64,000 nt of DNA from a virus: IMG/VR virus record IMGVR_UViG_3300032224_001477, positions 12,209 to 76,208 of that record; one strand, 5' to 3'. Both the position numbers and the translations under genes were made by a program. Each line of letters opens with the position of its first letter. Positions within the stretch are counted from its first letter, which is position 1. Under the pieces are notes generated by a model. It was not told the origin of the DNA. It did no database searches and was given only the letters and a program-made list of their open reading frames with translations. Positions 1 through 64,000 of this stretch are shown here, one piece after another.

Positions 1-1
1 G

Positions 2-244
2 CTCTCACTTCACGATTTACACGGCCGCCCTCGAGTAAGTTTGGTGTGCCCGACGTACTCGGCGATCGATTTAAAACAGGCTCTTGGTCGCATTGCACGC
101 ACCGGGTCGAAGAGTCATTGCAGACAATACTTGGTTTACGCGGCGAATTCGGTTGAAGAACAAGTCGCACGCAAAACAAAATCCAAAATCCGTGAAATTG
201 ACTTGCTTAATGACGGGGATTTGGTAGTAACGTTGGCCTCATGA
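2..244 (+). CDS. SF2 (SNF2-like) helicase, C-terminal end, truncated by window start
   Basis: Frame open from nt 2 (LSLHDLHGRPRVSLVCP...); motif VI-like QALGRIAR followed by ...ANSVEEQV; sits upstream of replication genes. Confidence 0.8.
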   Translation, partial: LSLHDLHGRPRVSLVCPTYSAIDLKQALGRIARTGSKSHCRQYLVYAANSVEEQVARKTKSKIREIDLLNDGDLVVTLAS

Positions 245-1341
245 GTACTACTGACAATCACGCTAGCTACTCACCAAGCAGCCTCAAGTATTTTGAGCTC
301 TGCCCATGCTACCAAAAAGACAATTCTGGTGAAATTCATCCAGTCACCCTCCGCGGAACTGCAATGCATAAGGCGTGCGAGACCGGCGAAATGGAAGGTC
401 TCGACTCCACTGAAAAAGCTCTCGTCCACAAATGTCTTTCATTTGTCGAAGCGGCGAAAGCTGAGTACACGGAAAAGAATTCCAAGTTCATGGACTTGTC
501 CGAACAGAAGCTCGACGTGTTTGACCAATGGGGTTACGTCGATCGGTTTTTCATTTGCGCCGATGAAGCTGCCATGTTTGATTTTAAGTTTGGTTTTAAC
601 CCTGTTGACCCGGCGGAGACCAACCCGCAAATGTGGGCTTACGCAATCGGAGTCTTTAAGAAGTATCCCTACGTAAAGAGTCTTAAGCTCCACATTCTCC
701 AGCCACGTTTGGATTACGTGGACTCGGCTTCATTCACCAGAGACGGAGATCTCCCCAAGATGAATGCCAGAATCAAGGGCATCATTGAGAGGGCTCGCAA
801 TAACACCCCGGATATGGCCCGCCCGGGTGACCAGTGCATCTATTGCTCCCGTATTGCGACCTGCGACGCCGTCCAGGCTATGTCCCTCTCCCTGGCCAAG
901 TCCTACGACCTGGCTCACGACGCTCAACTTCCGGATCTCTTCCACCCAAGCCAGCTAGCCACACCTGAAAAAAGATCACAGGCGCAACGCCTCGTACCGG
1001 TGCTTGAAGCTTGGTGCGGTTCAGTACGCAAACACAACGTTGAGTACGCGAAGGAAGGAAACGAGATCCCTGGTTATGGTCTTACGGCCGTCCAAGGAGC
1101 AAGAAAGATCACGGACGCCAACAAGGCGTACGATTTGGTCAAAGACAAAATTTCGACGGCTGAATTTATGGAAGCCGTAACAGTCAACTTCAAGGAGCTA
1201 GCTGATCAAGTCGCCAGCAAGGCTCCTCGGGGCACAAAACAAGAAGAACGCGACAACCTTGAGGACAAACTCACCGAAGCGAACGCCCTGACGCGAGGGA
1301 GTGAGTCCTATCAACTAAGAAAAATAAAGGATAAACAATGA
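241..1341 (+). CDS. DUF2800 / Cas4-like PD-(D/E)XK exonuclease
   Basis: N-terminal HASYSPS..CP, RGTAMH, GYVD...DFKFG, PQMWAYA and CIYC..C motifs. Confidence 0.8.
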   Translation: MSTTDNHASYSPSSLKYFELCPCYQKDNSGEIHPVTLRGTAMHKACETGEMEGLDSTEKALVHKCLSFVEAAKAEYTEKNSKFMDLSEQKLDVFDQWGYVDRFFICADEAAMFDFKFGFNPVDPAETNPQMWAYAIGVFKKYPYVKSLKLHILQPRLDYVDSASFTRDGDLPKMNARIKGIIERARNNTPDMARPGDQCIYCSRIATCDAVQAMSLSLAKSYDLAHDAQLPDLFHPSQLATPEKRSQAQRLVPVLEAWCGSVRKHNVEYAKEGNEIPGYGLTAVQGARKITDANKAYDLVKDKISTAEFMEAVTVNFKELADQVASKAPRGTKQEERDNLEDKLTEANALTRGSESYQLRKIKDKQ

Positions 1342-2063
1342 AAACTACGTTCCCTAAAGAACAAAAAGCAAAAGCAGAAACAAAACCAGAAACAGTAACT
1401 GAATCGAGCAAGGCATTGACGGAGGTTGTTGAACAACCCCTCACCTTGACCACCAGCGCCGGTATGGAGGGAGAATTTAACGTCTCAGACTTCCAGATCC
1501 CCCGGCTCAACATCGCCAACAAAACTGGCGAACTCTCCAACGACTTCCCTCCCGGTAGCATCGTCTTCCGGAAAGAGGTGGCCGTCGGGAACCAGAAGTC
1601 TCCTGCCAAGTTGACGATCATTCGCATGGCCAAAAAGTACATGCAAAGGATTCCCTACGGCACGGAAGAACGTCCGAAAATCTTTAACACGGCAGCCGAC
1701 GTGCGTACTGCAGGCGGCACGACCGACATCACTGAGGGTGATATGGATATCTATGACCCGATCCTCATCCTAACGATGGCCGTCCAAAGCCCCGAAGGCG
1801 CACACCCCCTGTTCGCCTTTGAGAAAGACGGAGCTCACTACGCTCTGGCACAGATGATCTTGGCCAAGAGCGCGTACAACAACGCTGGAAAGCAGTTGAT
1901 TACGGAAGCCACTACGGCTCTCCGCGATAAGCTTGCCGGCGGCAAGTACGAGTTGGTGACGCAGCTTCGCTCAAACACGATGGGCAGTTGGTTTACGCCA
2001 GTGTTTCGGTTGGTTGGTAAGAACACCCCTGAAGCCACCACGTGGTTTGACGGGTTGATCTAA
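1338..2063 (+). CDS. Putative single-stranded DNA-binding protein
   Basis: DFQIPRLNI N-terminal motif and GSWFTPVF late strand seen in phage SSB-like proteins; position between nuclease and polymerase. Confidence 0.5.
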   Translation: MKTTFPKEQKAKAETKPETVTESSKALTEVVEQPLTLTTSAGMEGEFNVSDFQIPRLNIANKTGELSNDFPPGSIVFRKEVAVGNQKSPAKLTIIRMAKKYMQRIPYGTEERPKIFNTAADVRTAGGTTDITEGDMDIYDPILILTMAVQSPEGAHPLFAFEKDGAHYALAQMILAKSAYNNAGKQLITEATTALRDKLAGGKYELVTQLRSNTMGSWFTPVFRLVGKNTPEATTWFDGLI

Positions 2064-2080
2064 CAAACTGGGATTCGGCC

Positions 2081-2434
2081 ATGGTGTTACAGGAGAACTG
2101 TAAACAGAGCAAAACCTCCGCTCTATTGAAACAGCCGAGTTCCTATCCCCTCCCCGAAGTGATGGCCATGAGCACATTCAAAGAAATTGTTCATGTCATG
2201 ACGAAGGGCGGGAAATCAAAAACAGGTTCAACAAAATCAGGTCCCGGGCAATGGTTTACTCGGGATTCGATCCGATATTCGGCAGATCGAGCAGTGAGCC
2301 ACATGGCCACCGCGATGATGATGTTGGACGGGAATAAAAAAGAGGACAAAGAGGGAGTCGTCGGACACCTGCAGAGAGCTTTATGCAGGGCAGCGATGGT
2401 TCTTTATAAAATAAGAAAGGGTCAGAAAAAATGA
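2081..2434 (+). CDS. dATP/dGTP diphosphohydrolase-like (DUF5664-like) protein; start uncertain
   Basis: Pattern VMTKGG..GPGQW..RYSADRAVSHM..D.EG..GHLQRALCR resembles the family consensus. Confidence 0.5.
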   Translation: MVLQENCKQSKTSALLKQPSSYPLPEVMAMSTFKEIVHVMTKGGKSKTGSTKSGPGQWFTRDSIRYSADRAVSHMATAMMMLDGNKKEDKEGVVGHLQRALCRAAMVLYKIRKGQKK

Positions 2435-2688
2435 AAGCTAAGGGGAAAGCGCAGATTTACAACAAGAGAACAGGCAAAGATATCGGTCAGATCAAAGTGT
2501 TGGACGTCAGGGAGACCGACACCGTCGAGATCGATCTTCAGATGGAAGACGATGTGTATAACGAATTCGTCTATTTTGGGAGGAAATATGTTACGAGAGA
2601 CGATTTCTTCAGCATTGCTTTCAAGAAAATGTTGGCTGAAACCTTTGAGGACCTTGACCGAAAGAAGAGGAACAAAAATGGTAAATAA
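2431..2688 (+). CDS. Hypothetical protein
   Basis: ATGA overlap with previous gene, 85 aa. Confidence 0.6.
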   Translation: MKAKGKAQIYNKRTGKDIGQIKVLDVRETDTVEIDLQMEDDVYNEFVYFGRKYVTRDDFFSIAFKKMLAETFEDLDRKKRNKNGK

Positions 2689-2875
2689 ATTTCTAATGCG
2701 GATTTTTCTCAGGCTAGCTCAACGCTGGTTTGGGTTTACAGACATCTACTGCCCGAATGATCAGGTCGAAGCGATTATTTTTGCCGTAGACCAGAAGCAA
2801 CATCGGGACGCCATTAAATCGGCAGCCAAATTCATATATGAAGTCAAACAAGAAGGATCAGCCGTCGGCGTATAA
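2678..2875 (+). CDS. Hypothetical protein
   Basis: ATG at 2678 preceded by GAGG, overlaps previous gene end. Confidence 0.55.
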   Translation: MVNKFLMRIFLRLAQRWFGFTDIYCPNDQVEAIIFAVDQKQHRDAIKSAAKFIYEVKQEGSAVGV

Positions 2876-2923
2876 CGTCGACGTGCCTGAAATAAACCAA
2901 AGGAACGAACACGGGTACCCAAA

Positions 2924-3178
2924 ATGGACCAAGTTGGAATTAACAAAGATGAAAGTTCAAATCGAGAAATCGAAGTTGGAGAGGAAGTAGTCGACGTATT
3001 TCATCCGGTTTTTATGCGAACCTCAGAACAAATACTTGAGCTCGGTCTCCGCCAGATGCGCGAAGAGAACGAATCCCTGTCCACCGAGAACCGTCGTCTC
3101 AAAGACGAGATACGGACTCTCATTGAGCAAGCCCGTCGTGCCGGGTTTGTTCAGGCCACCAAAGACACGCACCCGTGA
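2924..3178 (+). CDS. Hypothetical coiled-coil protein
   Basis: 84-aa ORF with heptad-like C-terminal half. Confidence 0.45.
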   Translation: MDQVGINKDESSNREIEVGEEVVDVFHPVFMRTSEQILELGLRQMREENESLSTENRRLKDEIRTLIEQARRAGFVQATKDTHP

Positions 3179-3323
3179 TTCAATTGGAGTTCCCCTTTAT
3201 GAAAGACCTTTACCCGACTACCGAAGCAATTACCCAGGGTACAACCACAACCGTGAATTACACTTTTGGCGCTTCGATTGAAAGCGAAAGCACCACAACT
3301 CACACAACGAAAGGAAACTCAGA

Positions 3324-3560
3324 ATGAGTGTAGACGTAAGAGTACGCATCTCAGCGGTCGAGGGTGAACTCAAGTTTGAAGTTCACACCGATCACATGGA
3401 TGCACAACCAGTCGAAAAGACGGTGGCCGAGGAGCTCAAGGGCCTCACCTGCCGGATGCTTGACCTATATCTAGAAACCCTCAAGGAACCCAAAGAAGAA
3501 ATCCAAGCCGAATGCGAAATATTGCCATCGACTTCGAATCCTACTACGACAACGAGCTGA
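3324..3560 (+). CDS. Hypothetical protein
   Basis: AAAGGA SD upstream; overlaps polymerase start. Confidence 0.55.
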   Translation: MSVDVRVRISAVEGELKFEVHTDHMDAQPVEKTVAEELKGLTCRMLDLYLETLKEPKEEIQAECEILPSTSNPTTTTS

Positions 3561-5272
3561 GCATTACAACGCTCGGCCAGTGGCACTACCTACGCGATCC
3601 GCGTGGAGAGATCTACATGGTGTCGATGGTGGGTGATGGGATTGAGCCGTATTGCGGTCCTGTGGACAAAGCTCCTTGGGACAAGATCGACGGCTGCCGG
3701 TGGATTGCGCACAACTACAGCTTTGACGGAGCCTGTGTTGAGGCTCTTGGTGACCGAATCAAGTCGAAGCCTGCGGATTTTTTCTGCACGGCCAACCTTG
3801 CGGCTTACATGGGCTCCCCAAGGGATTTGGAGGGTGCCTGTACCAACTTGCTTGGTAAGGAGATTTCGAAGGACCCGCGCAAAAAGATGAAGGGAAAGAA
3901 GTGGTCTGATATCGTCAATACTGAGTTTGCGGAGGAGATGACGCAATACGCTTTATCTGACTCCGTGAGTTGTTTAGAGCTCTACAAGAAATACGGATCA
4001 GAGATGCCTGAGATCGAGCGCAAGTTATCCAAGCATACGATTGAGATGGCGTGGAAAGGTTTTGCGATTGATCAGCCTTTGGTTAAAGAAGGCATCAAGA
4101 AGCTCGATAGGATTAAGTGGGAAGCCGAGCAGAAGCTTCCTTGGTTGGATCAAGGAGAAGGGGTTGTACTTTCTATAAAGGGTTTCAGGGCAGAGTGCAT
4201 TAACCAGGGTATCCCGTGGCCGGATTCCCTCTCGGAAGATTCCGAAGAGTGTGCGGTGTGGGAAAAGAAGTACGGCGACAAGGTTCCCTTTGTGTCTGCC
4301 ATGCGGGATTGGAGAAAATCCAATTCCTATTTGGTTAAGATGAAGGTGCTTGATTCTCGTGTGCGCCCAGATATGACGGCGTCTTACGGCATGAAGTTCT
4401 TCGGGGCGCATACGGGTCGGTTTAGTGGAGATAGCCGGTTTAACGTCCAGAATCTGCCCAGAGAGCCGCATTTCGGAGTCGATATGCGGGGTTGTATTAT
4501 CCCACGCCCGGGCAAGAAGTTCATTGTTTGCGATCTTTCCCAGATCGAGCCCAGGGTTCTGGCTTGGCTTTCAGGCAACACCCCTCTTCTGGAAGCAGTC
4601 CGTAACGGATATGGCATCTACGAAGCTTTTGCGATCTCGGCCAATCTCTGGAAGGGAGAAAAAGGAACACTTAAGAAGACCAATACAGCCATGTACCAAC
4701 TTGCCAAGGCAATGGTGTTGGGTCTTGGGTATGGCGCAGGAGCCAAGAAGTTCGCCTATATGGCCAATACAGCTTACGGATTGGAGATTGATGAAGCAGA
4801 AGCGGCAAACATTGTAAGAACATACCGCTCCAAAAATCATCACGTCATCAATTTCTGGAAGAAGTTGGAAACGGCTTACAAACAATCCAAAGCAGACGGA
4901 CAATACGAGATCGAGCTCCCCTCTTGGCGCTCCCTCAAATACCGTAACATTCGCACGCAAAACCTCGCTAGCGGATACGCGGGATACACAGCTCAGACCA
5001 TCATGGGTGGTCCTCACGTTAATTTTTACGGTGGGAACTTATGTAATAACACCGTTCAGGCAACAGCCCGGGATGTCATGGCCGAATGCATCCTACGACT
5101 AGAAAAGGCTGGCCTACCCCTTGTCCTTCACGTTCACGACGAAGCCGTCGTGGAGGTCGACAAGGATGTGAAACCAAAAGATGTGGAAATGTTGATGTCG
5201 GTAACCCCGGACTGGTTACAGGGCTGCCCGGTCGCAGCCGAGGCCGTGGAAACCGAGAGATACGTTAAATAG
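3512..5272 (+). CDS. polA: Family A DNA polymerase with 3'-5' exonuclease domain
   Basis: Exo I IDFESY, Exo II AHNYSFD, Exo III YALSD; HTGRFS, NVQNLP; motif A DLSQIEPR; motif B KAMVLGLGYG; motif C HVHDE. Confidence 0.95.
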   Translation: MRNIAIDFESYYDNELSITTLGQWHYLRDPRGEIYMVSMVGDGIEPYCGPVDKAPWDKIDGCRWIAHNYSFDGACVEALGDRIKSKPADFFCTANLAAYMGSPRDLEGACTNLLGKEISKDPRKKMKGKKWSDIVNTEFAEEMTQYALSDSVSCLELYKKYGSEMPEIERKLSKHTIEMAWKGFAIDQPLVKEGIKKLDRIKWEAEQKLPWLDQGEGVVLSIKGFRAECINQGIPWPDSLSEDSEECAVWEKKYGDKVPFVSAMRDWRKSNSYLVKMKVLDSRVRPDMTASYGMKFFGAHTGRFSGDSRFNVQNLPREPHFGVDMRGCIIPRPGKKFIVCDLSQIEPRVLAWLSGNTPLLEAVRNGYGIYEAFAISANLWKGEKGTLKKTNTAMYQLAKAMVLGLGYGAGAKKFAYMANTAYGLEIDEAEAANIVRTYRSKNHHVINFWKKLETAYKQSKADGQYEIELPSWRSLKYRNIRTQNLASGYAGYTAQTIMGGPHVNFYGGNLCNNTVQATARDVMAECILRLEKAGLPLVLHVHDEAVVEVDKDVKPKDVEMLMSVTPDWLQGCPVAAEAVETERYVK

Positions 5273-5282
5273 GAGCAATAAA

Positions 5283-5462
5283 ATGGATAACGCGAGGTAC
5301 ATAGTGTTGAGAGACGGTTCAAGAGTGTCCGATCGGACACACCGGACGAAACTGGACGCACAAGTCGAGGCTGATTACTGGCACGATATCGTCAGGAAGT
5401 GGCCCGATGGATCTGTGATCCGCATCGAAACAATCTATTTCAAGAACCGCGAACAGGAGTAA
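5283..5462 (+). CDS. Hypothetical protein (59 aa, below ORF-track cutoff)
   Basis: AGGAG SD; MDNARYIVLRDGSRV...REQE fills the gap between polymerase and primase. Confidence 0.6.
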   Translation: MDNARYIVLRDGSRVSDRTHRTKLDAQVEADYWHDIVRKWPDGSVIRIETIYFKNREQE

Positions 5463-5466
5463 AGCC

Positions 5467-7584
5467 ATGAGTCTTTACGCCCTGAAGAACCTGGCTTCCC
5501 TGGAGGTCACTCCAGTCGACGCTTGGCTTCATACAACGCCACACCCCAGCATGACCAAGGAGGAATTCTCTTCCTGGTCCACCAACCCCTCGACGGATTG
5601 GCTGTTCATATCCGGCTTTGAGGGTCGTGCGCCCAACCTGCGTGTCTCCCGTGAGAACCAGGCGGTCAAGATGCATGGCCTCGTAGCCGACTACGACGCT
5701 CAAATTACGGCCGAGGAAATGCTCGAGGGTCTAACCCGTCGCTCAAAAGCCGGCATGAAGCCCGCCTACGCCCACCGCACCATCAGTGGTGGAGTGCGAG
5801 TCATCTGGTTGTTTGAGAAACCCGTAGCCATCGCACCTGGGATATTTGATCCCTTCATCACTCGTCTGATGAAGGAACTCAACGTCCGTAAGCTGTTTCC
5901 TGGGCTGGATGACAACATCCGTAAGCCAGAACAGTACTATGCCTGGAATCCTCCAGCCACCGAAGTCAGCGATAACCGCGTTAAGTTTGATACCCTCTGT
6001 GCCCTTCTAGCTTCAGCCTTTGACTCCTCTCACCGCTACCGGGGTGAAGGAGATACCGAGATTCCCATTGAGAAGATCAAGGAACGGGTGGAGAGCCTGT
6101 TTCCCGGTCGACTCCGTGGAACGCTAGATATTAACGGTCGTTGTAACGCTTTTTGGTCTCCGGATTCAACCAACCCGTCGGCTTGTATCGTTACGGCAAC
6201 CGGGATGGTTTCATTCTCGCAGGATCGGGCGTTTTATCCGTGGGCAGATATCTTGGGTGCGGATTGGGTCGATGAATTTAACAACACGCGTCTGGGCGGA
6301 CCTCTGGGTTCGTACTGGTACGACGGAAGTAAGTATTGGCGCAGGGACATGGAAGGCAGCTGGAGAGACGCACCTTCGGAGACAGCTCGCAAGGACATTG
6401 CAGGCTTGTTTGGTTTAAGTCTCACCAGCGATGCCCGCGGAGATATGTCGGAGACCGACGAAGCTATGCTTCGCATCCGGGAAAACCGTCGTGTCGATGC
6501 CACCGGCCCCGTGCTTTACAGCCATGAGGAAATCGTGCGATTTGGCAGCCGATGCATCCTCAACACCTCCAGGGTAAAGGTGATGCCGCCAAGCAACACT
6601 CCTGGAGAGTGGGGCGAGCACTTCCCTTGGACAGCGAGTCTGTTGGACGAGTTCTTTGATCCGTCTGACAGTCTCCAGTACTTCCTGGCCTGGCTGAAAC
6701 GGTTCTATACCACAGCCAGCGCCGGGGCCCCCGCCCAGGGTCAGGCCGTGTTTATCGCCGGTCCGGTCGAGCAAGGGAAAACCCTCATTGGTACCAAGAT
6801 TGTCGCCGCTCTTATGGGCGGAGGTTGCGATGCCTCCTCTCACATCAGTGGTGGGGATCAGTTCAATAACGAGCTCTTTGAAGTCGGCGTGCTCAACATT
6901 GACGATACCGTCGCTTCGACCAGCTACGAGAAACACCTTCTCTTCACCAACTCGATCAAGAAGTTTGTCGCCAACACTCAGCACCGCCACCGTGCGATGC
7001 GGGAGAACCCAACGACGATCAACTGGATCGGGCGGATCATCTTCACGTTGAACGATGACCCCGAATCGATGCGGGCGATCCCCTACACCGACACCTCAAT
7101 CCTGGACAAGATCATGCTCTTCAAAGCGAGGCACCGGAAGTTCCCCTTCCCTCCCCGCCAGGAGATCGATCGGATCTTGGCCAGAGAGTTGCCCAACTTT
7201 GCCCGCTGGCTCCTGGACTGGACGCCGGCGTCGCATCTGGAAGGTACCAACCGGTTCGGCGTAACGAATTATCACCACCCCGACATTTTGGAAGATACGA
7301 GAACCACCCACCCTAACCACGCTTTCTCCGAGCTCCTCGATAAGTACCTCATCAATTACAAAATCGCGGCGAACGGGAAAAACCCAAAACAGTGGGTTGG
7401 TTCAGCGACCGACCTACTCAACAACATGCTTAATGATGCCGAACTCGAAAAGCTCGCGCGTCATTACGTTTCAAGTCCGGACCGCATGGGTCAGAGATTG
7501 GCCAAAATTATGGCTATCCGACCTGAGCAGGTTATCCGGCGCAAATCAGGAGGAAAAATCACATGGGAAATCAATCTGGAATAA
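5467..7584 (+). CDS. Primase-helicase (AEP-like N-terminus plus DUF5906/SF3-like NTPase)
   Basis: VADYD and TISGG primase-like motifs; Walker A GPVEQGKT, QFNNEL, Walker B LNIDD. Confidence 0.8.
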   Translation: MSLYALKNLASLEVTPVDAWLHTTPHPSMTKEEFSSWSTNPSTDWLFISGFEGRAPNLRVSRENQAVKMHGLVADYDAQITAEEMLEGLTRRSKAGMKPAYAHRTISGGVRVIWLFEKPVAIAPGIFDPFITRLMKELNVRKLFPGLDDNIRKPEQYYAWNPPATEVSDNRVKFDTLCALLASAFDSSHRYRGEGDTEIPIEKIKERVESLFPGRLRGTLDINGRCNAFWSPDSTNPSACIVTATGMVSFSQDRAFYPWADILGADWVDEFNNTRLGGPLGSYWYDGSKYWRRDMEGSWRDAPSETARKDIAGLFGLSLTSDARGDMSETDEAMLRIRENRRVDATGPVLYSHEEIVRFGSRCILNTSRVKVMPPSNTPGEWGEHFPWTASLLDEFFDPSDSLQYFLAWLKRFYTTASAGAPAQGQAVFIAGPVEQGKTLIGTKIVAALMGGGCDASSHISGGDQFNNELFEVGVLNIDDTVASTSYEKHLLFTNSIKKFVANTQHRHRAMRENPTTINWIGRIIFTLNDDPESMRAIPYTDTSILDKIMLFKARHRKFPFPPRQEIDRILARELPNFARWLLDWTPASHLEGTNRFGVTNYHHPDILEDTRTTHPNHAFSELLDKYLINYKIAANGKNPKQWVGSATDLLNNMLNDAELEKLARHYVSSPDRMGQRLAKIMAIRPEQVIRRKSGGKITWEINLE

Positions 7585-8219
7585 TCGAGCCACAGAGATC
7601 GGTGGCACCACTATTCAGCACCCCGCTGTTCATCTCGCAGCTGGGACAACCCGATAGCCAATCTATCGCAGTCGTTAAACAGACGGATATGCGTCGCGTT
7701 AAAGCCGACAACGGCTGGAGTTCCATCGACACCAGGATCCTGGACGTCCCGGACATGCAGTATCTGAAGGCGTCCATTCTCCGGGAGATTGGCACGTATG
7801 CGTTCGAAGCTCTCGGCCTAAAGAGAAAGTATCAGTTCCAAATCACCAACTCTTGGGTCATGAAGCATCAGAAGGGTGACTTTGCCCACAGTCACGCGCA
7901 CGCAAATTCGTTGATCTCGGGTGTCTACTATGTAGATACGTACGATAACAGCGGACCAATCTGGTTCTCCAAGAACTACAAAGACTTTAACCTGTTCCCG
8001 GCTTATTTGGACTGGGAGTTTGAGCGTAGAGATATCCTGAACGCCTACAGGTGGCCTGTGCTGCCTAAGAATGGGATGTTGGTCTTGTTCCCCTCTCACT
8101 TAGAACATTCTGTTGATCCTAGCGAAGCAGATGCCGACCGGTACTGCATTGCGTTCAACGTGTTTGTGAAAGGTAAGTTCGGCTCAGAAGAAAGTTTTAG
8201 TGCCCTGGAGATTCTATGA
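7563..8219 (+). CDS. 2OG-Fe(II) oxygenase (TIGR02466-like)
   Basis: LFSTP, SWV, HSHAHANSLISGVYY, LVLFPSHLEHSV, RYCIAFN motifs. Confidence 0.85.
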   Translation: MGNQSGIIEPQRSVAPLFSTPLFISQLGQPDSQSIAVVKQTDMRRVKADNGWSSIDTRILDVPDMQYLKASILREIGTYAFEALGLKRKYQFQITNSWVMKHQKGDFAHSHAHANSLISGVYYVDTYDNSGPIWFSKNYKDFNLFPAYLDWEFERRDILNAYRWPVLPKNGMLVLFPSHLEHSVDPSEADADRYCIAFNVFVKGKFGSEESFSALEIL

Positions 8220-8344
8220 ACGGCTGGGTTATTTGCCTAGTTGTCGTCGTCTTAATGGTGGTCGTACCAGTGTTTGTCGCTTTTGGATTGTGGTTTAAGG
8301 ACCGCAAAGACGAAGAGCAGAAAGGGTATTGGGACTCAGAATGA
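8216..8344 (+). CDS. Small membrane protein (42 aa)
   Basis: MNGWVICLVVVVLMVVVPVFVAFGLWFK..., ATGA overlaps at both ends. Confidence 0.5.
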   Translation: MNGWVICLVVVVLMVVVPVFVAFGLWFKDRKDEEQKGYWDSE

Positions 8345-8511
8345 AGAAGAAAAAACGAATCCGAAACATCACGGTTCGGAAACCGTGGTACGTCGAAAAC
8401 AGGTTTGGCATGTGGAAAACCTCCCCCTTTGGGGTTAGCGAGAGAACTTGGAAGAAACCTCCAGGCTTTTTCGCCCGCCTATTGAGGTGGTTTTTGGAGA
8501 AGTTAAACTGA
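8341..8511 (+). CDS. Hypothetical basic protein
   Basis: ATG 8341 coupled to previous stop. Confidence 0.45.
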   Translation: MKKKKRIRNITVRKPWYVENRFGMWKTSPFGVSERTWKKPPGFFARLLRWFLEKLN

Positions 8512-8515
8512 TTCA

Positions 8516-8755
8516 ATGACGCTGGATCAGATCAAAGGTTTCTCCAATTCCGTATCCACTTGGATCATTAACGGAATGAAGACAGCTACGGATGAACAGC
8601 GTGCAGAGAGATATGCCATTTGCCAGGCGTGTCCAAACTTTGACCAACGAGTATTTGGAGGTCACGGAGTTTGCAAGATTTGTGGGTGCAATATGCGTAC
8701 CAAAACGGTGTTCCCCCACGAAAAATGTCCCATTGATAAATGGGGAAAGGTTTAA
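8516..8755 (+). CDS. Small Cys-rich Zn-binding protein (DUF6171-like)
   Basis: R..IC..C...C..CGC...K.....CP..KW pattern. Confidence 0.65.
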   Translation: MTLDQIKGFSNSVSTWIINGMKTATDEQRAERYAICQACPNFDQRVFGGHGVCKICGCNMRTKTVFPHEKCPIDKWGKV

Positions 8756-8757
8756 CC

Positions 8758-8991
8758 ATGCCACTAGGTAAAAGAGACTACGCCAAGGAATACCGGGAAT
8801 ATCACGGTAAGCCTGCTCAAATTAAACGTCGTGCTGGCCGTAACGCTGCCCGAAGATCGATGACCAAACGTCGTGGATTGGCTGCTATGCGTGGGAAAGA
8901 CGTCAACCACAAGGACGGAAATACCCTGAATAATGCGGCGTCGAACCTGAATCTTGAGTCCAAGAGCGTGAATCGCGGACGGAAGTATTGA
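8758..8991 (+). CDS. Small HNH endonuclease-like protein
   Basis: RDYAKEY...RNAARR...GKDVNHKDGN..NN..SNL...NR. Confidence 0.7.
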   Translation: MPLGKRDYAKEYREYHGKPAQIKRRAGRNAARRSMTKRRGLAAMRGKDVNHKDGNTLNNAASNLNLESKSVNRGRKY

Positions 8992-9015
8992 CTAATTCCA
9001 GACAGTATTTAATAT
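8987..9015 (+). promoter_or_regulatory. Promoter, recurring ATTGAC-N8-GNNAGTA motif
   Basis: ATTGACT-AATTCCA-GACAGTA-TT-TAATAT, 8 nt before ATG 9024. Confidence 0.65.
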
Positions 9016-9023
9016 AAAACCTT

Positions 9024-9347
9024 ATGGCATACGAACCCTCCAGCAGCGATAACGAGAATTATTCTTTACGGAAAATCAATCAGTTGGCTTCGGATTCTGA
9101 AAAAGATTCGAGCCTTGCCCTTGGCCAATACGGTGCTGTTTACAAGACTGCTGCCGGCGCTTTGTCCGGTGGACCTTGGGGAGCTATTCAGGCGACGGCC
9201 ACGGCGGTCGTCAGCGTAACCTCGAGCAACTGGACTAATAGTGACGGGACGTCGGCTGTTGATATCGCAGCTGGATCAACGATCTTTGGTAACTTTACCG
9301 CAATCACGCTCACCAGCGGCAAAATCATCGCTTACAAAAGCGCCTAA
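9024..9347 (+). CDS. Hypothetical, possibly virion decoration protein
   Basis: Ala/Gly/Thr/Ser-rich beta-type C-terminus (GNFTAITLTSGKIIAY). Confidence 0.55.
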   Translation: MAYEPSSSDNENYSLRKINQLASDSEKDSSLALGQYGAVYKTAAGALSGGPWGAIQATATAVVSVTSSNWTNSDGTSAVDIAAGSTIFGNFTAITLTSGKIIAYKSA

Positions 9348-9353
9348 ACGGCC

Positions 9354-10421
9354 ATGCCGAAACTCGGCTTAGGCTTATCGTTGCCGCACCAAAGTAGTTC
9401 GACGTTGGGACGACCGATATTTCCAATCGATGCTGATTTTTCTACCTACGCTCTTGGGACGTTGAACGGACAGAATTCTTGGGATTTAATAGGTCTTACA
9501 AATACAACGAACCCAATTCAAGTAGTTCAAGCCTCAGTTTCAGCGGGGGGTCCTATCCCACAGTCCATAAGAATAACTGGAGTTGCCTCTTCTGCTGCTT
9601 CGTACATCGACATACCAAGCAATTTGCGTTTTGATCCGACAACAGTTACTGAGTCAACGACTTTTTACTACGTGCTAGACAACTTTAGAATTAGAGAAGC
9701 CATGAACTCATCAAGCTCTCAGGGGCAAGGTGTTTTTGCTATAACTACAAATCTTCAGGGGGTTAGCCCACAGGCTGCTCGGCTGTACGTGCGTAGATTT
9801 GGCGGCATTACTTCCAACACAACAACTTTTGATTTGGGGATTGTTACTAGCGGAACAGTGCTCCCAACTTACGGAACCACCGCGCTTACTGTGGGGATTT
9901 CTTATAAAATTGTTGTGGCTTATACAGCTAATCCGGGTTCGGCAAATGACGTTGTAAGAGTTTATGTAAACCCAATTGGAACAGACGTTACTACGTGGAG
10001 TCATGAGACAGCTCAAATATCAACAGCTGACCCAACTGCCTCTTTCAAATCGTTTCAGATTGTGCCGGGGTATATCAGTAACAACACCAAACTCGATATG
10101 AATGTCGGACGTATTTTAGCGGGTTTATCCAATGTGTTGGATGTAACACCTATTGCTGGTGAAACCTGCTCCAACAATGTGGCAAAAGTTGTTATGTATG
10201 GTACCGCTCCGTTTGAACAACGAACTCTTTCTCCAATTGAGTACGCTCCGTACGGAAAAGAGACGTATCAGTATGGGGATGAGGTTGTGCGGTTTGATGG
10301 CTCGGCATGGATATACTCTAACGCAACTTACGGGGAACTTGTTAGGGTATACAGCTATGTGGATTGGCCTTGGCTTGTACCGTGGACGACTCCTTACTCT
10401 GCAGCAAGAATATGCCCTTAA
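9354..10421 (+). CDS. Putative virion spike/lectin-like protein
   Basis: MPKLGLGLSL N-terminus common in phage virion appendage proteins; Thr/Ser/Val-rich beta-sandwich-like body. Confidence 0.5.
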   Translation: MPKLGLGLSLPHQSSSTLGRPIFPIDADFSTYALGTLNGQNSWDLIGLTNTTNPIQVVQASVSAGGPIPQSIRITGVASSAASYIDIPSNLRFDPTTVTESTTFYYVLDNFRIREAMNSSSSQGQGVFAITTNLQGVSPQAARLYVRRFGGITSNTTTFDLGIVTSGTVLPTYGTTALTVGISYKIVVAYTANPGSANDVVRVYVNPIGTDVTTWSHETAQISTADPTASFKSFQIVPGYISNNTKLDMNVGRILAGLSNVLDVTPIAGETCSNNVAKVVMYGTAPFEQRTLSPIEYAPYGKETYQYGDEVVRFDGSAWIYSNATYGELVRVYSYVDWPWLVPWTTPYSAARICP

Positions 10422-10430
10422 CCAGTTAAT

Positions 10431-10459
10431 ATTGACTGTAAAAAGACAGTAACTAGCAT
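10431..10459 (+). promoter_or_regulatory. Promoter, recurring motif
   Basis: ATTGACT-GTAAAAA-GACAGTA-AC-TAGCAT, 6 nt before ATG 10466. Confidence 0.65.
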
Positions 10460-10465
10460 CCATAT

Positions 10466-10939
10466 ATGGCTAAGAATAAAATCCCAGGATTGCTGATTGA
10501 AGGTCTTGGGGTGGCTAAAACAGAGCCCATGCACGACGAAGCCACGGAAGGACCGGAGATCCTGGAGTCTTTTGCATCCTCCCCTGCCCCAGGAGAGTTC
10601 TTCTCTACCCTCCTGCACTCGGCCACCATCGCCCATCAGATTCATTTTAAGACTCGTTCTTTTGCCGTCCATAAAGCCTTGGGCAAGTTCTACGAAGAGG
10701 TTGTGGAGCTGACCGATGGGCTCGTAGAGTCTTGGCAGGGCAAGTATGGGTTGGTTAAGAACTTCCCTTTCAAATATGACCTGGAGACCGAGGATCCTGA
10801 GTCATTCCTGGCAGACCTTGATTACTACGTTAAAACGCATCGTGAGCTAGTTTCAGACGATTCTGAGATCCAGAACGACATTGATACGATCCAGACCCTG
10901 ATTAACTCCACCACCTACAAGATCCGCTTCCTCAAATAA
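10466..10939 (+). CDS. Ferritin/Dps-like four-helix protein (DUF5856-like)
   Basis: H..HF.TRSFAVHKALGKFYE...D.LVESWQG.YG...IQN.ID.I...TTYK.RFL. Confidence 0.75.
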   Translation: MAKNKIPGLLIEGLGVAKTEPMHDEATEGPEILESFASSPAPGEFFSTLLHSATIAHQIHFKTRSFAVHKALGKFYEEVVELTDGLVESWQGKYGLVKNFPFKYDLETEDPESFLADLDYYVKTHRELVSDDSEIQNDIDTIQTLINSTTYKIRFLK

Positions 10940-10943
10940 GCTT

Positions 10944-11204
10944 ATGCCGCTGGGCAAAAAAGCTTCCATGCCCTGTAACGTGCCGCGGGCAAGCACACGG
11001 CCAGGTAAGAAGAAAATGGTCAAAGCATGTGCGAACGGCAAAGAGCGTCTGGTTCATTTTGGGGATAGCTCCATGAAAGACTTTACGCAGCACCACAGTG
11101 CTAAGCGTCGTAAAAGCTATTGTGCCCGGTCCGGTGGAATCAAGGGTGGGGATGGGAAGCTTTCGGCAAACTACTGGTCCCGCAAGGTCCTTTGGAGTTG
11201 CTAA
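10944..11204 (+). CDS. Conserved small basic phage protein
   Basis: VHFGD...RRKSYCARS...LSANYWSRKVLW motif common in viral genomes. Confidence 0.65.
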   Translation: MPLGKKASMPCNVPRASTRPGKKKMVKACANGKERLVHFGDSSMKDFTQHHSAKRRKSYCARSGGIKGGDGKLSANYWSRKVLWSC

Positions 11205-11259
11205 GGTAATATATCCCTTTTGGGATAGATATCTCTTTAGGGCTATATTTTTCTAATTC

Positions 11260-11537
11260 AGGGTAACCTAAGTTACCCCAAAATAGAGGTTACCAGAGCA
11301 AGTTGCCCCAAAATAACAGCTGTACTTCAATCAGTTACGGCAAAAAGGGTAACTGGGTAACTTGTTTTTCGACTTTGGGGTTCCCAAGCCCGGCACACGC
11401 AGCGCAAATATTTCACGCCAGATTATATAGATTAATATATTATAGTTACCCTAGTTACCCTAGTTACCCTAAATATTATAACGACAAATACTTAAAATGG
11501 GTAACTTTGAAATTTCTGGGGTAACTTAGGTTACCCT
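11260..11537. repeat. GGGTAAC/GTTACCC repeat cluster, candidate replication origin
   Basis: Perfect 21-bp inverted repeat 11260-11280 / 11517-11537; 2x GGGTAACT 11347-11362; 3x TAGTTACCC 11443-11469; AT-rich core. Confidence 0.8.
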
Positions 11538-11735
11538 AAAACCTCTTGATTCCGTCATGGGTAGTCCTCTTGGCTAAGACCCAGATAACAGCCACCGCTG
11601 CCAGAAAAATAAGCTTACCTAAGATTTGCCGTATCATTGACCCTGCCTTGGTAAAGAGCCCACTTTGCTATCTTGGCAATCAGCCTTTTGCTGTTCACCG
11701 GCCTTTGCGTAACCGCGACCCTTGGTCTACGGGTT

Positions 11736-12062
11736 TTAGCCACGACGAGGCATCCTACTGTTCAACCAGGCTCTTCGCTTAGAACACGCTTTACAGGTGC
11801 TTAAACGACTCCCAAACACCGAATCCAGGGCTTTCGCGACAGGCAAGGCAAGAACATGCACCAGATCCCCCAACCCCCTTGATTCGCAGTATCCCGGGTC
11901 CTTGGCACAGCTCTGTCGGATGATCTCCTTCCGGTACAATTCCCTGGCTTGATACTCCCATGGGTCCTGACCTTTGGACGTCAGTATCTGGGTGATTAGG
12001 TCGTCCAAGCTTTCGTGGACACGCTTTATTGCACCTTCCTCGTATTCCCAAATGTGTTTCAT
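11736..12062 (-). CDS. Hypothetical protein with C-terminal CxxC
   Basis: GLGDLV...PVAKALD...CKACSKRRAWLN pattern seen in phage proteins. Confidence 0.6.
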   Translation of the reverse strand: MKHIWEYEEGAIKRVHESLDDLITQILTSKGQDPWEYQARELYRKEIIRQSCAKDPGYCESRGLGDLVHVLALPVAKALDSVFGSRLSTCKACSKRRAWLNSRMPRRG

Positions 12063-12105
12063 GACATTCCGTTGACATTAAACCAACATACCCCAAAATT
12101 GGTAA

Positions 12106-12372
12106 GTGGATTTGCATGACCTCAATTTGAGCATGGTGGACGACGAAGACGCCCTGCTGATGGTAATCATGGCCGCTTGCGTTGACTCCCCAAACAACGA
12201 ACTCCAGATTTCACGAAAAGCTATTGTTGAACTCAAGGAACGGATGAAGTCGCTTAAGCCCGGGAATAAACCCGTACTTGTTTCGGTGAATGATGAGGAA
12301 GGAATTCGCGTTAAGTTTATGGTAACGGAGCAAGAGATTTCCGATTTCGTGCAAGACTTCATGCCGGATTAG
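12106..12372 (+). CDS. Hypothetical protein
   Basis: 88 aa; TTGACA at 12073 just upstream. Confidence 0.5.
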   Translation: MDLHDLNLSMVDDEDALLMVIMAACVDSPNNELQISRKAIVELKERMKSLKPGNKPVLVSVNDEEGIRVKFMVTEQEISDFVQDFMPD

Positions 12373-12677
12373 AAATCCGCCTTCTCGAACTCTTGAATCA
12401 GTTTGCTGGCGTCCTGGACGTTGTCCCGAATATAACCACGAAGCTTGTTCTTTAGAATTCGTTCTTCGGTCTGCTGTTCTTTTTTGAGCTGCTTAAGAAC
12501 TTCAATTGATTCCTGGTAGATCTTCGTTTTTTGTCTTAGATCCGTTTTTAAACCGGCAATCACCTCGCGAAGTTCTAGGAGTGTGCGCTCAGTGCTGGAG
12601 ATATCCCGACTCATGGCCCGCATGTGCGAGCCCATTTTTTGAAACCACGTTTTGAATTTCACCGTCTCCATACCCAC
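12369..12677 (-). CDS. Hypothetical coiled-coil protein
   Basis: 102-aa ORF with heptad pattern. Confidence 0.55.
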   Translation of the reverse strand: MGMETVKFKTWFQKMGSHMRAMSRDISSTERTLLELREVIAGLKTDLRQKTKIYQESIEVLKQLKKEQQTEERILKNKLRGYIRDNVQDASKLIQEFEKADF

Positions 12678-12724
12678 ATTCTGTGGGCATGGAGAAGTGA
12701 ATCAATTAGTCAACGTAAGACAGA

Positions 12725-12985
12725 TTAACGTAATGTTTGCAGCAACGCGTTTGCTTGCTCTCGTGTCATGCGACTGTCGTCAACATGCACGTCGTAACCA
12801 CCGTACCACTTCTGCTGTCCCCAAACCGAAGCTTTCGCTTCACCAACTTTGACTCCACCGGAGTACAGATCATAACCGCCGGGCCATTTCTGAGTTCCCC
12901 AAACAGAAGGACGAATGGCAAAGTCCTCTGCTTGTGCGCCCGCTGCAAAAGACACAACACACAATGCAGCGATTAGTTTCTTCAT
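12725..12985 (-). CDS. Exported small protein with internal duplication
   Basis: Sec signal MKKLIAALCVVSFAAGAQA; two SVWG-x-QKW-x-GGYD repeats. Confidence 0.65.
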   Translation of the reverse strand: MKKLIAALCVVSFAAGAQAEDFAIRPSVWGTQKWPGGYDLYSGGVKVGEAKASVWGQQKWYGGYDVHVDDSRMTREQANALLQTLR

Positions 12986-13218
12986 TACTCAAAACAATAT
13001 AATGACTGACTCCAGTCAGCAATAAAAATAAATTAAATTTTTCTTATACGTGTATCTATAGAACTTAAACTAAAGGGGGGGAGGGTGGGTGTGGGGGTAG
13101 TGCCACATTATCAAAGTGTTACACCGCCCCGAAGCCTACTTGTATTATTAGCAGGAAGAAGAGAGAACCAGATGGTTTTCTCTATCTAAAATCCCCTGTT
13201 ATAGATAGGAGTAACACC

Positions 13219-13548
13219 ATGGCATTGAAACTAGATAACCAAACCGTAGCAGCTCAACCCTCAACGACTTACGCACCGAAGCAGGATGCGTTGTACTTGA
13301 CGGTGAAACGGAGCAAGTTCGGCCACCTCGGCACGATCAACCCCAACTCGAACAACGGCTCGGAGCAGGCCGCTGCTCTCGCCGCCCTGGCGAAGATCGC
13401 CCTCAGTGGCAAGTGCTTGGACATCAGCGTTCGCCCCGCAAAGGATGACACTGAGAACCTCACCCTGCGCTTCACGGTGAGTCAGTTCGTTCCGCAGCAG
13501 CGGACGTCGTTGGCAGAGCGGCTCGTCACCGCTCACCTCAATAGCTAA
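13219..13548 (+). CDS. Hypothetical protein
   Basis: AGGAG SD, 109 aa. Confidence 0.65.
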   Translation: MALKLDNQTVAAQPSTTYAPKQDALYLTVKRSKFGHLGTINPNSNNGSEQAAALAALAKIALSGKCLDISVRPAKDDTENLTLRFTVSQFVPQQRTSLAERLVTAHLNS

Positions 13549-13561
13549 TTGAGGCTCCGGA

Positions 13562-13607
13562 CCTCGTGGGGACTGCAAACCCACGGGGAACGGTTTATTA
13601 AACCGTA
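13562..13607. terminator. Two adjacent hairpins between convergent genes
   Basis: CCTCGTGGG...CCCACGGGG and ACGGTTT...AAACCGT; no clear U-tract. Confidence 0.35.
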
Positions 13608-13609
13608 GG

Positions 13610-14071
13610 CTACACAGAGATAACTGGATTACTGGCAGTTACTGACACCGAATCTTGTGGAAGTTGTTGTAAAACCGCGATGTTCACTGTTTGAGTTTTC
13701 GAGCCTTCCGACAAGCCAAAAGCTGTCGTTGCTACACGATTCACCTTTTCCAATGCAGTAAAGTGTTCTTCAACTTCGCCGCGAGTAGCTGGGGCTTCTG
13801 CCTCAAGCGCGTTCATCCCGCCCTCAACCTGTTTCTTTAACCTCGACAGATAGGATTGTGCTTCCCCGACCATTTCGTTCGTTGCAGCACGATGCGCTTC
13901 TGCCACTCGTTTCAAAGATTGTTGCTTGTATGTGGCAAGTTTGAAACGCGCGACGTGACTGCGGATCGACGCAGGATTCACGTTGAATCTAGTAGCTAAG
14001 ATCTGAGGTGGAATACCTTTCGCGTATTCCGCTTCGATCGGACCCCAATCAATCACTGAACGCTGTCTCAT
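13610..14071 (-). CDS. HTH protein, terminase small subunit-like
   Basis: IDWGPIEAEYAKG...LATRFNV..ASIR N-terminal HTH typical of TerS, followed by helices and a short beta tail. Confidence 0.6.
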   Translation of the reverse strand: MRQRSVIDWGPIEAEYAKGIPPQILATRFNVNPASIRSHVARFKLATYKQQSLKRVAEAHRAATNEMVGEAQSYLSRLKKQVEGGMNALEAEAPATRGEVEEHFTALEKVNRVATTAFGLSEGSKTQTVNIAVLQQLPQDSVSVTASNPVISV

Positions 14072-14074
14072 ACT

Positions 14075-14112
14075 GTTGCAACGATTGTACCAGACGTTGC
14101 AACTCTATGCAA
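14075..14112 (-). promoter_or_regulatory. Sigma70-type promoter for the HTH gene with two GTTGCAAC palindromes
   Basis: TTGCAT-N17-TACAAT on - strand; GTTGCAAC at 14075-14082 and 14096-14103. Confidence 0.55.
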
Positions 14113-14173
14113 GCTACTGACAAACAACAGTCATTTTAACCACGATCGATAACCCATAACCAAGGAGACAACC

Positions 14174-14386
14174 ATGAACGACACCATGACCACAATGCTC
14201 TGCCCTTACGCCGTAGGACAGATCATCGATAACGACAACGGCACCCAAGAGATCGTCAGGCACATCGCTAACATCGATGGTGACTTCTACGTGCAGACGA
14301 GAGTGCTGACCAACCTTGGTGGCTACTACAAGGTGCAGCCCAACGGGGCTTTGACCAACGGACTTCGGAGCACGTACCTCGGATGA
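14174..14386 (+). CDS. Early hypothetical protein
   Basis: AAGGAG SD. Confidence 0.65.
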   Translation: MNDTMTTMLCPYAVGQIIDNDNGTQEIVRHIANIDGDFYVQTRVLTNLGGYYKVQPNGALTNGLRSTYLG

Positions 14387-14598
14387 ACCGGTACGCAGTC
14401 GTTTATAACGGCCACGTGCAACGGGAGTTCAAGCGTCGTGAAGATGCTTGGGACTACCTGGTGCAACGTGGCTGGCGTTGGTCCGATGAAGCTCACGTGA
14501 GGCCCATCAGGAATGAATGGTTTACCGGCTTACAAGCTCGCGGCCTTGCCGTTGAGTGCAACGCCGGCTTCCTGATCCGTGGCGTTGACGAAGCTTAA
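14383..14598 (+). CDS. Early hypothetical protein
   Basis: ATGA overlap. Confidence 0.6.
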   Translation: MNRYAVVYNGHVQREFKRREDAWDYLVQRGWRWSDEAHVRPIRNEWFTGLQARGLAVECNAGFLIRGVDEA

Positions 14599-14604
14599 AA
14601 CCAC

Positions 14605-14806
14605 AATCTTTGGTGAAAGGTGAACAGATCTAGGTATCGGCGTGGTAGCGGAGGGTTTGAAAAAACAACCCAGGTAGATCCTAGAGACACGCAACAGAAC
14701 CACCTTCAGGAGACCACCATCCGAAGGCTTCTGTCTGAGCCGCAAGGCGTAGACGAGTTGGAGTAGCGACCAACAGCCTAGATCTGTTCACCTTTCACCT
14801 AAGATT
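14605..14806 (+). ncRNA. Candidate structured ncRNA closed by a 30-bp stem
   Basis: 29/30 inverted repeat 14605-14634 / 14777-14806 enclosing four hairpin arms, one with a GCAA tetraloop; intergenic. Confidence 0.55.
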
Positions 14807-14820
14807 ACTAATTGAATTTC

Positions 14821-14870
14821 ATGCAACCGCGGTACTTTGCCTCCGCGTTGCATCCTGACGGTAAGGCAAA
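14821..14870 (+). promoter_or_regulatory. Candidate cis-acting pseudoknot upstream of an SD
   Basis: 11-bp stem ATGCAAC(C)GCGG/CCGCGTTGCAT; loop TTTGCCT complementary to AGGCAAA 14864-14870. Confidence 0.45.
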
Positions 14871-14885
14871 ACAAGAGGTACATAT

Positions 14886-15050
14886 ATGCGTAACATGATC
14901 CCAATCGACTATGTCGAAGTGGAAGAATACACCAACCAATCAACCCTTGATGCCGTGAGCAGCGAGTACGCTGCCATGCAACACCCCATGCTCGAGATGG
15001 ACGAAGCGTCCATGCGGGCTGAGTGCGTCCGGAGGTTCATCAATGATTAA
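14886..15050 (+). CDS. Early acidic peptide (54 aa)
   Basis: GAGGT SD; MRNMIPIDYVEVEEY...; overlaps next start. Confidence 0.55.
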   Translation: MRNMIPIDYVEVEEYTNQSTLDAVSSEYAAMQHPMLEMDEASMRAECVRRFIND

Positions 15051-15372
15051 CCTAACCGAACAACTCGAAGCGATCCGGCCCAGCTTGAACCTCAAGCCCA
15101 GCCCGGTGGAACCGACAGCCAAAGTACCGGTACCGGCACAGGTCTTCCGCATCCCTGCCAAGGTGATGCGTGATGGCGTAGCCTGGTCGCCGACCTATTG
15201 GTACAACCCCAAGAGTAACCACGATCGTAGCCGCGCAATGAGCGAGCTGCGGTCTGCGTTGCAGTATGGCACCAGCTTGGAGGGCGCAAGCGCTTCCCGT
15301 TGGGGCGTACAGATCGGGGACAAAACCTTCACCGTCAACCCGGTTGGGCTGACCGAGTGGATCAATAGTTAA
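15043..15372 (+). CDS. Early hypothetical protein
   Basis: GGAGGT SD. Confidence 0.65.
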   Translation: MINLTEQLEAIRPSLNLKPSPVEPTAKVPVPAQVFRIPAKVMRDGVAWSPTYWYNPKSNHDRSRAMSELRSALQYGTSLEGASASRWGVQIGDKTFTVNPVGLTEWINS

Positions 15373-15374
15373 TT

Positions 15375-15395
15375 ATTGACAGGACTATGCTAGTA
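15375..15395 (+). promoter_or_regulatory. Promoter, recurring motif
   Basis: ATTGACA-GGACTAT-GCTAGTA. Confidence 0.5.
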
Positions 15396-15436
15396 GTTCA
15401 ATCCTTTAGCATCTTCCTGACAGAAAGGATAACACC

Positions 15437-15802
15437 ATGAAAGCCAAGACAGAACCTACAGTCGACAAGATCAAGATACCAGAAGACATCGCCCACATTC
15501 TGCTTCGCCTCACCAACGCGAGGTCCAAGAAGCGAGCTAAACTGTGGCGCGAATACGTCAACGAGACGGCGGATCTCTTTGAGAAACACAAGATGAACGA
15601 GCTTCATACGGTTATGTCCATCAAGAAACTCTGTTTCTTTATGGATGTATTCGGCCACAACAAGAAGCTTTTCAACTGGTTTAAAAAGCTTTCGCCACAA
15701 GACCACCAAAGGTTGGCACACAGTTTCGTGCCGCCTTACATGAACCGCGACGAGATCTGGCCCAACTTGTGCAAGTTCGGCGACGTGCTCATACGGCCAT
15801 GA
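15437..15802 (+). CDS. Early hypothetical protein
   Basis: AAAGGA SD, 121 aa. Confidence 0.65.
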   Translation: MKAKTEPTVDKIKIPEDIAHILLRLTNARSKKRAKLWREYVNETADLFEKHKMNELHTVMSIKKLCFFMDVFGHNKKLFNWFKKLSPQDHQRLAHSFVPPYMNRDEIWPNLCKFGDVLIRP

Positions 15803-16772
15803 CCACCCTAATCGAATCCCTAAAGGTCGTAGCTTTTGCGCTGTTTGGAATCATCAGCTTCTACGCCCTTTGGATACTACTGGAGTTTGTTAAATGAACA
15901 CACCAACTAAAGGCAGAACCTACATTCCAACTCCTCAGGAGTTGGAACAGGAAGAGCGCGACAGACTCCGGACCTACATGCTGGATGAGATCGAAGGCAA
16001 TCGTTGGGCCCGGCAGGAACGTGAACGCGAAGAGGCTGAACGTGAGGAGGAAGATTAAATGTCAGCCTACGCAATCACCGTAAAAGAACTCATAAATAGA
16101 CTCAAGAAAGAGAAACGTCCTTCAGATGTACTTATTCTGGACGACGTATGCTTCGAGAGTTTCGAAGACTCTTACCCAAAGTTAACCAGAAAGATGTGGA
16201 ATGATGAGGTAGCTGAAGGCGTATCAAACGAGTGCGGTGCCGATTCTATCCACGATCAAGTTGTTGAGATACTTAATGGGATGGGTCTATCCGAAAAAGA
16301 AGAGGAGGAAGAGTGAAACCTACACCTGAACAGATCAAAGCAGAGCTAAAGAAAATAACCAAAGACTTAGAGAAGTACCGCAAGTTCATACCCAACGAGC
16401 ACGAAGAGCTGCTCTGTGTGGGTTGGATCGAGGCACTGACCTGGGTCTTAGGCGAGGAGGCAACATGAACAACATTGAGATACTGAGAGCAGCGCTACAG
16501 GACTTTGTAGATTTCTACAATGATCCAAACATGCCGATGGCTGAGCTTGTTAGCCGGGCTCAAGAAGCATTAGACAAAACCAAATGACGTTCACTGATCA
16601 CGCCTTGATCTGCAAGTACAAGGGCAGATGGATATGTTCTTGGTCCTTTATGATCGGCTTCTCAAGCCATGTTGGTTGCTCAACCCACAAGACGCTTGCT
16701 CTAGCTAAAGAACAAGCAAAACGGCTCGAGATCCCTTGGAAGATCAGCAAGAAAGTCTACGTACTCGGTTAA
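15799..16772 (+). other. Run of six translationally coupled small ORFs (15799-15897, 15894-16058, 16059-16316, 16313-16468, 16465-16587, 16584-16772)
   Basis: Head-to-tail ATGA/GTGA overlaps tile the interval; the first is a hydrophobic peptide, two are strongly acidic. Confidence 0.6.
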
Positions 16773-16787
16773 CCAAAGGAGGAAACT

Positions 16788-17120
16788 ATGCTCACAAAAG
16801 AAACAGCGTTGAGAATTGTTAAGCTGGCAGAAGAACAGCATGACCCCGAAACGGCATCTGGTTTATCCAGTCTAGTTCACGTTATTACTGGTTGGATGTA
16901 TGATGAAGACCGTAACAAGTGGCAACGATACCACGAGGGTATGGGTGGAATGGAAATCGAAAGCAACGAGCGTATCGCAAATAAATTGAGGCACACCATA
17001 AACGCCTCATTCAAACTCTTGTCTATTGTTCACGACCAAGAGAAGAAACTACACGACGTTATCGTGGCGTATCGTGCCCTCAAAGCAGACATCAAGAAAG
17101 TTACTGAGGGCAAAGTATGA
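16788..17120 (+). CDS. Early hypothetical protein
   Basis: AAGGAGG SD. Confidence 0.7.
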   Translation: MLTKETALRIVKLAEEQHDPETASGLSSLVHVITGWMYDEDRNKWQRYHEGMGGMEIESNERIANKLRHTINASFKLLSIVHDQEKKLHDVIVAYRALKADIKKVTEGKV

Positions 17121-17311
17121 AGAAAGCATCTGTCTGCGCTAACAGCTACGCCATCCCCGGTAGCTACCCAATCAAGGAGCTAAGGGCGAGGGCTAAACCT
17201 CAGATTATTTACCGGTACGGCGAGTACTGGGAAGAACGCAGGGTCAGTTCAGCTCAGCGAGAACGAGGAGTGTTACAGCAATTCGTTCTTGTTAAGAAGG
17301 AACAGCTATGA
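17117..17311 (+). CDS. Early hypothetical protein
   Basis: ATGA overlaps. Confidence 0.55.
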   Translation: MKKASVCANSYAIPGSYPIKELRARAKPQIIYRYGEYWEERRVSSAQRERGVLQQFVLVKKEQL

Positions 17312-17490
17312 GCTACACCGTACGCGAGTGCGACTGTGGTTCAGGCAAGACATCCGATTGGGTGTTTGACGGTCATGGCTGTGCGCTTACACGCACATGC
17401 GATGACTGCCACGACAAGAAAATGAAAAGGTACCGCCCCGATATCTTCACAAGATACGAGTGCGACGAACAGATCGAGGATGATTATTGA
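17308..17490 (+). CDS. Small Zn-finger-like protein
   Basis: CDCGSG...D.HG...RTCDDC. Confidence 0.65.
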   Translation: MSYTVRECDCGSGKTSDWVFDGHGCALTRTCDDCHDKKMKRYRPDIFTRYECDEQIEDDY

Positions 17491-17501
17491 AAGGAGAAAC
17501 A

Positions 17502-17768
17502 ATGCGAGAAGAAATCCCACACCTAATGTTCGTGACTGCAGTCATGGGGCTTGAAGCTCTTGACCGCGGCATGATGTTGAGCCGCGTGCATACCGCAGCT
17601 CGATGCCTGGACGTGGTGTCCAAGGTAACCGGCGTTAAGTACAAACGTACTGATCGCAGACGTGCAGCTAAAGAAGGTCGAGCTTTGCTCGATACTCTTG
17701 AGGCAAACGCAGCCTTTAAGAAGGCCAAGCGGACTGGCGAACGACTCGAGATCCATTGCATCACATGA
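17502..17768 (+). CDS. Early hypothetical protein
   Basis: AAGGAG SD; GMMLSR...TGVKYKR. Confidence 0.65.
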   Translation: MREEIPHLMFVTAVMGLEALDRGMMLSRVHTAARCLDVVSKVTGVKYKRTDRRRAAKEGRALLDTLEANAAFKKAKRTGERLEIHCIT

Positions 17769-17983
17769 ATCTACCAACCATCAATCGATTAAAGGCAGTC
17801 CATCTGATGGACCAGTCCGAGTTGGCGATGCTAACCGAGCAGTTCAACACGCTGCTTGCCTCACATCAAAGAGTTAAAAGCGAAGTGGAAACACTACGCC
17901 AAACCTTGAACTCCTACGTTGGCTTCACGCAGAAGCTGACCGAAGAGATAACCCAATACAAAAGGAATAAAAGACAACGATGA
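17765..17983 (+). CDS. Early coiled-coil protein
   Basis: ATGA overlap, heptad pattern. Confidence 0.55.
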   Translation: MNLPTINRLKAVHLMDQSELAMLTEQFNTLLASHQRVKSEVETLRQTLNSYVGFTQKLTEEITQYKRNKRQR

Positions 17984-18303
17984 TCAACCTAACCAAAGCA
18001 CCCATCAACAGGATTGAACCTTGCGATGACAACCCTGGTACACACAAGACCGGGGAGCTACGCAACATTACAGCCGACGAGATAACCGCGATCCTTGGCT
18101 TCGAGCCTAACTTCCCTGATGATCCAGCCAAGGTGGTTAACTCCTGGCTTGGACGATTCATCTACTCGGATGGAGAACGCAGGACGTTCGCTATCTGGGA
18201 CTACAAAGGGTCACACTTGGACAACAAGTTCAGTACTTGGGGCGACCAGGAGTTACTCAACGGACTGTTCTACGGACACTACCACCACGGTCTAGGTTGG
18301 TAA
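17980..18303 (+). CDS. Early hypothetical protein
   Basis: LGFEPN..DDP.KV..SW...AIWDYKG pattern seen in small phage proteins. Confidence 0.65.
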   Translation: MINLTKAPINRIEPCDDNPGTHKTGELRNITADEITAILGFEPNFPDDPAKVVNSWLGRFIYSDGERRTFAIWDYKGSHLDNKFSTWGDQELLNGLFYGHYHHGLGW

Positions 18304-18318
18304 ATTACTGACTGTTAT

Positions 18319-18516
18319 ATGTCAGCAACTTACACCATTCCTAACTGGTTTAGCCCACCTATGTGTCGCGCAATCATTCGCGCACACAAGGAAGGCTACA
18401 AAGTTCAGGAGATCAGTCATCTATTCAACATTAAGTACAACCAGATCTATCGGTTCCTTGTGCTCAGCCAGCACTTGATCCCAACCAAGAAAGTTAAACC
18501 TAATGAAGATAAATAA
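18319..18516 (+). CDS. Small HTH protein
   Basis: EGYKVQEISHLFNIKYNQIYRFL helix-turn-helix pattern. Confidence 0.55.
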   Translation: MSATYTIPNWFSPPMCRAIIRAHKEGYKVQEISHLFNIKYNQIYRFLVLSQHLIPTKKVKPNEDK

Positions 18517-18660
18517 GATGCCATCAAAAGAATTGGTCAGCATCAAAGCCCGACTCAAAACGATAAGGGAAAAGACGGACAGCGCACCTGCCAAGGGTGA
18601 CGAGTCTCCTTCTCTCTATTACAGGCACATCACCGAACAGTTACTACGAAGGGAGGGTAA

Positions 18661-19107
18661 ATGAAATCAGCTGTACTCGATACGCTGGATGACATGGACG
18701 TAGGTATCGACCAGCTCCTACCTACCACAAGCGATAAACCCACAGCTAAAAACCTTTGGGCTATCTGCACGGAAAGCCAATGGGTTAGCCGTGCCTGTGG
18801 TTGGGAGAAGATTGCCAAGACTTCAACGGATCAGTTTCCTGAAGACAAGGCAACCGTCCGCGCTAACCGCAATACCGGCAAGTCGAACATGATTTACACG
18901 GTGTACTTCAACTACGGCACACGGACACACACAAGCAGTTGGGGTAACTACAATTATAGAAGCCGATTGATGGTTAGCACAACAGGCGAACTAGTTGATC
19001 GTCACTTCCACTTCAACGGTAGTTGCCCCACTGACGGAGAACTTCAGAAGATCACCGACACAATGGAGTTCATTGAGTCGAGGATCCGGGCCGCGAGTAA
19101 CGGCTAA
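18661..19107 (+). CDS. Early hypothetical protein
   Basis: GGAGG SD; coupled to small ORF 18503-18664. Confidence 0.65.
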   Translation: MKSAVLDTLDDMDVGIDQLLPTTSDKPTAKNLWAICTESQWVSRACGWEKIAKTSTDQFPEDKATVRANRNTGKSNMIYTVYFNYGTRTHTSSWGNYNYRSRLMVSTTGELVDRHFHFNGSCPTDGELQKITDTMEFIESRIRAASNG

Positions 19108-19167
19108 TCAGTACGGTTCTATGAACCGCGATCCACAATACAACAAACTAAAACGGAGGATACACAC

Positions 19168-19518
19168 ATGGCTTACGTTGTTACAGCCACACCTGATCAG
19201 GTTGACTTGTTTGGCAAGGCGTCTGATCAGCTCAACAAAGCGAAGAAGGTACGGGATGATCTCGTCAAACGGATCTTTCTACCTTCGTCTCATGACGGAA
19301 ACACGCACTGGGCAGGGGCACATTATCAGATCACTGCCTCTGAAAGGCGTGTCAATCGGTTCGATGTAGAGACCTTAATCAGCAAACTTCAGGAGCGTGG
19401 CATCGATGATGCCAACGCCCTGGTTGAATCCTGTCAGAAGGATTCCATCAGCGTTTCGTTTCGATCCACCGTCCTCATTGGACGGTTGGCAATGCAACTC
19501 GCACAAGCAACCAGCTAA
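19168..19518 (+). CDS. Early hypothetical protein
   Basis: GGAGG SD, 116 aa. Confidence 0.65.
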   Translation: MAYVVTATPDQVDLFGKASDQLNKAKKVRDDLVKRIFLPSSHDGNTHWAGAHYQITASERRVNRFDVETLISKLQERGIDDANALVESCQKDSISVSFRSTVLIGRLAMQLAQATS

Positions 19519-19532
19519 AGGAGATACCCACC

Positions 19533-20279
19533 ATGGCTAAACTAAAAGCAACTGCACCGGTGTCCGTCGAAGCACTCGACGTACATCCCTTACCCCCATC
19601 AACCGAAACCTTCCACCCCGTAGCACACGGTAGTTTGCACAGCATGTTCTTGCAGGCATCCGAGGCTGCCGGACTGACTGTGGTACCAGCTAAGTTCCAG
19701 CTCGCACCCAATGGCGAGATGGCCATCGGTACCTACAACCTCATCGACTCACGCCTGGATGGTACAGAGACCAAGGCGCAGATCGGTTGGTTCAATAGCT
19801 GGGACAAGTCCTGCTCAGCCCGCATGTACATGGCGGACGAGATCAAGTGGTGCACCAATGGGATGGTCTTTGCCATGCGGGTGTTAGCCCGCAAGCACAC
19901 GACCAACATTCTGGCTGACCTGCCCGGCGGCATAGCCAAGGCTATGAGCGACGCAGTACCCAAGTTCCTGGCTAACCGTGTTCGCATCGAGACGTACAAG
20001 TCGACGGCCTTGGAGACCAAGGACGCTGACCACTTGCTCATGGAACACTGGCGCCAAGGTATCCTGGGTGACCGGCAGTTGAAGCGTGCTCACTCCGAGT
20101 GGGTCGAGCCTACCTACAGTGCGTTCAAACCACGCAGTGTCTGGTCCTTCCACAACGCCATCACCGAATCCCTGAAGTCAGCTGTCGTGTTCGATGCCCC
20201 GCATCTGACCACGTTGAGCAACGACATCCTGGATTCGTACACCAACTTCAGCGAGCCGGCGTTCGCTGGAGCGAACTGA
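19533..20279 (+). CDS. DUF932-like protein
   Basis: PVAH, IGWFNSWD.S, CTNGM, RKHT, SVWSFHNAITE.LK motifs. Confidence 0.75.
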   Translation: MAKLKATAPVSVEALDVHPLPPSTETFHPVAHGSLHSMFLQASEAAGLTVVPAKFQLAPNGEMAIGTYNLIDSRLDGTETKAQIGWFNSWDKSCSARMYMADEIKWCTNGMVFAMRVLARKHTTNILADLPGGIAKAMSDAVPKFLANRVRIETYKSTALETKDADHLLMEHWRQGILGDRQLKRAHSEWVEPTYSAFKPRSVWSFHNAITESLKSAVVFDAPHLTTLSNDILDSYTNFSEPAFAGAN

Positions 20280-20285
20280 TTGGAT

Positions 20286-20315
20286 GGGGAGTGCCGTGTA
20301 ACAGCGGCACTCCCC
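20286..20315 (+). terminator. Strong hairpin (terminator or processing site)
   Basis: GGGGAGTGCCG-N8-CGGCACTCCCC, 11-bp perfect stem, no U-tract. Confidence 0.45.
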
Positions 20316-20408
20316 TCCCGCTATGGCAACCGTAAGCAACACCCTGGGTAAGATCCTAGCCATCCTATCGGTGGTTGGTTTCATACTCCTATTACTACTG
20401 ATGAAAAT

Positions 20409-22754
20409 ATGATCATAACAAACTCAAGACAGACACCGTTCCAGTCAGCACAGTTTGTAGAAAAACAATTCAGTATCCGCATCAACCCCAAACTATTCGA
20501 GGCTCTCGGTTCGTTGTACACGGACCCAATCCTAGCCATCTGCCGTGAGTACATGACCAATGCAGATGAGGCACACCAGCTTGCCGGTCACAATCAACCC
20601 ATCCGGGTTACGTTACCCACCGCCTTAAAGCCTGAGCTCGTCATTGAGGACAAGGGGCCTGGCTTATCGCAAGATAAGATCTTTGAGCTGTTCACCACAT
20701 ACGGTGCAAGCGGCGATGAGAAAGAGACAAGCAATGCTTACGAGGGTGGCTTTGGTCTAGGCGGTAAGTGCTGGCGGTCCTATGCCGACAGCATCATCGT
20801 CGAGTCCAAGTACGATGGGACTAAGACAACCTATTCGTTCTTCCTGGACGAGACGGGTATGGGTAAAGCTGCTGTCCTTAATAAGACCGCAGCCACCGGC
20901 ACGGGCGTGACCATCCGCATCCCCATCAAGAAGGATGACATCGGCACCTTCACTGCACGCGCAGTAAAGATTGGCTCGATGTTTCCTGTCCGACCTACCT
21001 TCACCAACCTGACCGACGCACAGTTCAAGGAGTCAATGGATGACGACATGGACTTTGCCAATCGGACTACCATCCATAAGACGGATAAGTTCAGTTACTT
21101 TGGCGACGGCTCTGCCTCGTATGTTCGTATGGGTAGGTTGGTCTACCCTGTCACCGGTCAGCATCTTCCCTCCAACTTCAGCGAGATTCTAAAGAGTCTG
21201 CTCGAAGCTGGCGTGTTGATTAACTTTACTGTTGGCGAACTGGATCTTGCGCCTAGCCGTGAGACGCTTAAGTACACCACCAAAACCGTATCGGCTTTGT
21301 TTGGTGAGCTGAAAGCTGCGGCTGACGGGATGGCCAAGGGTATCCTGAAGGAAGTTAATGATCTTCCCTCGGAGCACCTTGCCATTCTCAGGATCAATGA
21401 GCTGACCAAGAAAGCCTATCGTGGCACCGGGTACAACAGCTCTCATGTGGAAATGTTCAGCCGCAAACTGGCTGAGAAGTTGGATAAGAAGTGGACGTGG
21501 CAGGGCAAGCCGCTTCTGCACAACACCTATGATCTGACTAAAGCGTTTCCTCCGGAGCCAGCAAATTACCCCAACACAAAAACTGAGTACTACAAATCGC
21601 TTGGCCTAAGTAGCCGTGTGTTTTGGCTGAAGAACTGGGGCAACAAGAACCTTCAGTTCGAGGACGAGCGGGAGATTATTCCGTCCAAGCGTGCTGCCTT
21701 TGTAACCACAGGTACTCGCCTGTCCTCACCCAATGTGAGGATTAAGAAGTACCTCAACGACCACAAAGAGTTTGACCACGTCTATTTGCTGGGCATGACG
21801 GATTCCGCCAAGGCTGCGGTTACCGCCAAGTACCCGGGGTTGATGAGCTTACCGTTCATTGACGTCGATACCTTGCCGCTACCTGAAAGGGATAGCTCCG
21901 GCGACGGTAGCACAGCTACTGGCGTTAAGAGTAAGAAGCACTGCAAGGGCAACGTGTTTGTGTTCGATGGCAATAACTCGAATGCAGAGAAACGTTCCGA
22001 CTTGTGGGGCATAACCAAAGACTACGACCTAGACGTACAAGAGCTCTATGTCGTATTGGATAACTTCCATGCCAACACCTTGAAGGGTGCGCACTTTGGT
22101 ATGTGTCTCAACACAGCTAGGAAAGCGTTGGCCTCAGTGGGCATGAAGTTTGATTACATCCACGGTATCAAGACTGGCGAGCTGGATAAGGTTAAAGACT
22201 CCAAGTGGTTGCATATCACTGAAGCCTTCGACTTAGCCTGTGCCAAGCTTGATGCTGACGAAGCATTGAAGGCCAAGGTCTACCCGATCATGGTCTACTC
22301 AATGGCTGGCAAAGGACTTCATTGGTCCAGTCGACCAAAGAACATGACGGAGAAACAGCACGGCCGGCTGTCTTACCTGAAAGAAATGCTTAAGCGAGTG
22401 AGCTCGTTTGTTCAAGGTACTAAAGGACTTGATGAAGTTCTCTTGGATATTAACCGCGAGTTCCAAACGTTAAGCGATGAACGCGCAACCTACGACAGTT
22501 GGTTGAGCATGGCATATACCCTCGACTTTGATTGGTCAAAGGTTGTGGGGTATGAGCCAGCAGTCTTCGACAAGATGCGTTCGTTACTCAGAGATTACCC
22601 ACTGCTGCGTTACTTCAACTACAACTCCAATGTTCTGAACGACACGTTCAGATCTAAAGGAGCCGCAGCTTTGAATGAATACATAACTTTGAAGCAACCC
22701 CTGGTTCAGAAGAATCAGGTCAAGCTTCCCAATAAAGAAAGAGAGGTAGCATGA
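20409..22754 (+). CDS. rIIA: rIIA-like protein with N-terminal GHKL ATPase
   Basis: LYTD...REYMTNADEAH, DKGPGL, GGFGLGGK, TGVTIRIP, LDLAPSRETL; directly followed by rIIB-like gene. Confidence 0.85.
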   Translation: MIITNSRQTPFQSAQFVEKQFSIRINPKLFEALGSLYTDPILAICREYMTNADEAHQLAGHNQPIRVTLPTALKPELVIEDKGPGLSQDKIFELFTTYGASGDEKETSNAYEGGFGLGGKCWRSYADSIIVESKYDGTKTTYSFFLDETGMGKAAVLNKTAATGTGVTIRIPIKKDDIGTFTARAVKIGSMFPVRPTFTNLTDAQFKESMDDDMDFANRTTIHKTDKFSYFGDGSASYVRMGRLVYPVTGQHLPSNFSEILKSLLEAGVLINFTVGELDLAPSRETLKYTTKTVSALFGELKAAADGMAKGILKEVNDLPSEHLAILRINELTKKAYRGTGYNSSHVEMFSRKLAEKLDKKWTWQGKPLLHNTYDLTKAFPPEPANYPNTKTEYYKSLGLSSRVFWLKNWGNKNLQFEDEREIIPSKRAAFVTTGTRLSSPNVRIKKYLNDHKEFDHVYLLGMTDSAKAAVTAKYPGLMSLPFIDVDTLPLPERDSSGDGSTATGVKSKKHCKGNVFVFDGNNSNAEKRSDLWGITKDYDLDVQELYVVLDNFHANTLKGAHFGMCLNTARKALASVGMKFDYIHGIKTGELDKVKDSKWLHITEAFDLACAKLDADEALKAKVYPIMVYSMAGKGLHWSSRPKNMTEKQHGRLSYLKEMLKRVSSFVQGTKGLDEVLLDINREFQTLSDERATYDSWLSMAYTLDFDWSKVVGYEPAVFDKMRSLLRDYPLLRYFNYNSNVLNDTFRSKGAAALNEYITLKQPLVQKNQVKLPNKEREVA

Positions 22755-23593
22755 ACATAATCATAACCGAAAATGACCTGACTGCGGTCATCAACAACAA
22801 GTCCTACACCCTCCGAAAGGAACACCCAAACTTCCGGTTGGTGGTGGACGGCATCAAGAACAAGTTCCCTGAGACGGAGATCGTTGACTTGATGGACGTC
22901 ACTAAGAGCGTCACCCATTACACCAACGGTAAGGTGGAGGTGCGTAACGGCGAGGTGTTCTACGACAACGAGCTAGTACAAGGCACGTTGGTAGAGCGTC
23001 TGCTCAGCTTCATGCAGGAAGGTCTTCCGCATGAACCCTACATAAAGTTCCTGGAGAACCTTATGCAAAACCCCAGCAGTCGTAGCCGGTCTCAGTTGTA
23101 CCGCTTCCTTGAACACAAGAGTCTGCCCATCACAGATGATGGCTGCTTCCTTGCGTACAAGGGAGTCAGGGATAACTACCTGGACTGCCACTCAGGCACG
23201 ATCGACAACCATCCCGGACGGCGCATCACCATGCCCCGCTCCAGGATCTCGGACGATCCTGACCTGGGTTGTCACACCGGGTTACACGTGGGTAGCGAGG
23301 AGTATGCGACCAGCTTTGGTCAGCGTACCGTCATCGTTAAGGTTAACCCACGTGACGTGGTGTCTGTCCCACTCGACTGCGATTGCCAGAAGATGCGGGT
23401 CTGTGAGTATGAAGTCACGGCGGACTACGCCGGCTCCATGCGTCAGACTTACAGCTCCAGCAATACGGGGTACGGCGACAACGCCTACAACAATACCGAT
23501 GACGGCTGGGGTCAAGAGGATGAGTCTGGTGCGCACAGCACATCAGTCCTCAACCCTAATCGTTACGAGTACAAGTTCACACATCAGGTCTAA
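22751..23593 (+). CDS. rIIB: rIIB-like protein
   Basis: FLENLMQNPS, QLYRFL, ITDDGCFLAYKGV, C..GLHVG, VKVNPRDVVSVP.D...KMRVCEYEV. Confidence 0.9.
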   Translation: MNIIITENDLTAVINNKSYTLRKEHPNFRLVVDGIKNKFPETEIVDLMDVTKSVTHYTNGKVEVRNGEVFYDNELVQGTLVERLLSFMQEGLPHEPYIKFLENLMQNPSSRSRSQLYRFLEHKSLPITDDGCFLAYKGVRDNYLDCHSGTIDNHPGRRITMPRSRISDDPDLGCHTGLHVGSEEYATSFGQRTVIVKVNPRDVVSVPLDCDCQKMRVCEYEVTADYAGSMRQTYSSSNTGYGDNAYNNTDDGWGQEDESGAHSTSVLNPNRYEYKFTHQV

Positions 23594-23666
23594 TTACTGA
23601 CTGATGATGGCCAGTAAGGGGCGGTCGTTCCTATCCGACCGTCCCTGAAAACCATAAGGAGGACAC

Positions 23667-23867
23667 ATGAGTGGAGTTACATACGGACAGTGGTGGGCCC
23701 GCATGTCGTCTCAAGCTGCAGCTGAAAGCTCTCGTGAATACCACGATCTTAAATCTCAAATGCTCAAGCTTGAGAATCAAAAGCTGAAGGAAGAAATCCT
23801 AAAGCTTAAGAAAGACAACAACATAATTGAACGGGAGCAACAGCTTCAATCGGATCGTTGGGCATGA
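23667..23867 (+). CDS. Small coiled-coil protein
   Basis: AAGGAGG SD. Confidence 0.6.
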   Translation: MSGVTYGQWWARMSSQAAAESSREYHDLKSQMLKLENQKLKEEILKLKKDNNIIEREQQLQSDRWA

Positions 23868-24082
23868 GCCTACTCAACAAAGCAGCAGTTAAACGCAGCG
23901 CCCTTGATCTGGCCACAGCCAAGTACAAGGAGCGCAACAAGACTAGGTTAGAGATGGGCATCGCTCCGTTGAAGGCTCCGCCTTCACGGGTCAGCGGCGA
24001 GTTCATCGACACCTTCGAAGCCAAAGTGATTGGCTTACTCAACAGTATGGTCAATGACCATAAGACGGGAGCAACACTATGA
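23864..24082 (+). CDS. Hypothetical basic protein
   Basis: ATGA overlaps on both sides. Confidence 0.6.
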   Translation: MSLLNKAAVKRSALDLATAKYKERNKTRLEMGIAPLKAPPSRVSGEFIDTFEAKVIGLLNSMVNDHKTGATL

Positions 24083-24717
24083 CGTTAACTATGGCTGAGT
24101 CCCACATCGGGGCTTTGTCCAATCCAAGTAAGATGCCCGGCTGGGGCTGGGGCATCTCCGCACTTAACTGCAACATCGGCACCAAGCTAAGAGAAGTAAT
24201 CGATAGCGTATGCGCTGAGTGCTACGCCCTACGCAATCATTACGTTATGCAGAATGTAATACAGGCTCACGCTAAGCGTCAGCTTGCATCCAACCGCGAT
24301 GATTGGGTCGACCTCATGGCGTTTATGATCAACATGAAATCAAAGAACAAAGGCGGAGACGCCTTCCGTTGGTTTGATTCTGGTGATCTTCAATCGGTAG
24401 AATTACTGACAAAGATCTGTCAGGTCTGCGTCAAGACACCTAAGGTAAAGCACTACCTACCAACGAAGGAATACAAGATTGTACAGGACTATGTCCAGGG
24501 TGGCGGGGTTATCCCCGACAACCTGTGCATCAGGCTGTCCGCTTACATCATCGACGGTCCACTACCCCAAGCCTTAGCCCAACGCCTCGGCGTACAGACA
24601 GCTGTGACCGTAACTAGCAACGCTACCTGCCCAGCTAAACAGCAGAACAACAAATGCTTGGACTGCCGCATTTGCTGGGACAAAGCCACACCCAACGTCA
24701 GCTACATCAAGCATTAA
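24079..24717 (+). CDS. Gp88-like Fe-S (radical SAM-related) protein
   Basis: SKMPG, C-x13-CAECYA, FRWFDSGD, HYLPTKE, NLCIRLS, CP...C..CR.CW, terminal H. Confidence 0.8.
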   Translation: MTLTMAESHIGALSNPSKMPGWGWGISALNCNIGTKLREVIDSVCAECYALRNHYVMQNVIQAHAKRQLASNRDDWVDLMAFMINMKSKNKGGDAFRWFDSGDLQSVELLTKICQVCVKTPKVKHYLPTKEYKIVQDYVQGGGVIPDNLCIRLSAYIIDGPLPQALAQRLGVQTAVTVTSNATCPAKQQNNKCLDCRICWDKATPNVSYIKH

Positions 24718-24727
24718 GAAAGGATAC

Positions 24728-25300
24728 ATGATACAACCCATTAACCCTGTCAATGTTACGGACTACCAAAGAGACGACGCCAACCTTCAAGCCTTCTGGA
24801 TCTTCTGCGTACTGACCGCCGGCAAGAATGCCGACACGGCAGCAAAGAAAGTATCGGAGTTACTGAACCGATTCACCACGCAGAAACCCTTTGAGTACAT
24901 ACGACAGCTTGGTCCTATTGCCCTGCGCAACGCCCTGCTTTCCGCCAAAAGCGGACAGTATGAGCGGATCTCCCAAGCTTTAATGGAATCATGCAACCTC
25001 AACCTTAGATACGCCACGACGGATGAACTGGACGAGGTATACGGTGTAGGCCCCAAGACAGCTAGGTTCTTCATCCTACACACCAGACCCTCGGTTAGGG
25101 TCGCTGTGCTCGACACCCACATCCTTAAATGGATGAAGAGTGTCGGCGTAGAAGATGTGCCCGAGACATCCCCAACAGACAAGAATGTGTACGAAAAGTA
25201 TGAGCGCATCTGGCTCACGCTTTACCCGTCACACTTCCCCAATTGCACGCCGGCTCAAGCCGACTTGCTTATCTGGAGATTAATGAGCGGACGCGAATGA
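24728..25300 (+). CDS. HhH-GPD DNA glycosylase/AP lyase (Ogg2-like)
   Basis: FCVLTA, HhH GVGPKTARFF with catalytic Lys, VAVLDTHIL with catalytic Asp, ADLLIW. Confidence 0.8.
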   Translation: MIQPINPVNVTDYQRDDANLQAFWIFCVLTAGKNADTAAKKVSELLNRFTTQKPFEYIRQLGPIALRNALLSAKSGQYERISQALMESCNLNLRYATTDELDEVYGVGPKTARFFILHTRPSVRVAVLDTHILKWMKSVGVEDVPETSPTDKNVYEKYERIWLTLYPSHFPNCTPAQADLLIWRLMSGRE

Positions 25301-25524
25301 AAAGAAAAACAAAAAATAAATCACTACTGATAACAGTCGAACAAGGACTCGTACATGGATACAGACTTCCAAAAGGAATTGATGTTCTTGTTGTTGACTT
25401 AGATACCGCAAAGCATGAAGGGCAAGAATCAAAAGCTAGGCGTTGGCTTAAGAGAGTATCAGACGGTTCATGCCCAGAAACAACCTCCGAAGAACTTGGT
25501 TGGAGAGAGTGGGAAAGATTATGA
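25297..25524 (+). CDS. Hypothetical protein
   Basis: ITVEQGLV...DVLVVDLD; ATGA overlap. Confidence 0.55.
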   Translation: MKRKTKNKSLLITVEQGLVHGYRLPKGIDVLVVDLDTAKHEGQESKARRWLKRVSDGSCPETTSEELGWREWERL

Positions 25525-25733
25525 GATTCTTTTACCACTTCAACAAACCCTTATCGGTACAACGTAAGGACGTCTGGTGGACTATCCACTACCAGGGTCG
25601 TTGCGTTCCCATCACAGGTTTCGAGTGCCGTGTGCCAACACACGATCGCAAACGAAAATCACAACCTCGTGCAGTTGTTTGGGGCGATGCCCACAGCATC
25701 GTCATTCAAGACAACCGCGCAATTATTACATAA
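25521..25733 (+). CDS. Hypothetical protein
   Basis: FFYHFNKP...TIHY.G.C...C.VPT...QPR.V pattern; ATGA overlap. Confidence 0.6.
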   Translation: MRFFYHFNKPLSVQRKDVWWTIHYQGRCVPITGFECRVPTHDRKRKSQPRAVVWGDAHSIVIQDNRAIIT

Positions 25734-25744
25734 AGGATACCCCT

Positions 25745-25960
25745 ATGACGTCATACGCCATAAAGAATAACCGCAACCTTTGGCTCTCCATCGACGATAC
25801 CTGGATTGACCTTGAGGAAGGCATCCGCCAGGACACGATACGTGGCTACACAGAATTGGACGCAGTTAACGAGGATCTATTCAAGTACCAAGAGGAGAAG
25901 GCTACCATTGCCTACCACCCCTGGCAGCTGGGTAAGACCCGAGAGCTGTTGCTACCATGA
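25745..25960 (+). CDS. Hypothetical protein
   Basis: AAAGGA SD before ATG 25745. Confidence 0.55.
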   Translation: MTSYAIKNNRNLWLSIDDTWIDLEEGIRQDTIRGYTELDAVNEDLFKYQEEKATIAYHPWQLGKTRELLLP

Positions 25961-26601
25961 CTGCCGGCATTAGGGATCTTTACTACAACCTCAAACAGTC
26001 CGACATCGACAGCTACACCCGCTACTGGGATGAGATTAATCCCAGAGGAGACAAGATGCGGGAGTTCAAGTTCTGGATGTTCAGCATCTTCGCAGCCAAC
26101 ATGGGCTGGGAGGACAACGTCAAGTGCATGGAAGCTGTCGGCAACCACAATGATTGGATCGACAATACAGCCGAGTTGGAACGTAGACTGTACAACGCAC
26201 GCACTGGTTTATGGCGGAGCAAAGCCAGAGACATCCAGCGTTTCACACAGTTGTTTATGCATAAGTATCACAGCTTTGTGCGTCAAGCCAACGAGAGCTG
26301 TACCGAATACCGCAACCGCATTGCCGCGACTGTCCCTGGTTTAGGGCTGGCTAAAGCCAGCTTTGCCATTGGCATGTTGAATCCTAACTGCATGGTCGTC
26401 TGCCTGGATCGATTGATCTTGCGTGGAATCCATGCATTAAAAGGACGGCAAGTAAACAAAACGGAGTACACAAAAATGGAGAACCATTGGACTAGACTTG
26501 CCTCTGACTATGACGTTAAACCGTTCATTGCCAGAGAGATCTGGTGGAACAAGTTTCAAGGCTTTAAGTCCACGAGATATTGGAGTAAGACACTTGAATG
26601 A
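25957..26601 (+). CDS. Divergent HhH-GPD glycosylase-like protein
   Basis: FSIFAAN, VPGLGLAKASF, VVCLDRLILR, EY..ME..W; aligns by eye with 24728-25300. Confidence 0.7.
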   Translation: MTAGIRDLYYNLKQSDIDSYTRYWDEINPRGDKMREFKFWMFSIFAANMGWEDNVKCMEAVGNHNDWIDNTAELERRLYNARTGLWRSKARDIQRFTQLFMHKYHSFVRQANESCTEYRNRIAATVPGLGLAKASFAIGMLNPNCMVVCLDRLILRGIHALKGRQVNKTEYTKMENHWTRLASDYDVKPFIAREIWWNKFQGFKSTRYWSKTLE

Positions 26602-27185
26602 CGAACAAGAGATTATTATGGAGAGCAGATAAAGACTATAAACATTACCAAGAAGGAGACATTAAACTAGGTAAGGATCTTGCTGACTTCGTATACAAGC
26701 AGATAAAGATCCAGGGTGTGGACGTCCAAAATCTTGGCAAGAAAAGCAAGACCTATTGGATGACTTGGGATGAGTGCAGTGCTTATTACCAAAAGCATTG
26801 TAACTATGTCATGCCTCACGATTGTGAGTTCGGCCACGAGAACTGTTCCGATAAGCCTAAGGGTATCTGTGTTTATTGCACAGCTATGTTTGAGCATATG
26901 CGGTCACATGAGTCATCGTTGCTTGCCGCATTCCAAGACGAGAGGATCCAGGAGATCCTCGGACCGGAAGAAGTTAACGCATACTACCAACGTATGACTA
27001 ACTACGATCCCGATCTAAACAAAGACATCAACAAAAAGCTGTTTGAGAAGAAGTGCATGATTGATCTTCCATCCAGATTCAAAGGTAAAGGCGAGCAGTT
27101 AAAAGAACTGTACGATGCCTTCAAGGGTCCAAGCCCAATGGTCAGGGCTGACGATCCTCCTGAACCACCTTGTAAAGTGTTCTAG
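26598..27185 (+). CDS. Hypothetical Cys/His-containing protein
   Basis: 195 aa; last + strand gene, stop overlaps the convergent late gene. Confidence 0.6.
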   Translation: MTNKRLLWRADKDYKHYQEGDIKLGKDLADFVYKQIKIQGVDVQNLGKKSKTYWMTWDECSAYYQKHCNYVMPHDCEFGHENCSDKPKGICVYCTAMFEHMRSHESSLLAAFQDERIQEILGPEEVNAYYQRMTNYDPDLNKDINKKLFEKKCMIDLPSRFKGKGEQLKELYDAFKGPSPMVRADDPPEPPCKVF

Positions 27186-28534
27186 AGAAGCCTGCCCGAC
27201 GGCGAGCGTCTTGATCCCCCACCTGCCATGGTGCCAAATCTTCCCGTGTTCACAAAGAAACGTGGAGGGGGTCGGACGTTCGCCGTTGTGGTGGATGAGG
27301 GGCTCATGCCGTCCTCATCATCTTCATTTTTTTTACGTGGTTTAAAGTCGGGGATATTACCGGCAGACTGAACTCGATTGGCTTGCTTAGCTGCCAGCTC
27401 GGCAATCATCCCTTGTGTGTCGGGGTTGCTCAGGAAGGACATGATGTCTGGCTCCGAGGCTTTGTCTTGAATCCCAATGGGGGCTTTAACTGCCTGCTCT
27501 GCCATTGCTACGGATTCCTTAGCGGAAGGTTTGTAAGTATCGGCCGATGGCTTGGGTTCAGGAGTCTTATTGATTTGCTCCTGCTGTCTCCTGCTCAGCT
27601 CTTCAAAAGCCTTTTGGAAGTTACCCTCGGTAGCGTCCATACCTTTTTCTTTAAGCCAGTTGCTAGCTTCTTCAATCCCGATAGAAGGCACGTTCTTTGT
27701 GGGCTGCTCCGGCCCCGCTGACTTTGCGTTAGCTACTGCCGTAGGCTCTTCAGACTTTAAGATACCCATAGCGTCCATAGCTTTGTCGCCAACCATTGGT
27801 AGTAAAGTGCCACCAGCAAAAGCCCCAATCCCCGGCGCCCCCACTCTGCCTCCTAACGCCGCACCAACTTTTGAACCGATACCAACCAGCGCGGTGTTTA
27901 CCGCCTGACGAGCCAGCTTTTTATTTGACTCAGGTTTATCCAGGGCCTCCGTGAAAGACTGTCCCTTATCCATATCTGACTTCATCTCCCATGCTCTACT
28001 GACAGCTGGAAATGCAGCATACGCAGTCGCCATTTTATTATTCAACACCGCCTTACCTATCTTAGAACCCGAGGCTTTTCCTAAACCCTTACCTGTTGCC
28101 TCCCCAAGATTTTTAAATTCTTGCCCCAGGCCCTGCACATATTTTCCAAAAGGTCCCGCTTCTTTAGCCGCACCGGCCGCCGCCTTACCGGCTGTATCCG
28201 CTGCCGCTTTGCCAACCGCAGTCGCTTCAGCCGTAACCGCGTCCTTTGTAGCTTTGGCCGCAGGGTTAGTGGCTACGGACTTTAACTTGGCGCCTTTGGC
28301 TTTAGGTGCGGTAGTTTCAACAGGCGCAGATCCCTCAACCTTTGGAACGCTTTGAGTTGGGTTCTTGCCTGCCCACCCAGCAGGAAGCTGAGCTTCAACT
28401 TCTTGTAGCGCACCCTTCTCAAGCAAGTCACCCAAACGGGTTTGTGTTTCCGGGGGCTGCGTCTTCAACCACTCTCTTATCTGGGTTACTTTATCTACCT
28501 TAACCGAGGGCTTGGTTTTAATCTTTGGCGCCAT
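27182..28534 (-). CDS. Putative internal virion protein
   Basis: Ala/Lys/Gly-rich 450 aa with glycine-zipper segment; AAGGAG SD. Confidence 0.55.
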   Translation of the reverse strand: MAPKIKTKPSVKVDKVTQIREWLKTQPPETQTRLGDLLEKGALQEVEAQLPAGWAGKNPTQSVPKVEGSAPVETTAPKAKGAKLKSVATNPAAKATKDAVTAEATAVGKAAADTAGKAAAGAAKEAGPFGKYVQGLGQEFKNLGEATGKGLGKASGSKIGKAVLNNKMATAYAAFPAVSRAWEMKSDMDKGQSFTEALDKPESNKKLARQAVNTALVGIGSKVGAALGGRVGAPGIGAFAGGTLLPMVGDKAMDAMGILKSEEPTAVANAKSAGPEQPTKNVPSIGIEEASNWLKEKGMDATEGNFQKAFEELSRRQQEQINKTPEPKPSADTYKPSAKESVAMAEQAVKAPIGIQDKASEPDIMSFLSNPDTQGMIAELAAKQANRVQSAGNIPDFKPRKKNEDDEDGMSPSSTTTANVRPPPRFFVNTGRFGTMAGGGSRRSPSGRLL

Positions 28535-28546
28535 ATGTATTACTCC

Positions 28547-28575
28547 TTTTTAGCTACTGTCAACCATTAGTCAAT
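28547..28575 (-). promoter_or_regulatory. Promoter, recurring motif
   Basis: - strand ATTGACT-AATGGTT-GACAGTA-GC-TAAAAA. Confidence 0.6.
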
Positions 28576-28576
28576 A

Positions 28577-28723
28577 TTATCGCTTGCCTAGCCCTCGGCG
28601 GGCTCTTGCTTGAAACTCTTTCTTTCCGTATTTCTTACGACCGATCCAGGCAGCCAGGGCTCTTGGATCCTGTGCCCCCTGCTTATCCAGCTTGTTGACC
28701 AGCTTCTTATACTTGGAAATCAT
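28577..28723 (-). CDS. Small basic protein (48 aa)
   Basis: MISKYKKLV...DPRALAAWIGRKKYGKKEFQ. Confidence 0.6.
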   Translation of the reverse strand: MISKYKKLVNKLDKQGAQDPRALAAWIGRKKYGKKEFQARARRGLGKR

Positions 28724-28884
28724 TTTTGTTTTTGCTCCTTCTCCCATTGATCATCATCACCGTCATCGTCTTTATCTTTAAAGGCCCAAGGCATACGACT
28801 GCCCGGGTGCTTGGAAAGAAGCCAGTCAGTTTCTGGATGCTCTTCACGGGCAATCTGTCTTGGCTTTCTTTTCTTACCGGCCAT
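28720..28884 (-). CDS. Small charged protein (54 aa)
   Basis: Fills the gap between neighbours with ATGA overlap. Confidence 0.45.
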   Translation of the reverse strand: MAGKKRKPRQIAREEHPETDWLLSKHPGSRMPWAFKDKDDDGDDDQWEKEQKQK

Positions 28885-28886
28885 GA

Positions 28887-29690
28887 CTACCCGTTAAAGA
28901 ACCCTGGGAACTTATATTTAATTGGCTGTTGATAATCGAAGGTTGGTTTGTTCAGACTGTTAGCGTAGTCAGCGAGCATCATGTTGGTCGCGTTCGACCC
29001 AGCTGAATCCCCTGCCCCAGCAAATCCCTCAAGCAATCCGGCTATGCCACCCATGATATCTAACCCCGAGCTAGTAGAACTCCCCGCCACTGCCCCGGCG
29101 CCCATACCCTTCCCCATCAATGCGCCTCGACTTGGGCTGTTCGAAGACATGAGGTCTTCTTTTTTTAAGGAGAACCCAGGCTCTAAGGGTTGACTGGCGG
29201 CCTGATTGCCTACGGGCATTGAAGACTTAATCTCTGGAAGCAGGCGATCAACGCTCTTCATTGCGCCCATGATAGAGTTTGAATATTCTCGGGGGTTGGT
29301 TGTAGCGTACCCAGAGGTGGCTAAGGCGTTGGCAAAACCCGCAGGGTCTGCTTGCCCGCGAACATTTTTGTACCTGTCTGTAGATAAGAACTTGGTGTAC
29401 TCATCTGCGTATTGGTTGAAGTCATTAAACTTTTTGAAGTCGGCTTCAGTGTTAATCACCTTGCCGTTAACGGTTTCTTTTGTCGGCATCCGCACGGACG
29501 GCCCGCCCTTCCACTCTTTAATCCCGCCGAAATTATTTGCTGCCTTCGCAAGCTTGCTTGTCCCCCAACCAGATTCCATAGCCCACTGCGCCATGACCGC
29601 ATTACTTGGGACACCTAATCTTGCGGCTACGCGTTCGGCAGGGACAACTGCTGCTTTGATAAAGTCGATCTGTTCTTGTCTTGTAGCCAT
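28887..29690 (-). CDS. GH73 glucosaminidase/FlgJ-like virion peptidoglycan hydrolase
   Basis: AQWAMESGWG.S, NNFGGIK, TKE, GYAT.P..Y motifs; low-complexity C-terminus. Confidence 0.9.
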   Translation of the reverse strand: MATRQEQIDFIKAAVVPAERVAARLGVPSNAVMAQWAMESGWGTSKLAKAANNFGGIKEWKGGPSVRMPTKETVNGKVINTEADFKKFNDFNQYADEYTKFLSTDRYKNVRGQADPAGFANALATSGYATTNPREYSNSIMGAMKSVDRLLPEIKSSMPVGNQAASQPLEPGFSLKKEDLMSSNSPSRGALMGKGMGAGAVAGSSTSSGLDIMGGIAGLLEGFAGAGDSAGSNATNMMLADYANSLNKPTFDYQQPIKYKFPGFFNG

Positions 29691-29698
29691 ATATTTAT

Positions 29699-29727
29699 AT
29701 TCTAATTACTTACGTTTTGTGGTCAAT
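29699..29727 (-). promoter_or_regulatory. Promoter, recurring motif
   Basis: - strand ATTGACC-ACAAAAC-GTAAGTA-AT-TAGAAT, 8 nt before ATG 29690. Confidence 0.65.
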
Positions 29728-29731
29728 AATC

Positions 29732-32700
29732 CTACAGCTTTACACCTTGCCGGATTAGCTCCGGTGTCAGCTGTGCCTTTGCAGTAGCGGTTGCTTTTTG
29801 CCCCAGCTTGGTCAAATAATCGTCTAACTGTTCGGTGCTCATGCGCTTCGCCATTGAGAAGAACGAAGGACTACGAACAACCTGGGCGATAACCTTTCCT
29901 CGTAGCTCTCTAAATCTATAGAACTGCTCGTCATTAAGCGGGTAGTTTTGAACTGTCTGTCCTCTTCGAGCGTCTGGGATAAAGGCTTTCTTGGCTGACA
30001 ACAGTTTGAAGAGAGGGTCTGCTTCAGAAGTATTGATAAACCTCTGTAAGAACAGCAACCTCTCCGGCCCTGCGGGAGCATTAACCACCTCACCCAATAC
30101 ATTGAGTTGCGGCTGCCCAGTCATGCTCTTCAAGATCGGCACTTTGTTAAACAACCATTTACCCACAAAGCTTGTCTGTTGTTGCGGAATGGGTTCAAAG
30201 ACTTGATCCGCTTGCTTAATAATGTTGGGCACTGCGTTGCCGACCGCACCCGAAAAGAAGTTCTGTGCGGCCGATACGTCCTGACCTTCAGAAGTTCCGT
30301 CCAGCATCTTAAACAAGTTGGACAACCCCTGCAGGAATGATTGATTGAAGGGCACCTGAATGGTAGCGAGCGCGGCCGATGTAAGCTTTTCACCCATGTC
30401 TTTTTCACGACCCCTCGGATAGTTTGAGGTATCAAACCACGTTCCAACAATCGCCAATGGGATTGCTAGCGGGGTGGACAGATAGCTAACTTTAACGCTA
30501 TTGCCACCAAAGGAGAATGAGTACGGTACGTAACCAGCTTCGCGTGCCTGCTTTCTAGCTGCAGGATCTGAAGGTCCACCACCAGTGATATTAAAGCCGT
30601 CATCCTGTCCGTCGTCGTCCTTATCTTTTAGCATGTTAGACAAGCCAGCCAACACAAGCATGCCGGCTGTACCAAGAGTTGCTTGAATAGCGTAAAGGCT
30701 GCCCTGCTCGATCAGCTTGATTTGTTCCAACTGTTCTACCGACTTAGCCAGCCCACTTGTCTTTTTTGTGCCGGCCTTACCCCAAGCCAGGAAGGCTCGG
30801 TACGCACCGATCGGAGTATAGTTGATGCTTTCGTTGGTAACATTTGAAACGATCTTGGTGAAAGGAACAAATAGCGGACCGAGAATTGGATGCTGTTGAG
30901 AGAATGTTCCAATACATTTGGCTATGTTGCCAAGCACTCCATACGGCGCGTTATTATATGTGGCGTACAAAGATAGATCTTCGGCCCGGCGCATAATCGA
31001 AGCTCTCTCAGGATCTTTGAGTATTGCTTGATCCCTGAGTTCATATACTCGCTTCGTAAACTCTGCAGTGCCTGGCTTCAAACCCTCATCGTTGATGGCC
31101 ACATTTGTAGCGTAAGCAACGAAATTGTCTGTTTGATTAAGAAGCCGAGCCGCCTCTTCTTCAGGCGACAACTTGGTAAGCCCATTCTCAACATTCTCGA
31201 TTGCCTGGATCTGGGCTTGGATAGCTGCAAAACCTTCCAGTGCAGAACGGCCGAACAATGCGTCCGAAGCTGCCATAATTCGGAAAATATACTTACCCTT
31301 GGACAGCACCTTTTTCATGAGGGTGTCTGTATCCATTGATTCAAGAGCATTGATACTAGCTTCATCCACGTACTTACCATTTGTTCTTAGGTTGATGTCT
31401 CCGTGAAGTAGGATTCCTTTAGCTTCTGCAAAAGCAATGGTGTGCATGGATGCCAAGAATGTTTTGTATCCTAGGGCCATGTACTTTGCGGCCAGCAGAG
31501 GGTTGCCTCTGGCTGTAGCTGCAGCCAACGAGTAAGTTGCAATATCCGCGATTGACTTAAAGGCCGTCGAGACAAAGTTCATCCAGAAAGTTGCTGGGCC
31601 TGAAAGCATGGACATGTACCAGTAAGCGGAGATCTGAGGGAGGGCATCAGACTTTGTCGCTCCGTGAAGAACTCTGAGCGCCTCTTGGAACTTTCTATCC
31701 TTCTGGAAGCCATCAGGTAATTCAGCTGCCTCTTCCATCATGCGCCTTAGGGTTTCGGCCGTGTTCACATCAAAAGATGGGAACTTACCAAGACTGTCGA
31801 TGCTTGAAAGAACCACCTCCTCGTTGATTGCACCTAAGGCAGCCAACTCAAGAATCTTCCTTGCGTCTCCCGCAATCGCATTCTCCAGGGTGTTGCCCGT
31901 CCGAGAGATTGGCGGCTTAACCACTTCGTGCATTTCGCTAAGCAATTGCTCAATGCGTTCAGACTTTAGCTCGGGGATGGTCATGCCCGCACGGTTCACA
32001 ATCTTTCTTCCAAGCGTACGACCACGAAGACTTAAAGCTTTTCCAAGCTGGGTTTGCATGTTTGCTTTCACCATGTCCGCCAACTCTTGAAACCTAAGCG
32101 GAGCATTTTCGTAGTCGGGCAACAGCCGGGACAGCACTTTGACTAGGTCTTCCCCACTGAACTGCTCGTAGTGATTCCTGATGATAGTAACGATGTCGTC
32201 CGCGTTGTTTTCTCGCAGTGCTTGAGAGTAAAGCCTGTTGATCTGTTCGATAAGGCTTTGTACGCCCTTGTCCTTAAGGGTGAGTCCTAGTGCAACATCC
32301 TGAAGCTCCCTGACTTCTTTACGAATTTCTTCGTTTTGGGTGGCTACCCTATCTTTTACACCTCTGCGGGTCTCAGCAAGACGCGTAATGTATTCGTTAA
32401 CCATGCCAGCCGGCGTGTACATCAAGAGTTCTTTTAGAAGTTTGTACCCAATCGATATTGTCTGCCCCATGTTGCGACCGAGATTGGCTATATAGGTAAG
32501 AAGATCTGATGCTCTTTTGACCTGACCCCTCTCCCTGAAACGACGAATTGCGTAACTGGCGAGCAGAACAATCTGTCGCTGGTTTAATTTGTAGGGTTGA
32601 CCCCCAATATCGATATCCTGAGTTTTGTCGGCATCGGGTCCAACCTGCGTTAACCACATTGAAATCTTTTCGGGACTTAACTCATCGAGAACGCCTTCAA

Positions 32701-35700
32701 CTGCCTCGATTGCCCCTTCATCAGCAAGATATGAGAGGTCTGCTTTTTGCGATGCTTTTTCGTAGGTCGGTACACCGTCCTGGTAGATCTCGGCCGCTCG
32801 GGCTGCCGCGGACAAAGGTTGAGCCCCGATCGGTCGGGCTTGATCAATAGCTTCTCCCAAAGAGTTTAACCCAGGAGCTTCAGAGCTTGGCACGTTATAC
32901 GACGGGGGCGCTACGTAATCGGAGTAGAACCGATCGTATACCGTGTTGATCTTGTAATAGGTTTCGTAAAGACTTCTCGCCCTTGGGTCGGAAGAGTTCT
33001 TAAGAGTGCTGAAAAGATTAAATATAGAATCAAGAACCGTACGCAACCACCCAAGGAACGACCTGCGTCGCGCCCTGGAAAAGGTGTCGAGGTTTCTTAC
33101 CTGTTGCCTGGACTGTCCCTGGATCAGGTTGGATACACGATCTTGAACCTGAAGGCTGCGGACAAGCTCAAGACTCTCGGTAAACACCTTGGCGCCCTGA
33201 CTCTTATCAAGCTCAAGAAGAACTCGGAAGAACTCAGCAACCAGCACTTCATCGCTTTCTTTGGTCTCGGGATAAAGTTCGCCGAGCGCTTGTTCAACTG
33301 AAACCGCTTTCTTGCCCGGCAACTTGACCATGAGCCCGTTGTCTTCTGAGCGAAGGAAGTCCGCTGCCTCACGAACTCTGGTGTTGTAGTAAGACACCCA
33401 AGATACCCCACCATTGGGGAAACGCGCTCGGTATTCTTTTCGGAGCTGTTCGAAGTAAGAAAGATGCGCCACTTCGTGGGTAATAAGTTGGTCCATCAAA
33501 GCCGCGGTAAGGTTGTTGTATGTGTTCCTTGCATCGCCGTCCAAGAATTTAATATCTTTCTGCTGGAAAAGTTTATCTGCCAGAAGTTCTGGGTTAACAA
33601 AGATGGTTGAGTTGATTGGGTCATTTGCGTTTTCGGAACCGCGAACCGTGAACACAGGGTATTTCTCTTTGGTGTTTGAGACGAAGTTGACGTTCTTTAG
33701 ACCTCTGCGACGAGCAATAAAGCGAAGGTATTCCATCGCCTTCTCTTGTCTTGGATCCTCGAGGTTAAGAAGGTTTGAATCAAAGCTAACCCCGGCGTCA
33801 GCAAAGCCTGACTCGGTAGCATATTTAGCAGCTCCGGCCACATCGGCCTGAACCTTCTTCATCCTGGAGCGGTCCGCTTGCTTGATGTAAGGATCGTTGA
33901 TCTTGCGCATTTCACTGAGCGCAGCGGCCGAGTTAAACGGAGCACGACTTTCAAAGGCCGGCAGGAGAATGTTAAACAAGAGATCCTTGACCCGAGTCCT
34001 ATCGTTTTGTGGGCTGATCAGTTCTTCCGGGGCCAGCGTGCGGTCGAATTTACCAACTGGGTCCAGCAGTTGCTCGATCATCTGCTCGCGGGTTACGCTA
34101 TTGAGCCTGTAAATTCTATGAAGAAGATTCGTAATCCGCATCGCAGCGTCGTTCAACGACTCAAGAGGACTGTTTTCCAGAATCGCCAACATAGCTTTAG
34201 AGAGTGAACCCTTACGCGCTACGTCCGCTACAATTCTATTTAGCTCTTTCCTAGGGTCAGTGCCTTTTGCAATATCCGCACCCGCGGCCTTAACCGCAGC
34301 CCGGATCTCACTGTCCTTCTCGAGCTCTGTTTGAGCCTCTTGATCGTACAATTCAAGGACGTCCTTAACTTTCTGAGCATCCGAGAACTCCTGCATATTA
34401 TTACGTTCAAGTTCCTTAAGAATGCCCTCGTACCTGTCTTGCGCGATTTGACGAAGCACAGGTTCTTGAATGAAAGAGGAAGGAATGCCAGATAGTGACC
34501 CGAATACTTTGTTAAGCAACGCGCCACTGAGAAAGCCTTTGCCTTTTCCTTTGTCACCGACTTGCGACCCACTTTTGATTTTGATGGTGGGAAACAGAAT
34601 ATCCAGCTGGGCGTTGCTCTTGCCGTTGTACATGGAAGGACGGTATCCCGAAGTGAATCCAAAGCCTTCACGCATAATGATGTCATGAACAGCTCTGGGG
34701 ATGAAAGGCAGGGTGTTGCGGTATGCGGCCATCTTATTGATGAACGCTTCGAACTTTGTCCTGCGTTTGTTTTTGGTTGGTAGTGTTTCATATTTGTCTA
34801 GCTCCGTAAAATATCCTTCGTTATCGAGGCCAATCTGCGCGTCGTAATCACTGCCCATATCTTCCGGTGTGAGACTAGCTTCAAAGATATCTTCAACTGG
34901 TCTTCCCTCTTTCACCTCCTCTGTTCTGCCTTCAAGTGAAACAAAAGACTTCTCTCTCAACTTCATCGAATCTGCAATCAGACTAACCCGCCTTGCTAAA
35001 CCAAGAACTCCGGCATAGCCCTCAACCGACAAGGATGAAACAAACCCGTATAAAGTATTGGTTGGGCGACTTTCGTCTAGGTAGGTACCGCCAAAAGGCT
35101 CTTGAGTCATGCTGTCGTACTGCTTGAAGATCTTTCCAAACAACGCACTTAGTCGTCTTCTATTGTACTCAGCATCCCTATTCCCCCTGGCTTCCTCGAC
35201 CTTCAACTCCTCATTGTTTGTCTCGAGCACCTCTGGAGCTCTCTTGCTGCGTATAAGCGCCTCGATAAACACTCTTCGCAGCATCTCACTGTCCTTTGAA
35301 TTCTCAGGAGTAGTGACGCTGAGGTTATCTACAAGGCTTCTAACCTCGGTTTCAGACAAGCCACTTTGCTTGGCTCGGGTTAGCAAATGCTCCAAGGGAC
35401 GGCCGGAGCGCCCTGCTGCGTTGCGGTTGACCCCTACTTCGTAAGACCAACCCTTTGAAAGATCTTGTTCGTCAATCGGCGTATACACCATTCCGCTCTT
35501 AAAGACATTTACTGCATCTTGAATGATGCGTGGGAGCAGGGCTAGTTCTTCAGAGTCAAACGCTCCCTCGTCAATGGCTCTCTGCAGACGCGCATCAACA
35601 TCTTCGAGGAACAGAGAGTTCATGTCTCTCCTGGTGTTCGCAGCCATTGATTCTACCAGACTCTTTTCAATGCTTTCGCGAGTCTTGCCGAATCCATCCA

Positions 35701-38700
35701 GGTACGATTGAGCTATCGTCTGAAGCAATAGCGTGCGGTTCTTGATGTCGTCATCCGAGAAAGAAACATCATCAAGTGAAAGCGTGTCGACATCCGCCCC
35801 GCGATCCTCTCTCAACCAGGTGTTGATCTTGTTACCAAGGGCGGCTGCTTGCTCCCTAGTAAGCGCGGAAATCTCTTCAACGGTCATCCTTTTTGCACCA
35901 TAGGGCAGCTGACCAAGCCATTCGTTTGTCCTGTGGTTGTATACGCCTGAAACAAAAACGCCGTCCGCGGTCTTATCAAAACTTACGACATTACGAAGAA
36001 CCCTGATGACACTGTCCGACTCCTGCGTCTCTTTCGTGAAGTCCACCACAAAGCCTTCTTTAGCTCCTACGAACTGATTGAGAAGATTCTGATGGGCGAG
36101 AACCATATCTTGTATGGTTACGTTTTCGGGTAGGTAAATGTACTGACCGAGCTTATCCATATCCCGCGCCACAACCGCCGCGGATTCCAGTCGTTTGTCT
36201 TGAGCTATGATTTTAGATTCTTCGCGTCCTCGGAGTGGGGCTTTATCTCCTAGATACTCATTCGTCATCGGATCTGTAATGCCTGTGACAATGGCAAAAC
36301 CATCCCTTGAGGTGATGTCTGAAGGGTTACCGAATCTTGAAATGTAGGAGATTCTAGGAAGTACCAGCATTCGAACGTACTTTCCTTCCGGATCAGCCGC
36401 CTTGATGATAGCCGTCTTCTCTGGAGAAATTAACATGTGCAACCTGGCTGACTTAACGGCATTTGCACCTTCAGCTTGTTCCAGGGTCTGGCTGTATTCA
36501 TAGCCACCCATCCCACGACTGACCTCACCTGCCCCCTTTTGGCTTTCGAGTTCCGGTATTTGTTCATCCTCAAGGCCCTGCCCATAAGACTTCTCACCCA
36601 TAGCCAGTTGCTTATTGGCCGAAGGTTTATCGGTATAGGAAGGTACGGTGTCCCCGACTGTTGATACATTGCCACCGGCTATATTGGCGGCCGAACCCAT
36701 GTCATCCGACTTCTGGGTGTAAAAAGCCTTCTGTGCAAAATTGGTTTCTTCCTTAGCTCCGAACTCAACATCGCTGTTAAATTCGTTTTCTTGAGTCGTG
36801 AAGAATGGGTGAAGGAGTCTGTAGAAAAGAGTTGTGAAGTCCCTAGGCAAACCGGCTACGCCATGGGGCTCAGATGTAAATATGCCAAACTTTGTGGTTA
36901 TTTCCGTAATAATTAAGGCGCTACCGCTGGTCTCCACCCCGGTAAAGAACCCGGGGTAAGCTCTGACAAATTTGACGGTTTCCGGGTCTGTAATTACAAC
37001 CGGGCTGCCGTGCGAAGGCTTGTTTAATTCGGGCTTTTCCTTCCGCCTCGGCATGCTGGCCCCGAGCTTTTGCGCTACATCAAATGCAAACTTACTACGC
37101 CAGTCTTTACCAGGGAATTTGCCAAGCAGATTGCTTGCTTCCGCCCAACTCAAGTCATTTAGATCCTCAGGGGTTAGCTTTCTCTGTGCTTCCATCTCGG
37201 GACCCTCGTAAACGTTGATCGAGGTTGTCGGCAGCATGACGTCTGTGTCGGTAACGACGTTCGTGCCCTTGGCGTTCGCAATGAATTTGTTCCTAAACGA
37301 AAACGGAAGCGCCCGCATGACGTTCCTGGCTTTGTCCATCAGATAAAGCATGTTCTCTTTGAACACAACGCCCGGGAACTCTTGAATCTCGATCGCGTTT
37401 GCTGGGGTAAAGATAGCTGCGGCAGGAGCTTCTTCACCGACTACCTCTCCATTCTTAAACAACTGAACATTGTCGGGTCTTAAGGGCGCTCCACCTGCCC
37501 TACTGTCTTCGGCCTCGTAAACTTCGAATGTAGTTTGAACTGATTGCGGACTATAGACCTGGCTTCTTAGTTTTGGATCTTGATCAATAAACTTTAAAGA
37601 CCAACCCTCTTGACTCTCCCATGCGGCACGACCCCCGGGGGTCCGCAAGTCGGGAGTAACAACAGAAGTCACTACGTATTTCGTGGGGTCGTTCTCAAAA
37701 CTGATCACATCTCCCACTCTTGCAAAAGCTCTGCGTGTAGTGCTCTTTCTCCTGCCGTCCTGAATTAATTGTAGGGTAGTTGTTCCATTCGGGTATCTGT
37801 CTTGCAGATCCTGTCGCAATCCTTCTTTCGGCACAGGGTACCGCATTGGTACTTTTGCAGGTTGGGCCTCATTGGTTGGTCTGGGTGAGTCGGTAAAAGG
37901 CAGGAAGATATCTAAGTTCGCAAGATTTCCGGCTCGTGGGTCTCTTGCGATAGCTTTTGCCAGCATCTGCATGTACGTGCCAGGGAAGTTCAAGGACCAT
38001 GGGTTTTGCTCCCGCACAGCCAGATACATCTTTGCTAGAATATTCTGGTCTTCTGCGTAGCCCTTAACAATTTCAAGCGCTGACTTTACAAGGTATTGAG
38101 CATCCCTGGTTATCTTAGCTCCCGGCTTTACGGAATTCACCGCATAGATGGCTTCCTGCAGGGTCGTAATCTGCTCAGGAGTCAGAGGCCGAAGAGCTGG
38201 GGTAGCGCTTCTACCCATCCTGCGCTCCTCGTTATCCAGAATTACTTCTTGTGCGTACTTGGCTATGTCGAGAGGAGGCGGTGGAACAAATCTCTTTTTC
38301 GGGTCGTTAATCGCTCTTGGATCAACTGAATAGATTTGGTTCATGTAGCTGGACCGGGCCTGACTCTTCTTGGCTTCAGTCATCTCCTCTGTGGGAGCCA
38401 TACCGACCCAGTCTGAATCCTGCCGACCCAACCCGTTCATCTCATTCATGTAATCCGTGCGTACGCCGTATACTCGTAGCGAACCATCAAGAGGATTAAC
38501 CAGGGAGTTAAGAACCGCGTTTAGCTCCTGCACAGAAGCCTTAACCCATTCCGGTGAGTTCTTAATAACAATACCCATGTCGGGATTCTTCGATATCGCT
38601 TCCGAAATTCTAGATACCCCAGACTCAAGCCAAACAATACGTTGAGCCCTTATCTTATTTTGCATTTCGCCGTACTGAAGGGTGACCTCGCGTATGCGAT

Positions 38701-41700
38701 CCGAGAGCTTCTTTCGCTCAGCTGTGTTTATAGCGCCTTTCTTTTTCGGAGCATTCCGCCCACCGTCTTTAGAGAGGTCGCCAAACTCCTGTGCTTCCTT
38801 AGCCTGAAGTTGTTCCAACTCGCTAAACAGCGCAGTTAATTTGTTATCGAGATCGGTAATAGATGGCTCGGGCGGGACTTGAAGATCAAGAAAGCCACGC
38901 ACCGGTTTGGCTTCAACTGCTTTTTTAGCACCACGTTCTTTTTTGGTCGCAGGCGTAGTTGCCGTCGAAGGCATAGGCAGGATCGGTTGCCCCCACCAGG
39001 TCTCACCCTGGGCACCGATGGGTTTTGCCGCATCGGATCTGGTAAACAAGTCGTCAGGATCAACGGTTCCTATATTTCCGTTTTGCTTGGCTTCAGCGAC
39101 CACCTCTGTTTCACGTTCGTACGTACCCCAGAAAGATTTTCTGTAAGCCGCATCGGGTTGATAAAATGGCTCAAGTTCGACAAGATACTGTTCTCCTTTG
39201 GACCGGTTAAGTTCAATTACCTGGGGGTTGGTTTGAGCAATTTGTGAAGCTTCATCCACGCCCACTGATTCAACTCCATCGACTTCGTCACCAATCACTC
39301 GGATGTTCTTAACCTTTACAGTATAGGTGTTGTCTTTTTTGGAATAAGCAAAAGCCGTAAATGGAAATGGGGTTAGCTTTGTAATGCCCCCGGGAGCGTC
39401 TTTTGGGTTATATATCTTGCGACCCTCAACATCTTTTTGTGTGCCAACTATTTTTCTGCGTCTTTCAATTTCTTCAGATGTTTTAGCGGAAAGCAGTTCG
39501 CGAGCTTGCCGCCTGCTTAGAATAATCCCCTCAAGGATATTCTCCCCTTGGTTGCGTATACGCGCACTTAAGCTCAGGTTCTTATCTGGATCGTTCGGGT
39601 CTAGCGCTTGAGCTTCACCCAGCACACGATCCATATTTGGAATAGACGCGCTTCTTGTAGACCTTTTGCCCCCTGAAGGTATCTTTTGCATTTCTTTTTG
39701 CACGAAAGCTTGCAGGTCCGTTCCCTCCAAACCATTTTGCTGACCTGTCTTTTCGGCCCGGGCTCGCACTTCCTCAAGTTGAGCTGCTGTTCCTCTGGAC
39801 GTTGTACCGCGTCTTTTCTTAGGCGCTGTGGCAAAGGGGAAAATATTTGCTGCTGTGCTACTTAGTAGTTTTACGTTTGCCGGAATCTTTTGACCCGCAA
39901 ATATTTCTCTTTCTCTTGTTTCCGAAAAAGTACTTACCCGCCCCGCCCCTTGATGAGCACCAAACATAAGCCAGTATTCTTTTCCGGGGTTTGCCTTTGC
40001 GTACTGTAAGAATCTTTCAAGCTGAACTCGAGCTTCTCTTGGGTTAAACGACTCGTTCGCACCTTGGCGATTGTTTTCGGCCGAGGGCCCTTTAAATCCT
40101 TTTTCGTATACCGGCAATCCATACGTTCGCCCATTAGGTCCCGTCTTGCCTACTTCAGCACCAAGCTCCTTTGCAATTTTACCATAAACACCGTTGTGGT
40201 TCCCGTTAACGTCTGTTCCAAAAACCAGAACACGGTCATTGGCTCGGATATCGACGGTCGGGTCAAACTGACTCTTAAGAGCCTCCGCGCTCGCCGCACG
40301 AGTCGTATACCTCAAAGGGTTGATTGAGTTCTCAATTATTTTTTCTGGGGATGCTGATACCGCAAAGTCTGTGCCCGAAGCCTTTGACCTACCCTCGATA
40401 ATGTAATCCAGGTACTCAGCTCTTGCTTCCGGATCATTAGGCACCGACCCAAGCTCTTGAAATAACTCCCTGGCTATATTCTGCGAATCCTTAATGAGAG
40501 CTTCTTTATCGGTACCCCTAGTAAATCTCGCCGTATTCTGAGGTTCGATGATAGTAAACTTTGAAGCGTTCGGGTTATCCTTGAGGAATCGAGCAACCCT
40601 TGGGATAAGAACATTTGCGCTCCTACCGGCTATAAATGTTTGCCTCGCGTCGGTGGCGATGTTTCGTTTCCTAGACTGCCCAATATCGTTTTTGTAAGTG
40701 TCCGGGTTCCCAATAACCACGACGAAATCTGAATTGTTAATGTTATATGAGTCCGCCTCGTCTGGATTTTCGGTCGTATCGAAGCTTGAGAGCAGGTCTG
40801 ATTCCGACTCGGCAAGCGAAGGGTTCTTAGAACGAACTTTCAAACCACCACGATTTACCCCGTGTTGATCTGCCAGGCTTTCAGCTACACCAGCAAAAGG
40901 TCCAAAACCGCTACCGAGGTAGGTAAAGGCGCCCTTTTTCTTGGGTTTTTCTGTGTCTTGTCCTGCAGGGGCGGGGTTTTGAGATCCGTCGACCTCATCC
41001 AAAGCAGCGTTCTCAACTATGTCAGGCCCGTTCAGAACATCGTTTACCTCAGTGGAATTAGTCGGTCGAAGCTCAGGAGTTTGGTTATTAGCAACTTTTT
41101 TAGCTTCTTTAGTCAACGCGCTAGACGCCTCCCTTGGGAGCTCAAGCTGGGCTTTTTGTTTTGCGGCTTGGATTGTAGGTGCGCTGGTCTGACTCGGGAA
41201 TAAAGTATTGGTCTTAGTCTTCTCTTCAACAGCTTGTTCTGTCTGAGGAATAAGAGTACGGGCTCCACCAAGGCCAAGCTCAACCATACCAGGAACCATT
41301 TCACCAATGAACTCAGCCCAGGCGTCGGCCGGATCGGACTTTTCCCCAATCGCTGCACTACCCGCAACTTCACCAGCCGCACCCAACATACCTTGTAGAG
41401 CCGCATCTCCAATACCTCGAGCGGCCAAACCCTTTAAACCTTTAGCGGTCTTGAAAAGCATTTCCGAAGGAAGTGCCACAGAAGCCGCATCAAATGCCCC
41501 GACTGTAACTCCTCTAGCAAGCGCCCGGTTCTTCATCTCTTGAACTTTTGCTGGGTCGCGAAGAACAGCAGCTACGGCTTCGGTGTTCTGAAGATCCCCG
41601 ACTTGCGCACGCAAGTCTTCCAAGATCTTTGATCCACCCTCAACGAAGGCTGATCCAGCACCAACACCTGCCATAGTAGAGAGCAGGACGGCCTCTTTTC

Positions 41701-42235
41701 CTCCACCCGCAGCTCTAGCGCCGATGCTACCCGCAGCACCCAGGGCCATGCCTGGTACGCTTGAACCTAAACCTTGAGCCGCAATAAGAGCCGCAGCTTC
41801 TGGGTTGGTAAAAATATTAAGAATTGGCGCAACCCAACCACTACCTCCGGCTTTTTGATATTTAAGCATCGAACGAGCTTTTGGCTGGGCTTGAAGCTCT
41901 CTATCTTGTTGAGCAAGCTCGGCGGCAGCTTCTTCAGGAGTATCTAGACCGTTGACCGCGCGAAGAGCTTTGGCCGCCTGCATTGAGGAAGCCATGCCGT
42001 TCACGAACTCGTCCTTCATTCTTTGGAAAGTCGACCGCGGATCGGGCTGGAGACTCAATGCTGCCTTGGCCGCTCGCACTTCCTCTTGAGCTTGCACATA
42101 CCTAGACATGTCGAGCTGCCCTGGAGCAAAAGCCTCATCTTGTACGGACTGCTCGTAAAGATTGAGAACCTGCTCCTGCTCGTCAGGGCCCATTCCCTTG
42201 AACTTATCGTTCTGTAGGATTTCTTGAAGTTGCAT
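29732..42235 (-). CDS. Giant (4167 aa) polyvalent internal virion/ejection protein
   Basis: Uninterrupted ORF; Gly/Ala-rich N-terminus, SLOG-like, macro-like, ASCH-like and HExxH segments, helical LPD38-like C-terminus. Confidence 0.8.
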   Translation of the reverse strand: MQLQEILQNDKFKGMGPDEQEQVLNLYEQSVQDEAFAPGQLDMSRYVQAQEEVRAAKAALSLQPDPRSTFQRMKDEFVNGMASSMQAAKALRAVNGLDTPEEAAAELAQQDRELQAQPKARSMLKYQKAGGSGWVAPILNIFTNPEAAALIAAQGLGSSVPGMALGAAGSIGARAAGGGKEAVLLSTMAGVGAGSAFVEGGSKILEDLRAQVGDLQNTEAVAAVLRDPAKVQEMKNRALARGVTVGAFDAASVALPSEMLFKTAKGLKGLAARGIGDAALQGMLGAAGEVAGSAAIGEKSDPADAWAEFIGEMVPGMVELGLGGARTLIPQTEQAVEEKTKTNTLFPSQTSAPTIQAAKQKAQLELPREASSALTKEAKKVANNQTPELRPTNSTEVNDVLNGPDIVENAALDEVDGSQNPAPAGQDTEKPKKKGAFTYLGSGFGPFAGVAESLADQHGVNRGGLKVRSKNPSLAESESDLLSSFDTTENPDEADSYNINNSDFVVVIGNPDTYKNDIGQSRKRNIATDARQTFIAGRSANVLIPRVARFLKDNPNASKFTIIEPQNTARFTRGTDKEALIKDSQNIARELFQELGSVPNDPEARAEYLDYIIEGRSKASGTDFAVSASPEKIIENSINPLRYTTRAASAEALKSQFDPTVDIRANDRVLVFGTDVNGNHNGVYGKIAKELGAEVGKTGPNGRTYGLPVYEKGFKGPSAENNRQGANESFNPREARVQLERFLQYAKANPGKEYWLMFGAHQGAGRVSTFSETREREIFAGQKIPANVKLLSSTAANIFPFATAPKKRRGTTSRGTAAQLEEVRARAEKTGQQNGLEGTDLQAFVQKEMQKIPSGGKRSTRSASIPNMDRVLGEAQALDPNDPDKNLSLSARIRNQGENILEGIILSRRQARELLSAKTSEEIERRRKIVGTQKDVEGRKIYNPKDAPGGITKLTPFPFTAFAYSKKDNTYTVKVKNIRVIGDEVDGVESVGVDEASQIAQTNPQVIELNRSKGEQYLVELEPFYQPDAAYRKSFWGTYERETEVVAEAKQNGNIGTVDPDDLFTRSDAAKPIGAQGETWWGQPILPMPSTATTPATKKERGAKKAVEAKPVRGFLDLQVPPEPSITDLDNKLTALFSELEQLQAKEAQEFGDLSKDGGRNAPKKKGAINTAERKKLSDRIREVTLQYGEMQNKIRAQRIVWLESGVSRISEAISKNPDMGIVIKNSPEWVKASVQELNAVLNSLVNPLDGSLRVYGVRTDYMNEMNGLGRQDSDWVGMAPTEEMTEAKKSQARSSYMNQIYSVDPRAINDPKKRFVPPPPLDIAKYAQEVILDNEERRMGRSATPALRPLTPEQITTLQEAIYAVNSVKPGAKITRDAQYLVKSALEIVKGYAEDQNILAKMYLAVREQNPWSLNFPGTYMQMLAKAIARDPRAGNLANLDIFLPFTDSPRPTNEAQPAKVPMRYPVPKEGLRQDLQDRYPNGTTTLQLIQDGRRKSTTRRAFARVGDVISFENDPTKYVVTSVVTPDLRTPGGRAAWESQEGWSLKFIDQDPKLRSQVYSPQSVQTTFEVYEAEDSRAGGAPLRPDNVQLFKNGEVVGEEAPAAAIFTPANAIEIQEFPGVVFKENMLYLMDKARNVMRALPFSFRNKFIANAKGTNVVTDTDVMLPTTSINVYEGPEMEAQRKLTPEDLNDLSWAEASNLLGKFPGKDWRSKFAFDVAQKLGASMPRRKEKPELNKPSHGSPVVITDPETVKFVRAYPGFFTGVETSGSALIITEITTKFGIFTSEPHGVAGLPRDFTTLFYRLLHPFFTTQENEFNSDVEFGAKEETNFAQKAFYTQKSDDMGSAANIAGGNVSTVGDTVPSYTDKPSANKQLAMGEKSYGQGLEDEQIPELESQKGAGEVSRGMGGYEYSQTLEQAEGANAVKSARLHMLISPEKTAIIKAADPEGKYVRMLVLPRISYISRFGNPSDITSRDGFAIVTGITDPMTNEYLGDKAPLRGREESKIIAQDKRLESAAVVARDMDKLGQYIYLPENVTIQDMVLAHQNLLNQFVGAKEGFVVDFTKETQESDSVIRVLRNVVSFDKTADGVFVSGVYNHRTNEWLGQLPYGAKRMTVEEISALTREQAAALGNKINTWLREDRGADVDTLSLDDVSFSDDDIKNRTLLLQTIAQSYLDGFGKTRESIEKSLVESMAANTRRDMNSLFLEDVDARLQRAIDEGAFDSEELALLPRIIQDAVNVFKSGMVYTPIDEQDLSKGWSYEVGVNRNAAGRSGRPLEHLLTRAKQSGLSETEVRSLVDNLSVTTPENSKDSEMLRRVFIEALIRSKRAPEVLETNNEELKVEEARGNRDAEYNRRRLSALFGKIFKQYDSMTQEPFGGTYLDESRPTNTLYGFVSSLSVEGYAGVLGLARRVSLIADSMKLREKSFVSLEGRTEEVKEGRPVEDIFEASLTPEDMGSDYDAQIGLDNEGYFTELDKYETLPTKNKRRTKFEAFINKMAAYRNTLPFIPRAVHDIIMREGFGFTSGYRPSMYNGKSNAQLDILFPTIKIKSGSQVGDKGKGKGFLSGALLNKVFGSLSGIPSSFIQEPVLRQIAQDRYEGILKELERNNMQEFSDAQKVKDVLELYDQEAQTELEKDSEIRAAVKAAGADIAKGTDPRKELNRIVADVARKGSLSKAMLAILENSPLESLNDAAMRITNLLHRIYRLNSVTREQMIEQLLDPVGKFDRTLAPEELISPQNDRTRVKDLLFNILLPAFESRAPFNSAAALSEMRKINDPYIKQADRSRMKKVQADVAGAAKYATESGFADAGVSFDSNLLNLEDPRQEKAMEYLRFIARRRGLKNVNFVSNTKEKYPVFTVRGSENANDPINSTIFVNPELLADKLFQQKDIKFLDGDARNTYNNLTAALMDQLITHEVAHLSYFEQLRKEYRARFPNGGVSWVSYYNTRVREAADFLRSEDNGLMVKLPGKKAVSVEQALGELYPETKESDEVLVAEFFRVLLELDKSQGAKVFTESLELVRSLQVQDRVSNLIQGQSRQQVRNLDTFSRARRRSFLGWLRTVLDSIFNLFSTLKNSSDPRARSLYETYYKINTVYDRFYSDYVAPPSYNVPSSEAPGLNSLGEAIDQARPIGAQPLSAAARAAEIYQDGVPTYEKASQKADLSYLADEGAIEAVEGVLDELSPEKISMWLTQVGPDADKTQDIDIGGQPYKLNQRQIVLLASYAIRRFRERGQVKRASDLLTYIANLGRNMGQTISIGYKLLKELLMYTPAGMVNEYITRLAETRRGVKDRVATQNEEIRKEVRELQDVALGLTLKDKGVQSLIEQINRLYSQALRENNADDIVTIIRNHYEQFSGEDLVKVLSRLLPDYENAPLRFQELADMVKANMQTQLGKALSLRGRTLGRKIVNRAGMTIPELKSERIEQLLSEMHEVVKPPISRTGNTLENAIAGDARKILELAALGAINEEVVLSSIDSLGKFPSFDVNTAETLRRMMEEAAELPDGFQKDRKFQEALRVLHGATKSDALPQISAYWYMSMLSGPATFWMNFVSTAFKSIADIATYSLAAATARGNPLLAAKYMALGYKTFLASMHTIAFAEAKGILLHGDINLRTNGKYVDEASINALESMDTDTLMKKVLSKGKYIFRIMAASDALFGRSALEGFAAIQAQIQAIENVENGLTKLSPEEEAARLLNQTDNFVAYATNVAINDEGLKPGTAEFTKRVYELRDQAILKDPERASIMRRAEDLSLYATYNNAPYGVLGNIAKCIGTFSQQHPILGPLFVPFTKIVSNVTNESINYTPIGAYRAFLAWGKAGTKKTSGLAKSVEQLEQIKLIEQGSLYAIQATLGTAGMLVLAGLSNMLKDKDDDGQDDGFNITGGGPSDPAARKQAREAGYVPYSFSFGGNSVKVSYLSTPLAIPLAIVGTWFDTSNYPRGREKDMGEKLTSAALATIQVPFNQSFLQGLSNLFKMLDGTSEGQDVSAAQNFFSGAVGNAVPNIIKQADQVFEPIPQQQTSFVGKWLFNKVPILKSMTGQPQLNVLGEVVNAPAGPERLLFLQRFINTSEADPLFKLLSAKKAFIPDARRGQTVQNYPLNDEQFYRFRELRGKVIAQVVRSPSFFSMAKRMSTEQLDDYLTKLGQKATATAKAQLTPELIRQGVKL

Positions 42236-42246
42236 TGTCTAAGATA

Positions 42247-43290
42247 TTATTTCTTAAAAATGTTCAATAACTCTGACTTCGCGGAACCCTGAGCAGGAGC
42301 GGCTCTTTCCTCGGGGGTCTTATTCATATCCATAACTGACCGCAATAAACCTGAAGCATCTCTCCCTGAGGCTTGGAGAGTTTGCGCATATTGGAACAAG
42401 AGCTGCTTTTGAACTTCTGGATCAGTAGTCACTTTTAGCATGTCCGCTGTGGAGCTTTGCAACTTATCAAGCTGCATAGCATTGAGTCTTCCATCACCGT
42501 ACAACTGTTCGTTAAGCATCTGCTTGTCCGCGCCCGCCATAGATTTCTTAAAGCCATCAACAATACTGCTGTCTACGGCTTTTGAGTTAGGATACTTAGC
42601 TTTGTATCCGTTAATAGCTGTACTCATCGCTTCTAATTCTTGAACAGATAAAGCCCTGTTTTGTGCATTTGCACCAACCAGAGCCGCGCTCATAATGCCC
42701 TGCACGTACTTGCTGTCTGCGTTGTTTTCACCGGTAAGGTTCTGAATCATCACAGCAAAGTCTTTTTTAACGGCTTGCGACGAAGCCAGGATTGTGCTGT
42801 TCAAAACTGAAGCCTGCGCCCTGTCGCGAACTTGTTTAAGTTGGTTAAATTGCTCGGGTGTGGCGCCTTCTAGAATCTCGTTTCGGAATGTAAAGTTTGT
42901 CAGCTGCTCTTGAGCATTCATGTCGCCTTTGTAAGCTCGGGAGTAAAGCTCGTTGATCGTGTTAAGTTCGTTATTTAAAAGCGACTGCATGTCCATTGCT
43001 CGGTTGTATTTGATTCGCTCAAGATTGGGCTGCGACTTTTCTAGAACACTTTGCATCCGCTCTAAGACGGCCCAAGGTTCCGCATCCTGCAAAGCTTGTC
43101 TGGCCGCATTATCCCTGGTGGTCTGCTGCATTTGCGACTGGACCAACGGCATGGTCTCTTGAGGTCGGAAAAGCCCGGTGTTGACGTTTTGAGCGCTATA
43201 GTTGCCCGGGCGAAGCAAGCCATCCTCTTTTACGGGGATTAAATACTGCGCCGGTTGCATCTGCTGTTTGTTTGCTAAGCCTAAGGCCAT
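42247..43290 (-). CDS. Putative internal virion protein
   Basis: Gln/Ala-rich helical 347 aa upstream of the giant gene. Confidence 0.6.
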   Translation of the reverse strand: MALGLANKQQMQPAQYLIPVKEDGLLRPGNYSAQNVNTGLFRPQETMPLVQSQMQQTTRDNAARQALQDAEPWAVLERMQSVLEKSQPNLERIKYNRAMDMQSLLNNELNTINELYSRAYKGDMNAQEQLTNFTFRNEILEGATPEQFNQLKQVRDRAQASVLNSTILASSQAVKKDFAVMIQNLTGENNADSKYVQGIMSAALVGANAQNRALSVQELEAMSTAINGYKAKYPNSKAVDSSIVDGFKKSMAGADKQMLNEQLYGDGRLNAMQLDKLQSSTADMLKVTTDPEVQKQLLFQYAQTLQASGRDASGLLRSVMDMNKTPEERAAPAQGSAKSELLNIFKK

Positions 43291-43293
43291 AAA

Positions 43294-44472
43294 TTATCTC
43301 CCAAATAAGGGTACGGTATTTCGTGAAGACCAGGGTGCAGAAGGAGCATACGGGCTGAAGCTTCCGGCTCCGCCACCGCCGAGACCGGTTGCCTTCGGGA
43401 TAGGGGTCGCCCCAAAAGACGAAGCTCCTCCACCACCACTCGCCCCATTGCTCCCTCCAAAGATTCCGCCAAGCCCACCAAAAAGATTGCCCATACCACC
43501 CAGCCCGCCGGAAGAACCGGCTGCGCCCCCACCAATACCGCCCAAAGCGGATACACCAGAAAGCAGTCCACTGGCCAAACCACCAAAGCCCTGACCGCTG
43601 ACGGCGCCCTCGATACCGCCACCCAAACCAGAACCAATCTTGGCTCCAGCCATCGTACCGATTCCAGGAGCAATGAAAGAACCTGCGATAGCTCCTAGAC
43701 CGCCACCGATAAGACTGCCAAGCCCACTACTGCCCCGCTGTTGGAACTTCATCAGGTCGTAGTTGTACTTGTTCATGGCGTTTGTATTCGCCGTGTTTGT
43801 ATCCGCAATAGCCTGATCGTTCTTGATTCCGGTGTTGTAGTACCGCTGTTGATTCTCGATGTCGTTATTGTACGTGGTCGTGTAGTTGGTCAGGTTCGTA
43901 TTAAACGCAACCTCTTGGTTTGAGATGGCTGTATTCGCGTCCTGCCTGGCTAGGACATCTGCGGGGCTGAACAAAAGATCGGTGGGCTTGACCGGTGTGA
44001 GCGCATTGGCATCACCCAGAAGAGTTTGATAGTTTTGAAGCCCCGCGTTCTTCATGTCCATTGTGGTAGCGCCAAAGTCGCGAGCGGTAAGGTTTCTTGC
44101 TCGTTGGCTGGAGGAGCCGGCGCCCGAGGAAAAATCCCTAAAGGCCGCGCTGCCAAACAATTGATCTTCTACATCCTGGGGAATCTCTCCACGCATCTGG
44201 GCTGAAACTGTGTCCGCCGCAGATTTAAGATTGTCCATGACCCCAGGGGCAACACCTTCAAGGGTGCGCTGGGCCGATTGATTTGCCGCACTAGAAAAAC
44301 CCTCCAGATCCCCAAGAACGCTCTGCTGTTGCATGAAGTCAGGGTACGCATTGAGGTAAGAGCCAAGATCGTTTAGATCCAGGTTTAGTAGCTGACCAAG
44401 TTTCTCCAGATCAATCTGAGAAAACTTTGGAGCCTGAAGTTCTGGTGGTTTAGGAGGACTTTTCTTACCCAT
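43294..44472 (-). CDS. Putative DNA pilot/ejection protein
   Basis: MGKKSPPKPP start, Asn/Gln-rich coil, long glycine zipper. Confidence 0.6.
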   Translation of the reverse strand: MGKKSPPKPPELQAPKFSQIDLEKLGQLLNLDLNDLGSYLNAYPDFMQQQSVLGDLEGFSSAANQSAQRTLEGVAPGVMDNLKSAADTVSAQMRGEIPQDVEDQLFGSAAFRDFSSGAGSSSQRARNLTARDFGATTMDMKNAGLQNYQTLLGDANALTPVKPTDLLFSPADVLARQDANTAISNQEVAFNTNLTNYTTTYNNDIENQQRYYNTGIKNDQAIADTNTANTNAMNKYNYDLMKFQQRGSSGLGSLIGGGLGAIAGSFIAPGIGTMAGAKIGSGLGGGIEGAVSGQGFGGLASGLLSGVSALGGIGGGAAGSSGGLGGMGNLFGGLGGIFGGSNGASGGGGASSFGATPIPKATGLGGGGAGSFSPYAPSAPWSSRNTVPLFGR

Positions 44473-44473
44473 A

Positions 44474-44884
44474 TTACAGTCCCATCCTGGCTAGCCGGTC
44501 GAAGAACGACGCTGGGTAGATCGACGTGCGATCAAAATGTTTATGTCTGGAAAAACCTACATGTGTAGGCCGTCCGAGGTTTTCAAATACAGGTTTAATC
44601 ATGCGACCCAAACCCCCATGCAAAAGACTGACCGTCCAGTCCACCCAGAGAAGCTTTCCGTCAGCCTTGTGAGCCCAGCGATCCCGAGCCTGCTCAGGAC
44701 CATCAACTCTGCGAAACAAAGTAACCCCTTGCACCGCCTTGTATTTGTTTACATCCCGATCCAGAACAAGGGCCATATTTTGCATATGCCATTGGACGGT
44801 CTTTTCCGGCTCCTGGCAGTGAGGAAGCATGACTTTCACAAAATCGATGGTTTCCTGTATAAAGGGAGGATTGGCCGGAGTCAT
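44474..44884 (-). CDS. Hypothetical, possibly GNAT-fold tail assembly factor
   Basis: Position just before ejection proteins as in many podoviruses; alpha/beta pattern. Confidence 0.4.
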   Translation of the reverse strand: MTPANPPFIQETIDFVKVMLPHCQEPEKTVQWHMQNMALVLDRDVNKYKAVQGVTLFRRVDGPEQARDRWAHKADGKLLWVDWTVSLLHGGLGRMIKPVFENLGRPTHVGFSRHKHFDRTSIYPASFFDRLARMGL

Positions 44885-44932
44885 GTGTATTGTCACTATT
44901 CTGCCAGTAATAATATACAGATCAACAACATT

Positions 44933-45139
44933 TTAAGGTGCAGGGGCTTCCTGCTCTGGGGCCGGATCCTGGGCGGGTACGTCTGCGGGTAGCGGTTCGT
45001 TACCTTCGGCCAGCCATTTTAGGTAGGCTTGGTAGTCGGTGTTGGCTGGGTCGAATGGGATACAGTAGATGTAGTCACCAACAATCATCTGAACTGCGTT
45101 GTTTATTTTAAGTGTAGGACTGTAAAGCAGTTTGTACAT
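44933..45139 (-). CDS. Tail fibre assembly chaperone-like protein
   Basis: IPFDPANTDYQAYLKWLAEGNEPLPAD. Confidence 0.7.
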   Translation of the reverse strand: MYKLLYSPTLKINNAVQMIVGDYIYCIPFDPANTDYQAYLKWLAEGNEPLPADVPAQDPAPEQEAPAP

Positions 45140-45140
45140 T

Positions 45141-46223
45141 TTATAACTCCGAGTTAAATGCTACAAGCGCTCCTGTGGCAATGGTGTAAAAAAAGTTTCC
45201 AGATCCAGCTGTTAGCCCAGTTGTGTCAGAATAAAGCGATGATCCTCTTGTGCTTACAACATCTTGAACAAGAGTGGTTGATTTTATTGTTGAGCCTTGA
45301 TACGTCTCATAATAGTCTGTACCAGTTGTTGAAACCAGCACTGGATTTGCTCTCATATTTACTGGAAAATACACGCTCCCATAAGACCTTGTTGTACCCG
45401 CGTTAAAACCGCTGAAAATTGGTTTGGTTGAACCTCTTGCGTGTTCATAATAATATCTCTGACACAATGCCAACTCGGTTCCATACGGCCTACGCTCAAA
45501 GTCGGTTGCGGTTGAACCTGCTTCGAGTTGGACTCCTGTGATGTAGAAGGTGGCTCCGTTTGTGCCAACCAGACTTACAGACCCAGTTGGTTGATAAAAG
45601 AAACCAGATTGCCACGAATTAGCAGTTCCACAGTAAGTTGCTCCGCATCCAAGGCTAAAGATTAAATAAAGTCCAACACCATTAGTTGTTGATCCTAATG
45701 CATAAGAAGTGTTTGGTGGAATTGTTACGCTAATCTTTGTCCAAGTATTAGCTGAAGAAATTGTATAGTTAAAAGGATATGAACCATAACCAGTAGTTAA
45801 AGAGGCACCAAAGCTACCAGTGAGCGAAGATTGCACCCAAAACGAAATAACAATACTTTGTGCGCTTGCGGTATTGTAACCAAGATCAGTTACATTATAT
45901 CCTTCTACTGCTTGAATTACAGCAAAGAAATCACCTGATCCTACAGAATACGAAGAAGTTGAAGTTACTAATAGACTATTAGTAAATCCAGTTGGAGCCG
46001 TTGATGATTGTTGTGTGTTATATTTGCTTGCAGTGAGTTGAGTGTTCCATCTATCCAAGCAATACCCACCATTCGAAAGTGAAGTGCCACTTGTTACATT
46101 TCTTTGGTTAATCCGCATATCTCCATTGATAATACGATTTCGGAAACCTGTCAGCGCAGAGGTTTTCTGCACACTGCCGTCATTGAAGGTTACACCGTTT
46201 GTGCCGTGGACAGATACACTCAT
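45141..46223 (-). CDS. Tail fibre / receptor-binding protein
   Basis: FRNRIINGDMRI.QR and VQLEAGSTAT.FERRP.GTELALCQRYY blocks flanking a carbohydrate-binding-like region. Confidence 0.75.
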   Translation of the reverse strand: MSVSVHGTNGVTFNDGSVQKTSALTGFRNRIINGDMRINQRNVTSGTSLSNGGYCLDRWNTQLTASKYNTQQSSTAPTGFTNSLLVTSTSSYSVGSGDFFAVIQAVEGYNVTDLGYNTASAQSIVISFWVQSSLTGSFGASLTTGYGSYPFNYTISSANTWTKISVTIPPNTSYALGSTTNGVGLYLIFSLGCGATYCGTANSWQSGFFYQPTGSVSLVGTNGATFYITGVQLEAGSTATDFERRPYGTELALCQRYYYEHARGSTKPIFSGFNAGTTRSYGSVYFPVNMRANPVLVSTTGTDYYETYQGSTIKSTTLVQDVVSTRGSSLYSDTTGLTAGSGNFFYTIATGALVAFNSEL

Positions 46224-46384
46224 GATATTGCCTCAGTAGGTTCGTCCGCAGGAAGCGGAGTATTGCCTTCGGCTATCCACTTCTCGTATGCAGTCCAACT
46301 TGAGTTAAATTCGCACTTTGTAATATAGGTAGAGTCTTCAATTCTAAATACGCATTCCGAGTTAAGAGTAAGTTTATAGTTCAT
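46220..46384 (-). CDS. Tail fibre chaperone-like paralogue
   Basis: AYEKWIAEGNTPLPAD matches 44933-45139. Confidence 0.65.
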   Translation of the reverse strand: MNYKLTLNSECVFRIEDSTYITKCEFNSSWTAYEKWIAEGNTPLPADEPTEAIS

Positions 46385-46385
46385 A

Positions 46386-47522
46386 TTATAGCTCCGCATC
46401 AGCCGTGTAGTGACACAAAAGCGGGGAACCCGCATAACCTCCTGACGGCCCTGAAGTTTCGTGGAGGGCAACGCCTTTTGTACCCGCGTAAAGAGTAATC
46501 CCAGGGTTGACATTATTCCCGATTGACCCGTTCCAGAAAGACGAAAACCGGTTTAGATTTCCCTGATTGTCCCGATAATTAAAATCCGGAGCCCTACGCA
46601 TTTCTGTAGCAAATTTTATCGCACCGCCTCCAACGTACCAAGAGTTTGGTACGTAAAGCTCTTGAACACCTAAAACCATTCCGTTATTAGTCACTGTTCC
46701 AGGAGCTACATTCATTGAGTACGACTTATCGTAATACCTCTGACACAACGCTAATTCCGTACCAATCGGCCTGCGCTCAAACTCAGTTGCGGTTGAGCCT
46801 GCTTCAAGTTGAACGTTTGCTATCTTCCAATTTCCGGTTGTTTGATTATTAACGTACATAATAAGATACAGACCGTTTTGATATTCTGAGCCGGAAGGAA
46901 TAGAAGCTACGGACGAATACCTTGCTAACGAAGACGTAACAGTCCAAGACCCGCCCGTAACTGCTGTATTGGCCCCGAAATTGTCTTTCGCATTAGCCGC
47001 GTAAAGCACCCAGCTTACAGTTGTAAGAACGCTATTGGCTAGATCTGCTGAAATCACAATACTTCCCCCAGCTAGGTCCGCCGAATTTGCCGCCTCAATT
47101 CTTTGAGAGAATTCAAGCTGCGATATACCTGCGGCCCCATTGATCTGATAATAGAACTGCCGCCCACCTGTTGTATCCGCAATACGTTGTGCCGTTACGT
47201 TCGATCCCGAAGGAAGTACCGTAAAACGATCTATTGTGTATGTGGTTGCAGAAGCCGTCACCGTATGACTCGCCCCAGCATTCCTCTGATCAATCCGCAT
47301 ATCACCATTGATAATACGATTTCGGAATGACTGATTATTAAGGTTGTTAATTGTAACTGCACCGCTCGAACTTACAGATAGAATATCAGCCGTAGTCGCT
47401 CCGCTGTTACCCCTCGCCAGCTTAATCGTGCCATCGGGTGAGGATGGGACGGATAGAGTAAAGTTGTTTGTTCCAGTTGCTGACTGGCCGATTTGAACTG
47501 AGTTTGCTTTGAGGAGGCTCAT
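46386..47522 (-). CDS. Tail fibre / receptor-binding protein (paralogue)
   Basis: Same two conserved blocks as 45141-46223. Confidence 0.75.
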   Translation of the reverse strand: MSLLKANSVQIGQSATGTNNFTLSVPSSPDGTIKLARGNSGATTADILSVSSSGAVTINNLNNQSFRNRIINGDMRIDQRNAGASHTVTASATTYTIDRFTVLPSGSNVTAQRIADTTGGRQFYYQINGAAGISQLEFSQRIEAANSADLAGGSIVISADLANSVLTTVSWVLYAANAKDNFGANTAVTGGSWTVTSSLARYSSVASIPSGSEYQNGLYLIMYVNNQTTGNWKIANVQLEAGSTATEFERRPIGTELALCQRYYDKSYSMNVAPGTVTNNGMVLGVQELYVPNSWYVGGGAIKFATEMRRAPDFNYRDNQGNLNRFSSFWNGSIGNNVNPGITLYAGTKGVALHETSGPSGGYAGSPLLCHYTADAEL

Positions 47523-47530
47523 AGATTGTC

Positions 47531-48043
47531 TTATGCGAAAATTAATACACAAACGTATGCCGCATCATAATACGAAGCAGCGGTATATGTATAAAAAGTA
47601 AATACGCCCAACGAAGAAGAAGAGACAGTATGAGCAGAGTTGCCTATATTTATAGCAACTCCAGAAGCGTGATGCGCTGAAAATAAGAAAGCGTAATTTG
47701 TATTAGGAAATGGTGTGCTAAAATTAACGGTATGAGTACCAGTAGTTGTTCTTGAAACACTAGAAACATTCCCGCTCGAGTATATAAACCTATTAGTGGC
47801 CGAGGCATCAGCTGCCCCACTTGCGTTTCTGGTGGCATCAAAAGCAACCCAAGCCCGTGCGCCAAATATGGGAGCAGAACCACTCTGCGCTCCATCTAGT
47901 TTTGCAGCAGTAATTGCTGCTGCATTCACTTTAGCGGTAGTTACCGCACTAGCAGCAATGTCAGCAGTCGTAATGCAATCGTCTGGCAACCCCCCTGCGG
48001 AGATTCCAGTTATCGTTCCAGTTCCGTTGATTGAGATAGGCAT
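47531..48043 (-). CDS. Short tail fibre-type protein
   Basis: VTTAK repeats; ARAWVAFD...SGNVSSV...G...VNF..P..NY. Confidence 0.65.
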   Translation of the reverse strand: MPISINGTGTITGISAGGLPDDCITTADIAASAVTTAKVNAAAITAAKLDGAQSGSAPIFGARAWVAFDATRNASGAADASATNRFIYSSGNVSSVSRTTTGTHTVNFSTPFPNTNYAFLFSAHHASGVAINIGNSAHTVSSSSLGVFTFYTYTAASYYDAAYVCVLIFA

Positions 48044-48044
48044 A

Positions 48045-48848
48045 TTAAACCACCGTCCAAACCCCGCCGGTCGGGATCGTTACAGTGACTCCTGTGTTCA
48101 CGGCGATCGGGCCGGCCGACACTGCATTCTTATTGCTGGTCATCGTGTAATTCGTTGTCACGGTTTGATCATTCTCCCAGAAAATTTTATCAGATCCACC
48201 CCCGACAGCCCCTGCGGCTATGGTGATTGCGTTGGATGTAACCGATGTCACCCGACCTTTTGCGTCTACGGTGATGGTTGGAATGGATGAAGTACTTCCG
48301 TAACTGCCCGCCGAAACACCCGTTGTAGCCAGGGTTGCCGAACCCGTAACGTTACCAGTGCCGTCAAACGAGCCGGATGTATAAGAGACATCGCCTGTAA
48401 TCCCGATTGTCCGTCCGGTAGCCAGGGCCGTAGCCGTAGCGGCGTTGCCCGTACAAGAGCCAGCAGAACCGGATACGTTTCCAGTTACATTTCCCGTAAC
48501 GTTTCCAGTCACACTTCCAGTTACGCCACCTGTAGCCGTAATCGCTCCGGTGACTGCCAAGGTTCCAGATAATGTCTGAGACGCCCCTGCTATCGTGCCG
48601 GTTAAGGTCGGAGAAGCTGACATAACTACGTTGCCGGTGCCAGTAATAGCGTTGGATACCAGGGATTTGTCGGAGCCTGTAAAGACGGCCTGGAGAGCTG
48701 TAGCCGAAGAAACGATTGGAGCAGTTGTAAGGGTAGTAGCCCCGGACACGGACAAGGTTGTTGCCGTAACCGGCCCAGGAGTATTCGCACCAAGCGTACC
48801 ATCCAATATACCGTTGGAGGCTTTGATTGTATTAATGGCTTTACTCAT
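48045..48848 (-). CDS. Tail fibre-type protein
   Basis: (G-N/S-V-T)n repeats, GNAATAT.L, AGSYGS...ITVDAKGRVT, FWENDQTV...W.VV. Confidence 0.7.
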   Translation of the reverse strand: MSKAINTIKASNGILDGTLGANTPGPVTATTLSVSGATTLTTAPIVSSATALQAVFTGSDKSLVSNAITGTGNVVMSASPTLTGTIAGASQTLSGTLAVTGAITATGGVTGSVTGNVTGNVTGNVSGSAGSCTGNAATATALATGRTIGITGDVSYTSGSFDGTGNVTGSATLATTGVSAGSYGSTSSIPTITVDAKGRVTSVTSNAITIAAGAVGGGSDKIFWENDQTVTTNYTMTSNKNAVSAGPIAVNTGVTVTIPTGGVWTVV

Positions 48849-48860
48849 TGTTGTAATATA

Positions 48861-48959
48861 TTAGGCCAAACTTGCGGCTTTCTGTAAAAAGGTGAGCGTG
48901 TCCGAGTCGGTCTTACCAACCTTCTTGCCTGCATACTGAGCGATTTCGGATAGGGTCAT
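48861..48959 (-). pseudogene. 32-codon remnant resembling the N-terminus of an adaptor/tail-tube gene
   Basis: MTLSEIAQYAGKKVGKTDSDTLTFLQKAASLA-stop; resembles the MT..EI...-type first helices of adaptor proteins (compare MTFGEIKSEIA at 54293). Confidence 0.35.
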
Positions 48960-49271
48960 CTAACTATTCCAAGGGAAAAGAACAACTGAAACTTTAGGAT
49001 TGAGAATATCGTTAATTTGCTCGGAAAGACTTGCTTCAAGTCCGGCAATATCAACTGAAGACGTAACCCAAGATTTTACCGTGTCTTCAGTAAGTTGATC
49101 AAATGGAATGAATGAATCTCCTGGCTGGCTAAATGAGGCTGTACCATAGCGAGCGCAACTTGCATTATTATCAGTTGCTGTGTATTCCCAATCAACCTGC
49201 ACAACAAAATTTTGTTTGTTGTCCAATTCTTTTGCAACTTTAAGTTGTTTGATGTTTAAATTATATTCCAT
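48960..49271 (-). CDS. Tail fibre-associated small protein
   Basis: V..VDW.Y...FIPFDQLTE..V.SWV...PW. Confidence 0.65.
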   Translation of the reverse strand: MEYNLNIKQLKVAKELDNKQNFVVQVDWEYTATDNNASCARYGTASFSQPGDSFIPFDQLTEDTVKSWVTSSVDIAGLEASLSEQINDILNPKVSVVLFPWNS

Positions 49272-49272
49272 A

Positions 49273-52200
49273 TTATGATCCACACATTATAACCCAAGCT
49301 GTTCCATTTGAAACAAGTGTTGCCCAATTTCCTGCGGCACCCCCAAGTATTGCAGTCCCAGCAGCTGCATTATTTCTAGGAACAACGCTTGCCGGAGTTG
49401 CCGAGACAACCGCAAAAGCTTGAAGTGTTTTTATTGTAAACTCTCTTCCTGTCCAAGATGATGCCGCTGGTAGAGTAACCGTGCAGGTTGATACAGCCTT
49501 GTTTACAATAATCCAATTTTCAGTATCGGCTAAAGTAAAGTCAGCAGTCTTTGTTACTGGCGCACCCCGGCCAAATGAACCTACGACTTCTAGCTTGTTG
49601 ACTGGTGCTGTTACTCCAATCCCGACATTCCCAGCAAAATAAGATTGAGCTGTTGCATCAGAATATATTGCCCAGTTGCTTGTTCCAGCAGAAGGATTAA
49701 CAATACGGACTCCGTAATTGTAAGATGCGTTATACGCACTTGCGTATATTCCAGTATTTACAGAAGCCGATCCAGCAGATTGTCCCATGATGGAATAATT
49801 AACTGTACCAGCACCACCGTTATTAACGCAGTTAATACCTTGACCACCTGTGTGAATTACCTCTAATCGTGATCCAGGATTCGTAGTCCCAATCCCGACA
49901 TTGCCTCCTGGGGCAATATATAATCTTTCAACGCTTGCTGCGTTAGATCTTTCCCTAAAAGCAAAACCATTACCCGATCCATTTCCAGCTGAGTCTTGGT
50001 TTGATAGTTCCCACCAATAATCGGGATTTGTTGTGTATAAAGAAATATAATTTCTGAAATTTGATGCATTGGCCCCACCTTGAAAGCGAGCGACTTCATT
50101 TGCTGAAGTTGGGTTTACCGTTAGAGTATGAAGTTTTGTGGCAGGAGTTGTAGTCCCAATGCCAACATTACCAGATCCAATAACACTAATTGCTGGATTA
50201 AATGTTGTTCCGTCTGTTGCGCTTACAACTCCAATTTGAACTCCTGCGTCAGCATAATCTGCGCCATATAATTTTGTATTAAAACTTGTTCCAACTTGAC
50301 CAATGCCAAGCCCAAATCTATATTTATTTGAAGTATTGTATAATGATATTTTTTCGCCAACTGTTCCGCTAAAAGCTAATTTTGCATCTGGGTTCGTTAC
50401 CCCAATCCCAACATTGCCACTTGAATCAATGCGGAGGCGTTCGTTTGCGTTTGTTGATAAAGCCGCAACACCGCTTGCTGGTGAATACCAAGATGGAGTT
50501 GTGCCTAATGCTGGAGAGCTTGCGGCTGCATTTTGAAGAAATATTTCTTTCCCTTGAATGTTTCCATTTGAGACATCTAGTTTGACAGTAGGACTCGTCG
50601 TCCCAATCCCAACATTGCCACTTGAATCAATGCGGAAGCGTTCGTTGTAATCTGTGCCAAATGCCAAATGCCTTGCACCAGATGTATCCGACCTGTCTGC
50701 TCTTATTAAAACACCGTTGGCACCATCTGGAACAACCCTTAAAACAGAACCAGATGATCCAGCCGTTCCTACTTCAAGTTTAGCTGTTGGGCTGACAACC
50801 CCAATCCCAACATTTCCGTTGTTATCAACAACAGCGAGTGTTGATCCTGCATTAAAATTTAATTTAAGAGCCGTGTCGTTTGCAGTATAACCCAATCTAA
50901 ACTGATTGGTTCCGTCTGGACGATCAAATTGAATTGCGCCGCCAGTTGCTATGTGAAGTTTTGTCTGAGGACTCTCAGTCCCAATTCCAACATTGCCACT
51001 TGTGCTTATTGTTGCAGCTATGGAGTTATTTGCGTAAAGGTTTACTGGATGATTTGTTTGCGACCCGATTGCTATTGATGTATCAGAACGATTAAACAGT
51101 ATGCCAGTCATAGTTCCGTTTGTAACTCTTATTCCGCTATTTGCAGATGCGACTACATCTAGCCTTGTGCCTGGACTCGTCGTTCCAATCCCAACATTTC
51201 CACTCGCATCCTTGTAAATCTGTCCACTTCCCACATTGATGACAGCTGTGGAGGCGGTGATTGCACCAGTCACTCCTAAAGTGCCGGTCAACGATGTAGC
51301 GCCTGAACCGTCTATGCTGGCCCTTTGAACTCCGTTTGTCGTCACAGCTAGAGTATTCGCCGCCGGAAAGTAAACTCCGGTGTCTGTATCTTCAAAAGTG
51401 GTGATGGACGGAGCTGCGGCTGTGCCCGCTTGAAATTTTAAGGTTCCTGCAATCGTATCGGCTGCCGTGAATCCAACAATTTCAAGGGTATCCCCGGCTG
51501 TTGCTGGGGTTACAAGGGTGAAGGATGTTCCGTTGGATACGTCCACATCGGTACCCGTGACAAGTTTGGTTCCATTTTGAAAAACATCGAGTTGATTAGG
51601 TGTGTATCCACCAGATACTGAGAAAAGGGTCTGGGCAGCAGTAGCGGTAAAAGCTAGTCGTTTAGGAGTTGCGGGACTACTGAAATACCCGCTAGCAAGA
51701 CCGACAACATCGATCGTGTCACCGGCCGACGCGCCCGTGGATAAAACAACAGTCGATCCACTAGTCACAGTTACCGTGGTCCCGTTGACCAACTTCAGCC
51801 CGTTCTTAAAGACGTCAATCTTGCCAGGCGTATATCCGCCAGACACCGTGAATGTAGTTTGAGCTGCGGCGGCAGTGAATGTTTGCCTTACGTAAGCGGT
51901 TGCGCTTGAACCCCCAGAAACAACCCCACCAATCCCACCCCACGTAAGGCCGTTATAACCTTCAAACTCGCCCGTGGTGGTATTAAATCTTAGCTGGCCA
52001 CCTGCAGGGGTAGGTCTTTGAGCTGTCGTACCTGAAGGGATCTTAAATGCGTCCGAAGAATTAAACTGAGCGTAGCCATTTGCATTAAAGGCATTGGAAA
52101 CAGTTAGATTCTGAATCGATGTATTTCCCGTGAGTGTGGAATTATTTACTGGAACACCGCCCGCGCTTGTCGCCCAGGCTGTGGCACCACGGACTTTCAT

Positions 52201-52572
52201 GCCGGGCATGGTCGTTGAGTAGTACATGTCTCCGACCTGAAGCGGAGATCCGTCCACTCTTACTGTTGGGTCAGTGGCGCTAGAACCAAGAAAAGTTGTA
52301 TAGTACCTATTTATCTCCTCCAACTTTGAGTTTACTGTCTCAATCGTAGATAGATTGCTGTTAAGGTTTACAAGTTGAGAATTACTGGCCGCAAGCGTGT
52401 TGATCGAATCAATGCTATTGGCATCCGTAACAACGCTGTCGATGTTGTTGGATACAATGTCAATCGCTGAAAGATTTCCAGCTACTACCGAGATATCGCC
52501 GCTATCAACTGTAGCCGTTCCTCCGATAGCGGAATCTCCTATGACTGTTACTGGCGTAATTACTTCGCTCAT
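49273..52572 (-). CDS. Long tail fibre protein
   Basis: Eight GNVGIG repeats, PSGTTAQRP/RFNTTT..FEGY block, two tandem F-T-A..AQT.F...Y....DVF.NG.KL domains. Confidence 0.85.
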   Translation of the reverse strand: MSEVITPVTVIGDSAIGGTATVDSGDISVVAGNLSAIDIVSNNIDSVVTDANSIDSINTLAASNSQLVNLNSNLSTIETVNSKLEEINRYYTTFLGSSATDPTVRVDGSPLQVGDMYYSTTMPGMKVRGATAWATSAGGVPVNNSTLTGNTSIQNLTVSNAFNANGYAQFNSSDAFKIPSGTTAQRPTPAGGQLRFNTTTGEFEGYNGLTWGGIGGVVSGGSSATAYVRQTFTAAAAQTTFTVSGGYTPGKIDVFKNGLKLVNGTTVTVTSGSTVVLSTGASAGDTIDVVGLASGYFSSPATPKRLAFTATAAQTLFSVSGGYTPNQLDVFQNGTKLVTGTDVDVSNGTSFTLVTPATAGDTLEIVGFTAADTIAGTLKFQAGTAAAPSITTFEDTDTGVYFPAANTLAVTTNGVQRASIDGSGATSLTGTLGVTGAITASTAVINVGSGQIYKDASGNVGIGTTSPGTRLDVVASANSGIRVTNGTMTGILFNRSDTSIAIGSQTNHPVNLYANNSIAATISTSGNVGIGTESPQTKLHIATGGAIQFDRPDGTNQFRLGYTANDTALKLNFNAGSTLAVVDNNGNVGIGVVSPTAKLEVGTAGSSGSVLRVVPDGANGVLIRADRSDTSGARHLAFGTDYNERFRIDSSGNVGIGTTSPTVKLDVSNGNIQGKEIFLQNAAASSPALGTTPSWYSPASGVAALSTNANERLRIDSSGNVGIGVTNPDAKLAFSGTVGEKISLYNTSNKYRFGLGIGQVGTSFNTKLYGADYADAGVQIGVVSATDGTTFNPAISVIGSGNVGIGTTTPATKLHTLTVNPTSANEVARFQGGANASNFRNYISLYTTNPDYWWELSNQDSAGNGSGNGFAFRERSNAASVERLYIAPGGNVGIGTTNPGSRLEVIHTGGQGINCVNNGGAGTVNYSIMGQSAGSASVNTGIYASAYNASYNYGVRIVNPSAGTSNWAIYSDATAQSYFAGNVGIGVTAPVNKLEVVGSFGRGAPVTKTADFTLADTENWIIVNKAVSTCTVTLPAASSWTGREFTIKTLQAFAVVSATPASVVPRNNAAAGTAILGGAAGNWATLVSNGTAWVIMCGS

Positions 52573-54293
52573 ATGATCGGAATAACTCCACCGAGTGAAA
52601 AGTTCTGCGCTTGGACTCGGATTGAGTGGTGCTCACCTGTCTTGGATTCCCGTAGCTCATCACGCAGAAGCATAAGAGCTTTCTGTTCATGCATGGCTGC
52701 CTGCTCTGCATTGCTGGTAATCGTAAGTGCTGCCAAAGCCATATTGAAAATTGCTGGATAATTCTTGATGCTCATAACATCGCTGTCATTGGTCTTGTAG
52801 ACCGGACGCTTCTTGACCAGAAGACGGACATAAGAGCTGCTGGCCCAGTTGCCGCGAACAAAGTAAGCGCGGTATTGGACGTTGTTTACCCGGGTCTCCC
52901 CTCTTGCGACCATACAGGGCGAGGCGGTTAGATTAGCGGTATTATTAGAGTCAATATCGACCTGCTGATAGCCCGGTCCGTTTTCCTTGAAATCATAAAA
53001 CTCGTCGTACACCGGGATCGGATATCCGTTAAAAGTTGCGCCCAGAATAGCTTCAACGTCGTTGGGTACGTAAACAAGACCATCCGTCTGGTCGATTGTA
53101 AGCGTATAAGTTTTGATCGTGCCAACAAAAGTACCCATCCGCATACACTGCTCTTCGCTTTGATTAATGAAGCGGGTCAGTTCCGAGTCAGATAACCTCA
53201 ACCCATTCGGAGCCTCAAGAGCAAATCGGGCTTTCATATAACCAAGCGTCCCCGGAATTGCTGTCGATAAAGCCGTTGTGTAGGTTCCGTGCCGTTTGGA
53301 CTCAAGCTCTACGCTGAGCTCTTCTTCCAACATCTTAATGGCCTCGGCTTCAAACTTCGCCGCTTGCTCCAGGCTGAGCTGTGCATTTTTGGATGATAGT
53401 GAAAGAGCTGTTAAAGCCAGCACCGCAAGTTTCACGATCTGGTAGTTGGATACAGGAAGTACAGCTGTATCAGAAACAATGTAACTGTAGGTCGGAAGAG
53501 TCAGTCCGTCCTTTACGCCGTAGCGCAAAGAAAAAAGTAAGAGTCGCTTTTTGGTGATCAGAAGGTCTTGAGCCTTGTTGACCATGTCGAACAGCTTGGC
53601 GTCCTCAAGCTTGATACCGAACTCGAGATCCAAGCCGAGCTTGGCTCGAACATATCCCATTGTGCCGACGGCATGGGTTGAGAGCTTGGATTGATAAACG
53701 AGCCGACGCGCCTCTTCAACCGACATATCGGTTTTGTAAGCCAAATGCTCCACAGCTTTAGCTTGGAGACTCGTGGCCATGTCGACCTGGTTGTTTTCTT
53801 CACGCCACAACGCAAGAACCATCAATTTAAGGGCTTCAAGGTCTGCAATAATTAGTTCATCTGCATCGTTCTCAACATCGTCCATTTTCTTTTTGCCAGT
53901 AACAATGACGCTTGTAGGAGCTGGGCTTACAGATGAATCAATTCTAAATTGAATGACGTTGGCGGTAGAGCCGATGGGCTCAAAGTTTAAAGGTACGAGA
54001 TCCCCATCGTCGTGAATGAAAACGTACGCATTGTCGCAAAGTAGTACATTGCCAGAAGCCAGGTTTGCGTTGTTGTTTTTGGCAACACGAACAATTGACT
54101 CTAGTTGTGAGGGCAGCGTAAACACGCCTGAGGTGACATCGACCTTGTACTTGGCTACCGCCCCAAGCCATGCACGAATCGCATGCAGACGGCGTTGAGC
54201 CTGGTTGACCCGTTGAATTACACGAGCATCCGTTGACGGAACTCCGTTATCAACTACCCGCGCAATTTCTGATTTGATTTCGCCAAATGTCAT
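52569..54293 (-). CDS. Head-tail adaptor / tail tubular protein A-like, three tandem units
   Basis: Three repeats of T(F/M/L)G.(I/V/M)(K/R)...(V/I)N(Q/K)(A/S)(Q/E) and of a C-terminal AL...A...AL/I..L helix pair. Confidence 0.6.
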   Translation of the reverse strand: MTFGEIKSEIARVVDNGVPSTDARVIQRVNQAQRRLHAIRAWLGAVAKYKVDVTSGVFTLPSQLESIVRVAKNNNANLASGNVLLCDNAYVFIHDDGDLVPLNFEPIGSTANVIQFRIDSSVSPAPTSVIVTGKKKMDDVENDADELIIADLEALKLMVLALWREENNQVDMATSLQAKAVEHLAYKTDMSVEEARRLVYQSKLSTHAVGTMGYVRAKLGLDLEFGIKLEDAKLFDMVNKAQDLLITKKRLLLFSLRYGVKDGLTLPTYSYIVSDTAVLPVSNYQIVKLAVLALTALSLSSKNAQLSLEQAAKFEAEAIKMLEEELSVELESKRHGTYTTALSTAIPGTLGYMKARFALEAPNGLRLSDSELTRFINQSEEQCMRMGTFVGTIKTYTLTIDQTDGLVYVPNDVEAILGATFNGYPIPVYDEFYDFKENGPGYQQVDIDSNNTANLTASPCMVARGETRVNNVQYRAYFVRGNWASSSYVRLLVKKRPVYKTNDSDVMSIKNYPAIFNMALAALTITSNAEQAAMHEQKALMLLRDELRESKTGEHHSIRVQAQNFSLGGVIPII

Positions 54294-55117
54294 TAGGTGT
54301 TCGGGTAGAAAGGAATCTTTCTAATCGTTCCGTTAATTGTTACTTGAAGATAGCCAACAGGAGTTGCCGGGAGAGCTGCTGCCCCGCCAGCAGAAACACT
54401 TGTTGTAGCCGTTGTTGCCGAAGGTAGAACGATGCTCCCTGCGGTTAAAACTCCTGCCGTTGTGATGTTAGCCGCAGTCAACAATCCAGCCGAATTGATC
54501 GAAGCAGCCGTCAGAGAAAGTGAACCGCCCGTAATCGCGCCTGTTCCAACATTGATCGCCGTGGCGGAAACTGTACCCCCAGAGGAGGTAATATTACCCG
54601 ACGCAGTGATATCCCCGGCCGTAATGCTAAGGCTTCCACTCGACATGGTGATACCGCCGGTCGTAGAAAGACCGCCAGTTATTGCTAAAGTCCCACTCGT
54701 GGGGTGAATCAATGCGGGGGTGGTTACAGATGTGTCGGTTTTAATCGCCCCAACCACATCCAACTTTGTTGTAGGTGTCTCGGTTCCAATACCAACTCGA
54801 CCGGCATACGTGCCTGTATTATCGATTGCAAGAGATGGGTTGATCAACCGAATGTTTCCCCCGGACACAGTGAACCCGCTGGTAAACGTGTTCTGGGCGC
54901 TGATCGAAATCCATCCGCCGTTATAGATTTTAAGGGTCGGATTGGCTGTGGAAGAATCCAGCCAGATCTTGGACTGATCGTTCGGGGCCGTTGTGCTGAG
55001 AACAAATACGCTGGCGTCCGAAGCTGGGACAGAAAGATTTTCGGCAAACAAAGATAACAACTCTTGTGGGGTTGCGTACTTTGTACCGGCTGGAAGTGTT
55101 GATGCGAGTAGAGCCAT
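54293..55117 (-). CDS. Tail-associated fibre protein
   Basis: TAP....IWLD, GRVGIGT.TP, low-complexity Thr/Gly/Ser shaft, terminal RKIPFY. Confidence 0.65.
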   Translation of the reverse strand: MALLASTLPAGTKYATPQELLSLFAENLSVPASDASVFVLSTTAPNDQSKIWLDSSTANPTLKIYNGGWISISAQNTFTSGFTVSGGNIRLINPSLAIDNTGTYAGRVGIGTETPTTKLDVVGAIKTDTSVTTPALIHPTSGTLAITGGLSTTGGITMSSGSLSITAGDITASGNITSSGGTVSATAINVGTGAITGGSLSLTAASINSAGLLTAANITTAGVLTAGSIVLPSATTATTSVSAGGAAALPATPVGYLQVTINGTIRKIPFYPNT

Positions 55118-55120
55118 AAT

Positions 55121-55819
55121 TTAACTTTGACCTCCTAAGAGTGCGTTTCCTGTAAGTGTTAAGGTGTTACCTTGGGTAACAATCGCTACATTGGTTGCTA
55201 CGCCAGCCCCATTAGCCGAACCCAAATTACCAGCCCCTATTCCTGTACTTGCGCCCCCTACCAAATAAGAACTATAAACAGCCGAGCCTGTGTAATTCCT
55301 TCCTCTTGGTTCGCTGACGCCCACAACAATACCGGCTCCGCCGCCAGCATCTCCTGGGTTCGGGTGGTCTCTATCCTGAGTAATACCTAACCCGCCTGTT
55401 CCCCCAGACCCTATAACGCCAGAATTTTCAATAGTGAGGGGATAACTCAAAAGAATAGCCGAGCCGCCTTTGTTGTAGGATCCGGCCCCAGGATAAGAAT
55501 CGCAACACCCTGTGGTAATACGGTCGCCGCCTTTTCCTGCAATAATGCCATTTGCAGGACTATTTGTCGTACCCCCGCTTGTTGCAGGCAGGATAAGTTT
55601 TATTTTAGACCCTACAGGCCAGCTCCCAGTTTGTAATGCATAGGTACTTGTATCTGTGCTTCCAATATTACCGAGCACAGAAAACTCTACGGTGGCGCCA
55701 GAGCCCACATAAGGGTAGCTAGCTAAAAAGAGATCGCGCAGATTTAAGTTATAGGAATTGGTATTAGCGGTACCAATATCCAACTTGAATGTCGCGCTAT
55801 CGACGATGCTAACCATCAT
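55121..55819 (-). CDS. Gly-rich tail tip protein
   Basis: I.GKGG, IENSG.I.SGG.GG, GGGAG motifs. Confidence 0.65.
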   Translation of the reverse strand: MMVSIVDSATFKLDIGTANTNSYNLNLRDLFLASYPYVGSGATVEFSVLGNIGSTDTSTYALQTGSWPVGSKIKLILPATSGGTTNSPANGIIAGKGGDRITTGCCDSYPGAGSYNKGGSAILLSYPLTIENSGVIGSGGTGGLGITQDRDHPNPGDAGGGAGIVVGVSEPRGRNYTGSAVYSSYLVGGASTGIGAGNLGSANGAGVATNVAIVTQGNTLTLTGNALLGGQS

Positions 55820-55823
55820 AGCG

Positions 55824-56426
55824 TTAGCTCGTGTACCCAAATGAGATTGTCGCGTTGGCAACGGTGCCTGAGAGATTTGAGAAAGTGGCGGTGACGCTTG
55901 TGCCGGCGGCAATCACAGTGCCGTTAGCGAGTGCTGGGGTAAGTGTGATTGTGGCAGAGCCAGAACCAAACGTCGTTGTGACGGCCGTATTAATGGTCAT
56001 GGCGTGGGTAGTCTTAAAGAGAACAACAGTTTGAGTGTTGTAAGGTTGAAAGACATTGGCGCTCACCTGCTGACGAAGGCTTGTAGAACCAGCGGCGGTA
56101 ATAAGCCCCTGGTCGTTTACAGTGAATGTTGGGACTGCGCTATTAGAGCCGTAAGAGCCCGCGGTAAGCCCGGTACGAGATTCAAGATTTTCTGGTAGGA
56201 TGGTGCCTACAGCTATCTTGGCGCCTGTGACAACGCGCGCGGCTAGTTTGTCAGTCGTGACAGCGGAAGTTGCTAACTGCTGGGACGAAACCGATCCGCT
56301 TGATAAAATGTTTCCACGAAGCTCGGAGATAGCAATTTTCTTGGTTACCGAAGAGTTTACGACCGGAAGCACATCCGTGCTGCTTAAAGTCCCTGAAAAT
56401 GATTGTAGGTCTGTGATCTTGGGCAT
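55824..56426 (-). CDS. Tail-associated protein
   Basis: KITDL...TKKI, VTTDKLA repeats, AGSYGS..FTVNDQG.IT. Confidence 0.65.
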   Translation of the reverse strand: MPKITDLQSFSGTLSSTDVLPVVNSSVTKKIAISELRGNILSSGSVSSQQLATSAVTTDKLAARVVTGAKIAVGTILPENLESRTGLTAGSYGSNSAVPTFTVNDQGLITAAGSTSLRQQVSANVFQPYNTQTVVLFKTTHAMTINTAVTTTFGSGSATITLTPALANGTVIAAGTSVTATFSNLSGTVANATISFGYTS

Positions 56427-56439
56427 AGCGGAATCTCCT

Positions 56440-56469
56440 ATTCTGGGCTACTGACCATTCTATGTCAAT
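56440..56469 (-). promoter_or_regulatory. Promoter, recurring motif
   Basis: - strand ATTGACA-TAGAATG-GTCAGTA-GCC-CAGAAT. Confidence 0.55.
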
Positions 56470-56660
56470 AATGAAGTATCGCTTTGATCTGTAAGGGGTT
56501 CGCCAAATAGCGTTGAACCGCCTGATAAAGTTAAAGTGCCTGGCTCGGTCAGTAACTCTTCAGATATTACAGAGCTACACACTTCAGAGTAGTGAAGAAA
56601 CAGTGATGGTTCCACGGCATCAAGCTGTAGCCATTGCCCTTTATTAAGTTCGTTACTCAT
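56460..56660 (-). CDS. Small hypothetical protein
   Basis: Start overlaps nozzle stop. Confidence 0.5.
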   Translation of the reverse strand: MSNELNKGQWLQLDAVEPSLFLHYSEVCSSVISEELLTEPGTLTLSGGSTLFGEPLTDQSDTSLLT

Positions 56661-59600
56661 TAGATGTTGCCTCCCACCTGTTCAACCAAAGTCTGACAAT
56701 GTAAAAACATCTTTTGTAGGGTTGCGTTACCCGTCCACACAATGCGCCCTTGAAAATCATACCCATGCGAAAACATCCTGTTTGTCAAAGGGTCGGCTTG
56801 TTCCCGCGGGTTCATAAGCCGGATTTGAGGCGCAAATTGAGGTTTAAGGTTTGGAATGGTTGAAAGAAAACCGGTTGTGTCAACAACATCCGGAGTGGCT
56901 CCACTTTGATTAAAACCATACGGAGTTACCATCACAGAATAAGTTGAATTGGGCAGAGTGCTGGGATAGGAAAGTTTAAGGTAAAGATAATTACCGGTGG
57001 GCCTATATAGATTAAAGAATTTCGATGCAACTCTATCGGTTGGGAGATTGACGTTTACTGTCCTAAAAGAATTATAAAAAGCTGTATAGTTGGCCGAGCC
57101 GCTTACAAGAGCCGACACCTCGGTCGGTGTTAGACTGGACACAAGATAAGATACGCCGATGTAGTAGGGCGCGGATCCGGTACCTGGAGGAGTTTCTCCG
57201 GTTGTAAAGTCGAGACGAAGTCCCAACCCACGAGTAATTCGACTTGAGTATTTAGTCAGATCTATTTTGTTCAATGTAGCCGACAGTGTGGCCAGTTGGG
57301 TCGGCGTCAAAGATGAACTTAGATTTGCCTGGGTAATTGCATCACCACTCAATTCACGAATAGAAACCGAGGTCTCTGGGAGCATGTAAAAGTTGTCCCA
57401 GAATATCCAGCTGGGGTATTGGTCTGGCTTGTAATACACTTCAACATCCGTTTGGTCTCGAAGATTTGAAAACCAAAAGTCTGAGCGTATTAGCTTCTTC
57501 AGCTCATACATCGATCTGAATGAATAAGCCGTTGTCTCAAGTTCTGCTCGAATAGGCACAGACCCAGAAGAACTTCCGGTAACAGAAAGAGCGAATGTTG
57601 AAGAGTTTTCCGCGGGTAAGGTTCCGGTTGGAGATGCGGTCACATATATGAATCCTGTGGTATTGATTGGTCCGAGATCTACTTCAATAGAGGCTTTTCC
57701 TGAAGCTTGAGTTGAAAGCGTAACCGTCATTGTTTTTAGAAAAGGAGAGATTCTAGAATCAGAAGAGAAAGTATTTTCAGACACGTCGAGACTGCTAACG
57801 GCATAAGAAATAGATATTCCTTGGGTTCCCATCCCGGTGGATGTCCAAATTGTGTTTGTGGATTCGTTCTCGGTGCTAAGAGTTAGTTTTACGTTCTGTG
57901 GGCCGAGGGCAGCTATCTTGTTTAAGTCAAACTTACCGTTTGTAGTTCCAGCGAGAGCCGCAAGTTGGTATGTGCCCGACAAAAGACTATTTGTGAATGT
58001 CAATTCGCTGCCAGCAATTGGGCGATCTTCGTGAGTGCTTGGGTCAATTTCCCATACGCTATTTAGATTACAACTGATACCCAGGATAAAAGCCCTATTC
58101 CTACGACCAAAGTCGCCAGCAATAACTTGAAGCATGTCAACGCCGGTCCATACACCGTCGTAAGCTGCGGCCGTTTTACCAAGACTCCCTGTCATGGAAT
58201 TAAAATCCAAGCTGATCAGGGCTTTATAAATCTTCTTGGATTTACTGTTAAATGTCTCTGGTTGATACTCCTGGGGCAAGGCAGTCATAAGTACGCGACC
58301 GCGATCTGTGTAAGCTAGACTCACGTCCTGAAGAAGGTGAATAGGTTCTTGATCGAGGATATAGTTCATTTCCGCGCTCATGGCCGTATTCCCGTACGTC
58401 TCCATTTCTGCAGTTGCGTTTTTGTAGGTGCGAAGTCCGTCGTTGGACCGAAAGAATAAATCGCCGTTAACCTGGGCAAAAGCATCAGGGCCGACGGCTC
58501 CAATGTTAGTGTAAAGGACAGTTTGGAAGCCTGCTGTAGTGCCCCACTGAGATCTTGGAGTAGTTACGGCAAAAGTAGCTGCGCCAAACTCGCAGAATAC
58601 AAACAACTGTCCTTGCCCCGCTACCGTGTTCTGGGTGGGAACAAACTGCATTCCGGTAATTCTTCCCATGAACGAAGGCATGAGAAGACTTCCACCCTCA
58701 TTGAGATATGTGTTTTCCGTATTAAATAGAACTGAAGCTCTGGGATCTGAAAGAGGATAGTTTACAACTCCAGAGCTTGTTGTCCCGGCTTTAACGTTTA
58801 CGTGAGAGCCGACAAGGTCTAGGGCCTGAATTTCAAAACGATTTGGGTTGGCGACAAAAAGCCTTCCCTGGCCGTAAGCCATAATTGAACCAGTTGGAAC
58901 TTCAGAAGGACTTTCAAGGATAGCGTACGCTTTTGCTCCTGAACCCCCTCCACCAGAAAACGTAATAGTAGGTGCTGAAGTGTACCCAGACCCAGCGTTT
59001 GCGACTGTGATCCTTTCGACCTGACCGCTGGTAGCACTAACCGCGGCGTTCGCCGTAGCAGTCACTCCGCTACCACCTGGAGCAGAAATAGTCACTGTAG
59101 GAGCTGATGTATAACCAGTGCCTCGATTTGTAATCAAAACAGACAATACTTTTCCGCTTCCAATTCCAGTTGAAATAGCTGGATTAGAAGTTATGTGAGC
59201 CCGCCGAATGTTTTCTCCGTCAAAAATAAAAGGAGCGCTAACACCGTCTTGAATGATTAAGTATTTTTCAGCTTGGCAGAAGTAGTGGCGGTTGGTCTCG
59301 TGGTTCTGATCGGGCCAAGGACGCTCAGCAGCAGAAGAATCTCTTGAAAACCGTAGTGCAAGCGCGGCATTCGTAGTTCCAACTACGTACGCTTGAGCGT
59401 TCTTGCTAAAGCCACTGCCTCCGTCAGAAACAGTGACGTAGTTAAGTGCCCCAGAATTGGTTATTGCGGATGCTGCAAAGTCTGTACCTGTTTTACCAAG
59501 AAGAACTCCTGTTGGTAGTGGATCTTCAATAATGACTTTAGAACTGTTTGTGAGCCCAGTCCCATTGGTTGCCTTGCCTGCACCAGCTACCCTCAGGGTG

Positions 59601-60283
59601 TAATACGTGGTGTCCATAAACTTTGGAAGGTTTATGTAGCCGACGCACGGATTGTAAATTGTGTAAGAGCCTACGGAAGACCCAACGGAAGAAGATGAAT
59701 TGGCCGTATAAGTAAATGAGGTTAAGGTAGGAGTTGTTAAAATCGTGGCGTCTGTAACGTTTAGGTGTGTTTGCAATGTTCCGGCAACCGTAACTTTGTC
59801 TCCCGGGTTTAATTGATGCGGGGCGCTTGTTGTGAGAGTTGCCGTCGTCCCGGAGCACGTAATGCTGGAGATCGTCTTAGCGGAAATTACAGTCCCTGAA
59901 GTTCCGTTCAGTCGGATTATCTTTTTTGTTTGTGGATCAATTCGAAAGATCCATCCACCCGCTGCTGCAATAATGTAGGTCTTGCCCTTCCCGGCGTCGG
60001 CTAAATCAGAAGCTTCGTCACGGTTGGCAGGTTGAGTAAATAGTGTAGCGCCTTGAAAATATGCTCCGTGAAAAGCTTCAAGAGCATCCGGATCTTCGGG
60101 GTCAGATTTTAGGTCAAGCTGCACAAACCCTGGTCGTGTCTTTACGGTCCCACCACGAGCCGTCACATTGACGCCAAGAGCATAACTCTTTTGGCTAATC
60201 ATGTTGGGTTCCTTTGAAGAATCCATGCCGCTTTCCAGCCCGTTAAACCCTGCTACCTGACGTCCTGAATCTTCTATGGCCAT
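56660..60283 (-). CDS. Tail nozzle / tail tubular protein B-like with inserted domains
   Basis: N-terminal GMDS...NVT.RGG..KTRPG, beta-propeller-like repeats (YGQGRLFVA, GDLFFRS.DG), 1207 aa. Confidence 0.7.
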   Translation of the reverse strand: MAIEDSGRQVAGFNGLESGMDSSKEPNMISQKSYALGVNVTARGGTVKTRPGFVQLDLKSDPEDPDALEAFHGAYFQGATLFTQPANRDEASDLADAGKGKTYIIAAAGGWIFRIDPQTKKIIRLNGTSGTVISAKTISSITCSGTTATLTTSAPHQLNPGDKVTVAGTLQTHLNVTDATILTTPTLTSFTYTANSSSSVGSSVGSYTIYNPCVGYINLPKFMDTTYYTLRVAGAGKATNGTGLTNSSKVIIEDPLPTGVLLGKTGTDFAASAITNSGALNYVTVSDGGSGFSKNAQAYVVGTTNAALALRFSRDSSAAERPWPDQNHETNRHYFCQAEKYLIIQDGVSAPFIFDGENIRRAHITSNPAISTGIGSGKVLSVLITNRGTGYTSAPTVTISAPGGSGVTATANAAVSATSGQVERITVANAGSGYTSAPTITFSGGGGSGAKAYAILESPSEVPTGSIMAYGQGRLFVANPNRFEIQALDLVGSHVNVKAGTTSSGVVNYPLSDPRASVLFNTENTYLNEGGSLLMPSFMGRITGMQFVPTQNTVAGQGQLFVFCEFGAATFAVTTPRSQWGTTAGFQTVLYTNIGAVGPDAFAQVNGDLFFRSNDGLRTYKNATAEMETYGNTAMSAEMNYILDQEPIHLLQDVSLAYTDRGRVLMTALPQEYQPETFNSKSKKIYKALISLDFNSMTGSLGKTAAAYDGVWTGVDMLQVIAGDFGRRNRAFILGISCNLNSVWEIDPSTHEDRPIAGSELTFTNSLLSGTYQLAALAGTTNGKFDLNKIAALGPQNVKLTLSTENESTNTIWTSTGMGTQGISISYAVSSLDVSENTFSSDSRISPFLKTMTVTLSTQASGKASIEVDLGPINTTGFIYVTASPTGTLPAENSSTFALSVTGSSSGSVPIRAELETTAYSFRSMYELKKLIRSDFWFSNLRDQTDVEVYYKPDQYPSWIFWDNFYMLPETSVSIRELSGDAITQANLSSSLTPTQLATLSATLNKIDLTKYSSRITRGLGLRLDFTTGETPPGTGSAPYYIGVSYLVSSLTPTEVSALVSGSANYTAFYNSFRTVNVNLPTDRVASKFFNLYRPTGNYLYLKLSYPSTLPNSTYSVMVTPYGFNQSGATPDVVDTTGFLSTIPNLKPQFAPQIRLMNPREQADPLTNRMFSHGYDFQGRIVWTGNATLQKMFLHCQTLVEQVGGNI

Positions 60284-60313
60284 ATGGTTATTTTCTCAGA
60301 AATAAAAGCCGTT

Positions 60314-60733
60314 TCAACCTTTGGACCGTAATACTTCCCAGTTGTCTCGCCAGGCTGAATTAGCGGCGAAATAGATAGACTTTGTCTTGGGGAGCTTTGC
60401 TCGGGGGATTACAAACACGGCGTCCTGCGGAATGTGATAAAAGATAAAGATATCGCAGTCAGTTTTGTTGTAGGTCGTCTTTACTTTATTGGTTTTAAGA
60501 AGAGCTCCGTATCCGTAGCCAGGACCTTTTACGGCAAGGAATTTCAGCTTATTTCGCGCTTTGGTGTCAGACGCCCCAGACGTGGTCTTAACCTGAACTC
60601 TTCTGAGCTTACCTCTCCAGTCCGTGATTAAATCGTACCCTTCATCAATTACGGGCGTACAAACCAGAAAACCCTGTTCTAGGAGTTTGGCGGCCACTCT
60701 TTGAACGCCAATAGCCCCTATACGAAGGCTCAT
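60314..60733 (-). CDS. PD-(D/E)XK endonuclease (group I intron-associated/PDDEXK_5-like)
   Basis: GF.V..P....YDLI......RVQVKT...Y....CD.F..Y......FVIP. Confidence 0.8.
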   Translation of the reverse strand: MSLRIGAIGVQRVAAKLLEQGFLVCTPVIDEGYDLITDWRGKLRRVQVKTTSGASDTKARNKLKFLAVKGPGYGYGALLKTNKVKTTYNKTDCDIFIFYHIPQDAVFVIPRAKLPKTKSIYFAANSAWRDNWEVLRSKG

Positions 60734-61257
60734 AGCCAAGACCTTCCCAGAACATTAACCGCAAGCCTGCGACGCCTATAAACCCCATCCCCGTCGCGAG
60801 AACCGCCCCCGTTTGTGTTCCCTTCAATCGTTAAAAGCCATTCACCATCGTTTTTCTCTACAAGCCCGGTATGCGCTACCCGACCCATGCTATTAAACCA
60901 AATACCAAAAACGTCGGCGGGTTTGAGGGGCGTACCTTTTCTGGATCTATCCCAAGTAGGAGGGTATAGCATGGTGGGCGACCAGGCTGTCCGTGGGTAC
61001 GGGTTAAGGAGGCGAGTAAAAGTCTTATCCCCTACCCAAACAACAAAGGCCGCGCACCAAGGCGCTCGAGTACCTTTTAAGCCTACGGAGTCTAGGATCT
61101 CGTCCACCACGGGCCCGTCGTTCTGTCCCGTAGCTTCTGTGACTCCAATGGCTTTTCTTGCTGTTTCGACAACCCGATTCCTCGCATCCGCATCACCCAA
61201 AGAAAGATTGGGGTAGGCAAGCGCAAGAGTAATCGCAAAAACATATCTTATCGGCAT
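60730..61257 (-). CDS. CHAP-domain endolysin with N-terminal hydrophobic signal
   Basis: PWCAAFV, HTGLV, TIEGNT catalytic motifs. Confidence 0.85.
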   Translation of the reverse strand: MPIRYVFAITLALAYPNLSLGDADARNRVVETARKAIGVTEATGQNDGPVVDEILDSVGLKGTRAPWCAAFVVWVGDKTFTRLLNPYPRTAWSPTMLYPPTWDRSRKGTPLKPADVFGIWFNSMGRVAHTGLVEKNDGEWLLTIEGNTNGGGSRDGDGVYRRRRLAVNVLGRSWL

Positions 61258-61592
61258 GACAGGATGGCTGCCAGTAGCAGGACGGAAAACATGGCTGAAA
61301 AAACAAACAACCTTGTCCGGGGTCCCGATTCCTTCCAGTCATCGCTGAGCGCACCTCGGTCGATGTATTGATCTAATATCTTCCAATCCAACTGAAGCAC
61401 CGTCCAGGACATGAACGTGCAAAATAAAAATCGAACAGCACCAAACGCAAGAACGTGCAAGGAGCCGAGATCCACCGTGCCGGCCGTGGTGTCAAAGCCC
61501 TGAAGGATTGGGCCTAAAAAGAAAAAGATGATAGTGGCTACAGCAATAGCCAAAAGCCCCTGTATGTTTGAGAATAGCCAGCGTTTCACCAA
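61248..61592 (-). CDS. Putative holin
   Basis: Three hydrophobic segments, adjacent to endolysin. Confidence 0.55.
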   Translation of the reverse strand: MVKRWLFSNIQGLLAIAVATIIFFFLGPILQGFDTTAGTVDLGSLHVLAFGAVRFLFCTFMSWTVLQLDWKILDQYIDRGALSDDWKESGPRTRLFVFSAMFSVLLLAAILSCR

Positions 61593-61969
61593 GGAATTCC
61601 AATGAACTTACGAACTACCCAAAGGATCGGGCCTCGTGCGGCAAAAAGGATTGCTGCAATCAAAGCCCCTCGCCACATCCATAATTCGCCTAGAGCTTTT
61701 CGCTGTTTAGCTTTCCAGATTTCGGCGTCCTTTAAAGCCTCATTACGCTCTTTTACGGCCTGCTCAAGAGCTTCGGTATTTACAAAACAAGCTTGCTTAG
61801 CTGATTCTAATTGCTTCCTGGCCTCCTCAATATGAACTTTAGCTTCTGGGTTGGCTACGGCAGAAGCCGCATCCAGTCGGGCTTCGGCAGTCGCAAAGTT
61901 GGGCAAACGCTTAGGAGATACGGTAGAACAACCCGTAAAAAGCAACGCAACCACTAGTAGGGTCGGCAT
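61586..61969 (-). CDS. Spanin-like lipoprotein
   Basis: Lipobox LFTG-C, coiled coil, C-terminal hydrophobic helix; in lysis cassette. Confidence 0.55.
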   Translation of the reverse strand: MPTLLVVALLFTGCSTVSPKRLPNFATAEARLDAASAVANPEAKVHIEEARKQLESAKQACFVNTEALEQAVKERNEALKDAEIWKAKQRKALGELWMWRGALIAAILFAARGPILWVVRKFIGIPW

Positions 61970-61976
61970 ATGTACA

Positions 61977-62006
61977 AGTATCAATTACTTCCTTGCTTTT
62001 GTCAAT
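61977..62006 (-). promoter_or_regulatory. Promoter, recurring motif
   Basis: - strand ATTGACA-AAAGCAA-GGAAGTA-ATT-GATACT, 7 nt before ATG 61969. Confidence 0.55.
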
Positions 62007-62008
62007 AA

Positions 62009-62215
62009 TTAACGGCCGTTGAGCTTTTCCCAGAACCATTGTCCAAACATGGTGAGACCAAGAGTAATTGTTGCTACAATCCCGTAACCTCTGTTGATAT
62101 GCCCCTCAACCTTGTGAATACGGTTGTCGTGGCCGGTAAGAAGGTCAAGGGTCGAATCAACTTTCGTTTCAATCCGAGCCAAGCGCTCCCTAATTTCAGA
62201 CAGTTCTTCGCTCAT
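62009..62215 (-). CDS. XhlA-like coiled-coil membrane protein
   Basis: RERLARIETKVD...HD.RI.KVE plus one C-terminal transmembrane helix. Confidence 0.6.
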   Translation of the reverse strand: MSEELSEIRERLARIETKVDSTLDLLTGHDNRIHKVEGHINRGYGIVATITLGLTMFGQWFWEKLNGR

Positions 62216-62436
62216 TTGAGTTTCGCAATAACTGGCCCTAGCCGATCGCAAATTGCGTCTCCGTTTAGCCCAAGCAAATGCCAGAGCTCATTTTTCTTGT
62301 CGAAAAACCAGGCAAAGTGTTGCTTGGTCATCAAATCCTCTGGGTACGCAGATCGGGTGCCGTATTTCTGAGCATATTTCAAATCCCAAACAGCCTGCTC
62401 AACAATTGCCAGGCCGAGGTCTTTGATTAAATGCTC
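62212..62436 (-). CDS. Hypothetical protein without a clear start codon
   Basis: LAIVEQAVWD...FF...LGLNGDAI..RL reads as protein-like and its stop is coupled to the next gene. Confidence 0.4.
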   Translation of the reverse strand, partial: EHLIKDLGLAIVEQAVWDLKYAQKYGTRSAYPEDLMTKQHFAWFFDKKNELWHLLGLNGDAICDRLGPVIAKLK

Positions 62437-62674
62437 AGGACATCCCGGTCTCGATTGAGTCGACGAAGTTGCCTTGTTGGGCTTGCGGTTTTTCATTCGA
62501 GGCCATTTCGTCCTTGGGTTCAGCTTTTTCATCGCCGACGGGGTTGCCCTCGACGGAAACAAGGCAAAACATATCGCCTTTGATGTAGCCCTCTGCCATG
62601 AACTCAAACGTCTCGCCTTCTTTAACTCCATCGGGGAGTTTAAAACCTTGCGGAATCGGGAATGTTTCTTTCAT
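62435..62674 (-). CDS. Hypothetical acidic protein, paralogue of next gene
   Basis: P.P.GF..P......F.F.A.G.I.G......EG.PV...FVDSIE.G shared with 62671-63012. Confidence 0.65.
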   Translation of the reverse strand: MKETFPIPQGFKLPDGVKEGETFEFMAEGYIKGDMFCLVSVEGNPVGDEKAEPKDEMASNEKPQAQQGNFVDSIETGMS

Positions 62675-63012
62675 AGTTCAAAACCTTTCTCAATAGAATC
62701 TACAAACTGCAATTTTTCCATTTCTTGATCTTGTTGACTTTCAACTTCAGCATTTGGAACCGGAAGACCTTCTAGTTTAGTTACAACAAGCTCTTCCCCG
62801 TCAATGATACCAGAGGCCACAAAATCAAACTCGGCCCTAGGTTTTGTGGAGGTAGGAGCTGAAAAACCAACCGGAAGCGGAATCCGTATTCCAGATACCT
62901 TGTCTGTGCTCTTAGGTTCGCCAATGGCCTTGGCAGTCTTTGAGTCTACGGCCTTTGCCTTAGTCTCAACCTTGCCCTTGCCAGAAGGAAGAACTAGGAG
63001 GATGGATTCCAT
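62671..63012 (-). CDS. Hypothetical protein, paralogue of previous gene
   Basis: Shared motif as above. Confidence 0.65.
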   Translation of the reverse strand: MESILLVLPSGKGKVETKAKAVDSKTAKAIGEPKSTDKVSGIRIPLPVGFSAPTSTKPRAEFDFVASGIIDGEELVVTKLEGLPVPNAEVESQQDQEMEKLQFVDSIEKGFEL

Positions 63013-63024
63013 TTTTTAAAATGT

Positions 63025-63060
63025 GACTGCCCCAGGGGGATAAAAACCCCTGGGGCAATC
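63025..63060 (-). terminator. Intrinsic terminator-like hairpin after capsid gene
   Basis: TGCCCCAGGGG...CCCCTGGGGCA stem followed by CATTTT on - strand. Confidence 0.65.
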
Positions 63061-63071
63061 GTTCGAATCAA

Positions 63072-64000
63072 TTAGCTAACCCAGAGCAGGTCAGCCTCGC
63101 CACGCTTGTGACGAATGACATAACCCCATTCAGGGCGAACCGGCTTGGAACCGTTCGCGAACGTCGCGCGGAAAAACCCGTTTGCGCCGTCCGGATTGGT
63201 TTCACGATCGGGGATGTTCTTCCACTTGAACTCACCGCGATAGCCTTGAGCATCAAAGCCCATTTCACCCATCGAGCCCAGGGGCTTCGGAACAACGGAG
63301 TGATACACTTCGTTGATGAGGATGATGGAATCTTCGTAAGCAGCCGAGAGGTAGTTTGCGTTGATGTCGTATTTGTTGCCTTTGGTAGCCGAGGTGCGAA
63401 CGAACGGGAACACGCGCTTCCATGCGAAGAGCTTGTCCGTGGCAGACGGGCTACTAACAGCCGCGCTGATCGTTACCGAAGTAGCGGTAACAGCTGAAAC
63501 CACGCTGGTAGTAGATTTAACCGTCGTACCGTCGTTGGCTGTGACAACCAACACATCGCCAACCTCCACACCGGTGGAATCAGCAACCGTGTAAACTCCG
63601 GACGAATGCGCAGTGGCCGTGAGGGCAATACGATTGTACCGGGGAGGATACGGATCAATGATGTGGTAGAAGCCGCCGAAGGACCGTTCCACTCCAAGAG
63701 GAGTGAGAAGCTCATTCGGTTTGGAGGAGTAGCGGTAGTCGTTACGGATATCGCTGTTGAGCTTGATGATGTCATCGCTGGTTTCAGCGCTGGTGATCAA
63801 GTTGAACACAGGGGCTCCGTTTTCCTTGCCTTGAGCGGCCGTACCGGCGCCGTCACGCAGCAACCGCATATAAATCCGACGCAGGATTCCCTGGGTCAGT
63901 TTGCTGGTCGCGTTAACAAGGGGGCTGAAGGCAGAAGCATCGCTCGACACGGTTGCGTAATTTAACGCGGCGTCTGTGTTGCTTGTACCAGTCGGAGTGA
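63072..64000 (-). CDS. Major capsid protein, 3' part (truncated by window end)
   Basis: Frame open to window end; ending Y.GEF.W.NI....NPDG..GFFRA.F....KP..PEWG....H.R; followed by strong hairpin; heads the late operon. Confidence 0.7.
   Translation of the reverse strand, partial: TPTGTSNTDAALNYATVSSDASAFSPLVNATSKLTQGILRRIYMRLLRDGAGTAAQGKENGAPVFNLITSAETSDDIIKLNSDIRNDYRYSSKPNELLTPLGVERSFGGFYHIIDPYPPRYNRIALTATAHSSGVYTVADSTGVEVGDVLVVTANDGTTVKSTTSVVSAVTATSVTISAAVSSPSATDKLFAWKRVFPFVRTSATKGNKYDINANYLSAAYEDSIILINEVYHSVVPKPLGSMGEMGFDAQGYRGEFKWKNIPDRETNPDGANGFFRATFANGSKPVRPEWGYVIRHKRGEADLLWVS

Follow-up and report, generated by a model that had tools for sequence, protein, structure and literature searches.

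DNA glycosylases of the OGG2 subfamily, represented by MjaOgg (3FHF/3KNT), AfOgg1 (9O00-9O03), TmOgg (3N0U) and SsOgg (3FHG), are enzymes of about 200 residues with a two-domain HhH-GPD fold that lacks the A-domain of OGG1. Their catalytic signature is the lysine of a GxGxK motif followed, about 18 residues further on, by an aspartate. To our knowledge, no pair of Ogg2-like enzymes has been characterised in phages. The lesion pocket of AfOgg1 is formed by Arg129, Asp185 and Trp189 (PMC13490550), and the carboxylate of a strictly conserved C-terminal lysine, located nine residues beyond the stacking tryptophan in Ogg2 enzymes (PMC13490550), accepts the N7-H bond of 8-oxoG (PMC3397491; PMC13490550). 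A separate class of phage-encoded proteins with a predicted HhH glycosylase-like fold, the aGPT-Pplases (amino-acid:DNA transferases, among them the aGPT-Pplase2 proteins M6 gp51 and ViI gp247), often occurs as paralogous pairs, and an HhH-fold transferase of phage M6 acts in concert with a radical SAM enzyme (PMC8989533).

Here we describe a locus in an uncultivated freshwater phage, with a complete genome of 76,208 bp, in which two proteins related to the OGG2 enzymes are encoded beside a member of the Gp88 family. Folds, motifs, family conservation and neighbourhoods were computed. The reading that we favour, and to which we give a somewhat better than even chance, is that this stretch is part of an early DNA-metabolism gene run whose three enzymes act independently: the two glycosylases would be base-excision enzymes of non-canonical specificity that repair phage DNA, and the Gp88 protein, functionally unrelated, would merely sit beside them in this lineage. 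A preliminary description, made from the letters alone, had pointed to non-canonical Ogg2 enzymes, to a link with DNA-modifying transferases and to a functional module with Gp88; its first part is supported, and the other two are not.

The gene run and its variation between strains

The window, that is, the whole stretch of 64,000 nucleotides that was analysed, leaves 12.2 kb of the genome outside it, where terminase, integrase, excisionase, RusA and helicase genes are found. Within the window, a co-directional run opens with rIIA and rIIB (20409..23593) and includes, downstream of them, the genes for the Gp88 protein and for the two glycosylases, here named HhH1 (the 190-aa Ogg-HhH glycosylase) and HhH2 (the 214-aa divergent one). 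Flanking rIIA and rIIB genes accompany them in phiCbK, Seuss, L045, L214, L232, L233, L239 and L248 as well. The genes of 24079-26601 are as first described, including the GVGPK, LDTH and terminal ...MSGRE of HhH1 and the GLGLAK and CLDRL of HhH2. Three small ORFs do separate the glycosylases in the source genome, one of them lying in a strain-specific insert of 224 nt (Table 1).

Table 1. Genes of the run, with positions in the window
Feature	Position	Strand	Match or conservation
DUF932-like gene, 248 aa, upstream of rIIA (context)	19533..20279	+	weak PF06067, E 7e-4, below cut-off
rIIA	20409-22754	+	PHROG rIIA 3.9e-83
rIIB	22751-23593	+	PHROG rIIB 3.2e-74
Pair of small, overlapping ORFs	23667-23867 and 23858-24082	+	kept in relatives L007-L012
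Gp88-family protein, 212 aa	24079-24717	+	PF17338 GP88, E 3.3e-22
HhH1, Ogg2-like HhH-GPD glycosylase (predicted), 190 aa	24728-25300	+	PF22175 Ogg-HhH 3.9e-9; phrog_11575 3e-44
75-aa ORF in strain-specific 224-nt insert	25297-25524	+	insert missing from L007-L012
Pair of small, conserved ORFs	25521-25733 and 25745-25960	+	kept in relatives
HhH2, divergent Ogg2-fold glycosylase (most likely), 214 aa	25957-26601	+	PF22175, E 8.6e-9
Cys/His-rich ORF, 195 aa	26598..27185	+	kept in close relatives only

The second small ORF behind rIIB overlaps the start of the Gp88 gene by 4 nt, 10 nt separate the Gp88 gene from HhH1, the 75-aa ORF has an ATGA overlap at each end, and the Cys/His-rich ORF overlaps the HhH2 stop by 4 nt. 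Gene order is unchanged in L007-L012, and contigs of runs X15 and X5, which are missing the insert, splice 25296 directly to 25521. The 75-aa ORF has zero relatives among all fetched loci, and small genes in the region get exchanged between strains. Of the two conserved ORFs that follow it, the first has homologues in further HhH1 loci as well as in L045, a distant relative in which the second immediately precedes HhH2. Family searches (Pfam, PHROG) returned no match for the two ORFs between rIIB and Gp88, and no family search returned one for the Cys/His-rich ORF; a promoter and terminator scan of 19000-27600 gave no signal above chance, and a megablast comparison of this region with GenBank phages gave no match. 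The lineage is present in freshwater metagenomes from several studies, and its DNA polymerase shares at most 27% identity with those of cultured phages, which is too distant for host assignment. RNA-library contigs span the Gp88, HhH1 and HhH2 genes; such contigs are no proof of transcription.

The two glycosylases compared with OGG2 enzymes

HhH1 matches AfOgg1 (9O00) in a phmmer search of PDB sequences (1.2e-5) and keeps the Lys/Asp dyad (Lys110 of GxGxK and Asp129), the histidine after the aspartate, and the Asp...Trp purine pocket; K110, D129, H131, D179, W183 and S187-G188-R189 are invariant in the family alignment. Unlike AfOgg1, it has Leu and Phe in place of Arg129 and His126, the former being Leu117 at the position of the Ogg2 pocket Arg. 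Its C-terminus (...SGRE) ends seven residues past the stacking Trp, confirming the earlier remark that the terminal lysine is missing, and across the family the tail beyond the invariant SGR may be as short as 1 residue or exceed 40. Against the NCBI Ogg2 equivalog NF002305, with its cut-off of 183, HhH1 scores 42.4 bits. From its sequence, HhH1 is predicted to be an Ogg2-like HhH-GPD protein with bifunctional glycosylase/AP lyase activity, in which Lys110 would attack C1' with the assistance of Asp129, His131 would grip the 5' phosphate, and the flipped purine would be held by Asp179 together with Trp183. Because HhH1 lacks the 8-oxoG sensor of Ogg2, its range of damaged purines is probably broader or different.

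The HhH2 family is related to that of HhH1 (hhalign probability 95%). The AF2 model of HhH2 (pLDDT 93.9) matches, over its full length, MjOgg, TmOgg and SsOgg in Foldseek (TM 0.71-0.76); the two-domain fold without the OGG1 A-domain is seen in HhH2 by model and is indicated for HhH1 by sequence match only. Two profile alignments agree that Ala132 occupies the canonical lysine site with Lys133 next to it, which bears out the proposal that the lysine had moved by one residue with the aspartate kept; each family has an invariant catalytic Asp and an invariant Lys, the latter at a different position in each. Among the 215 representatives of the HhH2 family, K133, C149, D151, R193 and W197 are invariant. 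Arg193 replaces the base-contacting Asp (Asp185 in AfOgg1), Trp197 is kept, Cys149 lies next to the catalytic Asp151, and the C-terminus runs on into a conserved RYWS..E tail, extra to the OGG2 plan, with no C-terminal Lys sensor.

HhH2 scores 34.4 bits against NF002305, and with both scores far below the cut-off and the buried C-terminal lysine missing from both proteins, neither is a canonical Ogg2. They lack the residues that give Ogg2 its 8-oxoG specificity, so that repair of oxidised purines is at most a possible role. Substrates and the choice between monofunctional and bifunctional chemistry are what we infer here: HhH2 is most likely a glycosylase for another lesion class and probably monofunctional, and on the favoured reading it would define an uncharacterised glycosylase family. 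A tblastn search of 50,697 GenBank phage records gave no HhH2 match, and the family comes from metagenome-derived sequences only. Its rearranged active site would then be well suited to probing the distance over which the HhH catalytic lysine can be displaced.

The Asp-to-Arg change and the invariant Cys149 of HhH2 would be compatible with a non-damage substrate as well.

A pair of aGPT-Pplase-like transferases installing a thymidine hypermodification, as the preliminary description had contemplated, would suit the paralogous pairing and predicted HhH fold of that class (PMC8989533) and the invariant Cys near the HhH2 active site. However, neither protein has detectable sequence or profile similarity to it: hhalign against M6 gp51 gave probabilities below 0.3% (0.06% for HhH2 and 0.22% for HhH1), a Pfam scan of both proteins with E up to 0.1 recovered only Ogg-HhH and HhH motif families and no aGPT-Pplase, and the glycosylase catalytic Asp is retained in both. 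The lack of a hydroxymethylase, noticed earlier for the window, holds for the whole genome, where PF00303 and PF02511, the thymidylate-synthase-type families, have no match. General family searches of the larger ORFs recognised no kinase-like family that could correspond to the partner 5-hmdU DNA kinase, and the neighbours of HhH1 and HhH2 are repair genes rather than PLP, rSAM or kinase genes. A transferase role is already largely refuted, and we consider it highly improbable.

The Gp88 protein and its separation from the glycosylases

Gp88 is among the most widespread viral genes lacking an assigned function, with 1,823 protein clusters in a large protein collection, from bacterial and archaeal viruses; a literature search on Gp88, PF17338 and DUF7227 turned up other proteins named 'gp88' (progranulin, ICP1, phage 14-1 anti-END) but no member of this family. 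Three cysteines near the N-terminus (C31, C45 and C48; CX13CX2C) are invariant in the family alignment, as is a second motif (C184, C193, C196 and C199; CX8CX2CX2C). Radical SAM enzymes, among them spore photoproduct lyase (SPL) and QueE, have a three-Cys [4Fe-4S] motif near the N-terminus of a partial (beta/alpha)6 barrel, and the first Gp88 motif, with its long initial spacer, may be of this kind. The Burkholderia QueE motif is CX14CX2C. The AF2 model (pLDDT 89.8), an alpha/beta partial barrel, aligns best in a VIA search to SPL (4fhc, Z 7.5) and QueE (5tgs, Z 7.0), values of Z 7-7.5 being within chance fold resemblance and TIM-barrel hydrolases following close behind (Z 6-6.4); Foldseek against the PDB gave weak TIM-barrel rows and nothing else. 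Unlike SPL and QueE, Gp88 carries the extra four-Cys motif at its C-terminus, and it is much shorter than SPL. Structural and feature similarity relate it to the DUF7227 and Gp37/Gp68 (DUF5131) families, and DUF5131 has been placed next to SPL in a radical SAM superfamily map (PMC9477430). The PF04055 Radical_SAM model had no match anywhere in the genome, Gp88 included, the Gp88 profile found nothing relevant and no solved radical SAM enzyme among PDB sequences, and hhalign gave a probability of 0.4% against M6 gp53. Known here from sequence and model, Gp88 is probably a separate, widespread viral Fe-S protein of radical-SAM-like character, an identity that, if shown, would open a large family.

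These resemblances would also fit a DNA-damage repair island, in which Gp88, as a small SPL-like radical SAM enzyme, reverses a UV lesion in sunlit fresh water, in parallel to, and not jointly with, both base-excision enzymes. Such an island would account for SPL and QueE heading the structural matches, for the N-terminal three-Cys motif, for the place of DUF5131 beside SPL (PMC9477430), and for UvdE near HhH1 relatives in a freshwater habitat, but it has to contend with Z scores in the chance range that hydrolases nearly equal, with the missing PF04055 and sequence matches, and with the short length of Gp88. The usual neighbours of Gp88, moreover, are small terminase, VRR-NUC, DUF932 and ArdC-like genes and not repair genes, and we judge the island improbable.

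The module proposed at the outset, in which Gp88 and two glycosylase-fold proteins would jointly edit, install or remove a base modification, draws on the local arrangement: the short Gp88-HhH1 gap, the constant order in L007-L012, the syntenic Gp88, small ORF and HhH2 of L045, and the presence of all three genes in L214/L215. It can also appeal to SPL, the best structural match of Gp88, as a radical SAM enzyme acting on DNA, and to the pairing of a radical SAM enzyme with an HhH-fold transferase in M6 (PMC8989533). Outside the source lineage, however, Gp88 and the glycosylases are mostly separate. Eight of ten near-complete genomes carrying Gp88 are without any Ogg-HhH gene, and nine of twelve carrying HhH1 are without Gp88; phiCbK has HhH1 and no Gp88, and Seuss has Gp88 and no Ogg-HhH gene. 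An Ogg-HhH gene of any kind occurs in 6 of 32 Gp88 contigs, and full-length Gp88 in 5 of the 46 contigs that carry HhH1 and in 2 of the 46 that carry HhH2. Within 8 kb, Gp88 has an HhH gene in only 2 of 78 loci, and among the 72 more distant HhH1 loci there are 6 with Gp88 in that range (two near-duplicate pairs included). Gp88 is absent from all 80 of the HhH2 loci, which were gathered with a subset of the family alignment; genes that share a genome are often 3-30 kb apart. A tally of Gp88 loci found no neighbour in more than 15 of 78, leaving Gp88 a stand-alone gene without a conserved neighbour. Given in addition the dissimilarity to M6 gp51 and gp53 and the hydroxymethylase that was not found, the available evidence does not sustain the module, and its prospects appear slim. 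The proximity of Gp88 and HhH genes is nevertheless above expectation for rare genes, and there may therefore be a loose functional tie. The two glycosylases recur together more often, with HhH2 found in 14 of 46 HhH1 contigs and the two being neighbours, in either order, in L106, L214/L215, L232, L239 and L248.

Neighbours in other phages and the proposed role of the glycosylases

The repair context of HhH1 and HhH2 is taken from other phages, because the complete genome of the source phage holds no ligase, UvdE or ThyX gene of its own. An ATP-dependent DNA ligase lies about 0.7 kb upstream in 46 of 80 HhH2 loci, a Holliday-junction resolvase is found directly upstream in 23 of the 80, and RecA is present in 22. 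HhH1 loci, about 74 in number, have UvdE in 25 cases and ThyX in 20. In other phages the glycosylases most commonly lie beside genes for repair and recombination, which argues against the modification or anti-defence context first suggested. Relatives of the DUF932-like gene, collected by jackhmmer, are the most frequent neighbours of Gp88 (22 of 80 loci) and of HhH1 (23 of 79 loci) alike.

Were the glycosylases to act on non-damage bases, independently of Gp88, they could excise bases installed or marked by a defence (ADP-ribosylated or deaminated, for example) or attack modified host DNA, in the service of counter-defence or of host takeover. The absence of the 8-oxoG sensor from both enzymes and the remodelled pocket of HhH2 (Arg193, Lys133 and Cys149) would agree with this, as would their place in an early run past rIIA/rIIB, beside DUF932 and among small genes swapped between strains; HhH-fold domains of END nucleases, furthermore, sense modified phage bases (PMC12191111). 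However, PADLOC gave zero matches on every gene of the run, no defence or anti-defence family matched, no candidate substrate is known, and the neighbours just described are not anti-defence genes, and we regard such a role as unlikely. Less likely still is that HhH2, alone or with HhH1, forms a new enzyme class with the Ogg2 fold and reads a phage-modified, host-modified or defence-marked base through Arg193, the displaced Lys133 and Cys149, as a base-excision tool for counter-defence or host attack, in which case Gp88 would be a novel viral enzyme, radical-SAM-like in type, that acts on nucleic acid.

For the favoured reading, the repair role that we infer from this setting has a precedent in T4 endonuclease V, a phage-encoded DNA repair enzyme. 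HhH1 and HhH2 would resemble it and UvdE, which is frequent beside HhH1 relatives, as accessory enzymes for the repair of the phage's own DNA, although their folds and lesions are not the same. Together, the two could widen the range of damaged bases excised from replicating phage DNA, and repair would be completed by the phage Pol I and 5'-3' exonuclease with a host AP endonuclease and ligase. If so, freshwater phages would own a two-enzyme base-excision kit, adding to the few known phage repair functions. In an Erythrobacter phage HhH1 comes after DNA polymerase I, and in CcrColossus the HhH1 match overlaps an annotated DNA ligase.

The gene run and its phage

The Cys-rich Gp88-family protein (212 aa) and two Ogg-HhH glycosylases, HhH1 (190 aa) and the divergent HhH2 (214 aa), are encoded in a close-packed, co-directional run that extends from a DUF932-like gene through a 195-aa ORF, with 4-nt stop/start overlaps at several gene junctions and, in a consensus scan of the run, no promoter or terminator signals above chance. 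All of the motifs quoted for these proteins in the preliminary description are present in the translations, confirming that observation. The interpretation offered there proves partly right, because the enzymes are not canonical 8-oxoG enzymes, but its central proposal, a base-editing or anti-defence module linked to Gp88, is wrong or, at the least, lacks support. We somewhat favor the view that the phage encodes two base-excision enzymes which act independently and have complementary, non-canonical specificities, next to an unrelated and widespread viral Fe-S protein.

Genes and ORFs discussed in the text (window positions unless stated)
Feature	Position	Strand	Match or remark
DUF932-like gene	19533-20279	+	weak family match
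rIIA	20409-22754	+	
rIIB	22751-23593	+	
Two small ORFs	23667-24082	+	
Gp88-family gene	24079-24717	+	PF17338, E 3.3e-22
HhH1	24728-25300	+	PF22175 (Ogg-HhH), E 3.9e-9; phrog_11575, E 3e-44
Three small ORFs	between HhH1 and HhH2	+	one at 25297-25524
HhH2	25957-26601	+	PF22175, E 8.6e-9
Cys/His-rich ORF, 195 aa	26598-27185	+	
ORF, 267 aa	28887-29690		
Single ORF, 4,167 aa	29732-42235	-	HEVAH zincin-like motif
Integrase and excisionase-like genes	8873-10150 and 10400-10696 of the whole genome (L006)		outside the window

The phage genome, an IMG/VR contig, is complete at 76,208 bp; the window covers its positions 12209-76208, and the 12.2 kb beyond the window carries terminase, integrase, excisionase, RusA and helicase genes. 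The window, too, has genes for a DNA polymerase of family A, a 5'-3' exonuclease and a 2OG-Fe(II) oxygenase, along with many unknowns. Searches of the whole genome gave no match for thymidylate synthase/hydroxymethylase, ThyX, Radical_SAM, ATP-dependent ligase or UvdE, and PADLOC returned none for the genes of the run. With integrase and excisionase-like genes alongside rIIA/rIIB, a DNA polymerase of its own and terminal repeats of 123 bp, the phage combines temperate with lytic-type features in an unusual way. A giant virion protein, or one that is ejected, may be encoded by the 4,167-aa ORF, which adjoins the 267-aa ORF and another of 450 aa rich in Ala and Lys.

Predicted catalytic residues of the two glycosylases

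The HhH1 family comprises 838 clusters within reach of a word-based search. In a 27-sequence alignment, G106, G108 and K110 of the GVGPK motif are invariant, as are D129, T130, H131, D179, W183 and S187-G188-R189. The closest solved relative is Archaeoglobus AfOgg1 (9O00, E 1.2e-5); measured against its published residue roles (PMC13490550), HhH1 keeps the Lys/Asp dyad (K122 and D140 in AfOgg1), the phosphate-binding H142, the base-contacting D185 and the stacking W189, whereas His126 and Arg129 are replaced by Phe114 and Leu117. Ogg2 enzymes have a buried terminal Lys nine residues past the Trp, and its carboxylate reads the N7-H of 8-oxoG (PMC3397491). HhH1, in contrast, lacks this Lys, as had been described, and ends seven residues past the Trp. 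The tail beyond SGR ranges from 1 to >40 residues across the family, so the terminal carboxylate is not conserved. Taken together, the residue comparison and the variable tail indicate that HhH1 very probably is active, as a bifunctional glycosylase on a purine-like base, yet, judged by these residues, is not a canonical 8-oxoG reader.

HhH2 belongs to a family of 215 representatives (E <=1e-3, exhaustive HMMER search), with no match among 50,697 GenBank phage records. Its predicted structure (pLDDT 93.9) matches MjOgg, TmOgg and SsOgg over the full length (TM 0.71-0.76), and K133, C149, D151, R193 and W197 are invariant across 30 diverse members. Two profile alignments, one with MjOgg and one with the HhH1 family, concur that Ala132 takes the nucleophile position with the invariant Lys one residue on, that the base-contacting Asp becomes Arg193, and that Trp197 is retained. 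The position after the catalytic Asp is Leu here and His in most family members, and the Ogg2 C-terminal Lys is replaced by a conserved RYWS..E tail. The HhH1 and HhH2 families are related (hhalign probability 95%), though only ~21% identical, and both proteins score 34-42 bits on the NCBI Ogg2 equivalog model, against a cut-off of 183.

Kinship to the amino-acid:DNA transferases of thymidine hypermodification, also suggested previously, is nearly excluded for both enzymes. In the published system (PMC8989533) a 5-hmdU kinase and a hydroxymethylase are needed alongside an aGPT-Pplase, in which a Cys and a Glu are essential. Compared with M6 gp51, an aGPT-Pplase2 transferase, both HhH families stay below 0.3% hhalign probability, and Pfam assigns neither protein to an aGPT-Pplase family. 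The lack of a hydroxymethylase gene, noted at first for the window, holds genome-wide, and no kinase was recognised in general family scans of the larger ORFs. A feature left over by this case is the invariant Cys149 of HhH2, two residues ahead of the catalytic Asp.

Gp88 as a possible radical-SAM-like protein

Gp88 belongs to a very large family: one protein search gave 1,823 clusters, and there are at least 596 loci in IMG/VR. Structures in BFVD that match the Gp88 model extend to archaeal viruses, namely a Nitrosopumilus spindle-shaped virus and Halogranum tailed virus 1. Seven cysteines are invariant (C31-X13-C45-X2-C48 and C184-X8-C193-X2-C196-X2-C199), accompanied by an FRWxDSGD motif. 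Foldseek returned only weak, TIM-barrel rows for the model (pLDDT 89.8). A full structural scan placed spore photoproduct lyase (SPL) first (Z 7.5) and QueE second (Z 7.0), followed by further radical SAM enzymes interspersed with GH18 barrels at Z 5-6.4, values below 8 that may mean merely a common arrangement. Language-model features and BFVD structures connect Gp88 with DUF7227 and, less strongly, with Gp37/Gp68 (DUF5131), the latter a radical SAM subgroup next to SPL on RadicalSAM.org (PMC9477430). Against this, PF04055 gave no match, sequence searches linked Gp88 to no solved protein, and the M6 radical SAM isomerase is not similar to it. An Fe-S, radical-SAM-like enzyme is a reasonable lead and not a finding. 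Among the BFVD matches, Gp88 domains are also fused within 500-1,200-aa proteins of uncultured phages, and several small podophages carry the gene at the extreme genome end.

The three genes in other phages

Close relatives of the phage (L007-L012, 74-99% identity) have the same gene order, which shows shared descent only. More distant genomes do not bear out Gp88 and the glycosylases as a co-occurring module.

Co-occurrence of Gp88 and Ogg-HhH genes
Set	Gp88 found	Ogg-HhH genes found
78 Gp88 loci, not close relatives, ±8 kb		HhH2 in 2 (L045, L024); HhH1 in 0
80 HhH2 loci, ±8 kb	0	HhH1 adjacent in 1 (L106)
72 HhH1 loci, not close relatives, ±8 kb	6, including two near-duplicate pairs, usually 3-6 kb off	HhH2 adjacent in 5
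32 Gp88 contigs, each 30 kb or longer		any in 6; near-complete genomes, 2 of 10
46 HhH1 contigs, each 30 kb or longer	full-length in 5; a further four matches are weak and partial	HhH2 in 14
46 HhH2 contigs, each 30 kb or longer	full-length in 2	HhH1 in 5

The order rIIA, rIIB, Gp88, small ORF, HhH2 recurs in the distant relative L045; cultured phage phiCbK has HhH1 after rIIA/rIIB without Gp88, and cultured Seuss has Gp88 downstream of rIIA/rIIB without an Ogg-HhH gene. These counts and neighbors indicate that Gp88 and the glycosylases are drawn from the same pool, the early accessory genes of aquatic phages, and do not form a fixed unit. A looser tie to Gp88 is improbable, as a module and as a repair island alike. 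More notable is how HhH1 and HhH2 recur as a pair: in contigs that otherwise differ (L106, L214/L215, L232, L239 and L248) the two genes are adjacent, in one order or the other.

Across ~80 loci Gp88 has no conserved neighbor, the top ones being a small terminase, VRR-NUC, an L5 gp82-like gene, DUF932 and an ArdC-like gene (none of them in more than 15-22). In other phages, DUF932 relatives turn up near both Gp88 (22/80 loci) and HhH1 (23 of 79) more often than any other neighbor. The neighbors of HhH1 and HhH2 relatives are repair, recombination and replication genes. An ATP-dependent DNA ligase lies upstream of HhH2 relatives in 46 of 80 loci (median gap ~0.7 kb) and a Holliday-junction resolvase directly upstream in 23, with RecA (22) and rIIA/rIIB also nearby; UvdE (25), ThyX (20), DUF932 (25) and rIIB (17) occur near HhH1 relatives, and in an Erythrobacter phage HhH1 directly follows DNA polymerase I. 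Modification genes such as kinases or PLP enzymes are absent from the commonest annotated neighbor families. A non-damage substrate for the glycosylases is unlikely. The HhH2-family loci (L094-L173) include many large uncultivated phages that conserve a gene order of DNA ligase, then Holliday-junction resolvase, then HhH2-like glycosylase.

Exchange of small genes between strains seems to take place at ATGA-type junctions. The 75-aa ORF at the HhH1 stop sits in a 224-nt cassette, placed exactly between that stop and the start of the following gene and bounded on each side by ATGA; none of the six related contigs has the cassette, contigs of two public runs skip it, and its ORF has no relative in any fetched locus. 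Strain break points also fall at the gene boundaries just before Gp88 (24075-24083) and between Gp88 and HhH1 (24728), where contigs of other samples diverge, and L009-L011 carry extra inserts of 170-290 nt at the Gp88-flanking junctions.

Freshwater and lake metagenomes of several studies contain near-identical or related sequence. Gp88, HhH1 and HhH2 are all covered by contigs from three metatranscriptome libraries, with individual contigs spanning Gp88 and HhH1; since such libraries can contain contaminating DNA, this is consistent with transcription and not proof of it. No close cultured relative was found (DNA polymerase identity no higher than 27%). Most cultured phages with homologues of HhH1 and Gp88 infect Alphaproteobacteria, for example Caulobacter, Erythrobacter, Sinorhizobium, Roseobacter and Pelagibacter.
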